Shown here: in pieces, positions 1 to 64,000 of the stretch | Position numbering within the stretch: position 1 is the stretch's first letter | Layout of the letters: each line of letters starts with the position of its first letter | From: an uncultured Eubacteriales bacterium | GTDB lineage: Bacteria > Bacillota > Clostridia > Christensenellales > CAG-138 | Direction of reading: 5' to 3' | DNA length: 64,000 nt | Assembly: GCA_900546845.1 (NCBI GenBank) | Contig: UREK01000007.1 | Coordinates: 2,815-66,814 of the forward strand | Program-made: the position numbers and the translations under genes | Notes under the pieces: generated by a model | Told to the model about the DNA's origin: nothing | Database searches by the model: none | What the model saw: the letters and a program-made list of their open reading frames with translations, nothing else

Positions 1-1
1 G

Positions 2-715
2 GGCGGCACGCCGCATGGGCGCAAGCGGGAGTTCCTGTTCAATTATCAGGTGCCCGTGGACGAGATGCTTGCGCGGGTGAACCGCCTGAACGCCATCCTG
101 AGCCTGCCGCAGGAGGAGCTTTCCGCCCGCTGGCATGAGGGAGATGAACTTAAAAACCTTGTGGAATGGGGCTTCAGCATGCCGGAGGAGGGCATCAAGC
201 GCGCGCTGCTTTCGCTCGTCACCTCATTTGGCGATGCGCGCGCTGAGGCGATCCTGCGCGATTTTGCCATGCGCATGGATCAGCCGGACCGCCTCAAGAA
301 GGAGACGTTCGCGCTGCTTGCGCAGATGGGCGCAAAGGGACCGTTTACCGGCTACATCGGCGGCAGGCTCGTGGAGAGCAACATCAGCTTTGCAAAGGGC
401 TTCCCGGCGGATCTCCCCAAGGCTTACGGCGAGGTTGTCATGGTTTGCATGAGGGAGATGTGCGGCAGACGGCCGGAGAACGTCCTCATTGCGGCGGTGA
501 AGCTCTGGGCGGAATATGTCTCGCCGCTTTCCGGCCAGTACCCGCGCCTCAACCGGCATCAGATCATGGCGATGGCCGCGGCGCTCGAATACCTGGCCTG
601 CCGCGCATGCGGCGAAAAGGCTGCCCGCGCGGATGTGTGCACGCAATATGGCGTTTCTGCGCTCCGGTTCAACAACGCCCTTTCCAAATTGATGAAACCG
701 AAGGATAAAGCATGA
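2..715 (+). CDS. hypothetical protein, probably 5'-partial (frame open to window edge)
   Basis: ORF track 50..715. The same frame has no stop back to nt 2. Stop TGA 713-715 overlaps the next gene's ATG (ATGA). No recognisable motif. Confidence 0.5.
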   Translation, partial: GGTPHGRKREFLFNYQVPVDEMLARVNRLNAILSLPQEELSARWHEGDELKNLVEWGFSMPEEGIKRALLSLVTSFGDARAEAILRDFAMRMDQPDRLKKETFALLAQMGAKGPFTGYIGGRLVESNISFAKGFPADLPKAYGEVVMVCMREMCGRRPENVLIAAVKLWAEYVSPLSGQYPRLNRHQIMAMAAALEYLACRACGEKAARADVCTQYGVSALRFNNALSKLMKPKDKA

Positions 716-1815
716 GATTGATCGCAACCTGCAAGCTGGGCCTGGAAGCGCTCGTGGCGGCGGAGCTGCGGCGCATCGGCATCGACCCGGAAACCGTCGC
801 GGACGCGCGCGTCACCTTCCGCGGAGATGAAGCCGCGATGGCGCGCGCCTGCCTTTGGCTGCGCACAGCGGAGCGCGTGCTGATGGAGGTTGGCACGTTT
901 GAGGCAAAGACGTTCGACGCGCTGTTTGAAGGCGTAAAGGCGCTGCCCTGGAAGCAATACCTCACGCGGGACGCGTTCATCCACGTCAACGGAAAAAGCG
1001 CGAAGAGCACGCTCTTTTCCGTATCCGACTGCCAAAGCATCACAAAAAAGGCCATTGTGGAGAACCTGCGCGCGGCCTATCATACCGAGATCCTGCCGGA
1101 GACGGGCAGGGAGGTCATCGTGGAGGTCGGCATCCTGAAGGACGTGGTTACGCTCGCGCTCGACCCCTGCGGCGCGGGGCTATCCCGCCGGGGCTACCGC
1201 ACCTGGAACGTGGCCGCGCCCCTTTCGGAAACGCTCGGCGCGGCGATTGTGCTGCTTTCGCGCCATGCGCCGGAGCAGCCGCTTATCGACCCGATGTGCG
1301 GCAGCGGCACCATGCCGATCGAGGCTGCGATGATCGCGCAAAACCGCGCGCCAGGCCTCAACCGCCCCTTCGCGGCGGAGGAATGGCCGTTCCTGCCGCA
1401 GGGCGTGTTTGCCCGTGCGCGGGAGGAAGCACGCGACGCGATCCTGCCCACAAAGCTCGACATCCTTGGCTCGGATATCGACGCGCGGGCCATCGACCTC
1501 TGCAAAAAGCACGCTAAGAAGGCAGGTGTCATGGTAAACTGGGCCGTGCGGCCCGTGAAGGAGCTCCAGGGCGAAAAAACGGACGGCGTGCTCGTATGCA
1601 ACCCGCCCTATGGCGAGCGCATGCTCAAAAAGAGCGAGGTGGAGCGCCTTTACCGCGAGATGCGCGCGGCGTTCGACGGGCTCCCTTCCGGCTGGCGCAA
1701 GAGCATCATCACATCCCACCCGGAGTTTGAGCGTATCTACGGTCGCCGGGCGGACAAGCGCCGCAAGCTCTCCAACGGCGGCATGCCCTGCACGCTGTAT
1801 CAGTATTTTCGGTAA
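712..1815 (+). CDS. THUMP-domain class I SAM-dependent RNA methyltransferase (RlmL/YpsC-like)
   Basis: 367 aa. SAM-binding motif I DPMCGSGT and motif IV NPPYGERM follow an N-terminal THUMP-like region. Confidence 0.8.
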   Translation: MRLIATCKLGLEALVAAELRRIGIDPETVADARVTFRGDEAAMARACLWLRTAERVLMEVGTFEAKTFDALFEGVKALPWKQYLTRDAFIHVNGKSAKSTLFSVSDCQSITKKAIVENLRAAYHTEILPETGREVIVEVGILKDVVTLALDPCGAGLSRRGYRTWNVAAPLSETLGAAIVLLSRHAPEQPLIDPMCGSGTMPIEAAMIAQNRAPGLNRPFAAEEWPFLPQGVFARAREEARDAILPTKLDILGSDIDARAIDLCKKHAKKAGVMVNWAVRPVKELQGEKTDGVLVCNPPYGERMLKKSEVERLYREMRAAFDGLPSGWRKSIITSHPEFERIYGRRADKRRKLSNGGMPCTLYQYFR

Positions 1816-1857
1816 AGAAAACCAGCAAAATCGAATTGAGAAGGGATTGAGAACGCG

Positions 1858-2922
1858 ATGGAATACACGTTTGAAATCACTGTAGCTGGATGCAATACAA
1901 ATTGCCGGCATTGTTATGTGAGCGGCGGCCCTGGGCCGCATATGCCGCTTGCAACATACCGTGCCTGCCTGGAAAGGCTCGTGCCCGCGCTCGACCGGCT
2001 CGAAGGCAACGTCTCCATCATGCCCGGAAACGAGCCGTTCAACCACCCGGAAGCGGTGGAGCTCATGCGCATGACGCACGCGCTTGCTCCGGAATATTAC
2101 CCAGATACGGATTATGACTGGCCGACGACAGGAATCGCGCTGATGGGATGCGCGGAACGGGCGGAGGCGTTTGCACTGCTGCGGGAGTTCGGCGCAAAGC
2201 GCCTGATGCTGACGCTGCACGGCGCGCAGGCGCACCATGATGAGATCGTGCGTAACCCGCACGGCTTTGAAAGGATCTCCGCAATGGCTGACCTGCTGCA
2301 TGCGGAAGGGTTTGGCGTTGCTTTCAACTTGATGCTCAACCGCGGCCTGATCGAGGATTGGGACGCGGTCTGCCGCTTTATGGAGGAGAAGCGCTGTGCG
2401 GCTGCGTACCTGACTATCCCGCTGTACCTGCCTGCCGAACGTCTGCGCGCATTCCAACAATACCGGGCGACATATGCCGATTGCCAGCGCCTTCGGGGCA
2501 GGCTCGGCTACGCTGGGATCGACGAAGCGCAGTTCTTTCAGAACGTTGAAGCCTTTTGCGAGGCTACTGTGCGGGAGCGCGCCCTGCGGGAGGGCTGGGA
2601 TTATGCCGCGCGCGAGCGGGAGAAGCCGGATTGGGCTTTCTTCCATATTACGCAAGCGCTTGAGCTTTATTATGGCAACGCGGGCATGCACACAAAATGG
2701 CTCGGAAACATCGCCGCAATGACGAGCAAGGAGATTTATCAGGCGATTTTGCCCTGCCGCGCAAATTACGATTATTCCGCTTATTATGATCTTGCGGAGC
2801 TGCCGCCCATCGCGGCTGTGCTTGCGGCAAACCCGGTACGGGAAAACTATGTTTACCCGGATGCGGAGGGCTGCTTATATCGCTGGCTCGACCAAATGGG
2901 CGTGCCGGACATCCTCATCTGA
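1858..2922 (+). CDS. radical SAM protein, function unknown
   Basis: 354 aa. N-terminal CxxxCxxC cluster (GCNTNCRHCY). No C-terminal SPASM-like Cys cluster and no adjacent small peptide ORF. Confidence 0.7.
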   Translation: MEYTFEITVAGCNTNCRHCYVSGGPGPHMPLATYRACLERLVPALDRLEGNVSIMPGNEPFNHPEAVELMRMTHALAPEYYPDTDYDWPTTGIALMGCAERAEAFALLREFGAKRLMLTLHGAQAHHDEIVRNPHGFERISAMADLLHAEGFGVAFNLMLNRGLIEDWDAVCRFMEEKRCAAAYLTIPLYLPAERLRAFQQYRATYADCQRLRGRLGYAGIDEAQFFQNVEAFCEATVRERALREGWDYAAREREKPDWAFFHITQALELYYGNAGMHTKWLGNIAAMTSKEIYQAILPCRANYDYSAYYDLAELPPIAAVLAANPVRENYVYPDAEGCLYRWLDQMGVPDILI

Positions 2923-3109
2923 ATTATGCCTCCATATCTTGCCCGCATCAGCGGCCTGATGCCGCCTGTGGTAGGGACTCGGCACGCAGTATTTCTTCTG
3001 TTCCTGCCACGGTTATAAGGCCGCGGGGGTATGCCCCCGCGCACTGGGGGACGCCCCCATTGCAGGCGGCGAACGGAGGCTGAGGTTGATGCGAATTTGC
3101 AAAAAACGC

Positions 3110-3138
3110 TTTACAAATCGCGGGCGATACAGTATAAT
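3110..3138 (+). promoter_or_regulatory. sigma-70-type promoter upstream of tRNA-Ala
   Basis: TTTACA (3110-3115), 17 nt spacer, TATAAT (3133-3138), about 60 nt upstream of the tRNA. Confidence 0.5.
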
Positions 3139-3201
3139 AATTCCTGCACGAAAGTGTGGGATTTCGCCCGGTATTCCGGAGCGAACTGCCAATTTGGACT
3201 T

Positions 3202-3278
3202 GGGGCTTTAGCTCAGCTGGCTAGAGTGCCACACTGGCAGTGTGGAAGTCAGGGGTTCGAATCCCCTAAGCTCCACCA
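3202..3278 (+). tRNA. tRNA-Ala (anticodon GGC), CCA encoded
   Basis: Hand-folded cloverleaf. Acceptor GGGGCTT/AAGCTCC has the G3:U70 Ala identity pair. Anticodon stem CCACA/TGTGG with loop CTGGCAG. T-arm AGGGG-TTCGAAT-CCCCT. Discriminator A plus CCA. Confidence 0.9.
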
Positions 3279-3280
3279 CG

Positions 3281-3318
3281 AAAACCGCCTGAAACTCTAG
3301 GGTTTCAGGCGGTTTTTC
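3281..3318 (+). terminator. intrinsic terminator after tRNA-Ala
   Basis: Stem AAAACCGCCTGAAAC / GTTTCAGGCGGTTTT followed by a T-run. Confidence 0.75.
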
Positions 3319-3347
3319 ATATGCAGAGTACACACAAAAGTACACGA

Positions 3348-3644
3348 TTACAAAATTTTAGAGAAAACGCCCTCCACGATTTTTGCTGTCTTTTCCAAGT
3401 CGCCTTCGGCTTCGTGCTTGTATCTCCCCGCGTCCATGCTGTCAGAGTGACCGATCATCTGCTTTAGTAAGTCCTCGGGCAGTTCGGTCTTGACGAGGCT
3501 CACCGTCGTATGGCGCAGTTCGTGCAGGGTTGACTTTATCCCGTGCTGGTCGCGGTAGTGCTGCCATTGCTTGTACATGGCGTTTGCGTCCATCTGGTTG
3601 CCATCCGGCCCCGGAAAAAGCCATGCCCGGGTTGCTATGCCCAA
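3348..3644 (-). pseudogene. tyrosine recombinase/phage integrase, C-terminal fragment only (98 aa)
   Basis: Contains the catalytic-domain motifs HELRHTTVS and GHSD...GRYKH (catalytic Tyr region). The N-terminal ~3/4 of a normal integrase is missing. The ORF is cut off by the second copy of the tRNA 3' end at 3651. Confidence 0.7.
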
Positions 3645-3650
3645 GCCCTT

Positions 3651-3712
3651 TAAGCTCCACCATGAAATAAAACCGCCTGAAACCCTAGAGCTTCAGACGG
3701 CTTTGTTTGGAA
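3651..3712 (+). repeat. diverged direct repeat of tRNA-Ala 3' end plus terminator (att-like)
   Basis: TAAGCTCCACCA (3651-3662) is identical to tRNA 3267-3278. It is followed by AAACCGCCTGAAAC.CTAG.G.TTCAG.CGGCTTT, which resembles the terminator at 3281-3318. Confidence 0.7.
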
Positions 3713-3750
3713 TAGGTCAAAAACACACTTGATTTTTGAAATCCTTATTC

Positions 3751-4671
3751 TTATGATTCCTCCTGATTTCTCCAGCTCCTGCGCGTCAGGAACAGAGAAA
3801 GACTTAGCATCGCGCAAAGAAGCATCATGATTACCCACACGCCAGCAGAATGGAATCGTACGCCGGTATTGGGCGACTCTTTTCCGAGTTGTCCCGCGTC
3901 CGTAGAGAGCATGCTCAGCTCCTGCGTGGGCTGCATCGCGTTGGTGAGGGCATAGCGGCTGAAATGCGTCGTTTCGAAGGTGTACACATCGCCCTCGCGC
4001 GCGCCGTCCATTTTAGCAACCGTGCCGTCTTCGGCAATATGCCATACGGCCACCTCGCCCTCAAAGGAAGCAGGAATGGGCAATTTGACCACGATGCTGC
4101 CGGCCAGCTCCGCGCCGAGGAGGGTAATATCGTAAACGCGAGCATCTGCCAGCGTCAGGCCGCTATTTGCGACGGCCTCCGCGAGAATGCTTTGCACCGT
4201 ATCGGCAGGTATCTGGTTGACCGAAAAAGCCGGATCGCCGATCAGCGTCCCGGCGTAGGAAACAAATTCCACGCCCGATGCTTCGTCAAAGATCACAACC
4301 GTATCGGCATTCAAAGCGGGGGAAGCAGTCGGCGCAGCGGTGGGGTCTTGCGCAGGCTCAGGCGTCGGCTCAGCGGTGGGTTCTTGCGCAGGCTCGGCAG
4401 TCGGCGCAGCGGTAGGCTCTTGCGCAGGCTCGGGCGTCGGCTCAGCGGTGGGTTCTTGCGCAAGCTCGGGCGTCGGCTCAGCGGCAGGTTCTTCCGTAGG
4501 CCCGGCAGTCGGCTCCTCGTTCGGCTCCGGCATCGTAATTGCCTGCGGCTCCGTCGCTTCGCCTTCGTCTGCCAGGGCTTCGCTCATGCCAAGTGAGGAA
4601 AAGCAGAAAATGAAGATCAACATCCAGGCGCATAAGGCTCGAAGCCTCAATTTCCATGTCTTATTTTTCAT
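3751..4671 (-). CDS. cell-wall-anchored surface protein with Pro/Thr/Glu-rich repeats (SPNTG sorting signal)
   Basis: Signal peptide, 12-aa EPTxEPxxEPAQ-type repeats, and C-terminal SPNTG + hydrophobic helix + RRSWR tail. Start 4671 is preferred: AGGAG lies 9 nt upstream. ATG 4680 is also possible. Confidence 0.7.
   Translation of the reverse strand: MKNKTWKLRLRALCAWMLIFIFCFSSLGMSEALADEGEATEPQAITMPEPNEEPTAGPTEEPAAEPTPELAQEPTAEPTPEPAQEPTAAPTAEPAQEPTAEPTPEPAQDPTAAPTASPALNADTVVIFDEASGVEFVSYAGTLIGDPAFSVNQIPADTVQSILAEAVANSGLTLADARVYDITLLGAELAGSIVVKLPIPASFEGEVAVWHIAEDGTVAKMDGAREGDVYTFETTHFSRYALTNAMQPTQELSMLSTDAGQLGKESPNTGVRFHSAGVWVIMMLLCAMLSLSLFLTRRSWRNQEES
4328..4507 (-). repeat. about 5 tandem copies of a 36-bp coding repeat
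   Basis: Units start at 4328, 4364, 4400, 4436 and 4472 (GTCGGC.CAGCGGT.GG.TCTTGCGCA.GCTC.GGC). They encode the Pro-rich 12-aa repeat of the surface protein. Confidence 0.8.
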
Positions 4672-5329
4672 AGTTCGCATCTCCTTCGCTGTTCTTTCCC
4701 TTCTTCCGCGCCCATACGAGCAGCAGGATCATGCCCAACGCGGACGCGGCCATCATGGCCAGGTATAAGGGCAGGTTGTTCTCGTCTCCGGTTTGCACGT
4801 TGCCGCCTATGCCGGGCGGGGTGATCGGAGAGGTGGGGGAGATGGGATCGGCCGGGGGCGCAGGCTGGGCATAGCGGTTGGAAAATACCGCGCTTTCCAC
4901 CTTTTCGCCCGCTGGGTTGTAGATCAGCAGCACGCTGGTCAGGCGACCATCGCTGCCCACATACACCTGCAGCATCACCGTGTACTGCCGCCTGTCATAT
5001 TCATACCACTCCTCGGCGTCGATCACATCCTGTGTAAGGGTATAGTGGTAGGTGCCGACATGGCTGGCATTGAACTGCAAATCAATGGATGTGTTGCCGC
5101 GCAGGGTAAAGGCGTATTCTCCGTTCACGCTGCCATCCGGCATGGGCGCGCCCGTCTCTTCCGCCCGCAGGACGTAGTGGAATACATTGTCCACGCCCGT
5201 CAGGTTGGTTGAAAAGGTCTGCTCTACAGGAAGATGCGCCGTAACGCTCTCCGCATAGGCCGACGTCTGCATGCCAAGCAGCAGGATGACCGCCACAAGC
5301 AACGCGCCGATTCGCCTTCCGCATTTCAT
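4661..5329 (-). CDS. pilin-like sortase substrate (NVQTG sorting signal)
   Basis: Signal peptide MKCGRRIGALLVAVILLLGMQTSAYA. Beta-rich body with a Spy0128-like pattern (GTYHYTLTQ...YDRRQYTVMLQVYV). C-terminal NVQTG + TM + RKKGK. Start chosen at the internal ATG with an SD. Confidence 0.7.
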   Translation of the reverse strand: MKCGRRIGALLVAVILLLGMQTSAYAESVTAHLPVEQTFSTNLTGVDNVFHYVLRAEETGAPMPDGSVNGEYAFTLRGNTSIDLQFNASHVGTYHYTLTQDVIDAEEWYEYDRRQYTVMLQVYVGSDGRLTSVLLIYNPAGEKVESAVFSNRYAQPAPPADPISPTSPITPPGIGGNVQTGDENNLPLYLAMMAASALGMILLLVWARKKGKNSEGDANYEK

Positions 5330-5336
5330 TCTTCTA

Positions 5337-6281
5337 TCACCCCTCATGTTTCTTTTCCTCCCGATTGCTTCTTTGGCGCCGCCGCAGAATAAAAACCAAT
5401 ATACCCAGCAGCAGCAATACCGCTGCCAAAATCCAAAGCCACAGGGGCACTCCCAGGGATTCTCCCAGCCGGTCAACGCCCGTGCCCAAATTCGCCGATT
5501 CCTCCGCCTCGGGATAGACCGTATCCGTCAGGCGGCCTACGAGGATATGCCGCCCATTGGTAATGACGCTGGTGCAGGTGCTCAACAGCACCAGATTGTC
5601 CTGCGTGGTTACGTCCATTTCCCGTACATACATGGATTTTTCATAGACGCTGTCCAGATACGCTTGCTCCAGCGCTTCCGCCGCGTCCGAACCGGCCTGT
5701 TGACCCGGGTTTACTAGTGTGAATATATCATCGTAAGCGTCCACCAGCATGAACGCAAAAAATTCAATGCCATGATCCTTCCCGTCAAAGAACAAATTGC
5801 CGTAAGGATGTTCGTCAAAAAATGCCTGCTCCGCAAACAGCCCCAGATCGCCAAACATCTTCCGCTTTTCCATGTGGTGACCGTAGATGATGCTGTTATA
5901 GTCCGTAAAGCGAGGGTTGTTGGCGCAATGCAGAAAGATCGCGCCGCTCATGGAAAAATTCCCCTCAACGTCCGTATTGACGTATTTGCTGTTATCTTCC
6001 GCCTGCAAAAGCGGGTAGTTGATCTCCGTATCGTTCACGCGCAGCCAGCCGATCACCTCCGGGTTGATCGCCCGCAACTCATCAAAGGATCGGGTATCCT
6101 CCTCCGTGGGGATAAACGCCTGATACACCGTTGCTTCCGCCGCGCGGTACACCTGATTCGCGTCCCAAAGGGAATAGCCCGCCAGCAGCATAACGCATAC
6201 CGTCAACGCCAGCGCGGCGAAGCTCACCACGCTATCCAGCAGGCCGATCAGCCGCCTGCAAGCCTTCTTCCATGGGGGCAT
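5337..6281 (-). CDS. class B sortase
   Basis: N-terminal TM. Motifs VIGWLRVNDTEINYPLLQAEDNSKY, IYGHHMEKRKMFGDL and LSTCTS (catalytic Cys), typical of SrtB-type enzymes. Extra C-terminal TM. Confidence 0.85.
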   Translation of the reverse strand: MPPWKKACRRLIGLLDSVVSFAALALTVCVMLLAGYSLWDANQVYRAAEATVYQAFIPTEEDTRSFDELRAINPEVIGWLRVNDTEINYPLLQAEDNSKYVNTDVEGNFSMSGAIFLHCANNPRFTDYNSIIYGHHMEKRKMFGDLGLFAEQAFFDEHPYGNLFFDGKDHGIEFFAFMLVDAYDDIFTLVNPGQQAGSDAAEALEQAYLDSVYEKSMYVREMDVTTQDNLVLLSTCTSVITNGRHILVGRLTDTVYPEAEESANLGTGVDRLGESLGVPLWLWILAAVLLLLGILVFILRRRQRSNREEKKHEG

Positions 6282-6360
6282 TTTGTTCGCATTCCTTTCC
6301 CAGCCGATAAAAAAGGGGATGCGGCAGCAGCGCCGCTCGCATCCCCATGAGGTCTGTTCC

Positions 6361-7512
6361 TTAGTCCTCGTAATCCTGAGCCTTGCGGCGCTTCATCACC
6401 GTGAACAGCACGATCATGCCGCCCGCGATAGCGACCATCAGCACGTAGGGCAGGACATTCAGAATTACGCCCGTCGGCGAAACATAGTTGTAAGTGTTGG
6501 TCACATCAACCGCGTTTTTGCCTGCAAGCAGCGTACGCTGATCTTCCGTGAGAGTAGGAGCTAACGTGAGAGAATCACCAAAGTCTAGACCAGTTATGTT
6601 GCTGTCTACTGTCCCAGCGCCCATTGAGACCACCGCAGAAGGTTTATAGGACGACATGCCAGTTTCTTTCACGTTGACTACCGTTCCAATCGGAAGACCG
6701 GTAAGGACCACGTGCTCGCCATTTTTCAGAGTGAACGTAGCACTGCCGCCGGTCGCGGTGGGGTTCAGTGTGACCGTGCCGCTAGCGCCTACCGTGAATG
6801 GGTTACCACCAGCAGGATAAGTATAATCGACGATAAATGAGAATGTGGTTTGATCGGCAGCATTGAGGGTGTTCTCAACTTTTTTGCCGATTCTCAAGGA
6901 ACCAGTATCAGGATCCGTCGGCATACCTGCTTCTTTCGCATAAGTGTTTACAAAGGCGAGCGCACCAACCTTTCCATCATCACCTGATATGGGGTTTCCG
7001 AGATCGTCCTTTTTCTGCTCGGCGACAACGCTTTCTACCGCATAATCTTTTCCAGTGTTTTTAATGCTAACAGTAACCTCATACTCTGCTTTCGACATGG
7101 CCATTCGGCCGCCGTGTAGGTCAGGCGCAGTAACAGGCACAGAGCCACCGATGGGATCACCCCATATTTGATTCTCCGTGACGGTATATTTGAAGATGCC
7201 CTCTGCCCTAAGATTTGTAATCTGAACTGGTATTGTAGCCGTTTCGACGTCAGCGGAGTGATTCGCTGCAAAGATGGCAGGATCAATCGTCAGCGTAGGC
7301 GCAGTATTAGTGCCAGACATAGGGTCGGGCTCCGTTTGTTTTACATTGAAAAAGAACTTTGCCCCGTAACCAACAGGGTCGTTATACGTCTTGATTACGT
7401 TTATTGACGTAACCTTGGCGTCTTCAGCTTTGGTTTGCTCCGTTGCGAATGCCGTTGCCGCCATGCTCAGCACCAGCATGAGCGCCAACATAATGCTCAA
7501 GAGTCTTTTCAT
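6361..7512 (-). CDS. major pilin-like sortase substrate (VSPTG sorting signal)
   Basis: Start at the internal ATG 7512 (AGGAGG upstream). Signal peptide MKRLLSIMLALMLVLSMAATAFA, ~350-aa beta-rich body, and C-terminal YVSPTG + TM + KRRK. Confidence 0.7.
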   Translation of the reverse strand: MKRLLSIMLALMLVLSMAATAFATEQTKAEDAKVTSINVIKTYNDPVGYGAKFFFNVKQTEPDPMSGTNTAPTLTIDPAIFAANHSADVETATIPVQITNLRAEGIFKYTVTENQIWGDPIGGSVPVTAPDLHGGRMAMSKAEYEVTVSIKNTGKDYAVESVVAEQKKDDLGNPISGDDGKVGALAFVNTYAKEAGMPTDPDTGSLRIGKKVENTLNAADQTTFSFIVDYTYPAGGNPFTVGASGTVTLNPTATGGSATFTLKNGEHVVLTGLPIGTVVNVKETGMSSYKPSAVVSMGAGTVDSNITGLDFGDSLTLAPTLTEDQRTLLAGKNAVDVTNTYNYVSPTGVILNVLPYVLMVAIAGGMIVLFTVMKRRKAQDYED

Positions 7513-7577
7513 TCCTATGGTTCCTCCTTTTAATAAATAAATATAATGTTGTTCTATGGTCAACTGGCCGCGGCGCA

Positions 7578-8123
7578 TCAAATGCCCCGCGTCCGGATAA
7601 CCGCGATGACCTTGCCTTTCACGTCCGCCAAATCCACGCATCCGTAAACCCGGCTGTCCGTTGCGCTGGGGCGGTTGTCCCCCAGCAGGAATACCTGCCC
7701 TTCTCCGACGGTCAGGGGAAAGCTGACTCCCTGCGCAAATTGCGTTGTGTCGTAGTAGATGTCCTGTGCCTGCTGTATTGCTCCGTTCACGATCAGGCCA
7801 TCGGCGGTGATGTCTACGCTGTCGCCCTCCATGGCAACCACGCGGCCCGTCACCGTATTGCCCTCATACTGGATCACCGCGACGTCCCCGATCGCGAACA
7901 GCTTATCCAGCCGGTAGTACACGGCCAGGTCGCCGTCGCGTATGGCGGGCTTCATCGACACATCCGGTATGCGCGCAACGCCGTAGACAAATGTGAACAC
8001 GACAAAAATGCAGCCCAGGATCAACGCTATCTTGAGGACAAGCTGCATGACGTCCAGCACAAGAGAGTATTTCTTCTTGATGGGCTTGCGCGGACTCGCC
8101 GTTTGCGGAGCATGTTCCTCCAT
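7578..8123 (-). CDS. signal peptidase I family protein (pilus-locus SipA/LepA-like)
   Basis: S26 motifs SMKPAIRDGD and GDNRPSATDSRVYG. Single N-terminal TM. Start at ATG 8123 with an AAGGAGG upstream. Confidence 0.85.
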   Translation of the reverse strand: MEEHAPQTASPRKPIKKKYSLVLDVMQLVLKIALILGCIFVVFTFVYGVARIPDVSMKPAIRDGDLAVYYRLDKLFAIGDVAVIQYEGNTVTGRVVAMEGDSVDITADGLIVNGAIQQAQDIYYDTTQFAQGVSFPLTVGEGQVFLLGDNRPSATDSRVYGCVDLADVKGKVIAVIRTRGI

Positions 8124-8181
8124 TATGACACCCCCTCCTTTTGATTGATATTTTTCACTCAAGAAAGAGTAGGCATGGTAT

Positions 8182-8323
8182 GTCCGCGAAAGTGTACTTC
8201 TGCGTATTGACAAATCCGTAAAAGTGTACTTCTGCGTATTGACAGAAATGTCCCCAAATGGGATAATAATATCAATGGAAATGGGAATAAGTGGTATGTC
8301 CGTGAAAGTACACTTTCGCGGAC
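8182..8323. promoter_or_regulatory. cluster of three 26-bp (12-2-12) serine-recombinase-type sites; candidate invertible promoter switch (alternatively a res-like site)
   Basis: Site A 8182-8207, site B 8214-8239 (24-bp perfect direct repeat 8189-8212 = 8221-8244), site C 8298-8323 (near-perfect palindrome). 8182-8199 is the exact reverse complement of 8306-8323. Central dinucleotide is GT in A and B and AC in C. Confidence 0.5.
8239..8267 (+). promoter_or_regulatory. near-consensus sigma-70 promoter inside the putative invertible segment
   Basis: TTGACA (8239-8244), 17 nt spacer, GATAAT (8262-8267). It points away from the pilus operon in this assembly. Confidence 0.55.
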
Positions 8324-8329
8324 TTTTTT
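8298..8329 (+). terminator. hairpin (site C) followed by T6; terminator-like only for + strand transcripts
   Basis: GTCCGTGAAAGT-AC-ACTTTCGCGGAC followed by TTTTTT (8324-8329). On the - strand the same hairpin is not followed by a U-run. Confidence 0.45.
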
Positions 8330-8333
8330 CATG

Positions 8334-8954
8334 TCATAATGGACTTTGCGGGAGCGTCCCCTCGTTCATCTGCTTCACATGATTGTAAAAATATGTGCGG
8401 CCTACCTGCAGCGTTTCCAGCGCCTGCGGCAGGGTGATCTCCCTTTCCTGCCATTGCCGCGCGACAGCCTCGAAATTCTCCGGCAGCGGCCTGCCCTTTC
8501 TGCCGAAACGCACGCCCCTCGCCTTGGCCGCCGCGATGCCCGCCGCCTGCCGCTCGTGGATGTTCTCCCGCTCCACCTGCGCGACGTAGCTAAGAATCTG
8601 CAAAACCAGATCGGTCATGAAGGTGCCGGTCAAATCCTTATCCTTCTTGCGGGTGTCCAGCAGGGGCATATCCAAAACCACTACGTCCGCGCCGATCTGC
8701 TTGGTGATCCGCCCCCATTGCTCCAATATCTCCGTGTAATTGCGTCCCAGCCGGTCGATGGAAACAATAAAAAGCGTATCCCCCGCCCGCATACGGCGAA
8801 TCAGCCGGCCATATGCCTGGCGGCAGAAATCCTTGCCGCTCTGCTTTTCCACGATGATCTGCTTTTTCTCCAAGCCTGCATTCATGAGCGCGTTGATCTG
8901 CCGGTCAAGGCGCTGCTCCCTGGTCGATACTCGCGCGTAGCCATACTTGCACAT
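8334..8954 (-). CDS. small serine recombinase (resolvase/invertase family)
   Basis: 206 aa from the internal ATG 8954 (SD upstream). N-terminal YGYARVSTREQRLDRQ catalytic-Ser motif. C-terminal HTH-like tail. Confidence 0.85.
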   Translation of the reverse strand: MCKYGYARVSTREQRLDRQINALMNAGLEKKQIIVEKQSGKDFCRQAYGRLIRRMRAGDTLFIVSIDRLGRNYTEILEQWGRITKQIGADVVVLDMPLLDTRKKDKDLTGTFMTDLVLQILSYVAQVERENIHERQAAGIAAAKARGVRFGRKGRPLPENFEAVARQWQEREITLPQALETLQVGRTYFYNHVKQMNEGTLPQSPL

Positions 8955-9037
8955 TGCACATTTCCCTCCAATCTCCAAAATCAAAAAAGACAACCCGTGT
9001 GAGCCCGTCACATCAGGTTGCCTTTTCTGATTTTGGC

Positions 9038-9874
9038 CTATTCAACTGATTCCTCCGGCATTCTGGCTTTTCGCAAAACGCCGTGCAAAACATATCGCGC
9101 GTTATCGAATTCATAGCTGCAGGTGGACAGCGTCAAAATACGCTCGCCCTGACCCGGCACAACCTTCGTTTCAATACTCGACCGCTCCTTGATGACCTCC
9201 CGCCATGCGTCAAATTCGTCCTCGTCCTGAAAGACGATTTTCCATGCGCCGCTGTCGCTTCGGGCCACATGCCCGGAAAAGATTTCCACCACATACCGCG
9301 CTGTTTCTGTGATCAGCAGAAAGCGGGGATGCTCGTCGTAGTAGCTCTGCTTTTTGAATTTGCTCAGCCCGCCGAACATGGAGCCGTCCTTGCGGTTATG
9401 GGCATAGATGATGCTATGCCCATCCGAAAAATCCCCGACGTTTTCCGCGTCCAAAAACGGGCAGCCGGCTTTGTTTTTCGTTCCGTCAAAGAGGTAATTT
9501 AAGTATTTCGCGTTATCCTCCGCCTGCACCACGGGGTAATTGATCTCGCTGCCCTCCAAAACCAGCCAGCCGACGATTTCGGGATTGATCTCTCGCAGCC
9601 GCTCAAAATCCACCTCCGGCCAGATGATGCCGGGATAATCGTATTCCATGGGCATCGGTGCGGGTGATGGCGTAGCGGCAGAGGGCGGTATTGCGGATGG
9701 CGTCGCAAAACCAGCCGCCGTCTCTGTTGGAGATATGGAAACAAATTCGTCCAGCTTTGTATAGGCCGTGCTGCTTTGCAGGTATTCCCTGCCCTGTACC
9801 CATACATGGTAAGCGGCATAAAGAAACACAGCCATGAGCAAGCAGGCCGTGATTGCGATGCATTTCTTTCTCAT
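9038..9874 (-). CDS. class B sortase (second copy)
   Basis: TM anchor. Motifs EIVGWLVLEGSEINYPVVQAEDNAKYL, IIYAHNRKDGSMFGGL and LSTCSY. Start 9874 is preferred (AAAGGA SD); ATG 9889 is possible. Confidence 0.8.
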   Translation of the reverse strand: MRKKCIAITACLLMAVFLYAAYHVWVQGREYLQSSTAYTKLDEFVSISPTETAAGFATPSAIPPSAATPSPAPMPMEYDYPGIIWPEVDFERLREINPEIVGWLVLEGSEINYPVVQAEDNAKYLNYLFDGTKNKAGCPFLDAENVGDFSDGHSIIYAHNRKDGSMFGGLSKFKKQSYYDEHPRFLLITETARYVVEIFSGHVARSDSGAWKIVFQDEDEFDAWREVIKERSSIETKVVPGQGERILTLSTCSYEFDNARYVLHGVLRKARMPEESVE

Positions 9875-10444
9875 CGTGCGTCCTTTCATGGGTTAGGGCG
9901 GATCGCCCCACCGCTTGCTTTATCCTATCTGCATTCGATAGAACAATCCATATTTAGGATGCGCAGGCCAATAAACCGCCTGCGATCAATACTGGACGCC
10001 CATCTTCGTCCATGTTTGATTTTTTTGTGCAGCCGCGCAGCTTTCTACTGAAAATCGTACCATAAATCCTTTGGTGCGTCAATTAGATGGATTAGCCTAA
10101 ATCCATTACAACGACTTTGCGCCCAGGCGTTAGGCGGTGACATGGACGACCATCCATTTGTCCCTGAAGTCAAGCGCTTAATGGAAACCCGTCCCATGCC
10201 ATATCAGGAGCCAGCCTTTTACGGATTACGGTGCCCGGTGTATATCCATTCTTGTGCGGTTGCACACAAAAACCGGACGCTGTAAAACTCCTGCTGCTTT
10301 TTCCATCGCATACGCTCTTGGCGGGCAAACAATGGAACCGTGAAGGTTTGGCTGCGCTCGCCGCAAGCTGTTGGCTGTTGATTGTATTTTTGCTGTTTGA
10401 TATACTGTGTGCAAAGGAAATTCATATTTATAGGATGGTGTGTT

Positions 10445-10990
10445 TTGAAAAAACAGTTGAAGCTATATGTCCCTGAATACCGCGACCTGTGGTACCGGCA
10501 GAAAATATTGGGCGATGCTGCTACTATGGACTACAATAAAGGGTATGACCTGGATTTCAAGGGATACCATAAAGACAGCGGCTGCATTGAGTTCCCTCCG
10601 GAGCAGTGGAGGGACTGGTATGATTATTTCATCGGGCAGGAGCCGAAGCGGTTTTACGCCTATGTGACCCGCTTGCGGGATGGTGTGTTTATCGGAGAAG
10701 TAAATGTCCATAAAAGCGATTCTGCACCGTGGTATGAGATGGGCATTGTTCTGGAAGCCGGGTTCCGGGGGCAGGGCTATGCCATCGAGGCGTTGGAGCT
10801 GCTTTTGCAGCATGCCTTTGTAACCCTAAATGCAGAGGCTGTCCACAATAATTTTGAGGGTACACGCGAAGCTGCCATTCGCACCCATCTTGCAGTCGGG
10901 TTCACGGAATGTAAAAAGGAAAACGGAATTGTTGAACTGCTGATCACCAGGGAGCAGTATTTCGCAAAACAGGCCGCTTCTCCCTGCTGA
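10445..10990 (+). CDS. GNAT family N-acetyltransferase
   Basis: Acetyl-CoA binding region GIVLEAGFRGQGYAIEALELLLQHAF. Start is uncertain: TTG 10445 is proposed, and the ORF is open from 10382. Confidence 0.7.
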   Translation: MKKQLKLYVPEYRDLWYRQKILGDAATMDYNKGYDLDFKGYHKDSGCIEFPPEQWRDWYDYFIGQEPKRFYAYVTRLRDGVFIGEVNVHKSDSAPWYEMGIVLEAGFRGQGYAIEALELLLQHAFVTLNAEAVHNNFEGTREAAIRTHLAVGFTECKKENGIVELLITREQYFAKQAASPC

Positions 10991-11110
10991 GCCAACGCTG
11001 GGCTCCGAAATAGGAATGCGTTCGCGCCTTGCGGCACGGCGAAGAGAAGCAGAGTGCCGGAGCGAGGATTCTATGCCCATAAAATCCGCGCTTTTCCGGC
11101 AAAAAAGGCG

Positions 11111-11139
11111 TTGACATCGGAAACATGGGATGATAATAT
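11111..11139 (+). promoter_or_regulatory. sigma-70 promoter with extended -10, drives the T-box leader
   Basis: TTGACA (11111-11116), 17 nt spacer, TGATAATAT (TGn + TAATAT 11134-11139). Confidence 0.6.
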
Positions 11140-11145
11140 ATTATG

Positions 11146-11410
11146 TATAAACATTCAAGCGCAAGGAAGAAACCAAGTAGGCGGGCGCTTTGCTCCAAAG
11201 AGAGCTGCCGGGCGGTGCGAGGCAGTGGGGCAGCGTGCGTTGAATACCTTTCGGAGCGGCTTGCTGAACCAATATAGTAGGCAATGCCGGGAGCGCCCGT
11301 TACAGCGCGAGGATATGTCAGTATCCGTTTGAGGCTGCCCTTTGGGGCGGTAAAATGAGGTGGTATCACGGGCCTGCTCGTCCTCTGCAAGATGCAGAGG
11401 ACTTTTTTTA
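11146..11410 (+). promoter_or_regulatory. T-box riboswitch leader (probable Tyr specifier UAC) with terminator
   Basis: Stem I elements: AAGTA 5' specifier-loop side, AGAGAG bulge (11199-11204), GGTGCGA distal loop, and GAA-TAC-C on the 3' specifier-loop side (11242-11248). T-box motif AATGAGGTGGTATCACGGG (11355-11373). Terminator GTCCTCTGCA/TGCAGAGGAC + T7 (11380-11409). Confidence 0.8.
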
Positions 11411-11444
11411 TCCGTACCCAGGAACATAGAAAAAGGAGAAAACA

Positions 11445-13082
11445 ATGGTCATCACGGAATTGTTGGAAAAAAACGCCCGTCTATATGGCGGAGAAACCAG
11501 CATCGTGGAAATCAACCCGTCCGAGGAGCGGGACAAGGCTGTCACATGGCGGGATTACAGCCTCATCGAGCAATCCATGCCGGACGCCCCTTACCGCCGG
11601 GAGATGAGCTGGTCCTCTTTTAACCGGCGGGCGAACCGCTTTGCGAACCTCCTTTTGAGCCGGGGAATCCAGCGCGGCGCCAAGGTAGGCATCCTGCTGA
11701 TGAACTGCCTAGAGTGGCTGCCCATCTATTTCGGGATTTTGAAGGCGGGCTGCGTTGCCGTGCCGTTGAATTTCCGCTATTCGAGCGATGAGATCGAATA
11801 CTGCCTGAACCTCGCGGACGTGGAAGCGCTGGTGTTCGGACCGGAGTTCGTGACGCGGATGGAACCCATCGCAGGCCGGCTTGAGAAGGTGAGGATGATG
11901 TTCTTCGTGGGCAAGGATACGCCTTCCTTTGCGGAATCCTACCGCGGCCTTGCGGGCTATTTTTCCTGGGAGGCTCCTGCGGTGGACCTGACGGAGGAGG
12001 ATCCGGCGGCGATCTATTTTTCCTCCGGCACGACGGGCTTCCCAAAGGCCATCCTGCACAATCACCGCGCGCTTATCAGCTCCTGCATCACGGAGCAGCA
12101 TCACCACGGCCAGACCCATGAGGACGTGTTCCTCTGCATCCCGCCGCTCTACCATACGGGCGCGAAGATGCACTGGTTCGGGAGCCTCTTGTCGGGCAGC
12201 AAAGCGGTGCTTTTGCGGGGTGTGAAGCCGGAGTGGATCTTCCGTACCATCTCCGAGGAAAAGTGCACCATCGTCTGGCTGCTGGTGCCCTGGGCGCAGG
12301 ATATCCTGGACGCGATCGACGCGGGGCGGATCCATTTGGAGCACTGCATGCTCGATCAATGGCGGCTCATGCACATCGGCGCGCAGCCGGTCCCGCCGAG
12401 CCTCATCCGCCGCTGGAAGACCATTTTCCCGCACCATCAATATGACACCAATTATGGCCTCAGCGAATCCACCGGCCCGGGCTGTGTGCACCTCGGCGTG
12501 GAAAACATCGAAAAGGTGGGGGCCATCGGTAGACCCGGCTACCTCTGGCAAGCCCGGATTGTGGATGAAAAGGGGCAGGATGTCCCGCAGGGCCAGGTCG
12601 GCGAGCTGGCGGTGCGGGGCCCCGGCGTGATGCTGTGCTACTACAAAAATCCAGAGGCCACCGCGGAGATCCTCAGGGACGACTGGCTCTTTACCGGCGA
12701 TATGGCGCAGATGGACGAGGACGGGTTCATTTACCTGGTGGATCGAAAGAAGGATGTTATCATCTCCGGCGGCGAGAACCTTTATCCCGTTCAGATTGAG
12801 GATTTTCTCCGGCAGCACGGGAAGATCAAGGATGTGGCCGTGATCGGCCTGCCGGATCATCGGCTGGGAGAGATTGCCGCGGCAGTTATTGAGTGCAAGG
12901 AGGGCGAACCATGCACCGAAGAGGAGATCAACCTTTTCTGCAAGGAGCTGCCGCGCTATAAGCGGCCCCGGAAGATCATTTTCGCCCAGGTACCCCGGAA
13001 TCCCACGGGCAAGATCGAAAAGCCCCTGCTCCGGGAGCGGTATGGCCGCAGCCGGTTGGTGGAGGCGCAGACCACGAACTGA
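11445..13082 (+). CDS. AMP-forming acyl-CoA synthetase (class I adenylate-forming enzyme)
   Basis: 545 aa. AMP-binding signature YFSSGTTGFPKA, plus TGD...DRKKD and PRNPTGKI motifs. Confidence 0.85.
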   Translation: MVITELLEKNARLYGGETSIVEINPSEERDKAVTWRDYSLIEQSMPDAPYRREMSWSSFNRRANRFANLLLSRGIQRGAKVGILLMNCLEWLPIYFGILKAGCVAVPLNFRYSSDEIEYCLNLADVEALVFGPEFVTRMEPIAGRLEKVRMMFFVGKDTPSFAESYRGLAGYFSWEAPAVDLTEEDPAAIYFSSGTTGFPKAILHNHRALISSCITEQHHHGQTHEDVFLCIPPLYHTGAKMHWFGSLLSGSKAVLLRGVKPEWIFRTISEEKCTIVWLLVPWAQDILDAIDAGRIHLEHCMLDQWRLMHIGAQPVPPSLIRRWKTIFPHHQYDTNYGLSESTGPGCVHLGVENIEKVGAIGRPGYLWQARIVDEKGQDVPQGQVGELAVRGPGVMLCYYKNPEATAEILRDDWLFTGDMAQMDEDGFIYLVDRKKDVIISGGENLYPVQIEDFLRQHGKIKDVAVIGLPDHRLGEIAAAVIECKEGEPCTEEEINLFCKELPRYKRPRKIIFAQVPRNPTGKIEKPLLRERYGRSRLVEAQTTN

Positions 13083-13233
13083 CCCGGCATATTATGTATT
13101 TGCTATGGCGCGAAATTTGTATTATTATAAAGGCTAAAAATCCGGCACGCGTTCCCCGCGGAGCCGGATGCACCCGTCGTAAAAAGGCAGGGGCTTTCCC
13201 CGCTTTTGCTTTGAACGTATAAGGAGGATGATC

Positions 13234-14973
13234 ATGAAAACACTCATGCTTGGCAACGAAGCGGTTGCCAGGGGCCTGTATGAGGCGGGCTGTTCCGTGC
13301 TCTCCAGCTATCCTGGCACGCCCAGCACGGAGATCAGCGAAGCCGCCGCAAAGTATCCGGAGATCTATGCCGAATGGGCCCCGAACGAGAAGGTGGCCAT
13401 GGAGACGGCCTTCGGCGCCGCGCTCGCGGGCAAGCGGAGCTTCTGCGGCATGAAGCACGTGGGGCTCAACGTGGCGGCAGACCCGCTGTTTACCATCTCC
13501 TACACCGGCGTGAACGCCGGGATGGTCATCGGCGTGGCGGACGACGCGGGCATGCACAGCTCCCAGAACGAGCAGGATTCCCGCCATTACGCGAAGGCGG
13601 CCAAGCTCCCCATGCTGGAGCCTGCGGACAGCGCGGAGGCGCTCGCATTCGCTAAGCTGGCCTACGAGCTTTCCGAGCGGTTCGATACCCCCGTCCTCCT
13701 GAAGATGTGTACCCGGGTGGCCCATTCCCAAAGCATCGTGGAGACCGGCGAGCGGCAGGAGCCCGCGCCCCGGCCCTATGAAAAAGACCCGAAGAAATAT
13801 ATCATGATGCCGGGCTATGCCAAGCTGCGGCACCCAGCCGTGGAAGCGCGCCTCGCGGCGCTTGCGGAATATGCGGAAACGGCGCCCTGCAACCGGGTCG
13901 AACCGGGCGGGGATCATTCCATCGGCATCATCACTCACAGCACCAGCTATCAATACGTAAAGGAAGCCTGCGGCGATCGCTTCCCCGTGCTGAAATTGGG
14001 CATGGCCTGGCCGCTGCCGGAAAAGCTGATCCGGGAGTTCGCCGCATCCGTATCCCTGCTCGTCGTCGTCGAAGAGCTGGACGGCTTTATTGAAGACCAT
14101 TGCCGGAATCTGGGCCTTGCCCTTGCCGGCAAGGATTATTTCTCCCCCATCGGGGAGCTTTCCCAGAACATCGTGGCGGAGAAGCTCGGCCTCAAGGCCC
14201 ACGAAGGCGTTGCGCTGGAAACGCCCATCCCGCCGCGTCCGCCGGTCATGTGCGCGGGCTGCCCGCACAGAGGGCTGTTCTATACCCTTGCCAAGGGAAA
14301 ATATACCGTCATCGGCGACATTGGGTGCTATACGCTTGGCGCGGTGGCACCGCTCAACGCCATCGATGCGGTGGTCTGCATGGGAGCTTCCATCTCGGGC
14401 CTTCATGGCTTCACCAAGGCCGGCGGCTCCGAGGGGCGCAAGACCGTGGCCGTCATCGGGGATTCCACCTTCATGCACTCGGGCATGACGGGCCTTGTGA
14501 ACGTGGCCTATAACGATTCCAACAGCACCGTCATCATCCTCGACAACTCCATCACCGGCATGACAGGCCATCAGCAGAACCCGACCACAGGCTTTAACCT
14601 CAAGGGCGACCCTGCCGCGAAGGTGGACCTTGAGGCGCTGTGCCACGCCATCGGCATCAACCGCGTCCGGGTAGTGGATCCTTACAACCTTGCCGCCTGC
14701 GAGACTGCGATCAAGGAGGAGACGGAGGCGGAGGAGCCTTCCGTCATCATCTCCCGGCGGCCCTGCGCCCTGCTTAAATATGTGAAGCACAAGGCGCCCC
14801 TTACGGTGGAAGCGGCCGCCTGCAAGGGCTGCAGGATATGCATGAAGATCGGCTGCCCGGCTATCAGCATGGAGGGCGGCAAAGCGAAGGTCGACGCGAC
14901 GCTTTGCACCGGCTGCGGCGTTTGCTCGGAACTCTGTAAATTCGGCGCGCTCTGCGCCGGGAAGGAGGCCTGA
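13234..14973 (+). CDS. iorA: indolepyruvate:ferredoxin oxidoreductase subunit alpha
   Basis: About 580 aa. TPP-enzyme N-terminal pattern (MLGNEAVARGLYEAG...YPGTPSTEI) and a C-terminal 2x[4Fe-4S] motif (CKGCRIC...CPA / CTGCGVCSELC). ATG 13234 has proper SD spacing. Confidence 0.9.
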   Translation: MKTLMLGNEAVARGLYEAGCSVLSSYPGTPSTEISEAAAKYPEIYAEWAPNEKVAMETAFGAALAGKRSFCGMKHVGLNVAADPLFTISYTGVNAGMVIGVADDAGMHSSQNEQDSRHYAKAAKLPMLEPADSAEALAFAKLAYELSERFDTPVLLKMCTRVAHSQSIVETGERQEPAPRPYEKDPKKYIMMPGYAKLRHPAVEARLAALAEYAETAPCNRVEPGGDHSIGIITHSTSYQYVKEACGDRFPVLKLGMAWPLPEKLIREFAASVSLLVVVEELDGFIEDHCRNLGLALAGKDYFSPIGELSQNIVAEKLGLKAHEGVALETPIPPRPPVMCAGCPHRGLFYTLAKGKYTVIGDIGCYTLGAVAPLNAIDAVVCMGASISGLHGFTKAGGSEGRKTVAVIGDSTFMHSGMTGLVNVAYNDSNSTVIILDNSITGMTGHQQNPTTGFNLKGDPAAKVDLEALCHAIGINRVRVVDPYNLAACETAIKEETEAEEPSVIISRRPCALLKYVKHKAPLTVEAAACKGCRICMKIGCPAISMEGGKAKVDATLCTGCGVCSELCKFGALCAGKEA

Positions 14974-14974
14974 A

Positions 14975-15547
14975 ATGGAGACGAAGAACATCATGATCGT
15001 GGGCGTTGGCGGGCAGGGCTCCCTGCTTGCCAGCAAGCTCCTGGGCCGGCTCCTGCTCGGCAGGGGCTATGACGTCAAGGTGTCCGAGGTACACGGCATG
15101 AGCCAGCGCGGCGGCTCCGTCGTGACCTATGTGCGCTTTGGGGAGAAGGTCTATTCCCCCATCATTGATAAGGGGGAGGCGGACTATATCCTCTCCTTTG
15201 AGCTGCTCGAGGCCGCCCGCTGGACGGAATACCTCAAGCCCGGCGGCAAGATCATCACCAACACCCAGCGGGTCAACCCTATGCCCGTTATCACCGGCGC
15301 CGCGGCCTATCCGGGCGGACTCGTGGAGGAGATGCGCGGAAGGGGCATGGATGTGGACGCATTTGACGCGCTTTCCCTGGCGGAGCAGGCGGGGTCTTCC
15401 AAGGCGGTGAACCTGGTTCTTCTCGGCAGGCTCTCCAGATCCGCCGAGTTTAGCGAAGCGGAATGGATGCAGGCCATTGAGACGAGCGTGCCGCCTAAAT
15501 TCCTGGAGCTTAACCGCCGCGCCTTCGCGCTGGGCCGCGGCTCCTGA
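14975..15547 (+). CDS. iorB: indolepyruvate oxidoreductase subunit beta
   Basis: 190 aa. Motif VGVGGQGSLLASKLLG...HGMSQRGGSV, typical of 2-oxoacid:Fd oxidoreductase gamma-like/IorB proteins. Translationally coupled to iorA. Confidence 0.9.
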   Translation: METKNIMIVGVGGQGSLLASKLLGRLLLGRGYDVKVSEVHGMSQRGGSVVTYVRFGEKVYSPIIDKGEADYILSFELLEAARWTEYLKPGGKIITNTQRVNPMPVITGAAAYPGGLVEEMRGRGMDVDAFDALSLAEQAGSSKAVNLVLLGRLSRSAEFSEAEWMQAIETSVPPKFLELNRRAFALGRGS

Positions 15548-15581
15548 AGAATATCCTTTACGACCATTAGAGAGGAACAGT

Positions 15582-16880
15582 ATGGAACGTTACTATCAGC
15601 CAGAGATTGAATGTGCCAGCCGGGAGCAGATCCTTGCCTGGCAGAACGAGCGCCTGCTGCGCCAGGTGCAAAACGTATGGGACAACGTGCCCTATTACCG
15701 CAAAAAGATGGAGGAGAAGGGCCTTAGCCCCAAGGACGTCAAGGGGCTAGAGGATCTGCACAAGCTCCCCTTCCTCACGAAGGACGACCTGCGCGAGGCA
15801 TATCCCTATGGCCTGATGGCCCGCCCCCTGAAGGATTGCGTACGCATCCAGTCCACCTCCGGCACCACGGGAAAGCGCGTCATCGCTTTTTATACCCAGC
15901 ACGATCTTGACATCTGGGAGGATTGCTGTGCCCGGGCGATCGTCGCAGCCGGCGGCACGGATGAGGACGTCTGCCATGTCAGCTATGGCTACGGCCTTTT
16001 CACCGGCGGGCCTGGCCTCAATGGCGGCAGCCATAAGGTGGGCTGCCTGACCCTGCCGATGTCCTCCGGCAATACGGATAGGCAGCTCCAGTTCATGGTG
16101 GACCTTGGTTCCACGATCCTCTGCTGTACGCCTTCCTACGCGGCATACCTGGCGGAATCCGCTGCCGAGCGGGGCATCCGGGATAAACTCAAACTCCGGG
16201 CGGGCATCTTCGGGGCCGAGGCCTGGAGCGAGGAGATGCGCCGGGAGATCGAAAAGGGCCTCGGCATCAAGGCTTACGACATCTACGGCCTCACGGAGAT
16301 CAGCGGCCCCGGCGTGAGCTTTGAATGCTCCGAGCAGACCGGCATGCACATCAATGAAGATCATTTCATCGCGGAGATCATCGACCCCCGCACCGGCGCG
16401 GTGCTGCCCGAAGGGGAAAAGGGCGAACTGGTGTTCACCTCCATCACAAAAGAGGCGTTCCCGCTTCTGCGCTACCGCACGCGGGATATCTGCGTGCTGA
16501 GCCGAAAACCCTGTTCCTGCGGCCGCACGCACGTGAAGATGTCGCGGCCCATGGGCCGCAGCGACGACATGCTCGTCGTCAAGGGCGTGAACGTATTCCC
16601 CTCCCAGATCGAGACTGTCCTTCTGGAGCAGGGTTATGCCGTCAACTACCAGATCATTGTGGACCGGGTCAACAATTCCGATACGCTGGAAGTCCACGTG
16701 GAGATGACGCCGGAGATGTTCTCCGATCAGCTCAGCCACGTGGCGGAGATGGAGAAGCAGCTGGTCAGCGCTTTGAAGGCCATGCTGGGCATTTACGCCA
16801 AGGTGCGCCTTGTGGCGCCCAAATCCATCGAGCGCAGCGAAGGGAAGGCTGTCCGCCTGATCGACAAGCGAAAAATTTAA
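15582..16880 (+). CDS. paaK: phenylacetate-CoA ligase family protein
   Basis: 432 aa from ATG 15582. Motifs SSGTTGKRVIAFYT and YGLTEISGPGV, with PaaK-type length and termini. Confidence 0.9.
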   Translation: MERYYQPEIECASREQILAWQNERLLRQVQNVWDNVPYYRKKMEEKGLSPKDVKGLEDLHKLPFLTKDDLREAYPYGLMARPLKDCVRIQSTSGTTGKRVIAFYTQHDLDIWEDCCARAIVAAGGTDEDVCHVSYGYGLFTGGPGLNGGSHKVGCLTLPMSSGNTDRQLQFMVDLGSTILCCTPSYAAYLAESAAERGIRDKLKLRAGIFGAEAWSEEMRREIEKGLGIKAYDIYGLTEISGPGVSFECSEQTGMHINEDHFIAEIIDPRTGAVLPEGEKGELVFTSITKEAFPLLRYRTRDICVLSRKPCSCGRTHVKMSRPMGRSDDMLVVKGVNVFPSQIETVLLEQGYAVNYQIIVDRVNNSDTLEVHVEMTPEMFSDQLSHVAEMEKQLVSALKAMLGIYAKVRLVAPKSIERSEGKAVRLIDKRKI

Positions 16881-16894
16881 AGGAGGGAACCAGC

Positions 16895-17326
16895 ATGACG
16901 ATCCATCAAATATCCGTGTTCCTGGAAAACCGGGCGGGACAGTTGGCAGAGATCACCAAAATCCTCTCGGAGCGCCATATCGACCTCCGGGCCCTGAACA
17001 TCGCGGAAACCACTGACTATGGCGTGCTCCGGCTGATCGTGGATCAGCCGGAAGCCGCGGCTTCGATCCTGCTGAGCGAGGGCGTTATCCTTTCCATGAC
17101 GCCGGTGGTGGCTGTCGGGGTTCCCGACCAGCCCGGTGGGCTTGCGGAAGTGCTGCGCCTCATATCCGAGGCGGGCGTCGATGTGGAGTATATGTATTCC
17201 GTATTCGGCCAGGTGAACGGGAAGGCGTATATGATTTTCCGCGTGACGGATACGGATAAGCTCATCGCCATCCTGAATGCAAACGGCATCGCCCCCGCCG
17301 CCGGGGAAGAGCTGGGCATTCATTGA
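16895..17326 (+). CDS. ACT domain-containing protein
   Basis: 143 aa with two ACT-like repeats (ISVFLENRAGQLAEITKILS...; VAVGVPDQPGGLAEVLRLIS...). Confidence 0.8.
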   Translation: MTIHQISVFLENRAGQLAEITKILSERHIDLRALNIAETTDYGVLRLIVDQPEAAASILLSEGVILSMTPVVAVGVPDQPGGLAEVLRLISEAGVDVEYMYSVFGQVNGKAYMIFRVTDTDKLIAILNANGIAPAAGEELGIH

Positions 17327-17377
17327 AACCGGAACCCAGCTGATTGAGACAGAATTGAAAGAAGGATATAAGACATA

Positions 17378-27027: not shown

Positions 27028-27912
27028 TTAATCCCCCGCTTCGATGTCCGTCGGGTCGTAACGCTTGCCGTTGCGGCTGGGCACCTCGTCGCTCGTGGTG
27101 CCCTTGGGGGAGCCGTTTACGATCTCGAGCACCGTGCCTTCCGGGCAGTTTTCGTAGATGAAGCGCGCGGCTTCGGTCACCATCCGGAGGCAGCCGCCCG
27201 TGGAGGATTTGCCGATGCCGAGCTCGCCGTCGTAATACTTGGGCCACATATAGCCGTTGTTCTCCTCGCCATAGAGCGGGGAGTGGATGTAGAGCCGGTT
27301 GTGGTAGCGCGTGGCAAACTGCACGAAGCCGCCGTCCGGGAATTCATGCCAGCGCTCGCGGTCGCCGCCCAGGGTGAAGGTGCCGGCGGGCGTTTTGTTC
27401 CCGCCGTGGGCGATGCGGTAGGTCTTATATACCTCGGAATACGCGCCGTCCGCGCCCTTCTCATAGATGGTGAGGGTGTAGGAACCTTTTTCCACATAGA
27501 GATAATAGGGCAGGTCATCCCCGGTGGAGGGGATGGGCGTTTCCGACGGAGCCTCGGTTTGGGCTGGGGCTTCGGTCTGTGCGGGCGGCACGGTCTGCGT
27601 TGGCGCCTCGGTCTTGAGCGGAGCCTGCGTCTGCGGGGCCTGTGTAGCCTGTGCGGGCACGGCGGAAGTTTCGGGCGTTTCCGTGGGCATGGGAACGGCA
27701 GGGTTCGCGCCGGCGGGCGTGCCGAGGATGAGCGGGGCAAGCGTTTCGGCCGGCGTAGGTGCAGCCGGGCTGCCCGTTTCGTCCGGAACGCCGATGTCGA
27801 TCACGCCATCGCCATTTGCGGAGACGGCTGCGCGTGGCGCGCATGCGCCGAGGGAAAGCAGCAGCAGGCATGCGAGCAGCGCGGAAAAGATGCGAAGGTA
27901 TTTCAACTTCAA
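27028..27912 (-). CDS. L,D-transpeptidase (YkuD domain) lipoprotein
   Basis: LSLGAC lipobox and a Pro/Thr-rich linker. Catalytic motif HSPLYG...KSSTGGCLRM. Start codon ambiguous (TTG 27912 or TTG 27906). Confidence 0.8.
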   Translation of the reverse strand: MKLKYLRIFSALLACLLLLSLGACAPRAAVSANGDGVIDIGVPDETGSPAAPTPAETLAPLILGTPAGANPAVPMPTETPETSAVPAQATQAPQTQAPLKTEAPTQTVPPAQTEAPAQTEAPSETPIPSTGDDLPYYLYVEKGSYTLTIYEKGADGAYSEVYKTYRIAHGGNKTPAGTFTLGGDRERWHEFPDGGFVQFATRYHNRLYIHSPLYGEENNGYMWPKYYDGELGIGKSSTGGCLRMVTEAARFIYENCPEGTVLEIVNGSPKGTTSDEVPSRNGKRYDPTDIEAGD

Positions 27913-28055
27913 GCCTCCTTGAAAAGTGCGTCATAATATCTCATAATAGTTTACTACAACGCGGCGGCGCTGTCACCAGCCCGAAGAAAAAACGGCTGCC
28001 CTGCCGAAGAATGTTTACAAACCGGGAAAGAGAAGGGCGCGCTGCGCGCGCCCTG

Positions 28056-28255
28056 TTGCTTGTCGAAAAAGTCTCTCCGGGATTGTCAAGGGCCGCAGCC
28101 CTTGACTTTCAATCGCGAGCAGCGACCTGTGCGGTGCGAGCGAAAAGCCTTGCGCCGCAAGGCTTTCTTTACACGGAGCGCTGGCCGCGCCATCGGCGCA
28201 AGCGCGGCGTGTATTTCTCGATCAAGTGGCATCTGCCACTTGATCGACAGCCTGC
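28056..28255 (+). mobile_element. MITE-like element, copy 2, flanked by a 22-bp duplicated terminator hairpin
   Basis: Near-identical to 18590-18788. Flanks AGGGCGCGCTGCGCGCGCCCTG at 28034-28055 and 28256-28277. Confidence 0.6.
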
Positions 28256-28284
28256 AGGGCGCGCTGCGCGCGCCCTGCATATCC

Positions 28285-29232
28285 TCAATAAAACGTCGCC
28301 ACTTCTTCCTCCGGCTTTTCCGCTGGTTCGACGGAGAGTGCTGTCAGCACTGGCCCCTTTGTGCCGTAAGCCTTGTGATATTCGATGGAGACCTTCGCCG
28401 TGAGGGTTACCCAGTCCCGCTTGTGGAGCGTTGCCGCCTCCGGCCATTTACAGACGAGCGCGGCGTACTTGATGTCATTCACACAGCAGGTCATCACGTG
28501 GCGGCCAACGATGAACACATCCTTGCCGAGCTTGGGCGAAAGCGCCACGACGCCTTTGAAGCGAACGGTTCTGCCGGAATATTTCCCTGCATCCTCGGTG
28601 ATGTCGCGGTACCAGAGGGCATAGTCCCCATCCGCGATCTCGATGATAGGCGCGTTGAGGTCAAAAGGCAGCGGATCCTCGATCTCGTCGTATTCCACCT
28701 TGCCGTTCGGGTATTCAAATGCGATGTTCGTCCGGCGCGACGTTGCGCGGACGATCTTGTGGAACATGAGCTTGTCGGTTTCATCGCTCGCGCGGTTGAA
28801 TACCACAAGTTCACAGCTTTTGAGCTTGTCCACCACGAGCGGACGCATGTTCGAGTTGTAATTCAAAAATGTGCGCGCGTCCACGAACAGGAACTCCTGA
28901 TAGATGCTCCAATCCTCCGGCATGTGCTGATAGAGCGAATCCAGCATCCACATGCCGTTGTATTCCACGAGAACGCGGGTGGCCCTGTGCTTCTTTTGCA
29001 GCGCAGCAAGGCGCGTTGCGGCAAGGCCGCTTTCCTCCTCGATCATCTCGATGAACACGTTGCCGCCCGCGAAGGTATCCGGGGCATATTCCTCCTCGCC
29101 CTCCTCGCACAGCAGCAGCAGTGTGCGTTCATCCGCGTTGAAGCGCTTATCCTCCAGCGTCTCCTGGATGAAACGCGTTTTTCCCGCTTCCAGGAAGCCG
29201 GTGAACAGATAAACCGGAATCTCCATAGCCAT
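28285..29232 (-). CDS. CobW-related GTPase-like protein with degenerate P-loop, function unknown
   Basis: 315 aa. N-terminal VYLFTGFLEAGKTRFI resembles the G3E P-loop. Co-oriented 13 nt downstream of a CobW gene. Confidence 0.55.
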   Translation of the reverse strand: MAMEIPVYLFTGFLEAGKTRFIQETLEDKRFNADERTLLLLCEEGEEEYAPDTFAGGNVFIEMIEEESGLAATRLAALQKKHRATRVLVEYNGMWMLDSLYQHMPEDWSIYQEFLFVDARTFLNYNSNMRPLVVDKLKSCELVVFNRASDETDKLMFHKIVRATSRRTNIAFEYPNGKVEYDEIEDPLPFDLNAPIIEIADGDYALWYRDITEDAGKYSGRTVRFKGVVALSPKLGKDVFIVGRHVMTCCVNDIKYAALVCKWPEAATLHKRDWVTLTAKVSIEYHKAYGTKGPVLTALSVEPAEKPEEEVATFY

Positions 29233-29244
29233 ACCGCCTCCGCG

Positions 29245-30348
29245 TCAGCGCGTCGGGAAGAGCGCCGCAAGCGCGGCTTCGTTGAGCTTTGAGCCGATCA
29301 CGCAGAGCCTGCCAGTGATCGGCGCGGGGCCTTCGCGCACCTCGCTTTCGCCGGGCACAAGGTCAAAATGCAGCCACTTGCCGCACGTGCAGGCGACCAT
29401 GCCCTTTGCGCGGAGCACGAGGCCGTATTGCGCCTCATTGCTGAGCGCCGCGAGCGCGTTCTCGAGCTCTTCCCGGCTGAACTTGTGGGTCGTCTCGATT
29501 CCCCAGCTTACGAACACCTCGTCAGCATCGTGGCCATGATGGTGGTGATGGTCATGATGATGGCCGCAGGAACATGCCTCGTGCTCATGGCCGTGTTCAT
29601 GGTCATGGTCGTGCTCATGGCCGTGTTCGTGGTCATGGTCGTGCTCATGGCCGTGTTCGTGTTCATGTTCATGCTCATGATGATGGCCGCAGACGGGGCA
29701 TACTTCATCTTCCTCCGATTCGGAAGCGAGCTGCGTCAGCGCAGCCGCGAGCGTATCCTTGCGCTCCATAGCGGCGAGGATCTGCGCGCCGTCAAGCTGA
29801 TCCCAGGGGGTTGTGACGATCACGGCGGAGGGGTTATGCTCCCGGAGCAGCGCTACTGCCGTGGAGAGCTTGTCCTCCGGGATGGAATCCGTGCGGGAAA
29901 GGACGATCGCGCCTGCATGCTCCACCTGGTCGTTGAAGAATTCGCCGAAGTTCTTCATGTACAGCTTGCACTTGTTGGCGTCCACTACGGCGGTGAAGCT
30001 GTTGAGCGCAAGCTCCTTGGAGTCCACGCCCTGCACGGCGCGGATCACGTCGCTCAGCTTGCCTACGCCGGATGGTTCGATGAGGATGCGGTCCGGTGCG
30101 AACTGGGAGAGCACCTTCTTGAGCGCTTCCGCAAAGTCGCCCACGAGGCTGCAGCAGATGCAGCCGGAGTTCATCTCGGTGATTTCCACGCCGGAATCCT
30201 GCAGAAACCCGCCGTCCACGGCGATCTCGCCGAATTCGTTTTCAATTAAAACAAGCTTTTCGCCCGCGTATGCTTCGCGGATCAGCTTTTTGATGAGCGT
30301 GGTTTTGCCGGCGCCCAGGAAACCGGAAAAAATATCGATTTTCGTCAT
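29245..30348 (-). CDS. CobW/ZigA-type G3E GTPase metallochaperone with His-rich insert
   Basis: P-loop GFLGAGKTTL, CICCS (CxCC) metal motif, ~45-aa HEHEHEHGHEHDHDHEH... tract, and a CobW_C-like C-terminus. Confidence 0.85.
   Translation of the reverse strand: MTKIDIFSGFLGAGKTTLIKKLIREAYAGEKLVLIENEFGEIAVDGGFLQDSGVEITEMNSGCICCSLVGDFAEALKKVLSQFAPDRILIEPSGVGKLSDVIRAVQGVDSKELALNSFTAVVDANKCKLYMKNFGEFFNDQVEHAGAIVLSRTDSIPEDKLSTAVALLREHNPSAVIVTTPWDQLDGAQILAAMERKDTLAAALTQLASESEEDEVCPVCGHHHEHEHEHEHGHEHDHDHEHGHEHDHDHEHGHEHEACSCGHHHDHHHHHGHDADEVFVSWGIETTHKFSREELENALAALSNEAQYGLVLRAKGMVACTCGKWLHFDLVPGESEVREGPAPITGRLCVIGSKLNEAALAALFPTR
29581..29668 (-). repeat. 30-bp tandem coding repeat (about 2.9 copies) encoding the His/Asp/Glu tract
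   Basis: GTGCTCATGGCCGTGTTC(A/G)TGGTCATGGTC at 29581-29610 and 29611-29640, with a partial third copy from 29641. Confidence 0.8.
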
Positions 30349-30396
30349 TCCATTTCTTCTTTCCGCAGCCCTTGCTGCATGTTTTTCTAACCCTGA

Positions 30397-30425
30397 ATTA
30401 TAACGCTGAATCCCCGAAAATACAA
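30397..30425 (-). promoter_or_regulatory. candidate promoter for the CobW pair
   Basis: On the - strand: TTGTAT (30420-30425), 17 nt spacer, TATAAT (30397-30402), about 50 nt upstream of ATG 30348. Confidence 0.45.
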
Positions 30426-30447
30426 GCGGTGCGCTCGGAATTGAGCA

Positions 30448-31215
30448 TCATTCTGCAGGCGCTTCTCCAACCGGCAACTCCACGATGCCCGAGACGCTCC
30501 AGCTTTCGCAGGAATACCAGAAATAACCGGCATGTTCCGCCCCCGCTTCGTCCCAATACGCATAGCGTATGAGCATGGCGTCGTCCTCCCGCCACTGCAC
30601 GAAAGTGTATTGCGCGCCTTCCGCGACGCCGAAAAGCAGGCTGACATTTATGGTATGGTTGCCGGCGTAATCGTCTATCACGAGCCGCGTGCCCTCCGCA
30701 TCCTGCATGGATACGGCGAGATACCGCCCGCTGGGCGACCACCACATGCCGCCGAACTCTGCGCCCAAATAAGTTGTTAAGTAATAGCCGCGATCGCGGC
30801 TGGTGCAGACGGTTTTGAGCGTAAAGCCGCCGGCCTTTGGGAAGATGCCGGTCACGTCGCCGCGATAGGCCGTGGCGGTCATGCTGCCATCCGGCGCGGC
30901 TTCGCGTGCCGCGATGTGAAAATACCCTTTGCTGAGCAACACGAGTAGGCAGATTATCGTGCCAAGCAGCAGCGCGGCGATGGAAAATGATGCCGTCCGC
31001 TTCATGGTGCGGCGCTTTTCCCGGAAAAGGGCTTTTTTGTAATCCAGGCTTTGCGCGGCAGCTTCCTCAGAAAGCGGGGCCTGCATGCGCGCGAGCTCCG
31101 CCCGGCAGGCGGGGCACTCCTTCACATGCGTCTCGATGAGCGCAGCGCTTTCCGCGCTCGCAAGCCCGTCCGCGTACAGCGGGAGCAGATCCCGGACGAT
31201 GCTGCAGTTCGTCAT
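30448..31215 (-). CDS. anti-sigma factor (zf-HC2) with one TM and an extracytoplasmic domain
   Basis: Starts MTNCSIVRDLLPLYADGL...HVKECPACRAEL (H-x3-C-x2-C). TM segment SFSIAALLLGTIICLLVLL. ATG overlaps the sigma gene stop (ATGA). Confidence 0.75.
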   Translation of the reverse strand: MTNCSIVRDLLPLYADGLASAESAALIETHVKECPACRAELARMQAPLSEEAAAQSLDYKKALFREKRRTMKRTASFSIAALLLGTIICLLVLLSKGYFHIAAREAAPDGSMTATAYRGDVTGIFPKAGGFTLKTVCTSRDRGYYLTTYLGAEFGGMWWSPSGRYLAVSMQDAEGTRLVIDDYAGNHTINVSLLFGVAEGAQYTFVQWREDDAMLIRYAYWDEAGAEHAGYFWYSCESWSVSGIVELPVGEAPAE

Positions 31216-31688
31216 GGCGTTTCCTCCAATTCGTTTAAAATCATGGCCTTCGCGCGGAAAAACGTTACGCGCGCCCAGGTTTCCGTCCTGCCCAGCGCAT
31301 CGCCGATCTCCCGAAACGGGAGGCCGGAAAGCCGGAGGAAGAACGCTTCCCGGTAAGGCTCCCGGAGCTTCTTTGCGGCGGCAAGCGCCGCATGGGCTGT
31401 CTCCCGGTCGAGAAAACAGTCCTCGAAAGGGACGGCCTCCGCAGGAATATCCTCCGGGAAGGGCGCATACCGCTTTTGCCGCCGGACTTCGCTGAAATAC
31501 AGGTTTTTTGCGATGGCGCACAGCCAGGTGGAAGGCTTGCAGCACCCGTCATAGAGCGCCGGCTTTTGCAGCGCGCGCAGGAACGTCTCGGCAGCAAGTT
31601 CCTCCGCAATGGCTGCGCTGCCGGAAAGGGAGAGCAGGTAGCCGTAAACGATCCGATAATTGTCCCGGTAGAAATCCTCGCGCGTCAT
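31212..31688 (-). CDS. ECF-type RNA polymerase sigma-70 family factor
   Basis: 158 aa from ATG 31688. Region 2 (YRIVYGYLLSL...AEELAAETFLRA) and region 4 (REAFFLRLSGLPFREIGDALGRTETWARV). Confidence 0.85.
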   Translation of the reverse strand: MTREDFYRDNYRIVYGYLLSLSGSAAIAEELAAETFLRALQKPALYDGCCKPSTWLCAIAKNLYFSEVRRQKRYAPFPEDIPAEAVPFEDCFLDRETAHAALAAAKKLREPYREAFFLRLSGLPFREIGDALGRTETWARVTFFRAKAMILNELEETP

Positions 31689-32003
31689 CGGCATCCTCCT
31701 TTCCCAGTTGTTAATGAAACGCCGCAGCGCGCGTTTTGTTACAAGGCGCCTTGCCTTAAATTTTAACGGCGTGTGCGGGGGACGATACAGGAAGCGTTTT
31801 GAAAATTTTGCTGCACAACGAGCGGTCGGACTGCGTGCTGTGTTCCACACTGGCCTCCGACACACTCATATTCGCCTCTTCAGCCATCGTGAGCGGCTAT
31901 ACCTTGGAAACGCTCGGCGTGGCGGAATAGAGGGTGCATAAAAACGGACGCGCAGGCGTCCGCTTTTTGCGTGGCGTTTTATTGTTAGGCCGCCTTGCCC
32001 CTT

Positions 32004-32459
32004 TCAGCAGCCGCAGCGCGCGAGAATGCGCTCGCGGAGCTTGCGCACATCCTCCGGCAGATCCTCCAGCGTGAGGTTTTGCAGGGAAGCGGCGGAGCCG
32101 GCCTTCGCGGCGGCGTCATAATACCAGCATTTGTAGTCGATCACATCGAGCGTAGCCTGCAGCGTTTCCATTTGTTTGAGGACGGCGCGCCTGCGCTCGT
32201 AAAACATGTCCCGCCGCTGCGGCAGCGTCGCATCCCCTTCCAGGCACCAGTCGATGAACTGCTTGATGTCCCGGATAGGCATGCCGGTCGCCTTTAGGCA
32301 TTCGATCAGCCGGAGCCATTCGAAATCCGATTCCTTGAATACGCGGATGCCGCTCTCGCTGCGGTCCACAAAGGGGAGCAGGCCTTCCTTGTCGTAATAG
32401 CGCAGGGTAGGCGCACTCAGGTGCATGCGCGCGGCGGCTTCGCCGATGGTATAGGGCAT
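32004..32459 (-). CDS. MerR family transcriptional regulator
   Basis: 151 aa. YTIGEAAARMHLSAPTLRYYDKEGLL HTH, a coiled-coil region, and a C-terminal Cys pair (ARCGC). Confidence 0.85.
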   Translation of the reverse strand: MPYTIGEAAARMHLSAPTLRYYDKEGLLPFVDRSESGIRVFKESDFEWLRLIECLKATGMPIRDIKQFIDWCLEGDATLPQRRDMFYERRRAVLKQMETLQATLDVIDYKCWYYDAAAKAGSAASLQNLTLEDLPEDVRKLRERILARCGC

Positions 32460-32596
32460 AGAATTCTCCTTCTTACGTTCTCGCTGTTGGTCCGTCCTTG
32501 TTGCAGAACAATGGAAATATGAAAAGCTGCACTTAAAGCTCACTTTAAGTGCAGCATTATCATACCGCAAACGTGCGTACCCGTCAAGGGGCAGGG

Positions 32597-35500
32597 TCAG
32601 AACAGCGTGAGCTGCTTCCCCTGTTCCGCATGGCGCCTGCGTGCGGTCTCGCGCAGGATGGAATCCGGGAGTTCCCGCAAAAATTCAGAGGGTGGGTTCG
32701 GCGCGGTCAGGATCAGCTCATCCCGCGCGCGGGTCATGCCCACGAAGAAGAGCCGCCGCTCCTCTTCCAGGTCAGAAACCATACCCTCGCGTTCCAGCGG
32801 GAACGCGCCTGCGGAAAGCCCGGCGAGGAACACGACCGGGAATTCGAGGCCCTTTGCGCCGTGCAGCGTCATCAGACGCACCGCGCCGGAGGAATAGGCT
32901 TTCCCGGCCGCGCGGCGCAGATCCGCCTCCTCGCCGAGCGCAAGCGCGTGCAGGAACCCCGCCATGTCCGCATAGTAAGCAGCAAGCTCGGCAAGCCGCG
33001 TGAGCGCGGGCGCATCCGGCGCGTACTCCGCCTGATAGCGCTCCACGAGCTTGCGCGGCTTTTCGTGTGCAGTGCGCGGAAGAAAGTCCGCGCAGGCGGA
33101 AAGGAACGCTTCCGGGCAGCCGGCTGCACGCAGCGCTTCCGGGGAGAATGTGCCTGGGGACGCGCCCGGCGTGGACAAGCGCGATGTGGACGCGCTTACG
33201 CGGGCGGCGTCTGCATCCGTGCAGCCGAAGGCAAGGCGCAGGCAGGCGCGGAGGGAGAGCGCGTCCGCGGGGTTCAGCAGGAAGCGGAAGAAGGCGAGCG
33301 CGCCCTGCACCGCGCCGTCCGCAAGCTCGCTGCCGCGGCCGGACACGATGCAGGGGATGTCGTCGTGCCGCAGGCAGGCTTCGACGGCCTCCAACTGGCG
33401 GTGGGTGCGGCAAAGGACTGCCAGGTCGGAAAACGGGCGCGCATCCTCCTGCCGGTTCCCGGCGCGCGCGTGTGCGGAGAGCATGTCCAGCCCGCCCGCC
33501 ATGCGCGCGATCTCCTTGGCAATCCAGACGCCCTCGGCAAACGGCGTTTCCGCGCGCAGCAGGCGCACCGCCGCCCCGCCTGGCCGCGCAGGGAGCAGCT
33601 CCCGCGGGCCGCCCGGGTTGCGCGCGATGGCCTGCCGCGCGCATGCGAGGATCTCCGGCGTGGAGCGGTAGTTGGTGCGGAGGCGGATAGTGGAAAGCGC
33701 GGGGAAATCCGCCCGAAGCTCGTCAAAGCAGACGGCGCTCGCGCCGCGGAAGCCGTAGATGGACTGATCTGGGTCGCCGATCACAAAGAGGCTCTCCCCA
33801 CCCTTGGCCCAGGCGCGTACCAGCTTGCGCTGCACGGCGTTGATGTCCTGGAATTCGTCCACGAGCAGGTGGCGGAACCGGGCGCGCTTCCGCTTCCCGG
33901 CGGGCTCGTTTTCGGCGGCGTCAAGCGCTTCGAGCAGCAGGTCGTCCAGATCCCGCGCGCCAAGGGCGCGGCAGGCCGCGCAGTACGCTTCGTATACGCG
34001 GGGGTCGAGCGCCGCTTCCTCCAGGGAAGCTCCGTTCTTTACACGCGAAATGGCGCGCTGCGCGTCGCGCACGGAAGCTGGGGAGCCGGCGGCGCCGAGT
34101 GCTTCCTGCACGAGGAGCTCCGCCTCCGCTTCGCCGAGGAGCGGTTTTTGGGGAAGCAGGCCGAGGCAGACGGCGTGGAACGTGCCGATGGTCATGCCGG
34201 CGAGCGCCTGTTTGCCGCCAAGGCGCGCCGCAAGGCGTTCACGCATTTCCGCGGCGGCTTGGTTGGTGAACGTCACCGCCGTGATCTCCGCGGGCTTTGC
34301 GCCGCGCGTTTCGATCAAATACGCGATGCGGGCGACGAGCGTTTTCGTCTTGCCCGTGCCCGGCCCTGCGATGACGGCGACGGCGGGCTCTTCCGTTTCG
34401 ACGGCGCTGCGCTGCTCCGCGTTGAGCGCGTCTGCGCGCGGCGCTTCCGGCGTGCTTGCCTGCGCCCGCGCTGGCTCTGCCGGCAGTGCAGCGGCAGGCT
34501 TTTTCTGTGCGGAGGCTTCCGGCGCGGCCGCGCCGAACAGCGAGAGCTGCCCTTGCAGCGCGGCGCGCTCCTCTGGGGAAAAGAGCGTGATTTTGCCGTA
34601 TTCGCCGTCGTACCCGCCGGTGCGCGCCACCTGCCCGGCGCGCAGGCGGCGCACGCCTTCCGCGATGCAGGGCCCCGCTGCCCGCTCGATTTCCGCGAGG
34701 GGCGCTTCCCGCAAAATGTAGAACTCCGGGCCGAGCGCGCGCAGAAGCGCCTCGTATTGCCGCTGGGCCTTTTGCCCCGCAGCAGACGTGCCCATGGCGG
34801 CGGCGATCAGCTCCGGCAGGGGGACGAGGCTCTCGTACGGTTTCCTGTCTGGCGGGAGGAAGCCTTCGGCCCGGTCTGCAAGGGCGAGCACGCGGTGCTG
34901 CACGCCGATGGTTAGCTTCCGGCCGCAGACCGGGCATTTGCCGCCGAGGCGGAGCGTTTCCTCCGGCTCGAGGCGCACGCCGCAGTTCCGGTGGCCGTCC
35001 AGGTGGTACTTCCCTTCTTCCGGGAAGAATTCGATGGTGCCCTGAAAGCCTTCGCCGGTTTGCAGAGCGTGCCGCAGCGCAGGATAGGAAAGCGGCGCTT
35101 CGATGCAGTTTGCCTCCCGGCCAAGCTTTGCGGGGGAATGGGCATCCGAATTGGAGACGAGCGTAAAACGGTCGAGCGCGCTGACGCGCCAGTTCATGGG
35201 CGGGTCAGAGGAAAGGCCGGTCTCGAGGGCATGGATCTCGCCCGCGAGGCCGCCAAAGCATTCCTCGATTGTATCGAACCCTGAAAACGCGCCGAACAGC
35301 GAAAAGTGCGGCGTCCAGATATGCGCGGGGATGAACATGGCCTCCGGGCAGGTGTCGAGCGTGATCTCGAGCAAGTCCTCGCAGTCGAGGCCGAGGATGG
35401 GCCGCCCGTCCGAGCGGATGTTGCCGATGGCATCAAGGCGTTGGGCAAGGGCATCCGCCGCGCTGAGTCCCGGCAGGAGAATGAGGCTGTGTACCTTGCG

Positions 35501-35800
35501 GGTCCTGCCGCCCTTCTTATAGATGGTGCTGATCTCGCCCGTGACGAGGAAACGCGCGGGCTCGTCCGCGCCGGCGGCCTCGGCGGGCAGGCGGAATTCG
35601 CGGCGCAGCATGTAAAGCCCTTCCTCCGCAGGGACGAGCTGTTCGCGCATCGCGGCGCGCCAGGCGGGATGCGTGAAATCCCCAGTGCCGACGAGGAGGA
35701 TGCCCTTGTTGCGCGCGGCAAGGTCGAGGTGCGGCAAGTCGCAGTCCCGGCTGGTGGCGCGGGAATAGCTGGAATGGATATGAAGGTCTGCGATATACAT
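32597..35800 (-). CDS. fusion protein: endonuclease Q-like (PHP-type) N-terminal domain + UvrD/PcrA-type SF1 helicase
   Basis: 1067 aa. N-terminus MYIADLHIHSSYSRATS...HIWTPHFS...SNSDAHSP...GKYHLDGHRNC...CPVCGRKLTIGV. C-terminal part has Walker A VIAGPGTGKT and the UvrD-like motifs LLVDEFQD and VMTLHGAKGLEF. Confidence 0.8.
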   Translation of the reverse strand: MYIADLHIHSSYSRATSRDCDLPHLDLAARNKGILLVGTGDFTHPAWRAAMREQLVPAEEGLYMLRREFRLPAEAAGADEPARFLVTGEISTIYKKGGRTRKVHSLILLPGLSAADALAQRLDAIGNIRSDGRPILGLDCEDLLEITLDTCPEAMFIPAHIWTPHFSLFGAFSGFDTIEECFGGLAGEIHALETGLSSDPPMNWRVSALDRFTLVSNSDAHSPAKLGREANCIEAPLSYPALRHALQTGEGFQGTIEFFPEEGKYHLDGHRNCGVRLEPEETLRLGGKCPVCGRKLTIGVQHRVLALADRAEGFLPPDRKPYESLVPLPELIAAAMGTSAAGQKAQRQYEALLRALGPEFYILREAPLAEIERAAGPCIAEGVRRLRAGQVARTGGYDGEYGKITLFSPEERAALQGQLSLFGAAAPEASAQKKPAAALPAEPARAQASTPEAPRADALNAEQRSAVETEEPAVAVIAGPGTGKTKTLVARIAYLIETRGAKPAEITAVTFTNQAAAEMRERLAARLGGKQALAGMTIGTFHAVCLGLLPQKPLLGEAEAELLVQEALGAAGSPASVRDAQRAISRVKNGASLEEAALDPRVYEAYCAACRALGARDLDDLLLEALDAAENEPAGKRKRARFRHLLVDEFQDINAVQRKLVRAWAKGGESLFVIGDPDQSIYGFRGASAVCFDELRADFPALSTIRLRTNYRSTPEILACARQAIARNPGGPRELLPARPGGAAVRLLRAETPFAEGVWIAKEIARMAGGLDMLSAHARAGNRQEDARPFSDLAVLCRTHRQLEAVEACLRHDDIPCIVSGRGSELADGAVQGALAFFRFLLNPADALSLRACLRLAFGCTDADAARVSASTSRLSTPGASPGTFSPEALRAAGCPEAFLSACADFLPRTAHEKPRKLVERYQAEYAPDAPALTRLAELAAYYADMAGFLHALALGEEADLRRAAGKAYSSGAVRLMTLHGAKGLEFPVVFLAGLSAGAFPLEREGMVSDLEEERRLFFVGMTRARDELILTAPNPPSEFLRELPDSILRETARRRHAEQGKQLTLF

Positions 35801-35972
35801 GCGTTTCTCCTGTGGGGCATATTTTGGCGGATGTTCCCGATTCCTTATTAATTATAATGAAGGCGGCGGCGCGCGTCAACGCGGGGAACGCCTGTACAAA
35901 CCGGGGGAAACCATATATACTGTTGCTTGTCCGCGGGTGCTTTGAAGATCTTCCCGCGGGGAAGAGGTTCCT

Positions 35973-36734
35973 TTGGAAGCGTTCGTTTCGTATCTCATCG
36001 TATGCCCGCTCGTTTTCATCGCGGGCTTTGTGGACGCGGTCGCGGGCGGCGGCGGATTGATCTCCCTGCCCGCTTACCTGATCTCCGGCGTGCCGGTACA
36101 CATGGCGATCGGCACAAACAAGCTGAGCTCCGGCATGGGCACCGCCCTTGCGACGTTCCGCTACGCGAAGAGCGGCTACATCCGCTGGAAGCTCGCAGTG
36201 TTTTGCGCTGTCAGCGCTCTCATCGGCTCCTCCTGCGGCGCGGAGCTCGCGCTTTTAATCGGAGACGGCGTGTTCAAGCTCATCATGCTCGTGATCCTGC
36301 CGCTCGCGGCGGCCTATGTGCTGCGGGGCAGGGCGCTTGCGGGCGATGCGGAAAAAGAGCCGCTTCCGCAGGGAAAAACCATCGCCGTTTCGGTGGCGGT
36401 CGCGCTCACCGTCGGCGCGTACGACGGCTTTTACGGCCCCGGCACCGGAACGTTCCTGATCCTGCTGCTGACAGGGCTTGCGCACATGCGTCTCTCGGAG
36501 GCGAACGGCATCGCAAAGGTCATCAACCTTTCCACGAACGTCGCCGCGCTCGCGGTGTATCTTTTCAACGGCAAGGTGATCTTCCCGCTCGGCCTTGCGG
36601 CGGGCTGCTTTAGCCTTGCCGGGAACTATATCGGCACGCGCTTCTTCGCAAAGGGCGGCGCGAAGGCCGTGAAGCCCATCATCCTCATCGTGCTTGCGAT
36701 CTTCTTTGTGAAGGTGCTCACCGAGGTACTGTAA
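35973..36734 (+). CDS. TauE/SafE (TSUP) family anion exporter
   Basis: 253 aa, polytopic. Motifs GFVDAVAGGGGLISLP and GAYDGFYGPGTGTF. TTG start with an upstream SD. Confidence 0.8.
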   Translation: MEAFVSYLIVCPLVFIAGFVDAVAGGGGLISLPAYLISGVPVHMAIGTNKLSSGMGTALATFRYAKSGYIRWKLAVFCAVSALIGSSCGAELALLIGDGVFKLIMLVILPLAAAYVLRGRALAGDAEKEPLPQGKTIAVSVAVALTVGAYDGFYGPGTGTFLILLLTGLAHMRLSEANGIAKVINLSTNVAALAVYLFNGKVIFPLGLAAGCFSLAGNYIGTRFFAKGGAKAVKPIILIVLAIFFVKVLTEVL

Positions 36735-36779
36735 ATGCAAGGATTTATCTTTCACAGCTTAAAACCGCCCCGGCGGTTT

Positions 36780-36977
36780 AGGCTGTCGATAAAGTGTCAG
36801 ATGCCACTTTATCGAGGGATTCACGTCGCGCTTGCGCCGGTGGCGCGGCCAGCGCTCCGTGTAAAGAAAGCCTTGCGGCGCAAGGCTTTTCGCTCGCACC
36901 GCACAGGTCGCTGCTCGCGATCAAAAGTCAGGGGCTGCGGCCCTTGACAATCTCGGAGAGCCTTTTTTGACAAGCTG
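36780..36977 (-). mobile_element. MITE-like element, copy 3 (inverted orientation, more diverged), flanked by a 17-bp duplicated terminator hairpin
   Basis: The reverse complement aligns along the full length with copies 1 and 2. Flanks AACCGC(C/T)CCGGCGGTTT at 36763-36779 and 36978-36994; only the distal copy keeps the T-run. Confidence 0.6.
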
Positions 36978-37146
36978 AACCGCTCCGGCGGTTTTTTGTT
37001 TGCCAAAAAACGCGGTATGCGCGCGAACCCGGGGAAAGTTCCAAGAAGCGCATCGTATCCGCCCGAAAGGGATGCAAACGCCGCCCTTTTGTTGCATGAT
37101 GTTGTTGCCGGTATACGCGGCGACATGAATTGCGGGAGGCGGGAAG

Positions 37147-38232
37147 ATGTATTTGGATCTGTTGGGACGAAGGGCGCGGCGCGCGGCCGCGGCCGCGTTG
37201 GCGCTTCTGCTTGCGTGCCATATATGCGCGCTGGCACGCGCGGCGGAGCCGGGCGGGGTGGACGTGATCCTCCTGATGGACGCTTCCGCGATGACTGCGC
37301 TTTCCGGCGCAGCGGCGGAGGAGCCCTGGCTTGCCTGCCCATGCCTCAATCCGGAGCATTTTTATTTAAAGCCTGTGGCGGTGGATGCGGAGGAAGCTGC
37401 GGCGGGCGCAACGTTCCCGCGCGCAGCGCCGCTTGCCGCCGGGGAGGCGGCGGGCGCGGGAGAGCTTTCCGTTTATGATGAGGCGGTGGGCGCGTGGGTG
37501 GCGCTTTCCTTAGAACGGGAATACCGGTTTTGCCACAGCTTCCTTTCGGAGCCGGAGGCGCACGGCTGGCAGCCCTGGCGCTACCATTTTACGCAGGATG
37601 AGAACGGCGCGCCCGTGCGCATTGCGTGCAGCGAAGCGTGCGGCTGTTTTGGCCGGGAGCAGGCTGCGAAGGCGCTTGCCCGCATGCTGGCAGCCGCTGT
37701 GCTCGCGGAAAACGGGGAAAACCGCGTAGCCTTCTGCGCGTTTGGGGAGGCGGGTTCCTCCCGCTGGTCCTGCCCGCTGACGGGAACGCTCGCCGACGTG
37801 CTCGCCTGCATCGACGCAAGCCCGGTGCAGCGCGGCGGGGATCATGCGGCGGGCCTCGCCCGGGCGCTGCGGCTCCTGAACCGCCGCCCGCTTTCCGAAC
37901 GGATCAGGCGGCGCGCGGTCGTGGTCGTGCTCTCGGGCGGCGAGGCCTTCCCGGCGGGGAACGCGGCACGCGCGGTGCGCCTGGCGGATGCGCTCAAGGC
38001 CCGAAGGGGCGCGGAAACGCCCGCGGTGTTCGGCACGGCGCTTGCGCCGGAGGAACGCCGGGGCTGTGGGGCGGAGGTGATCGTCCTTGGCTTTTGGGAC
38101 GGCGGGAGCGCCCTGCTTGACGCGCTTGCCTCCGGACCGGATGCCCGTTTTTGCATGGAGGATCCCGCGGCGGCAGAAGCGGCGGCTGCCGCTGTGCTGG
38201 AACGGGCGATGGAGTCCGCCCCCGGCATATAA
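37147..38232 (+). CDS. secreted vWA-like domain protein (tentative)
   Basis: Signal-like N-terminus. VDVILLMDASAMT (partial MIDAS DxSxS) and VVVVLSGGE motifs. Very Ala-rich with several overlapping shadow ORFs, so confidence is moderate. Confidence 0.5.
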   Translation: MYLDLLGRRARRAAAAALALLLACHICALARAAEPGGVDVILLMDASAMTALSGAAAEEPWLACPCLNPEHFYLKPVAVDAEEAAAGATFPRAAPLAAGEAAGAGELSVYDEAVGAWVALSLEREYRFCHSFLSEPEAHGWQPWRYHFTQDENGAPVRIACSEACGCFGREQAAKALARMLAAAVLAENGENRVAFCAFGEAGSSRWSCPLTGTLADVLACIDASPVQRGGDHAAGLARALRLLNRRPLSERIRRRAVVVVLSGGEAFPAGNAARAVRLADALKARRGAETPAVFGTALAPEERRGCGAEVIVLGFWDGGSALLDALASGPDARFCMEDPAAAEAAAAAVLERAMESAPGI

Positions 38233-38299
38233 AAAGAAAACCGGCCGGAGCAGCAGCCCTGGCCGGTTTGTAATTCGTTTTGGTTGAAACGGGAGTGTG

Positions 38300-39706
38300 T
38301 CAGGCGGAAATGCCGCCGTTTGCAAGCCAGGTGCCCTTGCGGTAATAGTACAGCGCGAGCAGGCCGCGCACGCATAGGTCGCTCGCCATGGCGATCCAGG
38401 CACAGGTGAGGCCAAGGTCCGTGGTATGCAGGAGCAGGAGCGCAAGCGGGATGCGCACCACCCACATGCCGGCGAGCGCGATCACAAAGGTGATCTTCGT
38501 CTGCCGTGCGCCGCGCATGATGCCGGATACGACCATCGAAAGCGCGGAGAACGGCTGGGCGAGCGCCTCGATGCGCAGCACTGCGCCGCCGAGGGCGATC
38601 ACCTCCAGATCCGGCGTGAACAGCGAAACCAGGAACTGCCCGCTGAAGAAAAGCACCACGCCCATGGCGGTCATGAAGAGCACGGCGCCGAGCGTGCAAT
38701 AGCGCCCAAAACGCTTCGCAAGCGCGGGGCGTTCTGCGCCGAGGGATTGGGCGATGAGCGTCGTTGCCGCGGCGGAAAAGCCGAACGCGGGCATATAGGT
38801 GATGGATTCCGCGGTGTTGGCGAGGCTGTGCGCGGCGAGCTCCGCCGTGCCGAGCGCCGTGACCATAGCGGTAACGGCCACCTGCCCGAGCGAGATCGTC
38901 ACGCGCTCGAACGTGACCGGGGAGCCAAGGCGCACCATGTCCTTGAAGATCGCCTGGTCGAAGCGGAATTTGTCCTTCAGGCGGATGGAGACGGGGAACG
39001 ACGGGCGGAACAGCGCGCTCAGGAGCATGATGCCGGAGAAGGCTGTGGCAATCGCTGTGGCGGCGGCCGCGCCGCGCACGCCCCAGCCTGCGCCCCACAT
39101 TGTAAAGCTAAGGCCGAACAGGTTCACGGTGCGCGTCGGGAAGATGAGCAGCGTGTTGAGCACCACGTTGATGACGTTTGTGGCGATGTTGAACACGAGC
39201 GGCGTGCGCGTGTCGCCCGCGCAGCGCAGGATATTGGAACATACGTTGATGGAAAGGGTGAACAGGTACACGGCGCTCACAATGGCGATATACGCCGAGG
39301 CGTCCGCACGGATCGCTTCTTCCGCACCAAGCCAGACGGGCAGGTGCGGTGCGAGGAACTGCATGATGAGCGTTGAAAGGAGGCCGAAGCCGAGGATCGC
39401 AAGCACGGATTGGCGGACAACGGCTTTTGCCTGCTCCGGCTTGCCTGCGCCGATATAGCGGCCGACCGGAACGCCGAAACCAAGCGCGATGCCGGAAAAA
39501 ATGCCGCCCATCAGCCAGGTGAACGAAGAGGTCACGGCGATGGCGGCGGTCGCGTTTTTGCCGAGGGAACCCACCATTGCCGTGTCCACATATTGTACGA
39601 TCATGATGAGAAGCTGTTCAAGGACGGTCGGCCATGCCAGCCGCCAAATGATGCGCGTCGGGTGCATGCTTTCATCAAGCACGTCGACGGTACGGCCCAA
39701 ACCCAT
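38300..39706 (-). CDS. MATE family efflux transporter
   Basis: About 12 predicted TM segments. N-terminal IIWRLAWPTVLEQLLIMIVQYVDTAMVG pattern. Start uncertain (ATG 39706 or 39667; ORF open to 39829). Confidence 0.8.
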   Translation of the reverse strand: MGLGRTVDVLDESMHPTRIIWRLAWPTVLEQLLIMIVQYVDTAMVGSLGKNATAAIAVTSSFTWLMGGIFSGIALGFGVPVGRYIGAGKPEQAKAVVRQSVLAILGFGLLSTLIMQFLAPHLPVWLGAEEAIRADASAYIAIVSAVYLFTLSINVCSNILRCAGDTRTPLVFNIATNVINVVLNTLLIFPTRTVNLFGLSFTMWGAGWGVRGAAAATAIATAFSGIMLLSALFRPSFPVSIRLKDKFRFDQAIFKDMVRLGSPVTFERVTISLGQVAVTAMVTALGTAELAAHSLANTAESITYMPAFGFSAAATTLIAQSLGAERPALAKRFGRYCTLGAVLFMTAMGVVLFFSGQFLVSLFTPDLEVIALGGAVLRIEALAQPFSALSMVVSGIMRGARQTKITFVIALAGMWVVRIPLALLLLHTTDLGLTCAWIAMASDLCVRGLLALYYYRKGTWLANGGISA

Positions 39707-39923
39707 GTGTGAAGGCATCCTTTCCATGTGGCGTTTTTGCGTGTTGGCAGGCTTTATCTTACCACTTAAAGCCCGCTTCAAGTCAACCCCGCAGGCGCTC
39801 CGGGCACTGCGGCGGAATCGTGAAAACATTGCAACATATCGGATTATAACGAAAACGGAGGATTGTGTAAAGACGGAGGGTCAATTATAATATTTAGAAA
39901 ATAATGGGATAGGAAGCATCGCT

Positions 39924-41258
39924 ATGGATCTGTTTTCCGGAAACGCAGGAAAGCGTGCGCCGCTTGCGGACCGCATGCGCCCGCGCACGCTGGATGAATT
40001 TATCGGCCAGGCGCACATCGTCGGCAAGGGCCGCCTGCTGCGCCGGGCGATCGAGACGGACAGCCTCACAAGCTCCATTTTTTTCGGCCCGCCGGGCTGC
40101 GGCAAAACCACGCTTGCAAACGTCATTGCCAACCAGACGGGCGCGCGCATCGCAAAGCTTAACGCCGTCACCGCCGGGGTGAAGGAGGTGCGCGCCGTCA
40201 TAGACGAGGCGCAAAACACCCTTTCACTGTATGGCCAGAGCACCTACCTTTTGCTGGACGAATGCCACCGCTGGTCCAAAACCCAGAGCGACAGCATCTT
40301 GCCTGCGCTCGAGAGCGGCGTGATCCGCTTTATCGGCTCCACGACGGAAAACCCGATGGTCTCGATGACGGGAGCGGTCGTCTCCCGCTGCCGCCTGTTC
40401 CAGTTTTATCCGCTCACCACGGAGGATGTGGCGCAGGCCATGCGCAATGCCCTTGCGGACAAGGAGCGCGGGCTTGGCAATTATAATGTAGAGATCGAGC
40501 CGGAAGCGTTCGAGCACATCGCGCGCATCGCAAACGGGGACGCGCGCAGCGCCCTCAACGCGCTGGAGCTCGCTGTGCTCACTACACCGCCCGAAAACGG
40601 CGTGATCCGCATCGACCGGGAGATCGCGGCGGAGTCCGTGCAGCAGAAGGTCGTCAAGTGCGACGACCAGCAGTTTTACGATATGCTTTCCGCTTTCTGC
40701 AAAAGCCTACGGGGCGGGGACAGCGACGCGGCGCTCGCCTGGTTTGCCCGGCTGATCTACGCGGGCGTGGACCCGCGCGTTATCGCGCGCAGGCTCATCG
40801 CCCATGCGTCGGAGGACATCGGCCTAGCGAACCCGCAGGCCATGGTGCAGGCCGTGAGCGCGGCGACGGCGCTCGAGCACATCGGCATGCCGGAGGCGAA
40901 GCTGCCGCTCGCGCAGGCGATCATCTTCCTGTGCGAAAGCCCGAAATCCAACGCTGTCGTCATGGCGATCGACGCGGCGTTTGCAGACGCGAAGGACGTG
41001 CCGGACGAGCCTGTCCCCATCCATTTGCGGGATACAGCTTTCCGCGGCGCGGAAAAGCTCGGACACGGCAAGGGGTACAAATACCCGCACGATTATCCCG
41101 GCCACGTAGTGGCGCAGGAATATATGCCGCCTTCGGTGAAGGGCCGGCGGTACTACATCCCGGGCGAGCTCGGGAACGAGGCGAAGATCCGCCAGAACCA
41201 CATCCGCAGCGGCAAGCTCAAAACGCCGGGAGGGGAACCGGCAGAAAAGAATGAATAA
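39924..41258 (+). CDS. rarA: replication-associated recombination protein A (AAA+ ATPase)
   Basis: 444 aa. LADRMRPRTLDEFIGQ, Walker A GPPGCGKTT, LLLDECHRW, and a MgsA C-terminal domain (FYDMLSAFCKSLRGGDSDAALAW). Confidence 0.9.
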   Translation: MDLFSGNAGKRAPLADRMRPRTLDEFIGQAHIVGKGRLLRRAIETDSLTSSIFFGPPGCGKTTLANVIANQTGARIAKLNAVTAGVKEVRAVIDEAQNTLSLYGQSTYLLLDECHRWSKTQSDSILPALESGVIRFIGSTTENPMVSMTGAVVSRCRLFQFYPLTTEDVAQAMRNALADKERGLGNYNVEIEPEAFEHIARIANGDARSALNALELAVLTTPPENGVIRIDREIAAESVQQKVVKCDDQQFYDMLSAFCKSLRGGDSDAALAWFARLIYAGVDPRVIARRLIAHASEDIGLANPQAMVQAVSAATALEHIGMPEAKLPLAQAIIFLCESPKSNAVVMAIDAAFADAKDVPDEPVPIHLRDTAFRGAEKLGHGKGYKYPHDYPGHVVAQEYMPPSVKGRRYYIPGELGNEAKIRQNHIRSGKLKTPGGEPAEKNE

Positions 41259-41273
41259 GGAGGAAAAAGGGAT

Positions 41274-42662
41274 TTGATCGAGAAACGGATCGCACAAAAC
41301 GTACTCGCGGCGGCGCTCCAGACGGGCGGCGATTACAGCGAGCTCTACATGGAGGATACGGAGCAAAACAGCGTATCCATGGTGGATGGCAAGGTGGAAA
41401 ACGCGCAGTATACCCGCCGCAGCGGCGCGGGCGTGCGCGTGCTCCAGGGCGGCAAGAGCGTATACGCCTATTCCGCGGACACAAGCGAAGCGGCGCTCAT
41501 GGCGGCAGCCCGCGCGGCCGCGGCGGCGCTTTCCGGCGCGAAGGAATGCGAACCGCAGGCGTTTTCCGTGACGCGGGCCTGCGCGCAAGCGCCGGAAGCC
41601 CCCTATTCCACGGTGGACAACGCGGCGCGCATCGCGCTTTTGCGCGACGGTGTGAAGGCTGCGCGCGCCAATTCGGACGAGATCACGCAGGTGACGGCAA
41701 ATTACGTCGACGTGGATCAGCGCGTGCTCATCGCCACGAGCGACGGCGTCTGGGCGGAGGACAGGCGGCCCCGCGGCCGCGTGAGCTTCAACGCCGTCGC
41801 CATGAAGGACGGCGAGGCACAGACCGGCGCGGTCAGCCCCGGCCGCGGCGAGGGCTTTGAACAGTTCCGCAAGCTGGATATGGCCGCCCTCGGCAGCGAA
41901 GCGGCGCGCATGGCGGCGACTATGCTGCACGCGCCGGATTGCCCGGCGGGCTTCGTGCCGGTGGTGATTGACGGCGGCTTCGGCGGCGTAATCCTGCACG
42001 AGGCCTGCGTGCATTCCCTGGAGGCGACGAGCGTCGCTAAGGGGAATTCGGAATTTTGCGGCAAACTTGGCCAGAAGATCGCAAGCGATGTTGTGACCGC
42101 TGTGGATGACGGCACGATGCCCGGCGAGTGGGGCTCCCTCCATGTGGACGACGAGGGCATGCCCACGCAGCGCAACGTGCTCATTGAAAACGGCGTGCTC
42201 AAAAGCTACCTGGTGGATCTGCTCGGAAGCCGCCTCATGAACCACCCGCGCACGGGCAGCTCCCGGCGGCAGGGATACACCTATGCACCCACCTCGCGCA
42301 TGACGAACACCTTCTTTGCACCCGGCACGGACGATGAGGAGGAGATGCTGCGCACGATGGGCGAGGGCCTTTTTGCCAAAGCGATGGGCGGCGGCAGCGT
42401 GAACCCGCTCACGGGCGAATTCAACTTTGCCGTGCGGGAAGCCTATTGGGTGAAGGACGGCAAGATCTTCTGCCCGGTGCGCGGGGCGACGCTCGTCGGC
42501 CGCGGGGCGGACGTGCTGATGCAGATCGACCGCATTGGCAGGAATATGTGGATGAGCCCGGGCATGTGCGGCTCCCTTTCAGGCAGCGTACCGACGAACG
42601 TGGGCCAGCCGCGCATCCGCGTGCGCGGCATCACTGTGGGCGGAAAAGGAGGCAAGCTGTAA
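41274..42662 (+). CDS. tldD: TldD family metalloprotease
   Basis: 462 aa. HEACVHSLE (HExxxH) motif and a GNSEFCGKLG region. TTG start. Stop overlaps the pmbA ATG (TAATG). Confidence 0.85.
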   Translation: MIEKRIAQNVLAAALQTGGDYSELYMEDTEQNSVSMVDGKVENAQYTRRSGAGVRVLQGGKSVYAYSADTSEAALMAAARAAAAALSGAKECEPQAFSVTRACAQAPEAPYSTVDNAARIALLRDGVKAARANSDEITQVTANYVDVDQRVLIATSDGVWAEDRRPRGRVSFNAVAMKDGEAQTGAVSPGRGEGFEQFRKLDMAALGSEAARMAATMLHAPDCPAGFVPVVIDGGFGGVILHEACVHSLEATSVAKGNSEFCGKLGQKIASDVVTAVDDGTMPGEWGSLHVDDEGMPTQRNVLIENGVLKSYLVDLLGSRLMNHPRTGSSRRQGYTYAPTSRMTNTFFAPGTDDEEEMLRTMGEGLFAKAMGGGSVNPLTGEFNFAVREAYWVKDGKIFCPVRGATLVGRGADVLMQIDRIGRNMWMSPGMCGSLSGSVPTNVGQPRIRVRGITVGGKGGKL

Positions 42663-43993
42663 TGGACTTCAATCAATTCAAGGAAAAGGCGTTTGAAACC
42701 GCGCTTGCGAAGGGCTGCGACGCGGCGGAGCTGTATTTTGTGGAAGGCGATTCCTTCCTGGCGATGGTGCTCGAGCAACAGCTCGACTCCTACTCCGTTT
42801 CTCGGGAGCGCGGGCTGAACCTGCGCGTGCAGCTTGCGGGGAAGAACGGCTATGCGTACACCGAAAGCCTCGAAGCGCCGGAAACGCTTGTGCTGCGCGC
42901 GATGGACAATGCCCGTGCGATCGAAAACGAGGATGACCACCCCATGCAGGGCAAATGTGAATACCAGGCGCTTCCGAAGCGGGAATGCCGCGTGGATACA
43001 GCCTCTGAACGGGAGAAAATCGAGCTTGCGATGGCCCTTGAGCGGGCTGCAAAAGCGCAGGATCCGCGCATTGCGCGCGTGATGCGCAGCGCCGTGGGCA
43101 GCGTGAGCGCGGTGACGCGCATCTGCAACACGCTGGGGCTTGACGCCGAAGGCGAGGAGCGCGTGGCGTATTCCTACGTTGTGCCGGTCGCCTCTGCGGA
43201 GGGGCAGGTGAAGGATGGCTTCGCATTCCGCGTGGATGACGGCGTGTTCGATGTGGAGGGCTGCGCCAAGGAAGCCGCCGCGCGCGCGGTGGAACAGCTT
43301 GGCGGCGCGCCCGTGCCGGCGGGGGAATACCGCATCCTGTTTGAAAACCAGGCGATGGCGGATCTGCTCGCAGCGTTCTCGCCGATGTTCTCCGCGGATG
43401 CGGCGCAAAAGGGGCTCTCCCTGCTCGCGGGCAAGGAAGGCGAGACGATCGCCGCGCCCTGCGTTACCATATTGGATGATCCGTTCCATGCGGTGAACCC
43501 GCGCGCGTTTGATGCGGAAGGCGTACCCTGCGCGCAGAAAGCCGTGGTGGAAAGCGGCGTGCTCAGGACGCTGCTGCACAACCTGAAAACGGCGAAGAAG
43601 GCGGGCGTGGCATCCACCGGAAACGGCGGGCGGGCGGATACTGCCGCGCCGGTCGGCGTGATGCCGACGAACTTCTATCTGAAGGCGGGGGCGGAAGATT
43701 TCGACGCGCTCGTTGCAAGGCTCGGGGACGGCGTCATCATCACGGATGTGAGCGGCCTGCACGCCGGGCTCAACACCATCTCCGGCGAGTTTTCGCTGCT
43801 TGCCTCCGGCAAGCTGGTGGAGGGCGGTAAGGTGGTGCGCGCGGTGGAACAGATCACCGTGAGCGGTTCCTTCCTCTCGCTGATGCGCGGCGTGGAAGCC
43901 GTGGGCAGCGACCTGCGCTTCGGCCTGCCGGGCGGCTCCTGCTTCGGCAGCCCGAGCGTGCTTGCCGGGAAGCTGACGGTCTCCGGAAAATAA
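42662..43993 (+). CDS. pmbA: PmbA/TldE family protein
   Basis: 443 aa from ATG 42662. TldD/PmbA fold pattern (LNTISGEFSLLASG...ITVSGSFLSLM). Paired with tldD. Confidence 0.85.
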   Translation: MDFNQFKEKAFETALAKGCDAAELYFVEGDSFLAMVLEQQLDSYSVSRERGLNLRVQLAGKNGYAYTESLEAPETLVLRAMDNARAIENEDDHPMQGKCEYQALPKRECRVDTASEREKIELAMALERAAKAQDPRIARVMRSAVGSVSAVTRICNTLGLDAEGEERVAYSYVVPVASAEGQVKDGFAFRVDDGVFDVEGCAKEAAARAVEQLGGAPVPAGEYRILFENQAMADLLAAFSPMFSADAAQKGLSLLAGKEGETIAAPCVTILDDPFHAVNPRAFDAEGVPCAQKAVVESGVLRTLLHNLKTAKKAGVASTGNGGRADTAAPVGVMPTNFYLKAGAEDFDALVARLGDGVIITDVSGLHAGLNTISGEFSLLASGKLVEGGKVVRAVEQITVSGSFLSLMRGVEAVGSDLRFGLPGGSCFGSPSVLAGKLTVSGK

Positions 43994-44017
43994 AGGAAAT
44001 ATTTGACGAAACAATGC

Positions 44018-44058
44018 GCAGGAGCGCGTTCCCCGCGCTCCTGCTCCCCTTTTCTTTT
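44018..44058 (+). terminator. intrinsic terminator after pmbA
   Basis: GCAGGAGCGCG / CGCGCTCCTGC stem followed by TCCCCTTTTCTTTT. Confidence 0.75.
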
Positions 44059-44085
44059 GACATCGCGCGGAACGGGACGTATAAT
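44057..44085 (+). promoter_or_regulatory. consensus sigma-70 promoter for the CarD-like gene
   Basis: TTGACA (44057-44062), 17 nt spacer, TATAAT (44080-44085). Confidence 0.65.
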
Positions 44086-44172
44086 TAAACTAGAGACAAT
44101 CTATGTTCCGTTTGGCGGCTTGCTGTGCTTTCAACTCTGTGCGATGGATTTCAAAGAAAGGAAGGGGGAACC

Positions 44173-44640
44173 ATGTTTCAGGTCGGAGACCAGGTGTGTT
44201 ACCCGATGCATGGCGTTGGCGTAATTGAAGCGATTGAGGAGCGGACGGTGCTCGGCGTCCCGGCGCAATACTATGTGCTGCGCTTCCTCGTTGGAAAGAT
44301 GACGGCGCTGGTTCCCGTGGAAAGCGCGGAGCGCATCGGCCTAAGGTATATGATCTCGGCGGAGGAATGCGAACGCGTGCTTCAGTTCCTGCAGGAGAAA
44401 CCCCGCCTGGAGAACGGCAACTGGAATAAGCGTTACCGCGAGAACTACGACAAGCTGCGCGGCGGCAATATTTATGACGTTGCAGACGTTGTAAAATGCC
44501 TGTGCAAACGGGATGAAGAGAAGGGCCTTTCCGCAGGCGAGCGGAAGATGCTGTCCGGCGCTCGCCAGGTGCTTTTGGCGGAGCTTGCGGCGGCGAGCGG
44601 CCGCGATGTAGAGGAGCTGTCCCTCACAATCGGCATGTGA
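44173..44640 (+). CDS. CarD/CdnL family transcriptional regulator
   Basis: 155 aa from ATG 44173. MFQVGDQVCYPMHGVGVIEAIEERTVLG..QYYVLRF RNAP-interaction (Tudor-like) domain. Confidence 0.85.
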   Translation: MFQVGDQVCYPMHGVGVIEAIEERTVLGVPAQYYVLRFLVGKMTALVPVESAERIGLRYMISAEECERVLQFLQEKPRLENGNWNKRYRENYDKLRGGNIYDVADVVKCLCKRDEEKGLSAGERKMLSGARQVLLAELAAASGRDVEELSLTIGM

Positions 44641-44695
44641 GCTCTTCCGGGATTTTGCGCCGCGACGCGGCGCGCAAAAAAGGAGTGTGACTTTA

Positions 44696-45787
44696 TTGGC
44701 TAGAAAGATCGCGCGCTGGTTTGCGACGCTTCTTGGCATCGTGATCGGCATCGGGATCGTGGAAGCGGTCAACCAGATCTTTGTTTCTTTGGGCATGATG
44801 AGCATGTATGACAGGCTGATCCCCTGGGTAATCCCGGTGATCTTCATCGCGTCGGGGCTGATTTGCGGCATCATTACTTTTATTTTTTCCCCGCGCCTGA
44901 TCTCCGTGTTCGCGGCCTTCATCCACGAGACGGAGGCGATGCTTGCCGACATGGCGCTCGTGGATATTTTTTTCGGCGTAGTCGGGCTCATGATCGGCCT
45001 TGTGATCGCGTTCCTCGTGAGCACGCTGACGGCGAGCATCCCGTTCAGCTGGCTGCGGCTGATCGTTAACATCGCGCTTTATGTGATGTTCGGCTATCTG
45101 GGCTGGTCGATCGTGACCAAGCGCAAGGGGGAGATCAACATCCCCTCTTGGTTCAAACGCGGGCAGAAGGACAAAACGGGCAAGACCAGCGGCGTTGCGC
45201 GGCCGAAGATCCTCGATACTTCCGTTATCATCGATGGGCGGATCGCGGACATCTGCCGCACGGGCATCATCGAAGGGACGCTCATCGTGCCCGGGTTCGT
45301 GCTGCAGGAGCTCAGGCACATCGCGGACAGCGCAGATCCTTTGAAGCGCAACCGCGGCCGCCGGGGGCTTGATATCCTCAACAAGATGCAGCAGGAGCTA
45401 GACGTCCCCATCAAGGTGAATGAAACGGATTATGACGACATCGCCGAGGTGGACGCAAAGCTCATCAAGCTCGCCTACGACATGGGCGGCGTGGTCGTGA
45501 CGAACGATTATAACCTCAACAAAGTGGCGGGTGTGCAGCGGGTGCCGGTGTTCAACATCAACGAGCTTGCCAACGCCATAAAGCCCGTCGTGCTTCCGGG
45601 CGAGGAGATGATGGTGACGATCGTCAAGGAAGGCAAGGAGGCCGGGCAGGGCGTGGCCTATCTGGACGACGGCACGATGATCGTCGTGGACGGCGGGCGC
45701 AAGCGCGTTGGCGATGCGGTGGAGGCCGTGGTGACGAGCGTGCTGCAAACCTCCGCCGGGCGGATGATATTTGCGAAGATCAAATAA
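44696..45787 (+). CDS. PIN/TRAM domain membrane protein (YacL-like)
   Basis: Four N-terminal TM helices, a PIN domain (ILDTSVIIDGRI...VTNDYNLNKVA) and a C-terminal TRAM-like segment. Start TTG 44696 is preferred over GTG 44687 on SD spacing. Confidence 0.8.
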   Translation: MARKIARWFATLLGIVIGIGIVEAVNQIFVSLGMMSMYDRLIPWVIPVIFIASGLICGIITFIFSPRLISVFAAFIHETEAMLADMALVDIFFGVVGLMIGLVIAFLVSTLTASIPFSWLRLIVNIALYVMFGYLGWSIVTKRKGEINIPSWFKRGQKDKTGKTSGVARPKILDTSVIIDGRIADICRTGIIEGTLIVPGFVLQELRHIADSADPLKRNRGRRGLDILNKMQQELDVPIKVNETDYDDIAEVDAKLIKLAYDMGGVVVTNDYNLNKVAGVQRVPVFNINELANAIKPVVLPGEEMMVTIVKEGKEAGQGVAYLDDGTMIVVDGGRKRVGDAVEAVVTSVLQTSAGRMIFAKIK

Positions 45788-46173
45788 CCTTACAAAAAAC
45801 GGCATAGACCCCGCACGGAAACCCTTCCGCGCGGGGCTTTTTGTTGCGAATTTGTAAATTGTGGAAAACGCCAAAATGCGGGAATTGACGCATGCGGGGA
45901 TACATGATACGCTTTAAGCATCCTCTTCACGCACCTGCGGGCCGCGCGGCGCAAGGGAATCGCATATTCCCGGCAGGGCGGGAATAGGGTGGGAATACCT
46001 ATTGACAGAATACCGGCAGCAACGTACACGCTCAAAACAACAGAAAACACATTCGCAGAACGCTCAACGATCCCCTTATCTAGCGCGCCCTGGGCGTGCA
46101 GCCCTGAAAAAACCGGAACAAGCATGAACGGAAACGGCCTTTAATTCTTCAATCCAGATAGGAGGAAATAAGA

Positions 46174-46599
46174 ATGAGACTAAGACGTTATGTATTATTC
46201 TTCACCCTGCTGCTCACGCTTGCCACCGTGGGAAGTGCAGCACCGGCGGCGCATGCGTGGGCATGCAACCATGTGTGGAATGAAAGGGTAACGAACCGGT
46301 ACCTTCACGTGGATGCGTCAGAGCATGAACTCCGCAGAACGACGCGCAAAGCATGCCGGATATGCGGCTATTTTGAGCTGGATACCGAGCGCATCTTTCA
46401 AGAGCATAGGGAACAGCTTTACAATTTAGGCCATAACTATGCAGACCATACGCATAGCTACCGGGCAGGCTGCTCCCAGTGCGGATATACGGTGCGCCTG
46501 CAAACGATCCCATTCCCAGACCTGCCATGCCCCGAAGCAAGAAGCCCAAGATCCGCATACGAGCTGCAATGCTGCCCCAAAGCGGTGCAGCGGGATTAA
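46174..46599 (+). CDS. small secreted Cys/His-rich protein, paralog 1 (unknown function)
   Basis: 141 aa with an AGGAGG SD. Signal peptide ending AAHA. Shares these motifs with its paralog: ACNH, HE.R.TTR..C..CG, Y.LGHN, TH.Y...CS.C, PCPE, YELQ. Confidence 0.55.
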   Translation: MRLRRYVLFFTLLLTLATVGSAAPAAHAWACNHVWNERVTNRYLHVDASEHELRRTTRKACRICGYFELDTERIFQEHREQLYNLGHNYADHTHSYRAGCSQCGYTVRLQTIPFPDLPCPEARSPRSAYELQCCPKAVQRD

Positions 46600-46880
46600 A
46601 GCGAACCGGCTATGCGGCTGCACGCTATTTGATTCCCGCTTTGCGCGCCTGCAGGCCGTGCGGCGCAAGGGAATAATATATTCCCGGCAGGCGGGGAATG
46701 CCCATTGACAAAAGATTGGCAGCAACGTACACTGAAAATAACAGAAAACATTTTTGCAGAACAGATTCACGAATTCCTTACAACGTGTGCCTTGGGTGTG
46801 CAGCCTTGAAAATACCAGAACAAGCATGAACTGAAATGAGCCAAAACCGACTTACTTAAAAGAAAGATGAGGAAGAAACC

Positions 46881-47288
46881 ATGAAACTCAAACAGTGTAT
46901 CTCCATATTCCTCACCCTGCTGTTCACGCTTGTCACCGTGGCGGGCGTGGCGCCGGCAGCGCATGCGCGGGCATGCAACCACACGTATGAAGCATTGTCG
47001 AATATTAAGGAGTACCGAAATCCTACGGCAAGCGGGCATGAATGCCGTATTACTACGAGAGAACGCTGCACGAAGTGCGGACATCTTGTTGAGGACATTG
47101 GGGAATGGTATTCAGAAGGGCATAGCGAGCGAATCTATGACTTGGGGCACAACACAGCCCAAGGTACGCATACCTACGAAAGACGCTGCTCAAAGTGTTA
47201 TTTACAAATCCGTACCCAAACGTTCCCCTGCTCAGGCCCTCCGTGCCCTGAACCGCAAAGTCTAAGGCCGATCTATGAGCTGCAATGA
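46881..47288 (+). CDS. small secreted Cys/His-rich protein, paralog 2 (unknown function)
   Basis: 135 aa. Signal peptide ending AAHA. Same conserved Cys/His pattern as 46174..46599. Confidence 0.55.
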   Translation: MKLKQCISIFLTLLFTLVTVAGVAPAAHARACNHTYEALSNIKEYRNPTASGHECRITTRERCTKCGHLVEDIGEWYSEGHSERIYDLGHNTAQGTHTYERRCSKCYLQIRTQTFPCSGPPCPEPQSLRPIYELQ

Positions 47289-47389
47289 CCCCTTGAAGGA
47301 CAGCGGAACTAAAGTGAACTGACGCCGGGGCTGCACACCCAGCACATCAAAATTGATTTCCCCAAACGGCTTTGAAAGGAAGGTAGCCT

Positions 47390-49180
47390 ATGTTCACGAG
47401 AACCGAACTGCGGATGCTCTGCCGCGCGCCATGGCGCACGGGGCTGTTCGCACTGCTGCTTGCGGCGGCAGTGGCGGCGGCATGCCTTGGGGGCGGACTG
47501 CTTGCAGCCTCCGGCGAAGGGATGACCGGGCTTTCGGAACGGTATACGACTATCGCGCTGCACACGAGCACGCGGGAGGCGGAGATCAAAGAACTGAACG
47601 AGCTAGCGGACGCGACGGAGCATGGGATGGTGGACCGTCGTGTTTTATATGGCGGCTACTGGCCGGGCGTGCATACGGCGACCTCGTTAAAGGAAACTTG
47701 GGAGCTGGAAGTGAACAGCTCGTTTAAATCTTACGAAGAGATCATTGAGAAAAATCTGCTGCTGGTTCCGGGAAACATGTCCGAATTCGATGAAGAGTAT
47801 TCCCGGATCGCTGTCATCGCCACTTGCCTGGAAAAGATCCCGGACGAGTTCGACCCTGATTGGGCTCTGTCGGGTACTTTGGAACATGGAAAATGGAACT
47901 TCCGGATCGACGAGGTGCTCTTTGCGCATGAAAGCTACACGGTTCCGGAAACGATGCTGCATCACTATTATAATTACGGGAACGGCGACAGCAATGCGCA
48001 CCTTTACGAAGTGGGCAGGCAGTACCTGATCGTCGGGGACATTGGGTACAGTAATTTTCCGGAGGAAGCGCCGTGGTTTGGCACAGAAGGATGGGGACGC
48101 AGAGATTCGGAGACGAAGGAATATGATTTCGAGTTCTACTGCGCTGAAATGAGCGGAACGCTGGAGGAAACGTTGGCCCGGCCGGAAAATGAAAGAATGG
48201 CAGTTTCCCTGCGCGACTGCGAGATCAGCCTCAACAGCATAACCGTGATCTCAACCCTGCGGCTCAACAGCATACCGCAGTTTAACCGGGGAGACCTTTA
48301 TATCACCGAGGGGCGGGATTTCACCGCGCGGGAATATGAGCAGGTTGCACCCGTCTGCATCATGAGCGAAAAACTCGCGCAGCTCAACGGCGTCTCCGTT
48401 GGCGATACGGTTCCATTGTCGCTGTTTGAAGCGAAAATATCCCCATGGGAAAATGAATGGTCGCGCGATAAGTTTGATAGCCGACGATTTGATGATGTGC
48501 TTTCGGAAGAACGGGAATATAAGGTGGTTGGCCTGTTCCAAACGCCGGAATGGCAGTTCCACGGAAGGAAGCTGACGTTTTCCCCGAATACGGTGTTCAT
48601 CCCGGGAGACCCTGGGACGGAACTTTACAGGATCACGTTGCATCCGGGGCTGTATACGATCCTCATCGAAAACGGGCATGCGGAGGACTTCCTTGCGGAA
48701 ATGGAAGCGCAGAAGCCCGGGAGCAGCGAAAAGTTTGTGGTGTACGACCAGGGGTATTCCGAGGTGCTGCCGACGATGGAGGCGTTCGCGGAGAACGCGC
48801 GGCTGGTCGCGGCAGGGTGCGCGGCGGTGTTCGCGCTTGCGGCAGGGGTGTTCCTGGCGCTTGCGGCGGCAAGGAACCGGCATGACCTTGGCGTAATGCG
48901 CTCGCTTGGGGTGCAGAAGCGGGCGGCATGCGGGGCGTTTGTGCTGCGGTGCGCGGCTCCTGCGCTGCTGGGGAGCGTGCTGGGGTGCTGCGCAGGGCAG
49001 CTGCTGTTTGCGCGGGCGGTAAGCCTGCTGGGCGCGGAAGGGCTGGCCGTGCGGCCGGTTGGCGTACAGTGGGCCGTTGCGGGCGGCTGTGCGGCGCTGG
49101 TGCTGCTTGCAGCCGTGGCTACAGGCGCTGCGCTGATGAAAAAGAAACCGCAGGAGCTGATGCGGGAAGGAAGAGGGTAG
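47390..49180 (+). CDS. FtsX/MacB-type ABC transporter permease with large extracytoplasmic domain
   Basis: 596 aa. N-terminal TM, ~450-aa periplasmic-type domain, and a C-terminal three-TM FtsX-like bundle (RNRHDLGVMRSLGVQKR...). Confidence 0.75.
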   Translation: MFTRTELRMLCRAPWRTGLFALLLAAAVAAACLGGGLLAASGEGMTGLSERYTTIALHTSTREAEIKELNELADATEHGMVDRRVLYGGYWPGVHTATSLKETWELEVNSSFKSYEEIIEKNLLLVPGNMSEFDEEYSRIAVIATCLEKIPDEFDPDWALSGTLEHGKWNFRIDEVLFAHESYTVPETMLHHYYNYGNGDSNAHLYEVGRQYLIVGDIGYSNFPEEAPWFGTEGWGRRDSETKEYDFEFYCAEMSGTLEETLARPENERMAVSLRDCEISLNSITVISTLRLNSIPQFNRGDLYITEGRDFTAREYEQVAPVCIMSEKLAQLNGVSVGDTVPLSLFEAKISPWENEWSRDKFDSRRFDDVLSEEREYKVVGLFQTPEWQFHGRKLTFSPNTVFIPGDPGTELYRITLHPGLYTILIENGHAEDFLAEMEAQKPGSSEKFVVYDQGYSEVLPTMEAFAENARLVAAGCAAVFALAAGVFLALAAARNRHDLGVMRSLGVQKRAACGAFVLRCAAPALLGSVLGCCAGQLLFARAVSLLGAEGLAVRPVGVQWAVAGGCAALVLLAAVATGAALMKKKPQELMREGRG

Positions 49181-49182
49181 GG

Positions 49183-50385
49183 ATGAGGATGACATTTCGT
49201 TATGTTTGGAAGAGAATGGTGCGCATGCCGTGGGCGAGCCTTGCGACCGCAGCGCTTGCGGCGGCGTTATGCGTGCTGCTTTCGCTGCTCGCGGCCACGA
49301 AGGCAAAGCAGGAGGACGAGCTGGAACGAACCTATGATGCAATGGAAATCCGCTGCATCGTTACGAGCGCGGACGGTGTGCGTTCAGACGGGCTGCTCCT
49401 TTCCGGGGCAATGGACCGGCTCACCTACGACGCATACGGCCTCACGCAATATATCCGGGACTTGAACAAAAAAGTCACCCTCACCGTAAAGCTGAACGAC
49501 CTGGATATAGAATACCCGCCCTCGCTGACTGGCATCACGAGCCAAGCCTCCGCGCCGGAACTGGGAAAAGAATACGGCGTGGATGTCGTGTTCATGGATG
49601 GCTACGGCTGGGAGTCCATGACGCGCGAGGAGCCGCTTTTGATCGTAAGCGAGACCGTGATGCAGAAATCCAACCTGACGTTCGGGGACGCGTACCCGCT
49701 CGCTATCCAGCATGCGCAGTATTATCCGGATTGGGTTGCGCTCTCCAAAGAACCACGTCCGTTCCGCGTGATCGGCTGCGTAATGGGGATGGAGGCGGAG
49801 GCAGTCTTTTGCCCATATGCGTACATCAGCCTTCTGGCCCGGGAAGAAGGGCGCGTCATGTATTCGGAAAGCGCGAGCTTTATCCTGCGGGATAACCGCA
49901 AGCTGGAGGAATTCCGTGCTGCGGCTTCGGAGCACTTCCCGCCGCCTGACGCGACTGCGGGCGGCAGCGCCTATGGGCCGTTCGCGCTTGTGATCCAGGA
50001 TCAGCTCTTTCAGGAAACCGTTGCAGACCTTTCACGGGATATTCGCCTCTGCGGCGCTTTGATGCCGGCCGTATGCGCGCTGTGCCTGGGCGTTGGCCTC
50101 TGCACGGGGCTGATCGGCGTGCGCGCACGCCGGCGGGAGCTCGTTTTGATGCGCTGCGCGGGCACGCCGCGCCGCAGCGCATTTGCACTGATGTTCTTGG
50201 AACAGGCACTCCTTGGCGCCTGCGGTGCTCTGCTCGGCGCTTTTGGCATTGCAGCGGCTGGTTTGGCCCGCGTGGCCTTCGCTGCGGCGGGGGTCTGCGC
50301 TGCATGCTTTTCCGCAGGCGCTGCGGTTGCGGCATGGCGTTTCGTCTCCCAAAGGGTGATGGCGCTTATGCAGGAAAAGGGGTGA
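49183..50385 (+). CDS. FtsX/MacB-type ABC transporter permease (second)
   Basis: About 400 aa from ATG 49183. MTFRYVWKRMVRMPWASL start typical of the family. C-terminal RRRELVLMRCAGTPRR + three TM segments. Confidence 0.7.
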   Translation: MRMTFRYVWKRMVRMPWASLATAALAAALCVLLSLLAATKAKQEDELERTYDAMEIRCIVTSADGVRSDGLLLSGAMDRLTYDAYGLTQYIRDLNKKVTLTVKLNDLDIEYPPSLTGITSQASAPELGKEYGVDVVFMDGYGWESMTREEPLLIVSETVMQKSNLTFGDAYPLAIQHAQYYPDWVALSKEPRPFRVIGCVMGMEAEAVFCPYAYISLLAREEGRVMYSESASFILRDNRKLEEFRAAASEHFPPPDATAGGSAYGPFALVIQDQLFQETVADLSRDIRLCGALMPAVCALCLGVGLCTGLIGVRARRRELVLMRCAGTPRRSAFALMFLEQALLGACGALLGAFGIAAAGLARVAFAAAGVCAACFSAGAAVAAWRFVSQRVMALMQEKG

Positions 50386-50458
50386 AGGGGACGGAGGCGG
50401 CTCAAACTGCCGCCAACCGCTGCATGCAAAAAAACACCGCAAACTTGAAACGTTGCCG

Positions 50459-50487
50459 TTGACAAGCTTGACGGGCGATGATACAAT
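50459..50487 (+). promoter_or_regulatory. sigma-70 promoter (extended -10) upstream of rpoB
   Basis: TTGACA (50459-50464), 17 nt spacer, TGATACAAT (-10 TACAAT 50482-50487). The leader to rpoB is about 170 nt. Confidence 0.6.
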
Positions 50488-50661
50488 AGTAAACTGCGTT
50501 AGCATGATAATTTGCGGAGATTATCGGCTTTTTTGAGTTGTACCCGCAAGTTGATTCCAATTTTTGGGTATTGTATGCGCCCGAAAGGGGAAAACTGCAC
50601 GTTGGGATGACGCGCCCAACAATCAAGCCGCGCAAGCGGTGCTAGTATAGGAGTGAACGCG

Positions 50662-54387
<3,726 letters not shown>

Positions 54388-54416
54388 CCAACCGGGACGG
54401 AAGGGAGAGAAACGAA

Positions 54417-57953
<3,537 letters not shown>

Positions 57954-58077
57954 TGATTCATTGAAGCATACGCGGGCGAGCGCGGGTCGCTCCCGCTGGG
58001 CGAACGCTGGAATTCCGGCGCTGCGGCGGGTTAAAGGTTCCGCGTTCGCCCGCATGATTGCATGACAGGAGGCAACG

Positions 58078-58851
58078 ATGCCAAGGGTATACCTCAACAA
58101 GCAATGCCCGCTGCATGGCAGCGATTACTGCGCGCGGCTGAACATGGAAAACTGTGATACCTGCACGGTGCGCGGCCGAACCGAAGCGGAAATGCAGCTT
58201 TTGAAGCTCGACCTGGACGCGATCGCGGCGCTGATGCCGGAGGAGGGGATCTCTGAGCTTTTCCTGACGGACGAATGCGTGCTCTGCAAGGGCAAGGAAA
58301 AGGGAAAACGCGCCTGGTATGCACAGACGGACATCGGCAACGCCGAGCCGCGGCGCAAACGTGTGGGCTTCCTCGGCATCAAGCGGGAAGCGCGCGCGGG
58401 CTCGATCCTGCCGCTTCAGCTCGCCTGCTGCAACGCATGCCGCAAACGGTATCTGACGCTGCAGTATGTTTTCCCCCTCACGGCGGCCATCTGCATGGCG
58501 AGCGGCTTTATGCTCATGAGCGTCCGCGCGATCCGCGAGCCGTTGATGGCAGTCATGCCGGCGCTGCCGGCGATCGTTTTCCTTGCGTTTACACTTGGCG
58601 GCGTGCTCGGCGGGCTGTTTTGGCGCAAGGCGCTGCACAAACGCTATGGCGAAAAGACGCACCTTTCCATTTTTAACATCGGTGCGATGCAGCTTATGCG
58701 GCGGCTTGGCTGGTTTGAGCTTTACGAGGAGAAGGATCTTTCCCGCCTGGTGTTCTCCAAAAGACGGTTCCGCCAGGGACTCTATACGGGCGCGCCGGAA
58801 CGCGCCGGGGCGGACAAGCCTGCCGAGGCGGCGGAATTCGCAGAAGAATAG
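58078..58851 (+). CDS. hypothetical membrane protein with Cys-rich N-terminal region
   Basis: 257 aa with an AGGAGG SD. Has C..H..C...C..C and C..C...CC..C clusters followed by two TM helices. No family recognised. Confidence 0.55.
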   Translation: MPRVYLNKQCPLHGSDYCARLNMENCDTCTVRGRTEAEMQLLKLDLDAIAALMPEEGISELFLTDECVLCKGKEKGKRAWYAQTDIGNAEPRRKRVGFLGIKREARAGSILPLQLACCNACRKRYLTLQYVFPLTAAICMASGFMLMSVRAIREPLMAVMPALPAIVFLAFTLGGVLGGLFWRKALHKRYGEKTHLSIFNIGAMQLMRRLGWFELYEEKDLSRLVFSKRRFRQGLYTGAPERAGADKPAEAAEFAEE

Positions 58852-58872
58852 GGCAAAATTGCCCAATTTTGT

Positions 58873-58901
58873 TTGACAAGGCGCGCTTTGAATGGTAAAA
58901 T
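58873..58901 (+). promoter_or_regulatory. sigma-70 promoter (extended -10) for the rpsL-rpsG-fusA-tuf operon
   Basis: TTGACA (58873-58878), 17 nt spacer, TGGTAAAAT (-10 TAAAAT 58896-58901). Confidence 0.6.
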
Positions 58902-59042
58902 ACATCCGTTGCGCCAAAGTACGCAGCTTTCGTTGCGTGCGCGCAAATTACGCTGTGGAAAATGTCCCTTTCAAGGGGTTGCAAGGGATTTTCTTCATAT
59001 AAACCAAGAATTATTTTACCGTATTTTTACAGGAGGAAAATC

Positions 59043-59901
<859 letters not shown>

Positions 59902-60053
59902 GCCCTGCACGAAGGAACCACGTCAAATCCGGCGTTTGCCGCCGGATTTGATTTTTGCCTGTTCGGGAGCGCGGCAGGCGCCGCGCGCGTATGCCCGGAT
60001 GGAAAACAGATACAATAAAAAGGAATTGAACCCACGGGAAAGGAGGAGAAAAC

Positions 60054-62126
60054 GTGGCACGAGATACATCGCTTGAGATGACGAGAAACATCGGCATCAT
60101 GGCACATATAGACGCGGGAAAGACGACGACGACCGAGCGCATCCTGTTTTATACTGGCAAGATCCACAAGCTGGGGGAGGTGCACGAAGGCGCCGCTACC
60201 ATGGACTTTATGGTCCAGGAGCAGGAACGCGGCATCACCATCGCTTCCGCGGCGACGACGGCTTACTGGAAAGGCCACCGGATCAACATTATCGACACGC
60301 CCGGTCACGTGGACTTTACCGTGGAGGTGGAACGCTCCCTCCGCGTGCTGGATGGCGCAGTCGCCGTTTTCTGCGCGAAGGGCGGCGTTGAGCCGCAGTC
60401 CGAAACGGTATGGCGGCAGGCCAGCAAATACGGCGTGCCCCGCCTTGCGTATGTCAACAAGATGGACATTACGGGTGCGGATTTTTACAACGTCGTAAAA
60501 ATGATGCATGATCGCCTGAGCGCCAACGCGGTACCGATCCAGCTTCCAATCGGCTCGGAGGCGGACTTCGTCGGCCTGATCGACCTCATTACGATGAAGG
60601 CCGAGGTGTATTACGACAACGAGGGGAAGGACATCCGCGAGGAGGAGATCCCCGAGAATATGCGCGACTTGGCGGAGGAATACCGCCAGAAGCTCATTGA
60701 GGCCGCCGCCGACGAGGACGAGGCCATCATGGAAAAATACCTGGAGGGTGAAGAACCCAGCGAAGATGAGCTCAAGAAGGCCATCCGCAAGGGAACCATC
60801 GGCAACACCATGGTGCCTGTATGCTGCGGCACGTCCTACCGCAATAAGGGCGTGCAGCCGCTGCTGAACGCCATCGTGGATTACATGCCCTCCCCGCTCG
60901 ATATTCCCCCGGCGCAGGGCACCTCTCTCGACGGGGAGGAGACCGTCATCACCGAGTGCTCGGATGACGCGCCCTTTGCCGCGCTTGCGTTCAAGATCGT
61001 GGCGGATCCCTATGTGGGCAAGCTCGCGTTCTTCCGTGTATACAGCGGCACGATCAAATCCGGCACGTATATTTACAACGCTTCCAAGAACAAGCGTGAG
61101 CGCATCGGCCGCATTCTTTTGATGCATGCCGCGAGCCGCACTGAGATCGAAGAAGCGCATGCGGGCGACATCGCTGCACTCGTCGGCCTTAAGGAGACCG
61201 GCACCGGCGACACGCTTTGCGACGAAAAGCAGCCGCTCTTGCTTGAGACGATGGAGTTCCCGGACCCCGTCATCCAGGTTGCGATCGAGCCCAAAACCAA
61301 GGCCGGCCAGGACAAAATGACCATGGCGCTTTTGAAGCTCGCGGACGAGGACCCGACCTTTAAGACCTTCACGGATCAGGAAACGGGCCAGACCATAATC
61401 TCCGGCATGGGCGAGCTGCACCTGGAGATCATTGTAGACCGTTTGATCCGCGAATTCCGCGTGGAATGCAAGGTCGGCAAGCCGCAGGTCGCTTACCGCG
61501 AGACGATCACAAAGACCGTTAAGTCGGAAGGGCGCTACGTCCGGCAGACGGGCGGCCATGGCCAGTACGGCCACTGCATTGTGGAGTTCTCGCCCCTCGA
61601 GCCCGGCAGCGGCTTTGAGTTTGAGGACAAGACGGTCGGCGGCGTGGTTCCGAAGGAATTCATCCCCGCTATCAAGACCGGCATCGAGGAAGCTTCCCGC
61701 AGCGGCGTGCTTGGCGGCTACGAGGTCGTGGATTTCAAGGCGACGCTTCTCGACGGCAGCTACCACGATGTGGACTCCTCCGAAATGGCTTATAAGATTG
61801 CGGGCTCCCTCGCGCTCAAGGACGCGCTCGAAAAGGCGCACTGTGTGCTGCTTGAGCCTGTAATGAAGGTCGAAGTGCTCATGCCCGAAGAATACATGGG
61901 CGACGTAATCGGCAACCTGACGGCGCGGCGCTGCCGCATCGAAGGCACTGAGGTGCGTGGCAACGCGCAGGTTGTGAACGCGATCTGCCCGCTGTCCGAA
62001 ATGTTTGGCTATTCGACCGACCTGCGCTCCCGCACGCAGGGGCGCGGCACGTTCACCATGCAGTTTGACCACTATGAACAGGTGTCTGACGGCGTGGCGA
62101 AGAAGATCCTCGGCTTGCGCGTGTAA
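60054..62126 (+). CDS. fusA: elongation factor G
   Basis: [33 protein letters not shown]. 690 aa with a GTG start after AAAGGAGGAG. Confidence 0.97.
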
Positions 62127-62181
62127 ACAGAGCGCGGCTTAACATGAAATAAACACTGAATTTGAGGTAAGGAGAGCTACA

Positions 62182-63393
<1,212 letters not shown>

Positions 63394-63409
63394 CAAAAAG
63401 CATACAGCA

Positions 63410-63440
63410 AAGGCTTCGGAGGAATTCCGGAGCCTTTTTG
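63410..63440 (+). terminator. intrinsic terminator after tuf
   Basis: 11-bp stem AAGGCTTCGGA / TCCGGAGCCTT (one G-U pair), 5-nt loop, then TTTTT. Confidence 0.75.
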
Positions 63441-64000
63441 CGTAGGAGGAGGGGAGTTCCCTGGCATGTTTAGCGGAACGGCTTTCTGGATAAGGCAATC
63501 CTCCGTCAGCGCTTACGCGCTGTCACCTCCTTTCAAAAAGGAGGCTTTTGGGCGTGGTGAACTCTGGTGGTTTTTCGTACTCGGGCGGCGCACGGGAGCG
63601 CATCGACCAAACGGCTCCTTTGGCAAAGGGGCGGAGCCGAGGCGCACCCCGCCCGCCCGACTCGCGGTCGCTTCGCTCTGTACCGCTCGCTGGACTAGGC
63701 CTCTGAGCCGTCGCAGGCGGGGGCTCACGGCGCGTCTCCCGCGCCGGAAGTTCCTTGCTTGGGCGATGCAGCGAGGCGGAAGCTCAGTGAGCAAGGGAGC
63801 GCCAAGAAGCCGCTCCTGCGGCGACACAGCGCGACCATTGCGAACTTTGGGGCCTGGCAGCGCGCAGCGCTGGCTGAGGATTGTTCCTGCCGCAGCGGCT
63901 AACCCGTTCGGCAGCGCGTTCCTGTGGCGGCCCCTTCACTGCCTATGGGAAGCGCACATCCCAAAAGGCTCCCTCTCGGAGGAAGCTGCCGCCCCTGCGG

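Follow-up and report, generated by a model that had tools for sequence, protein, structure and literature searches.

A probable invertible-promoter switch, found in both orientations in public metagenomes, next to a sortase-dependent pilus operon of Christensenellales-type Clostridia

In the window (the whole 64-kb stretch of DNA analyzed here), the intergenic region between a small serine recombinase gene and a sortase-dependent pilus operon very probably contains a phase-variation switch, whereby inversion of a promoter segment by the recombinase would set the operon to ON or OFF. We consider this switch to be real because the segment is found in both orientations in public metagenomes: among the contigs from public metagenome assemblies that encode the same or a closely related recombinase, it is in the OFF orientation in 32 distinct contigs as well as in the window and is exactly inverted (ON) in 12 contigs, these numbers being counts of the distinct contigs shown, with places that have the same neighboring genes collapsed, and not frequencies. 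The transcriptional effect and the catalytic role of the recombinase are predicted from the sequence. According to the proposed mechanism, recombinase dimers would bind three sites of 26 bp, designated A, B and C, cleave their GT/AC center and invert either a 114-bp (A x C) or an 82-bp (B x C) segment that is predicted to carry a strong sigma-70-type promoter. In the OFF state, this promoter would fire toward the 3' end of the recombinase gene, with the transcript stopped after about 55 nt by hairpin C and U6; in the ON state, it would fire into sipA and the genes for the major pilin, sortase B, minor pilin and PT-repeat protein, with the hairpin located in the 5' leader and lacking a U tract. 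Given that A and B are duplicates, four interconvertible arrangements would exist, two ON and two OFF.

The features of the locus are listed in Table 1. The description of the neighborhood as an FCT-like pilus operon, given in an earlier note made from the same sequence, is borne out by profile searches, which identify a SipA-type S26 protein, pilins with FctA domains and two class B sortases whose TIGR03064 scores exceed the cut-off; PF10502, PF12892, PF24547, TIGR03064 (both sortases) and TIGR03786, the profiles expected of an FCT-type pilus locus, are all represented. Beyond each of the sorting signals (VSPTG, NVQTG and SPNTG), the protein continues with a transmembrane segment and then a basic tail. 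The major pilin candidate varies between strains from 352 to 405 aa, and the order of sortase followed by recombinase is retained in every related locus. The gene for the PT-repeat surface protein contains a 36-bp tandem repeat (4328-4515), a truncated integrase fragment is present at 3348-3644, and the GC content of the region is below that of the flanks.

Table 1. Features of the predicted switch and of the adjacent genes, in window coordinates
Feature	Position	Strand	Details
PT-repeat surface protein, last operon gene	3751-4680	-	309 aa; SPNTG signal; PF04886
Minor/basal pilin candidate	4661-5347	-	228 aa; FctA-type domain, proline-rich tail, NVQTG-type signal; PF12892, TIGR03786
Second class B sortase, presumed pilin polymerase	5337-6281	-	314 aa; TIGR03064 169.5 bits, cut-off 153.75
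Major pilin candidate	6361-7512	-	383 aa; VSPTG signal, transmembrane segment, basic tail; PF24547, PF12892 (FctA)
sipA-like signal-peptidase-family gene, first in pilus operon	7578-8123	-	181 aa; PF10502 E = 8.7e-22; TIGR02227 99.6 bits
Short repeat	8139-8155	.	partner 8265-8281; direct in ON state, inverted repeat in the window
Site A, sipA-proximal crossover site	8182-8207	.	GTCCGCGAAAGT-GT-ACTTCTGCGTAT; core GT at 8194-8195
Invertible segment, A x C	8196-8309	.	114 bp; opposite strand at 100% identity in L008, L009
Second TTGACA, product of the 32-bp A/B duplication	8207-8212	+	absent from single-distal-site strains L012, L133, L146
Site B, crossover site	8214-8239	.	ATCCGTAAAAGT-GT-ACTTCTGCGTAT; core GT at 8226-8227
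Invertible segment, B x C	8228-8309	.	82 bp
Predicted promoter TTGACA-17-(TGn)GATAAT	8239-8267	+	directed away from the pilus operon in the window (OFF)
Site C, recombinase-proximal crossover site	8298-8323	.	GTCCGTGAAAGT-AC-ACTTTCGCGGAC; core AC at 8310-8311; near-palindrome
T6 run 3' of hairpin C	8324-8329	+	A6 on the recombinase strand
Small serine recombinase, presumed invertase	8334-8954	-	206 aa; PF00239 Resolvase, E = 1.9e-28
Class B sortase, directly upstream of the recombinase	9038-9874	-	278 aa; TIGR03064 sortase_srtB 175.3 bits, cut-off 153.75

Examination of the window sequence confirmed the three 26-bp sites of 12-2-12 layout that had been described in the 210 bp separating the stop of the recombinase gene (8334) from the start of sipA (8123), along with the perfect inverted repeats (the arms 8182-8199 and 8306-8323 are 18 nt long and 100% complementary) and the inverted polarity of the cores, which are GT in A and B and AC in C. 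Thus, the sites have the properties of Hin/Gin/Cin/Pin sites, namely 26 bp in the 12-2-12 layout, a non-palindromic core and inverted orientation flanking a segment, and the locus as a whole has the arrangement of an inverton, with inverted repeats around an intergenic promoter that adjoins a pilus operon. All six half-sites of A, B and C match the consensus RTMCGYRRAAGT perfectly (12 of 12 positions); elsewhere in the 64-kb window, agreement stays below 19 of the 24 consensus positions, and shuffled window sequences yield 0-2 sites at the level of 19. Sites A and B constitute a tandem duplication of a 32-bp unit (8183-8212 and 8215-8244, with 93% identity), in which TTGACA closes both copies. 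The pentanucleotide GGTAT directly precedes both A (8177-8181) and C (8293-8297), so that the hairpin stem lengthens to 18 bp upon inversion.

The promoter proposed in the earlier note was recovered as well; it matches 11 of the 12 consensus positions and includes the TG extension. Across three lineages, the -35, TGn and -10 elements are invariant and the spacer and downstream bases are variable. Hairpin C (computed fold of -18.8 kcal/mol in the OFF orientation) is indeed followed by six T residues and is terminator-like by sequence, and in the ON leader the 18-bp stem has a computed fold of -30.9 kcal/mol and lacks a U tract. Promoter direction and the sequence downstream of the hairpin had been expected to change together, and they do so in the ON contigs, in which the promoter points toward sipA and the hairpin is followed by AUACCAUG. 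These elements presumably function as a promoter and a terminator, respectively, such that the invertible promoter would drive the pilus operon and hairpin C would end the OFF transcript. The stable hairpin that lies between the promoter and sipA in the ON state might attenuate expression, and some basal pilus expression might persist in the OFF state via read-through from the sortase-recombinase transcript, which is possible because the hairpin lacks a U tract on the operon strand. A weak promoter-like match is also present on the + strand at 8125-8154. A search of Rfam with the switch region and with an unexplained junction found in one lineage (see below) produced no match near any gathering score, and a riboswitch or known small RNA in the switch region was accordingly dropped as a candidate.

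Comparison of related loci, which had been suggested as a check, reveals both orientations. Site C is the junction in every rearranged contig; it is joined to site A in the predicted A x C product (L008, L009, L113, L143, L147, L148, L151 and L160) and to site B in the predicted B x C product (L115, L144 and L011). In the ON contigs L008 and L009, the flipped segment and the sequence on either side of it agree with the window at 100% identity (positions 3836-3977 of L009 correspond to 8182-8323 of the window), and this identity of the flanks between L008/L009 and the OFF sequences (the window, L007 and L010) extends over several kilobases. All four permutations of the three-site system are represented. 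Two are OFF, the extra sites both being distal in the window and L145 and the 32-bp unit being next to the recombinase gene in L149 and L150; the other two are ON, by A x C (e.g., L009, L113 and L143) or by B x C (L115 and L144). Strains with two sites invert as well (L133 compared with L134), and both states are seen in at least four recombinase lineages, each with its own site sequences. A pattern scan of JGI metagenomes yielded three contigs, all of them OFF. In a lineage denoted H-junction (L116, L118, L119, L121 and L122), the recombinase gene is followed by GTCCGCGAAAGC-GC-ACTTCTCAGAGT, and the contigs end within 303 bp.

Several assemblies break at the switch itself. Three contigs (L120, L131 and L132) terminate exactly at ...GTGTACTT, the point at which ON and OFF diverge, and a fourth, L019, begins exactly at the point of ON/OFF convergence and has a 55-nt overlap with the end of L008, from the same sample. 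Four contigs that start or end exactly at the repeat boundary are what one expects from a branching assembly graph, and these breaks are indirect signs of mixed ON/OFF populations within single samples. It could be argued, on the contrary, that the two orientations are fixed strain differences or assembly artefacts at a palindrome, with no active switching, considering that each of the retrieved assemblies contains a single orientation, that no sample among them shows both complete forms, and that most of the contigs are OFF. This explanation is very unlikely in view of the complete identity of several kilobases of flanking sequence between ON and OFF contigs, the recurrence of both states with lineage-specific sites in at least four recombinase lineages, the presence of all four permutations, and the four contigs that break precisely at the repeat boundary. 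A misjoin is unlikely because the shared repeat is only 18 bp, below any assembler k-mer, and, unlike fold-back artefacts, the ON contigs contain both junctions together with unique flanks. Active inversion is thus the preferred reading, and we infer that a clone can switch back and forth within a short time.

The same module is detectable in more diverged lineages. Next to recombinases that are 68-80% identical to the one in the window, the layout is sortase, recombinase, A-run, a site with an AC core, the reversed promoter and a site with a GT core, the promoter taking the form of a reversed TTGACA-17-TAnnnT between two 12-2-12 sites. Distant relatives (L153, L154, L156 and L157) retain the A-run that follows the recombinase stop and precedes the proximal site. 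The module adjoins sipA-pilus operons in L154, L157 and L160, and a gene for a surface protein of more than 2977 aa in L153. Species-representative genomes scanned with the recombinase contain only relatives of at most 61% identity (in Oscillospiraceae, Collinsella and others); a sortase is encoded nearby in 2 of these 80 relatives and matching sites accompany none of them, so this set includes no orthologous locus.

A much larger rearrangement involves the same recombinase-proximal site. Within a single clone (0 differences in about 11.8 kb), a gene for a gntR-type regulator is either intact (L103, L108, L110 and L112) or split (L001/L011, L004 and 6 similar places) by a 42.7-kb inversion that joins this site to a weak pseudo-site inside the gene. 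The inversion disrupts a YtrA/GntR-type repressor gene, brings ABC-transporter genes downstream of the sortase-recombinase unit, and leaves the pilus operon downstream of two promoters, that of gntR and the invertible one. Under the proposed mechanism, the enzyme would occasionally use the weak pseudo-site located 42.7 kb away, giving rise to the large chromosomal inversion. If the invertase runs more than the local switch and this inversion is a recurrent, reversible second phase-variation event, pilus expression would be coupled to transporter de-repression; we regard this possibility as rather doubtful. Agreement of the pseudo-site with the consensus is limited to 13 of 24 positions, a score attained at 222 places in the window alone, and this weak match was counted against recurrent switching.

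The position of the strand exchange can be derived from two independent types of junctions. The gntR junctions confine it to site positions 10-14 (AGTGT), the single-site lineage (L133 versus L134) confines it to positions 13-18 (GTACTT), and because these ranges coincide only at the central GT, exchange occurs at the central GT/AC dinucleotide. The adjacent recombinase is the presumed catalyst, an assignment made by inference that leaves some room for a different enzyme, or for homologous recombination between the inverted repeats, to perform the inversion next to a recombinase gene that is there by coincidence. Such a coincidence appears extremely improbable: exchange at the 2-bp core of dyad-symmetric 12-2-12 sites is a signature of serine recombinases, and the recombinase gene and the sites co-occur down to 68% protein identity, with the site sequences drifting in step. 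Homologous recombination is further disfavored because the identity shared at the gntR junction is only 5 bp, which is far too little.

The presumed invertase is a small serine recombinase, with an N-terminal catalytic domain and a nucleophilic serine near residue 10. The PF00239 match covers residues 23-167 of the long open reading frame; the N-terminus of the recombinase is MCKYGYARVSTREQ, which includes YARVST and aligns with Sin and gamma-delta from residues 1-4. The alignment with gamma-delta extends to residue 195 of 206 (residue 181 of 183 in gamma-delta) and thus spans the DNA-binding domain of the latter; the Pfam profile HTH_7 gave no match to the recombinase of the window. The characterization of the system as Hin/Gin-type in the earlier note stands for the layout of the sites and does not hold for the enzyme, which is nearer in sequence to the Sin (88.9 bits, E = 3.3e-24) and gamma-delta (80.9 bits, E = 1e-21) resolvases than to Gin (62.6 bits), with Tn3 at 72.4 bits. 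It does not belong to the Mpi family either (45.1 bits against the NF009949 cut-off of 272). These affinities bear on whether A, B and C might belong to a transposon or plasmid as a res-type site, with the recombinase acting as a resolvase of cointegrates or multimers and having no role in pilus expression. In favor of this, resolvases (Sin, gamma-delta and Tn3) are its nearest relatives among solved and annotated proteins, plasmid relatives annotated as 'res: DNA recombinase' are 48-56% identical to it, the row of three sites has a superficial likeness to res subsites, and the region has a lower GC content and the integrase fragment. We find this reading hardly credible: there is no transposase, the chromosomal context is constant in dozens of assemblies, the sites are located at the 3' end of the recombinase gene and not upstream of it, the core polarity of C is opposite to that of A and B, A and B both serve as inversion crossovers, and two-site strains still invert. 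The transposon res site that the earlier note itself had offered as the alternative thus fails on the missing transposase, the conserved context and the observed inversion products, and the recombinase is best regarded as a putative invertase. A role of A or B as an accessory subsite was considered and rejected, since both are crossover points and single-site strains invert.

A natural deletion bears on the function of the promoter. In L114, a 90-bp deletion joins GATAATAATATC to AAAGGAGG, fusing the promoter to the sipA ribosome-binding site and apparently locking the operon in the ON state; the short repeat at 8139-8155 and its partner appear to have mediated this event, and the retention of the promoter can be read as selection on its placement. 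The inversion could be real and yet have a main effect other than pilus ON/OFF, if the operon is constitutive or read through and the promoter makes a short RNA or modulates the recombinase. In the OFF state, transcription from the promoter would indeed be terminated at about 55 nt and give a short RNA that is antisense-proximal to the recombinase gene at its 3' end, upstream read-through is possible past a hairpin that has no U tract on the operon strand, and there is the weak promoter-like match noted above, albeit on the + strand. We nevertheless consider this improbable, given that the L114 deletion retains exactly the promoter, placed beside the sipA ribosome-binding site, that the promoter elements are invariant where the neighboring bases have diverged, that the same module precedes a different surface-protein gene in L153, and that the region matches no Rfam family. 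Control of the pilus operon is therefore the function we favor for the predicted switch.

Christensenellales-type Clostridia are common gut commensals, most lineages of which are uncultured or little studied. For the window, this affiliation was deduced indirectly, from a protein (39924-41258) whose cluster mates at 90% identity or more bear the names Christensenella sp., Christensenellales or Christensenellaceae. The literature that we searched, coverage of which was incomplete, contained no description of a pilus switch in Clostridia that combines an invertible promoter with a serine recombinase and none of surface variation in Christensenellales-type Clostridia. The present analysis provides a concrete, testable candidate for an on/off switch of sortase-dependent pili in these bacteria, in which a single recombinase-plus-promoter module, shared by several related lineages, appears to serve either a pilus operon or the gene for a giant surface protein, and documents natural by-products of the switch, namely the putative locked-ON deletion and the 42.7-kb pseudo-site inversion. 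On the practical side, assemblies of these organisms break or differ at the switch locus, and one should not deduce the expression state from the way the segment is oriented in a reference genome.

The switch is a well-supported case of a well-known kind and not a new principle, so the understanding of phase variation is unchanged. The closest precedent is the invertible promoter of the surface protein SZO08560 in Streptococcus zooepidemicus, which is accompanied by the adjacent recombinase SZO08550 (PMC2654543); the two systems have in common that the host is Gram-positive, that a short segment of about 114 bp with a promoter lies between inverted repeats and has a recombinase gene alongside, and that the target is a sortase-processed surface protein (PMC2654543). 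They differ in that the pilus switch described here is found in Clostridia (Christensenellales-like) and targets a whole operon for a SipA and class-B-sortase pilus, in the sites (26-bp 12-2-12 sites with a GT core here versus 10-bp GTAGACTTTA repeats there), and in the three sites, four states and predicted terminator coupled to OFF in the present case. SZO08550 was reportedly named PinR and identified as a serine recombinase by Steward et al. in 2015, with part of the FimIV pilus locus as a further target of inversion; PinR reportedly shows relaxed site recognition and causes additional larger inversions, which would parallel the gntR pseudo-site event. The comparison with PinR made here is one of layout.

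Among the better-known inversion systems, the Hin/hix flagellar switch of Salmonella and the Gin, Cin and Pin invertases share with the system described here a small serine recombinase, inverted 26-bp sites with 12-bp half-sites and a 2-bp non-palindromic core, a promoter on the inverted segment and a recombinase gene adjacent to the switch; however, the invertible segment does not include the recombinase gene here and measures about 100 bp compared with about 1 kb, and a Fis-bound enhancer is not expected in Clostridia, Fis being a proteobacterial protein. Sin (Tn552/pI9789) and the plasmid Res or beta-type resolvases are closest by sequence and have the same domain order, but they act on directly repeated res sites with accessory subsites on plasmids and transposons, whereas the sites here are chromosomal and inverted and the outcome is inversion. 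Mpi of Bacteroides fragilis and the gut invertons detected by PhaseFinder resemble the present system in having a gut commensal as the host, in the inversion of surface-structure promoters by a serine recombinase and in an orientation that is heterogeneous in metagenomes; the recombinase described here differs from Mpi in lying outside that family and in being local, dedicated to one locus, and not global. Shufflons likewise have more than two sites and several permutations, of which there are four arrangements here, but they rely on the tyrosine recombinase Rci and rearrange coding segments of a pilin or adhesin, as opposed to a serine recombinase and a promoter segment. Finally, another gut commensal, Bifidobacterium breve, also varies its sortase-dependent pili between ON and OFF, the mechanism there being replication slippage (PMC9187656), in contrast to the site-specific inversion proposed here.

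The three 26-bp crossover sites of 12-2-12 layout described in the earlier note (A is nearest sipA; C, the proximal site, is nearest the recombinase) are present in the sequence exactly as described, together with 18 nt of perfect complementarity between the arms 8182-8199 and 8306-8323. A 32-bp tandem unit occurs twice, once at A and once at B, and ends in TTGACA both times. All six half-sites fit the consensus RTMCGYRRAAGT, 19 of 24 consensus matches are reached nowhere else within the 64-kb window, and shuffled sequence yields 0-2 sites at ≥19/24 matches.

Features of the switch locus and junctions of the 42.7-kb inversion (window coordinates unless a contig is named)
Feature	Coordinates	Strand	Remarks
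PT-repeat protein	3751-4680	-	SPNTG signal
Small FctA-type pilin	4661-5347	-	proline-rich tail
Class B sortase	5337-6281	-	
FctA/DUF7601 pilin	6361-7512	-	VSPTG signal
SipA-like S26 protein	7578-8123	-	downstream of recombinase
Site A	8182-8207		GTCCGCGAAAGT-GT-ACTTCTGCGTAT
Site B	8214-8239		ATCCGTAAAAGT-GT-ACTTCTGCGTAT
Putative promoter	8239-8267	+	TTGACA-17-GATAAT with TG extension; consensus scan
Site C	8298-8323		GTCCGTGAAAGT-AC-ACTTTCGCGGAC
Terminator-like hairpin, then TTTTTT	8298-8323		consensus scan
Serine recombinase, 206 aa	8334-8954	-	PF00239, E = 1.9e-28; N-terminus MCKYGYARVST
Second class B sortase	9038-9874		ahead of recombinase
Junction	L001 6640-6650		
Junction	L011 5800-5830		
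Intact gntR form	L103 8134-8175		

Exact-protein look-ups with the recombinase, SipA and four allelic recombinases gave approximately 70 contigs (ENA, JGI, NCBI, Logan), in each of which the orientation was scored by reading the sequence past the recombinase stop. The comparison of related loci suggested in the earlier note reveals both orientations: the arrangement of the window, with the promoter directed away from the pilus operon (OFF), is found in 32 distinct contigs, and the exactly inverted segment, with the promoter directed toward sipA (ON), in 12, counts that do not represent frequencies because places with identical neighboring genes were collapsed. Two ON contigs (L008 and L009) match the window at 100% identity in both flanks as well as across the flipped 142 bp, so that one clone has been found in both states. 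Four recombinase lineages, each with its own version of the site sequences, contain ON/OFF pairs (e.g., L134 vs L133; L143/L144 vs L145/L146). Three sites allow four arrangements, and each of them is represented: an OFF form in which A and B are both distal (the window, L145), ON after A x C exchange (L009, L113, L143, L160), ON after B x C exchange (L115, L144), and OFF with the 32-bp unit shifted beside the recombinase (L149, L150); both predicted inversion products are thus present in public contigs. Inversion also occurs in strains with one distal site (L133 vs L134).

An assembly artefact is an unlikely source of the inverted contigs, given that the shared 18-bp repeat is shorter than the assembler k-mers and that the ON contigs carry both junctions with unique flanks. 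Three contigs (L120, L131, L132) terminate precisely at ...GTGTACTT, the point of ON/OFF divergence, and L019 starts precisely at the point of convergence and has a 55-nt overlap with the terminus of L008, a contig assembled from that same sample; such breakpoints match the branching assembly graph that would be expected when the reads hold both forms.

Three lineages share unchanged -35, TGn and -10 elements but vary in the spacer and downstream bases; we infer promoter and terminator functions for the respective elements. The OFF-state transcript is predicted to run into hairpin C plus U6. After inversion to ON, the stem lengthens to 18 bp (-30.9 kcal/mol) owing to the GGTAT ahead of both A and C, and is followed by AUGCC with no U tract, in agreement with the predicted loss of the U-run; the terminator would be effective in the OFF state only. 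On the operon strand, the hairpin lacks a U tract in either state, so that basal read-through from the sortase-recombinase unit into the pilus operon is possible. An Rfam search of the switch region matched no family. L114 (4621-4720, corresponding to window 8124-8275 in ON orientation; one further similar place) has lost 90 bp, hairpin and distal site included, so that GATAATAATATC abuts AAAGGAGG in the ribosome-binding site of sipA; it is a locked-ON variant in which the invertible promoter is fused directly to this ribosome-binding site.

A larger rearrangement is apparent in L001 and L004 (and six similar places), where similarity to the window ends immediately past the proximal-site GT and gives way to a gntR-type gene that lacks its 5' part, then an ABC transporter. 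The reciprocal junction lies on the same 236-kb contig, 42.7 kb away on the opposite strand (L011), in the order gntR 5' part, ATCCATGTTAGT-GT-ACTTCTGCGTAT, sipA-facing promoter, C/B hybrid site, site A. The two gntR halves, when rejoined, encode an in-frame 125-aa YtrA/GntR regulator, and 41 contigs carry precisely this protein uninterrupted, with the gene order FeoB-FeoA-gntR-ABC-...-serpin. The unsplit site, ATCCATGTTAGT-GT-GATTACTGTTCA, has 13/24 consensus matches, a level that occurs 222 times in the window, and is accordingly read as a weak pseudo-site, which the inversion joins to the proximal site, splitting the regulator gene. Judging by the 100% identity of the split contig to four intact contigs over 5.8 kb and 6.0 kb (0 differences in approximately 11.8 kb), the 42.7-kb inversion either arose recently or recurs within one clone. 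The cassette of gntR and the ABC transporter is AT-rich (approximately 39% GC; L001 6646-8400, L103 8001-9900), and the regulator shares 86-98% identity with GntR-family proteins of many metagenome contigs; the few named ones belong to Acetatifactor and Anaerotaenia, and a cluster mate comes from Eubacterium. The cassette is probably a horizontally spread module.

These junctions also bear on the position of exchange. Their partners are identical only over AGTGT (positions 10-14), and in the single-site lineage, where the site pair differs at positions 12 and 19, the ON contig L134 confines the exchange to GTACTT (positions 13-18). The sole overlap of the two ranges is the central GT, exactly as expected from a serine recombinase that makes a 2-bp staggered cut.

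Among representative genomes, the recombinase has only relatives of ≤61% identity, without pilus genes or matching sites. A large protein collection contains recombinases at 68-80% identity, whose contigs run in the order sortase, recombinase, A-run, 12-2-12 site (core AC), reversed TTGACA-17-TAnnnT promoter and 12-2-12 site (core GT), followed by a sipA-pilus operon in L154/L155, L157 and L160; contig L156 stops 232 bp past the recombinase. In L153 (690-810; 1015 onwards), a 71%-identical recombinase and a two-site reversed-promoter module precede a gene for a >2977-aa surface protein, with no pilus operon, and the recombinase-promoter module appears portable between surface-protein loci. The site sequences of the relatives drift alongside the recombinase but retain dyad symmetry and core polarity, which argues for the crossover sites being functional. 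One strain lineage (L116 4621-4758, L118 4297-4467, L119 4058-4361, L121, L122) has GTCCGCGAAAGC-GC-ACTTCTCAGAGT after the recombinase (19/24 matches, core GC), beyond which lies unrelated, non-coding-looking DNA with no pilus operon within the ≤303 bp to the contig end; an Rfam search of this DNA matched nothing.

The sortase-recombinase-pilus block (approximately 3000-11000) has a GC content of 49-55% vs 59-63% in the flanks, and positions 3348-3644, just past the pilus operon, encode a 98-aa piece of a tyrosine (phage-type) integrase; the block has the look of an island acquired long ago. Strains that are nearly identical elsewhere carry very different major pilin genes (called products of 352-405 aa), and the PT-repeat protein ranges from 290 to 531 aa via a 36-bp tandem repeat (window 4328-4515), variation that suggests diversifying selection on the pilus surface. 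The SipA-like protein retains the SM(K)P serine box and, by eye, has GR in place of the signal-peptidase catalytic KR; like S. pyogenes SipA, it may serve as a pilus chaperone with no catalytic activity. Long antisense ORFs, e.g., 8346-9002 (+; 218 aa) opposite the recombinase, were rejected as genes, being typical of 60% GC DNA. The cluster mates (≥90% identity) of a housekeeping protein from the window are named Christensenella sp., Christensenellales or Christensenellaceae; hence the host is probably an uncultured member of this order of Clostridia.

In its mode, the system resembles Hin-type invertases (12-2-12 sites, non-palindromic core, inversion of a promoter segment), but the recombinase sequence is closer to the resolvases Sin (3.3e-24), gamma-delta (approximately 1e-21) and Tn3 than to Gin (3.7e-16). 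It shares 48-56% identity with plasmid relatives that carry the annotation 'res: DNA recombinase', and its score is far under the cut-off of the Mpi family. By sequence, the enzyme should not be classed within the Hin/Gin subfamily.

The invertible-promoter switch proposed in the earlier note is real as an observation and supported as a reading, with unusually complete evidence for a case built from sequence only. In the literature, partially covered, we found no serine-recombinase pilus switch for Clostridia or Christensenellales. The principle is already known; additional interest comes from the three-site, four-state layout with its inferred OFF-only terminator, and from the natural by-products, a locked-ON deletion and an inversion of 42.7 kb through a pseudo-site. 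In Streptococcus zooepidemicus, the recombinase encoded beside SZO08560, PinR, is reportedly of the serine type and is said to act on degenerate sites too, flipping part of a pilus locus. Promoter inversion is standard textbook phase variation, with examples in thousands of genomes (PMC11868660). The sortase pili of Bifidobacterium breve are phase-variable via slippage (PMC9187656), in contrast to the site-specific inversion at the clostridial locus. The closest precedent is S. zooepidemicus SZO08560, a sortase-processed protein with a promoter between 10-bp inverted repeats that adjoins a recombinase gene and drives orientation-dependent transcription (PMC2654543).

Follow-up and report, generated by a model that had tools for sequence, protein, structure and literature searches.

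In the DNA analysed here (the window, the whole stretch of 64,000 nucleotides), a T-box leader with a well-supported Tyr specifier precedes an unusual regulon, consisting of an AMP-forming acyl/aryl-CoA ligase, the two subunits of indolepyruvate:ferredoxin oxidoreductase (IOR), a PaaK-like ligase, an ACT-domain protein and an aminotransferase. We consider it probable, with some room for doubt, that three things hold together: the leader senses tRNA-Tyr, read-through carries transcription from the ligase gene through iorAB and the PaaK-like and ACT genes to the aminotransferase gene, and the operon salvages arylacetate to tyrosine. The RNA itself is ordinary; its value is that of a label, which argues that the IOR, PaaK and ligase genes behind it supply tyrosine rather than degrade it.

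The leader and the genes behind it

A scan with the Rfam T-box model, proposed in an earlier sequence-only reading of this DNA, returned RF00230 at 106.8 bits (gathering score 93, E 1.4e-22), with the covariance-model alignment running end to end over model positions 1-219 and not truncated. The element is confirmed as a genuine, ordinary full-length T-box. The parts that the same reading had listed as canonical, AGAGAG, GGUGCGA and the T-box sequence, all lie where it had placed them (Table 1). A sigma-70-type promoter that agrees with the consensus at 10 of 12 positions is found upstream, and the transcript likely starts at about 11146, immediately 5' of the Rfam match.

Table 1. Features of the leader and the operon, in window coordinates
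Feature	Position	Strand	Details
sigma-70-type promoter	11111-11139	+	TTGACA, 17 nt, TAATAT; TG precedes the second hexamer
T-box leader (Stem I, II, IIA/B, III, antiterminator)	11155-11388	+	Rfam RF00230
Stem I base, 5' side	11161-11179	+	RF00230 alignment
AG bulge AGAGAG	11199-11204	+	conserved model positions
Distal loop GGUGCGA	11214-11220	+	conserved model positions
Specifier-loop 3' side and helix	11242-11257	+	GAA 11242-11244, UAC 11245-11247, C 11248, UUUC 11249-11252
T-box sequence	11354-11372	+	bulge UGGUAUC 11361-11367
Antiterminator	11357-11385	+	A1 GAGG/CCUC, bulge UGGUAUC, A2 ACGGG/CUCGU
Intrinsic terminator	11380-11409	+	10-bp G+C-rich hairpin 11380-11402 and seven U
AMP-forming acyl/aryl-CoA ligase, ANL superfamily, 545 aa	11445-13082	+	AMP-binding 1.2e-77, AMP-binding_C
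Spacer, place of the symporter gene in relatives	13083-13227	+	145 nt; promoter-like site, hairpin with U run
iorA, IOR alpha, 581 aa	13228-14973	+	TIGR03336, 695.4 bits (cut-off 650.9)
iorB, IOR beta, 190 aa	14975-15547	+	NF005325, 272.6 bits (cut-off 230)
PaaK-like phenylacetate-CoA ligase, 432 aa	15582-16880	+	AMP-binding and AMP-binding_C_2
ACT-domain pair protein, 143 aa	16895-17326	+	ACT_8 7.4e-29
Class I/II PLP aminotransferase, 388 aa	17378-18544	+	Aminotran_1_2 8.4e-63

The 5' side of the Stem I base reads, in order, GC, the K-turn strand AAGGAA, the helix strand GAAA (11169-11172) and CCAAGUA (11173-11179). The last of these is the 5' strand of the specifier loop, and its AGUA is one half of the S-turn. 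The K-turn strand has GGA where the model consensus is UGA. The AG bulge and the distal loop of a T-box form the platform for the tRNA elbow.

Folding of the antiterminator gave the classical 7-nt bulge and -7.6 kcal/mol. The terminator, folded alone, reached -17.6 kcal/mol (z -5.8), and none of 200 shuffled sequences folded as well. Residues 11380-11385 belong both to the 3' strand of the antiterminator and to the terminator, so the two structures are mutually exclusive, which bears out the competing terminator claimed earlier. We take the leader, from its sequence, to be a class I transcriptional T-box that would act by antitermination in vivo. Its bulge is UGGUAUC instead of UGGUACC; the ACC of the T-box bulge is highly conserved (PMC11404447), and the AUC deviation was also found in one other leader (L017). 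The sequence GGUGGAAUC was also found at unrelated places of other loci.

Pfam and NCBIfam matches agreed with the gene content that the sequence-only reading had given (two ligases, IorAB, an ACT protein and an aminotransferase). Both IOR subunits scored above the NCBIfam equivalog cut-offs, whereas the first ligase reached none; the solved structures nearest to it are FadD5, FadD13 and a feruloyl-CoA synthetase, and we propose that it is a 4-hydroxyphenylacetate-CoA ligase. The second ligase scored 493.2 bits with TIGR02155, below the cut-off of 646.3. Its domain architecture fits, and the product is best called PaaK-like. Translation of this gene starts at the ATG at 15582, which follows GAGAGGA, and 432-aa open reading frames are found in relatives. 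The ACT-domain pair protein is probably an amino-acid-binding regulator. The aminotransferase is of the YbdL/methionine-aminotransferase-like type; it scored 354 bits with PRK08912, short of the cut-off of that model. The assembly contains one copy each of IorAB and the PaaK-like gene. In the terminator region 3' of the aminotransferase gene there is a small inverted-repeat element (18568-18810), and a match of the terminator scan (18664-18693) lies inside it.

The specifier codon

We read the specifier as UAC (Tyr). The earlier claim of this codon was upheld by the helix boundary, the match with A73, the insertion variants and the UUC sister leaders. The K-turn register of the model sets the helix below the loop as GAAA/UUUC, with the 3' strand of the loop being the 7 nt GAA-UAC-C and a single unpaired base lying between UAC and the helix. 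Ten T-boxes were found in this genome; most of their specifier loops are of 8 nt (GAA-N-codon-purine), and the Trp leader shows the same 7-nt form as the studied one (GAA-UGG-G). The helix under the loop covaries among orthologous leaders (GAAA/UUUC, GGAG/CUCC, GGAA/UUCC, GAAC/GUUC and GAGA/UCUC), as tabulated by a helix-anchored specifier caller that missed or miscalled six of nine control leaders and was used for this table only, not as an independent test of the specifier.

Comparison of orthologous leaders, suggested in the sequence-only reading, gave UAC in all 11 close leaders (the studied one and 10 from related genomes) and UUC (Phe) in 5 of a further 25, where it occupies the same slot (L045, L055, L061, L066 and L067). 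Four leaders carry an extra base after GAA, namely GAA-A-UAC in L048 and L099 and GAA-U-UAC in L059 and L112; in all four, UAC is one base from the helix.

The variable base N in the T-box bulge shows covariation with the cognate tRNA's discriminator base (PMC11404447). In the studied leader this base is U11364, a match for A73 in this genome's tRNA-Tyr(GUA), whose anticodon is complementary to UAC; both copies of the gene (C2:4130-4212 and C5:86789-86874) specify A73. The same rule holds for the other T-boxes of this genome with an assembled tRNA (Leu, Val, Asp, Trp, Met and Thr), tRNA-Phe being outside the comparison because it is not in the assembly. Codons of the other T-boxes match the gene downstream (leuS, valS, ileS, hisS, ilvB, trpB-like, pheS, metG and thrS). 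The acceptor stem of the tRNA-Tyr copy at C5:86789-86874 seems irregular. The two copies of tRNA-Thr(UGU), at C2:4241-4316 and C5:86882-86957, differ in the discriminator (U73 and A73).

The base 3' of the specifier, C11248, is unpaired and is not the usual purine, an oddity that had been pointed out before and that recurs in the lineage. Among the 11 close leaders, UAC is followed by C in the clade of the studied leader, by A in four and by G in one. C also follows UAC in seven more Tyr leaders (L041, L042, L043, L048, L058, L074 and L083), and follows the codon in four of the five Phe leaders before the ligase, in the second T-boxes of L042 and L083 (described below) and in the genome's own ilvB leader (CUC-C). 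From these leaders, C after the codon is best regarded as a trait of the lineage. A purine at this position is a conserved but not a defining feature of T-boxes (PMC11404447). The minimum-energy fold of Stem I by ViennaRNA paired C11248 in an alternative helix, GGAAG/CUUUC. We rejected this helix because it disagrees with the model's K-turn register and cannot form in L016, L041, L048 and L074, in which C has no pairing partner on the opposite strand.

Shifted by one base into the 8-nt register (GAA-N-codon-N), the loop would present ACC, and the operon would respond to threonine. This reading has a precedent in the genome's own thrS leader (GAA-U-ACC-G), it turns the codons of the orthologues into ACC, ACA or ACG, all of which encode Thr, and a strict rule of codon, purine and helix gives ACG-G in L021. 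It nevertheless requires that the first A-U pair of the helix be open, and the U in the bulge mismatches U73 of the genome's tRNA-Thr(GGU); tRNA-Thr(CGU) also has U73, and the bulge of the thrS T-box is UGGA. Moreover, in the leaders with one more base after GAA, the triplet at a constant distance from the helix is UAC and not ACN; a like shift would turn UUC in the sister leaders into UCC (Ser), a senseless codon next to Phe-related genes; and the U before AC is invariant, whereas G, C and U are all found at that position in the 8-nt loops of this genome. On the helix boundary, the discriminator covariation, the insertion variants and the Phe sister leaders we rejected the Thr register, to which we give very little credence. 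A leader of Clostridium acetobutylicum is reportedly a T-box reading two codons. Dual reading of UAC and ACC was rejected here on the same discriminator mismatch with tRNA-Thr.

Related ligase loci and the reach of the switch

At least 594 related ligase loci were present in the contig collection, and the best 80 were examined. In 31 of these 80, the ligase gene is followed by iorA and iorB on the same strand. A T-box precedes the ligase or its operon in 25 of the 80, with a Tyr specifier (UAC) in 20 and a Phe specifier (UUC) in 5; among the T-box-bearing loci examined, no specifier other than Tyr or Phe was found on a ligase-operon leader. About two thirds of the examined ligase loci are without a T-box, and Rfam at the gathering score found none in 17 of the nhmmer-negative ligase loci. 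In the ligase tree, the presence of the T-box is patchy and Phe leaders occur inside Tyr clades, which requires at least three switches of specificity. In some genomes ligase orthologues sit behind a Phe T-box, so specificity for tyrosine is not a necessary property of the ligase.

Two loci, L042 (8700-10994) and L083 (7334-11354; its layout was read outside a 1.8-kb stretch 3' of the ligase), carry a pair of T-boxes within a single gene cluster: a Tyr leader (UAC-C) before the ligase, and a Phe leader (UUC-C) with its own promoter before iorAB, paaK, the ACT gene and the aminotransferase gene. The Phe leader of L042 scored 107.4 bits in Rfam. This split suggests that the ligase serves tyrosine and PaaK phenylalanine, with IOR and the aminotransferase shared.

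Some other loci showed possible traces of T-boxes or different regulatory elements. L044 (1862-2064) carries an apparent remnant of a second T-box, in which an intact terminator hairpin directly follows a promoter and the beginning of Stem I, the T-box sequence having been deleted. In L047 (8948-8982) and L051 (4367-4413), whose ligase genes have no T-box, the portion of the leader profile that covers the terminator still gave a short match just upstream of the gene, which may be a remnant or an attenuator of another kind. In L050 (3713-3813), an azaaromatic (yjdF) riboswitch aptamer (85.3 bits) was found about 5 kb upstream of a T-box-less ligase orthologue.

Three genomes of the same genus (G001, G003 and G004) and one other (G013) have, behind the T-box and with short gaps, the genes for the ligase, a symporter of the sodium:solute type (about 518 aa), IorA, IorB, PaaK, the ACT protein and the aminotransferase. 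The studied genome and its closest relative, G002 (ligase 92% identical), are without the symporter gene and have in its place spacers of 148 and 137 nt, respectively, as measured by BLAST hit ends. No symporter homologue was found elsewhere in the studied assembly, which is 95.6% complete. The gene was lost in the studied genome, with the spacer left behind. By analogy with the tightly packed relatives, the switch would control iorAB, paaK, the ACT gene and the aminotransferase gene in addition to the ligase gene.

The spacer itself contains a promoter-like site (13100-13128; 9 of 12 consensus positions) and a hairpin (13187-13213) followed by UUUUGCUUUG, so that the coupling of the last five genes to the switch may be incomplete. 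It is conceivable, although we think it rather unlikely, that the T-box gates the ligase only and that iorAB, paaK, the ACT gene and the aminotransferase gene form a second unit transcribed from the promoter-like site, with the hairpin and its U run stopping or attenuating read-through from the ligase. In line with such an arrangement, G002 has, in the corresponding position, a promoter-like site together with a hairpin that differs from this one and carries a U run, and the IOR modules of L042 and L083 have a promoter and a T-box of their own. However, the stem of the spacer hairpin is short and bulged, the fold of the spacer is no better than that of shuffled sequence (z -1.24), the promoter consensus is matched weakly, within AT-rich sequence that remained after the loss of the symporter gene, and the same-genus genomes have these genes packed tightly behind a single T-box. 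A decayed second T-box, as in L044, was rejected for the spacer: no Rfam family matched 13083-13227, and a search with E up to 10 gave nothing relevant.

Proposed mechanism and direction of the pathway

With a single switch governing the whole operon, the mechanism would run as follows. Stem I would present UAC to the GUA anticodon, and the free NCCA end of an uncharged tRNA would pair with the UGGU of the bulge, U11364 with A73, thereby stabilising the weak antiterminator and letting the polymerase pass the terminator; with charged tRNA, the terminator would form. Read-through would yield the AMP-forming ligase and, if continued, IorAB, the PaaK-like protein, the ACT protein and the aminotransferase. 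The first ligase would convert 4-hydroxyphenylacetate to its CoA thioester, IOR with reduced ferredoxin would convert the thioester to 4-hydroxyphenylpyruvate by reductive carboxylation, and the aminotransferase would turn the latter into tyrosine. Phenylacetate would enter by way of PaaK and become phenylalanine through this IOR and aminotransferase as well. The substrates named here are those that the protein families would lead one to expect.

The regulatory logic and the gene set both point to the anabolic direction. Opened by uncharged tRNA-Tyr, such a switch would be expected to increase the supply of tyrosine. AMP-forming ANL ligases work toward the thioester; as both ligases are of this type, they would drive acid to thioester, and the ACT protein and the aminotransferase in the same operon complete a biosynthetic set. 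Since aroC, tyrA and pheA are also present, in a cluster on contig 13, salvage would supplement and spare de novo synthesis and would not be the sole source of tyrosine. The absence from the assembly of the symporter found in relatives counts against the salvage model, in which the acid must be taken up. The studied leader is the only Tyr T-box found in the assembly. No T-box was found upstream of tyrS (L121; G000:C65:1441-2658, minus strand) in the 253 nt up to the end of the contig.

Alternatively, the operon might be catabolic or serve another end, IOR oxidising aromatic amino acids to arylacetyl-CoA and the T-box reflecting some other need, such as the balancing of aromatic pools. IOR and its neighbouring genes are usually annotated as catabolic, the enzyme is reversible and the genome is able to make tyrosine de novo. 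We nonetheless find this quite improbable. Breakdown of tyrosine induced by uncharged tRNA-Tyr would be counter-productive, two AMP-forming ligases spend ATP on making thioesters, and the operon contains neither an ADP-forming synthetase nor a phosphotransacylase/kinase pair for energy conservation. The restriction of ligase-operon leaders to Tyr and Phe specifiers likewise argues for salvage.

The tyrS gene of Bacillus subtilis reportedly has a Tyr-specific T-box leader, on the work of Grundy and Henkin. The studied leader is like that type in its K-turn, S-turn specifier loop, AG bulge, distal loop, Stems II, IIA/B and III, UAC specifier, UGGN bulge pairing with A73 and competing terminator; unlike it, the studied leader has C after the codon and UGGUAUC instead of UGGUACC in the bulge, and precedes a CoA ligase and IOR operon rather than a synthetase gene. 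In the Bacillus cereus group, Tyr T-boxes are described in the main text of Wels et al. 2008 (PMC2494555) for a tyrosine biosynthesis operon, phenylalanine-4-hydroxylase and an NhaC-type transporter, and the conversion of a Tyr leader to a Phe leader is noted there as well. The studied operon is similar in that a Tyr T-box governs tyrosine-supply genes, not a synthetase, but its genes would form a reductive-carboxylation salvage route. Tyr T-box targets given in the main text of the surveys PMC2494555 and PMC3766115 are tyrS, tyrosine biosynthesis, phenylalanine hydroxylase and transporters; neither main text names an IOR or a CoA ligase, and the words 'oxidoreductase' and 'CoA' are absent from that of PMC2494555.

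For the chemistry, IOR-dependent conversion of aryl acids to aromatic amino acids has been described in Methanococcus maripaludis (Porat et al., as cited in PMC4162585), and synthesis of phenylalanine from phenylacetate in rumen cultures (PMC7356843). The proposed route shares with these the order of aryl acid, CoA thioester, IOR and transamination, and an IorAB homologue is present. It differs in that it is the putative route of a bacterial operon with ANL and PaaK-like ligases, an ACT protein, an aminotransferase and a tRNA-sensing switch. The literature searched yielded no paper that connects a T-box with IOR, PaaK or the salvage of arylacetate.

We lean, if only slightly, towards the broader conclusion that the direction in which a widespread, mis-annotated gene set works in vivo, and its substrates, can be read from the T-box specifier. 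Members of the ANL ligase family concerned are usually named fatty-acid-CoA ligases. If the conclusion is true, this family, with its at least 594 related loci, would be a family of 4-hydroxyphenylacetate-CoA ligases, a testable substrate prediction for a large uncharacterised group of enzymes, and the clostridial IOR would be an arylpyruvate synthase. Gut and rumen Clostridia would remake tyrosine and phenylalanine on demand from the arylacetates of fermentation. One base (UAC to UUC) would switch the sensor from Tyr to Phe or back, a natural example of T-box specificity switching on orthologous operons, and in some lineages it would be divided between two T-boxes that each govern half of the pathway. 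Both phenylacetate and 4-hydroxyphenylacetate are abundant metabolites of the gut with links to host health, and models of their pools would change with a bacterial sink that recycles arylacetates into amino acids.

The Trp T-box of this genome (UGG; L007:1501-1746, G000:C31:2866-3111) precedes a TrpB-like (trpB2) gene. Its position suggests salvage of tryptophan from indole under the same regulatory logic.
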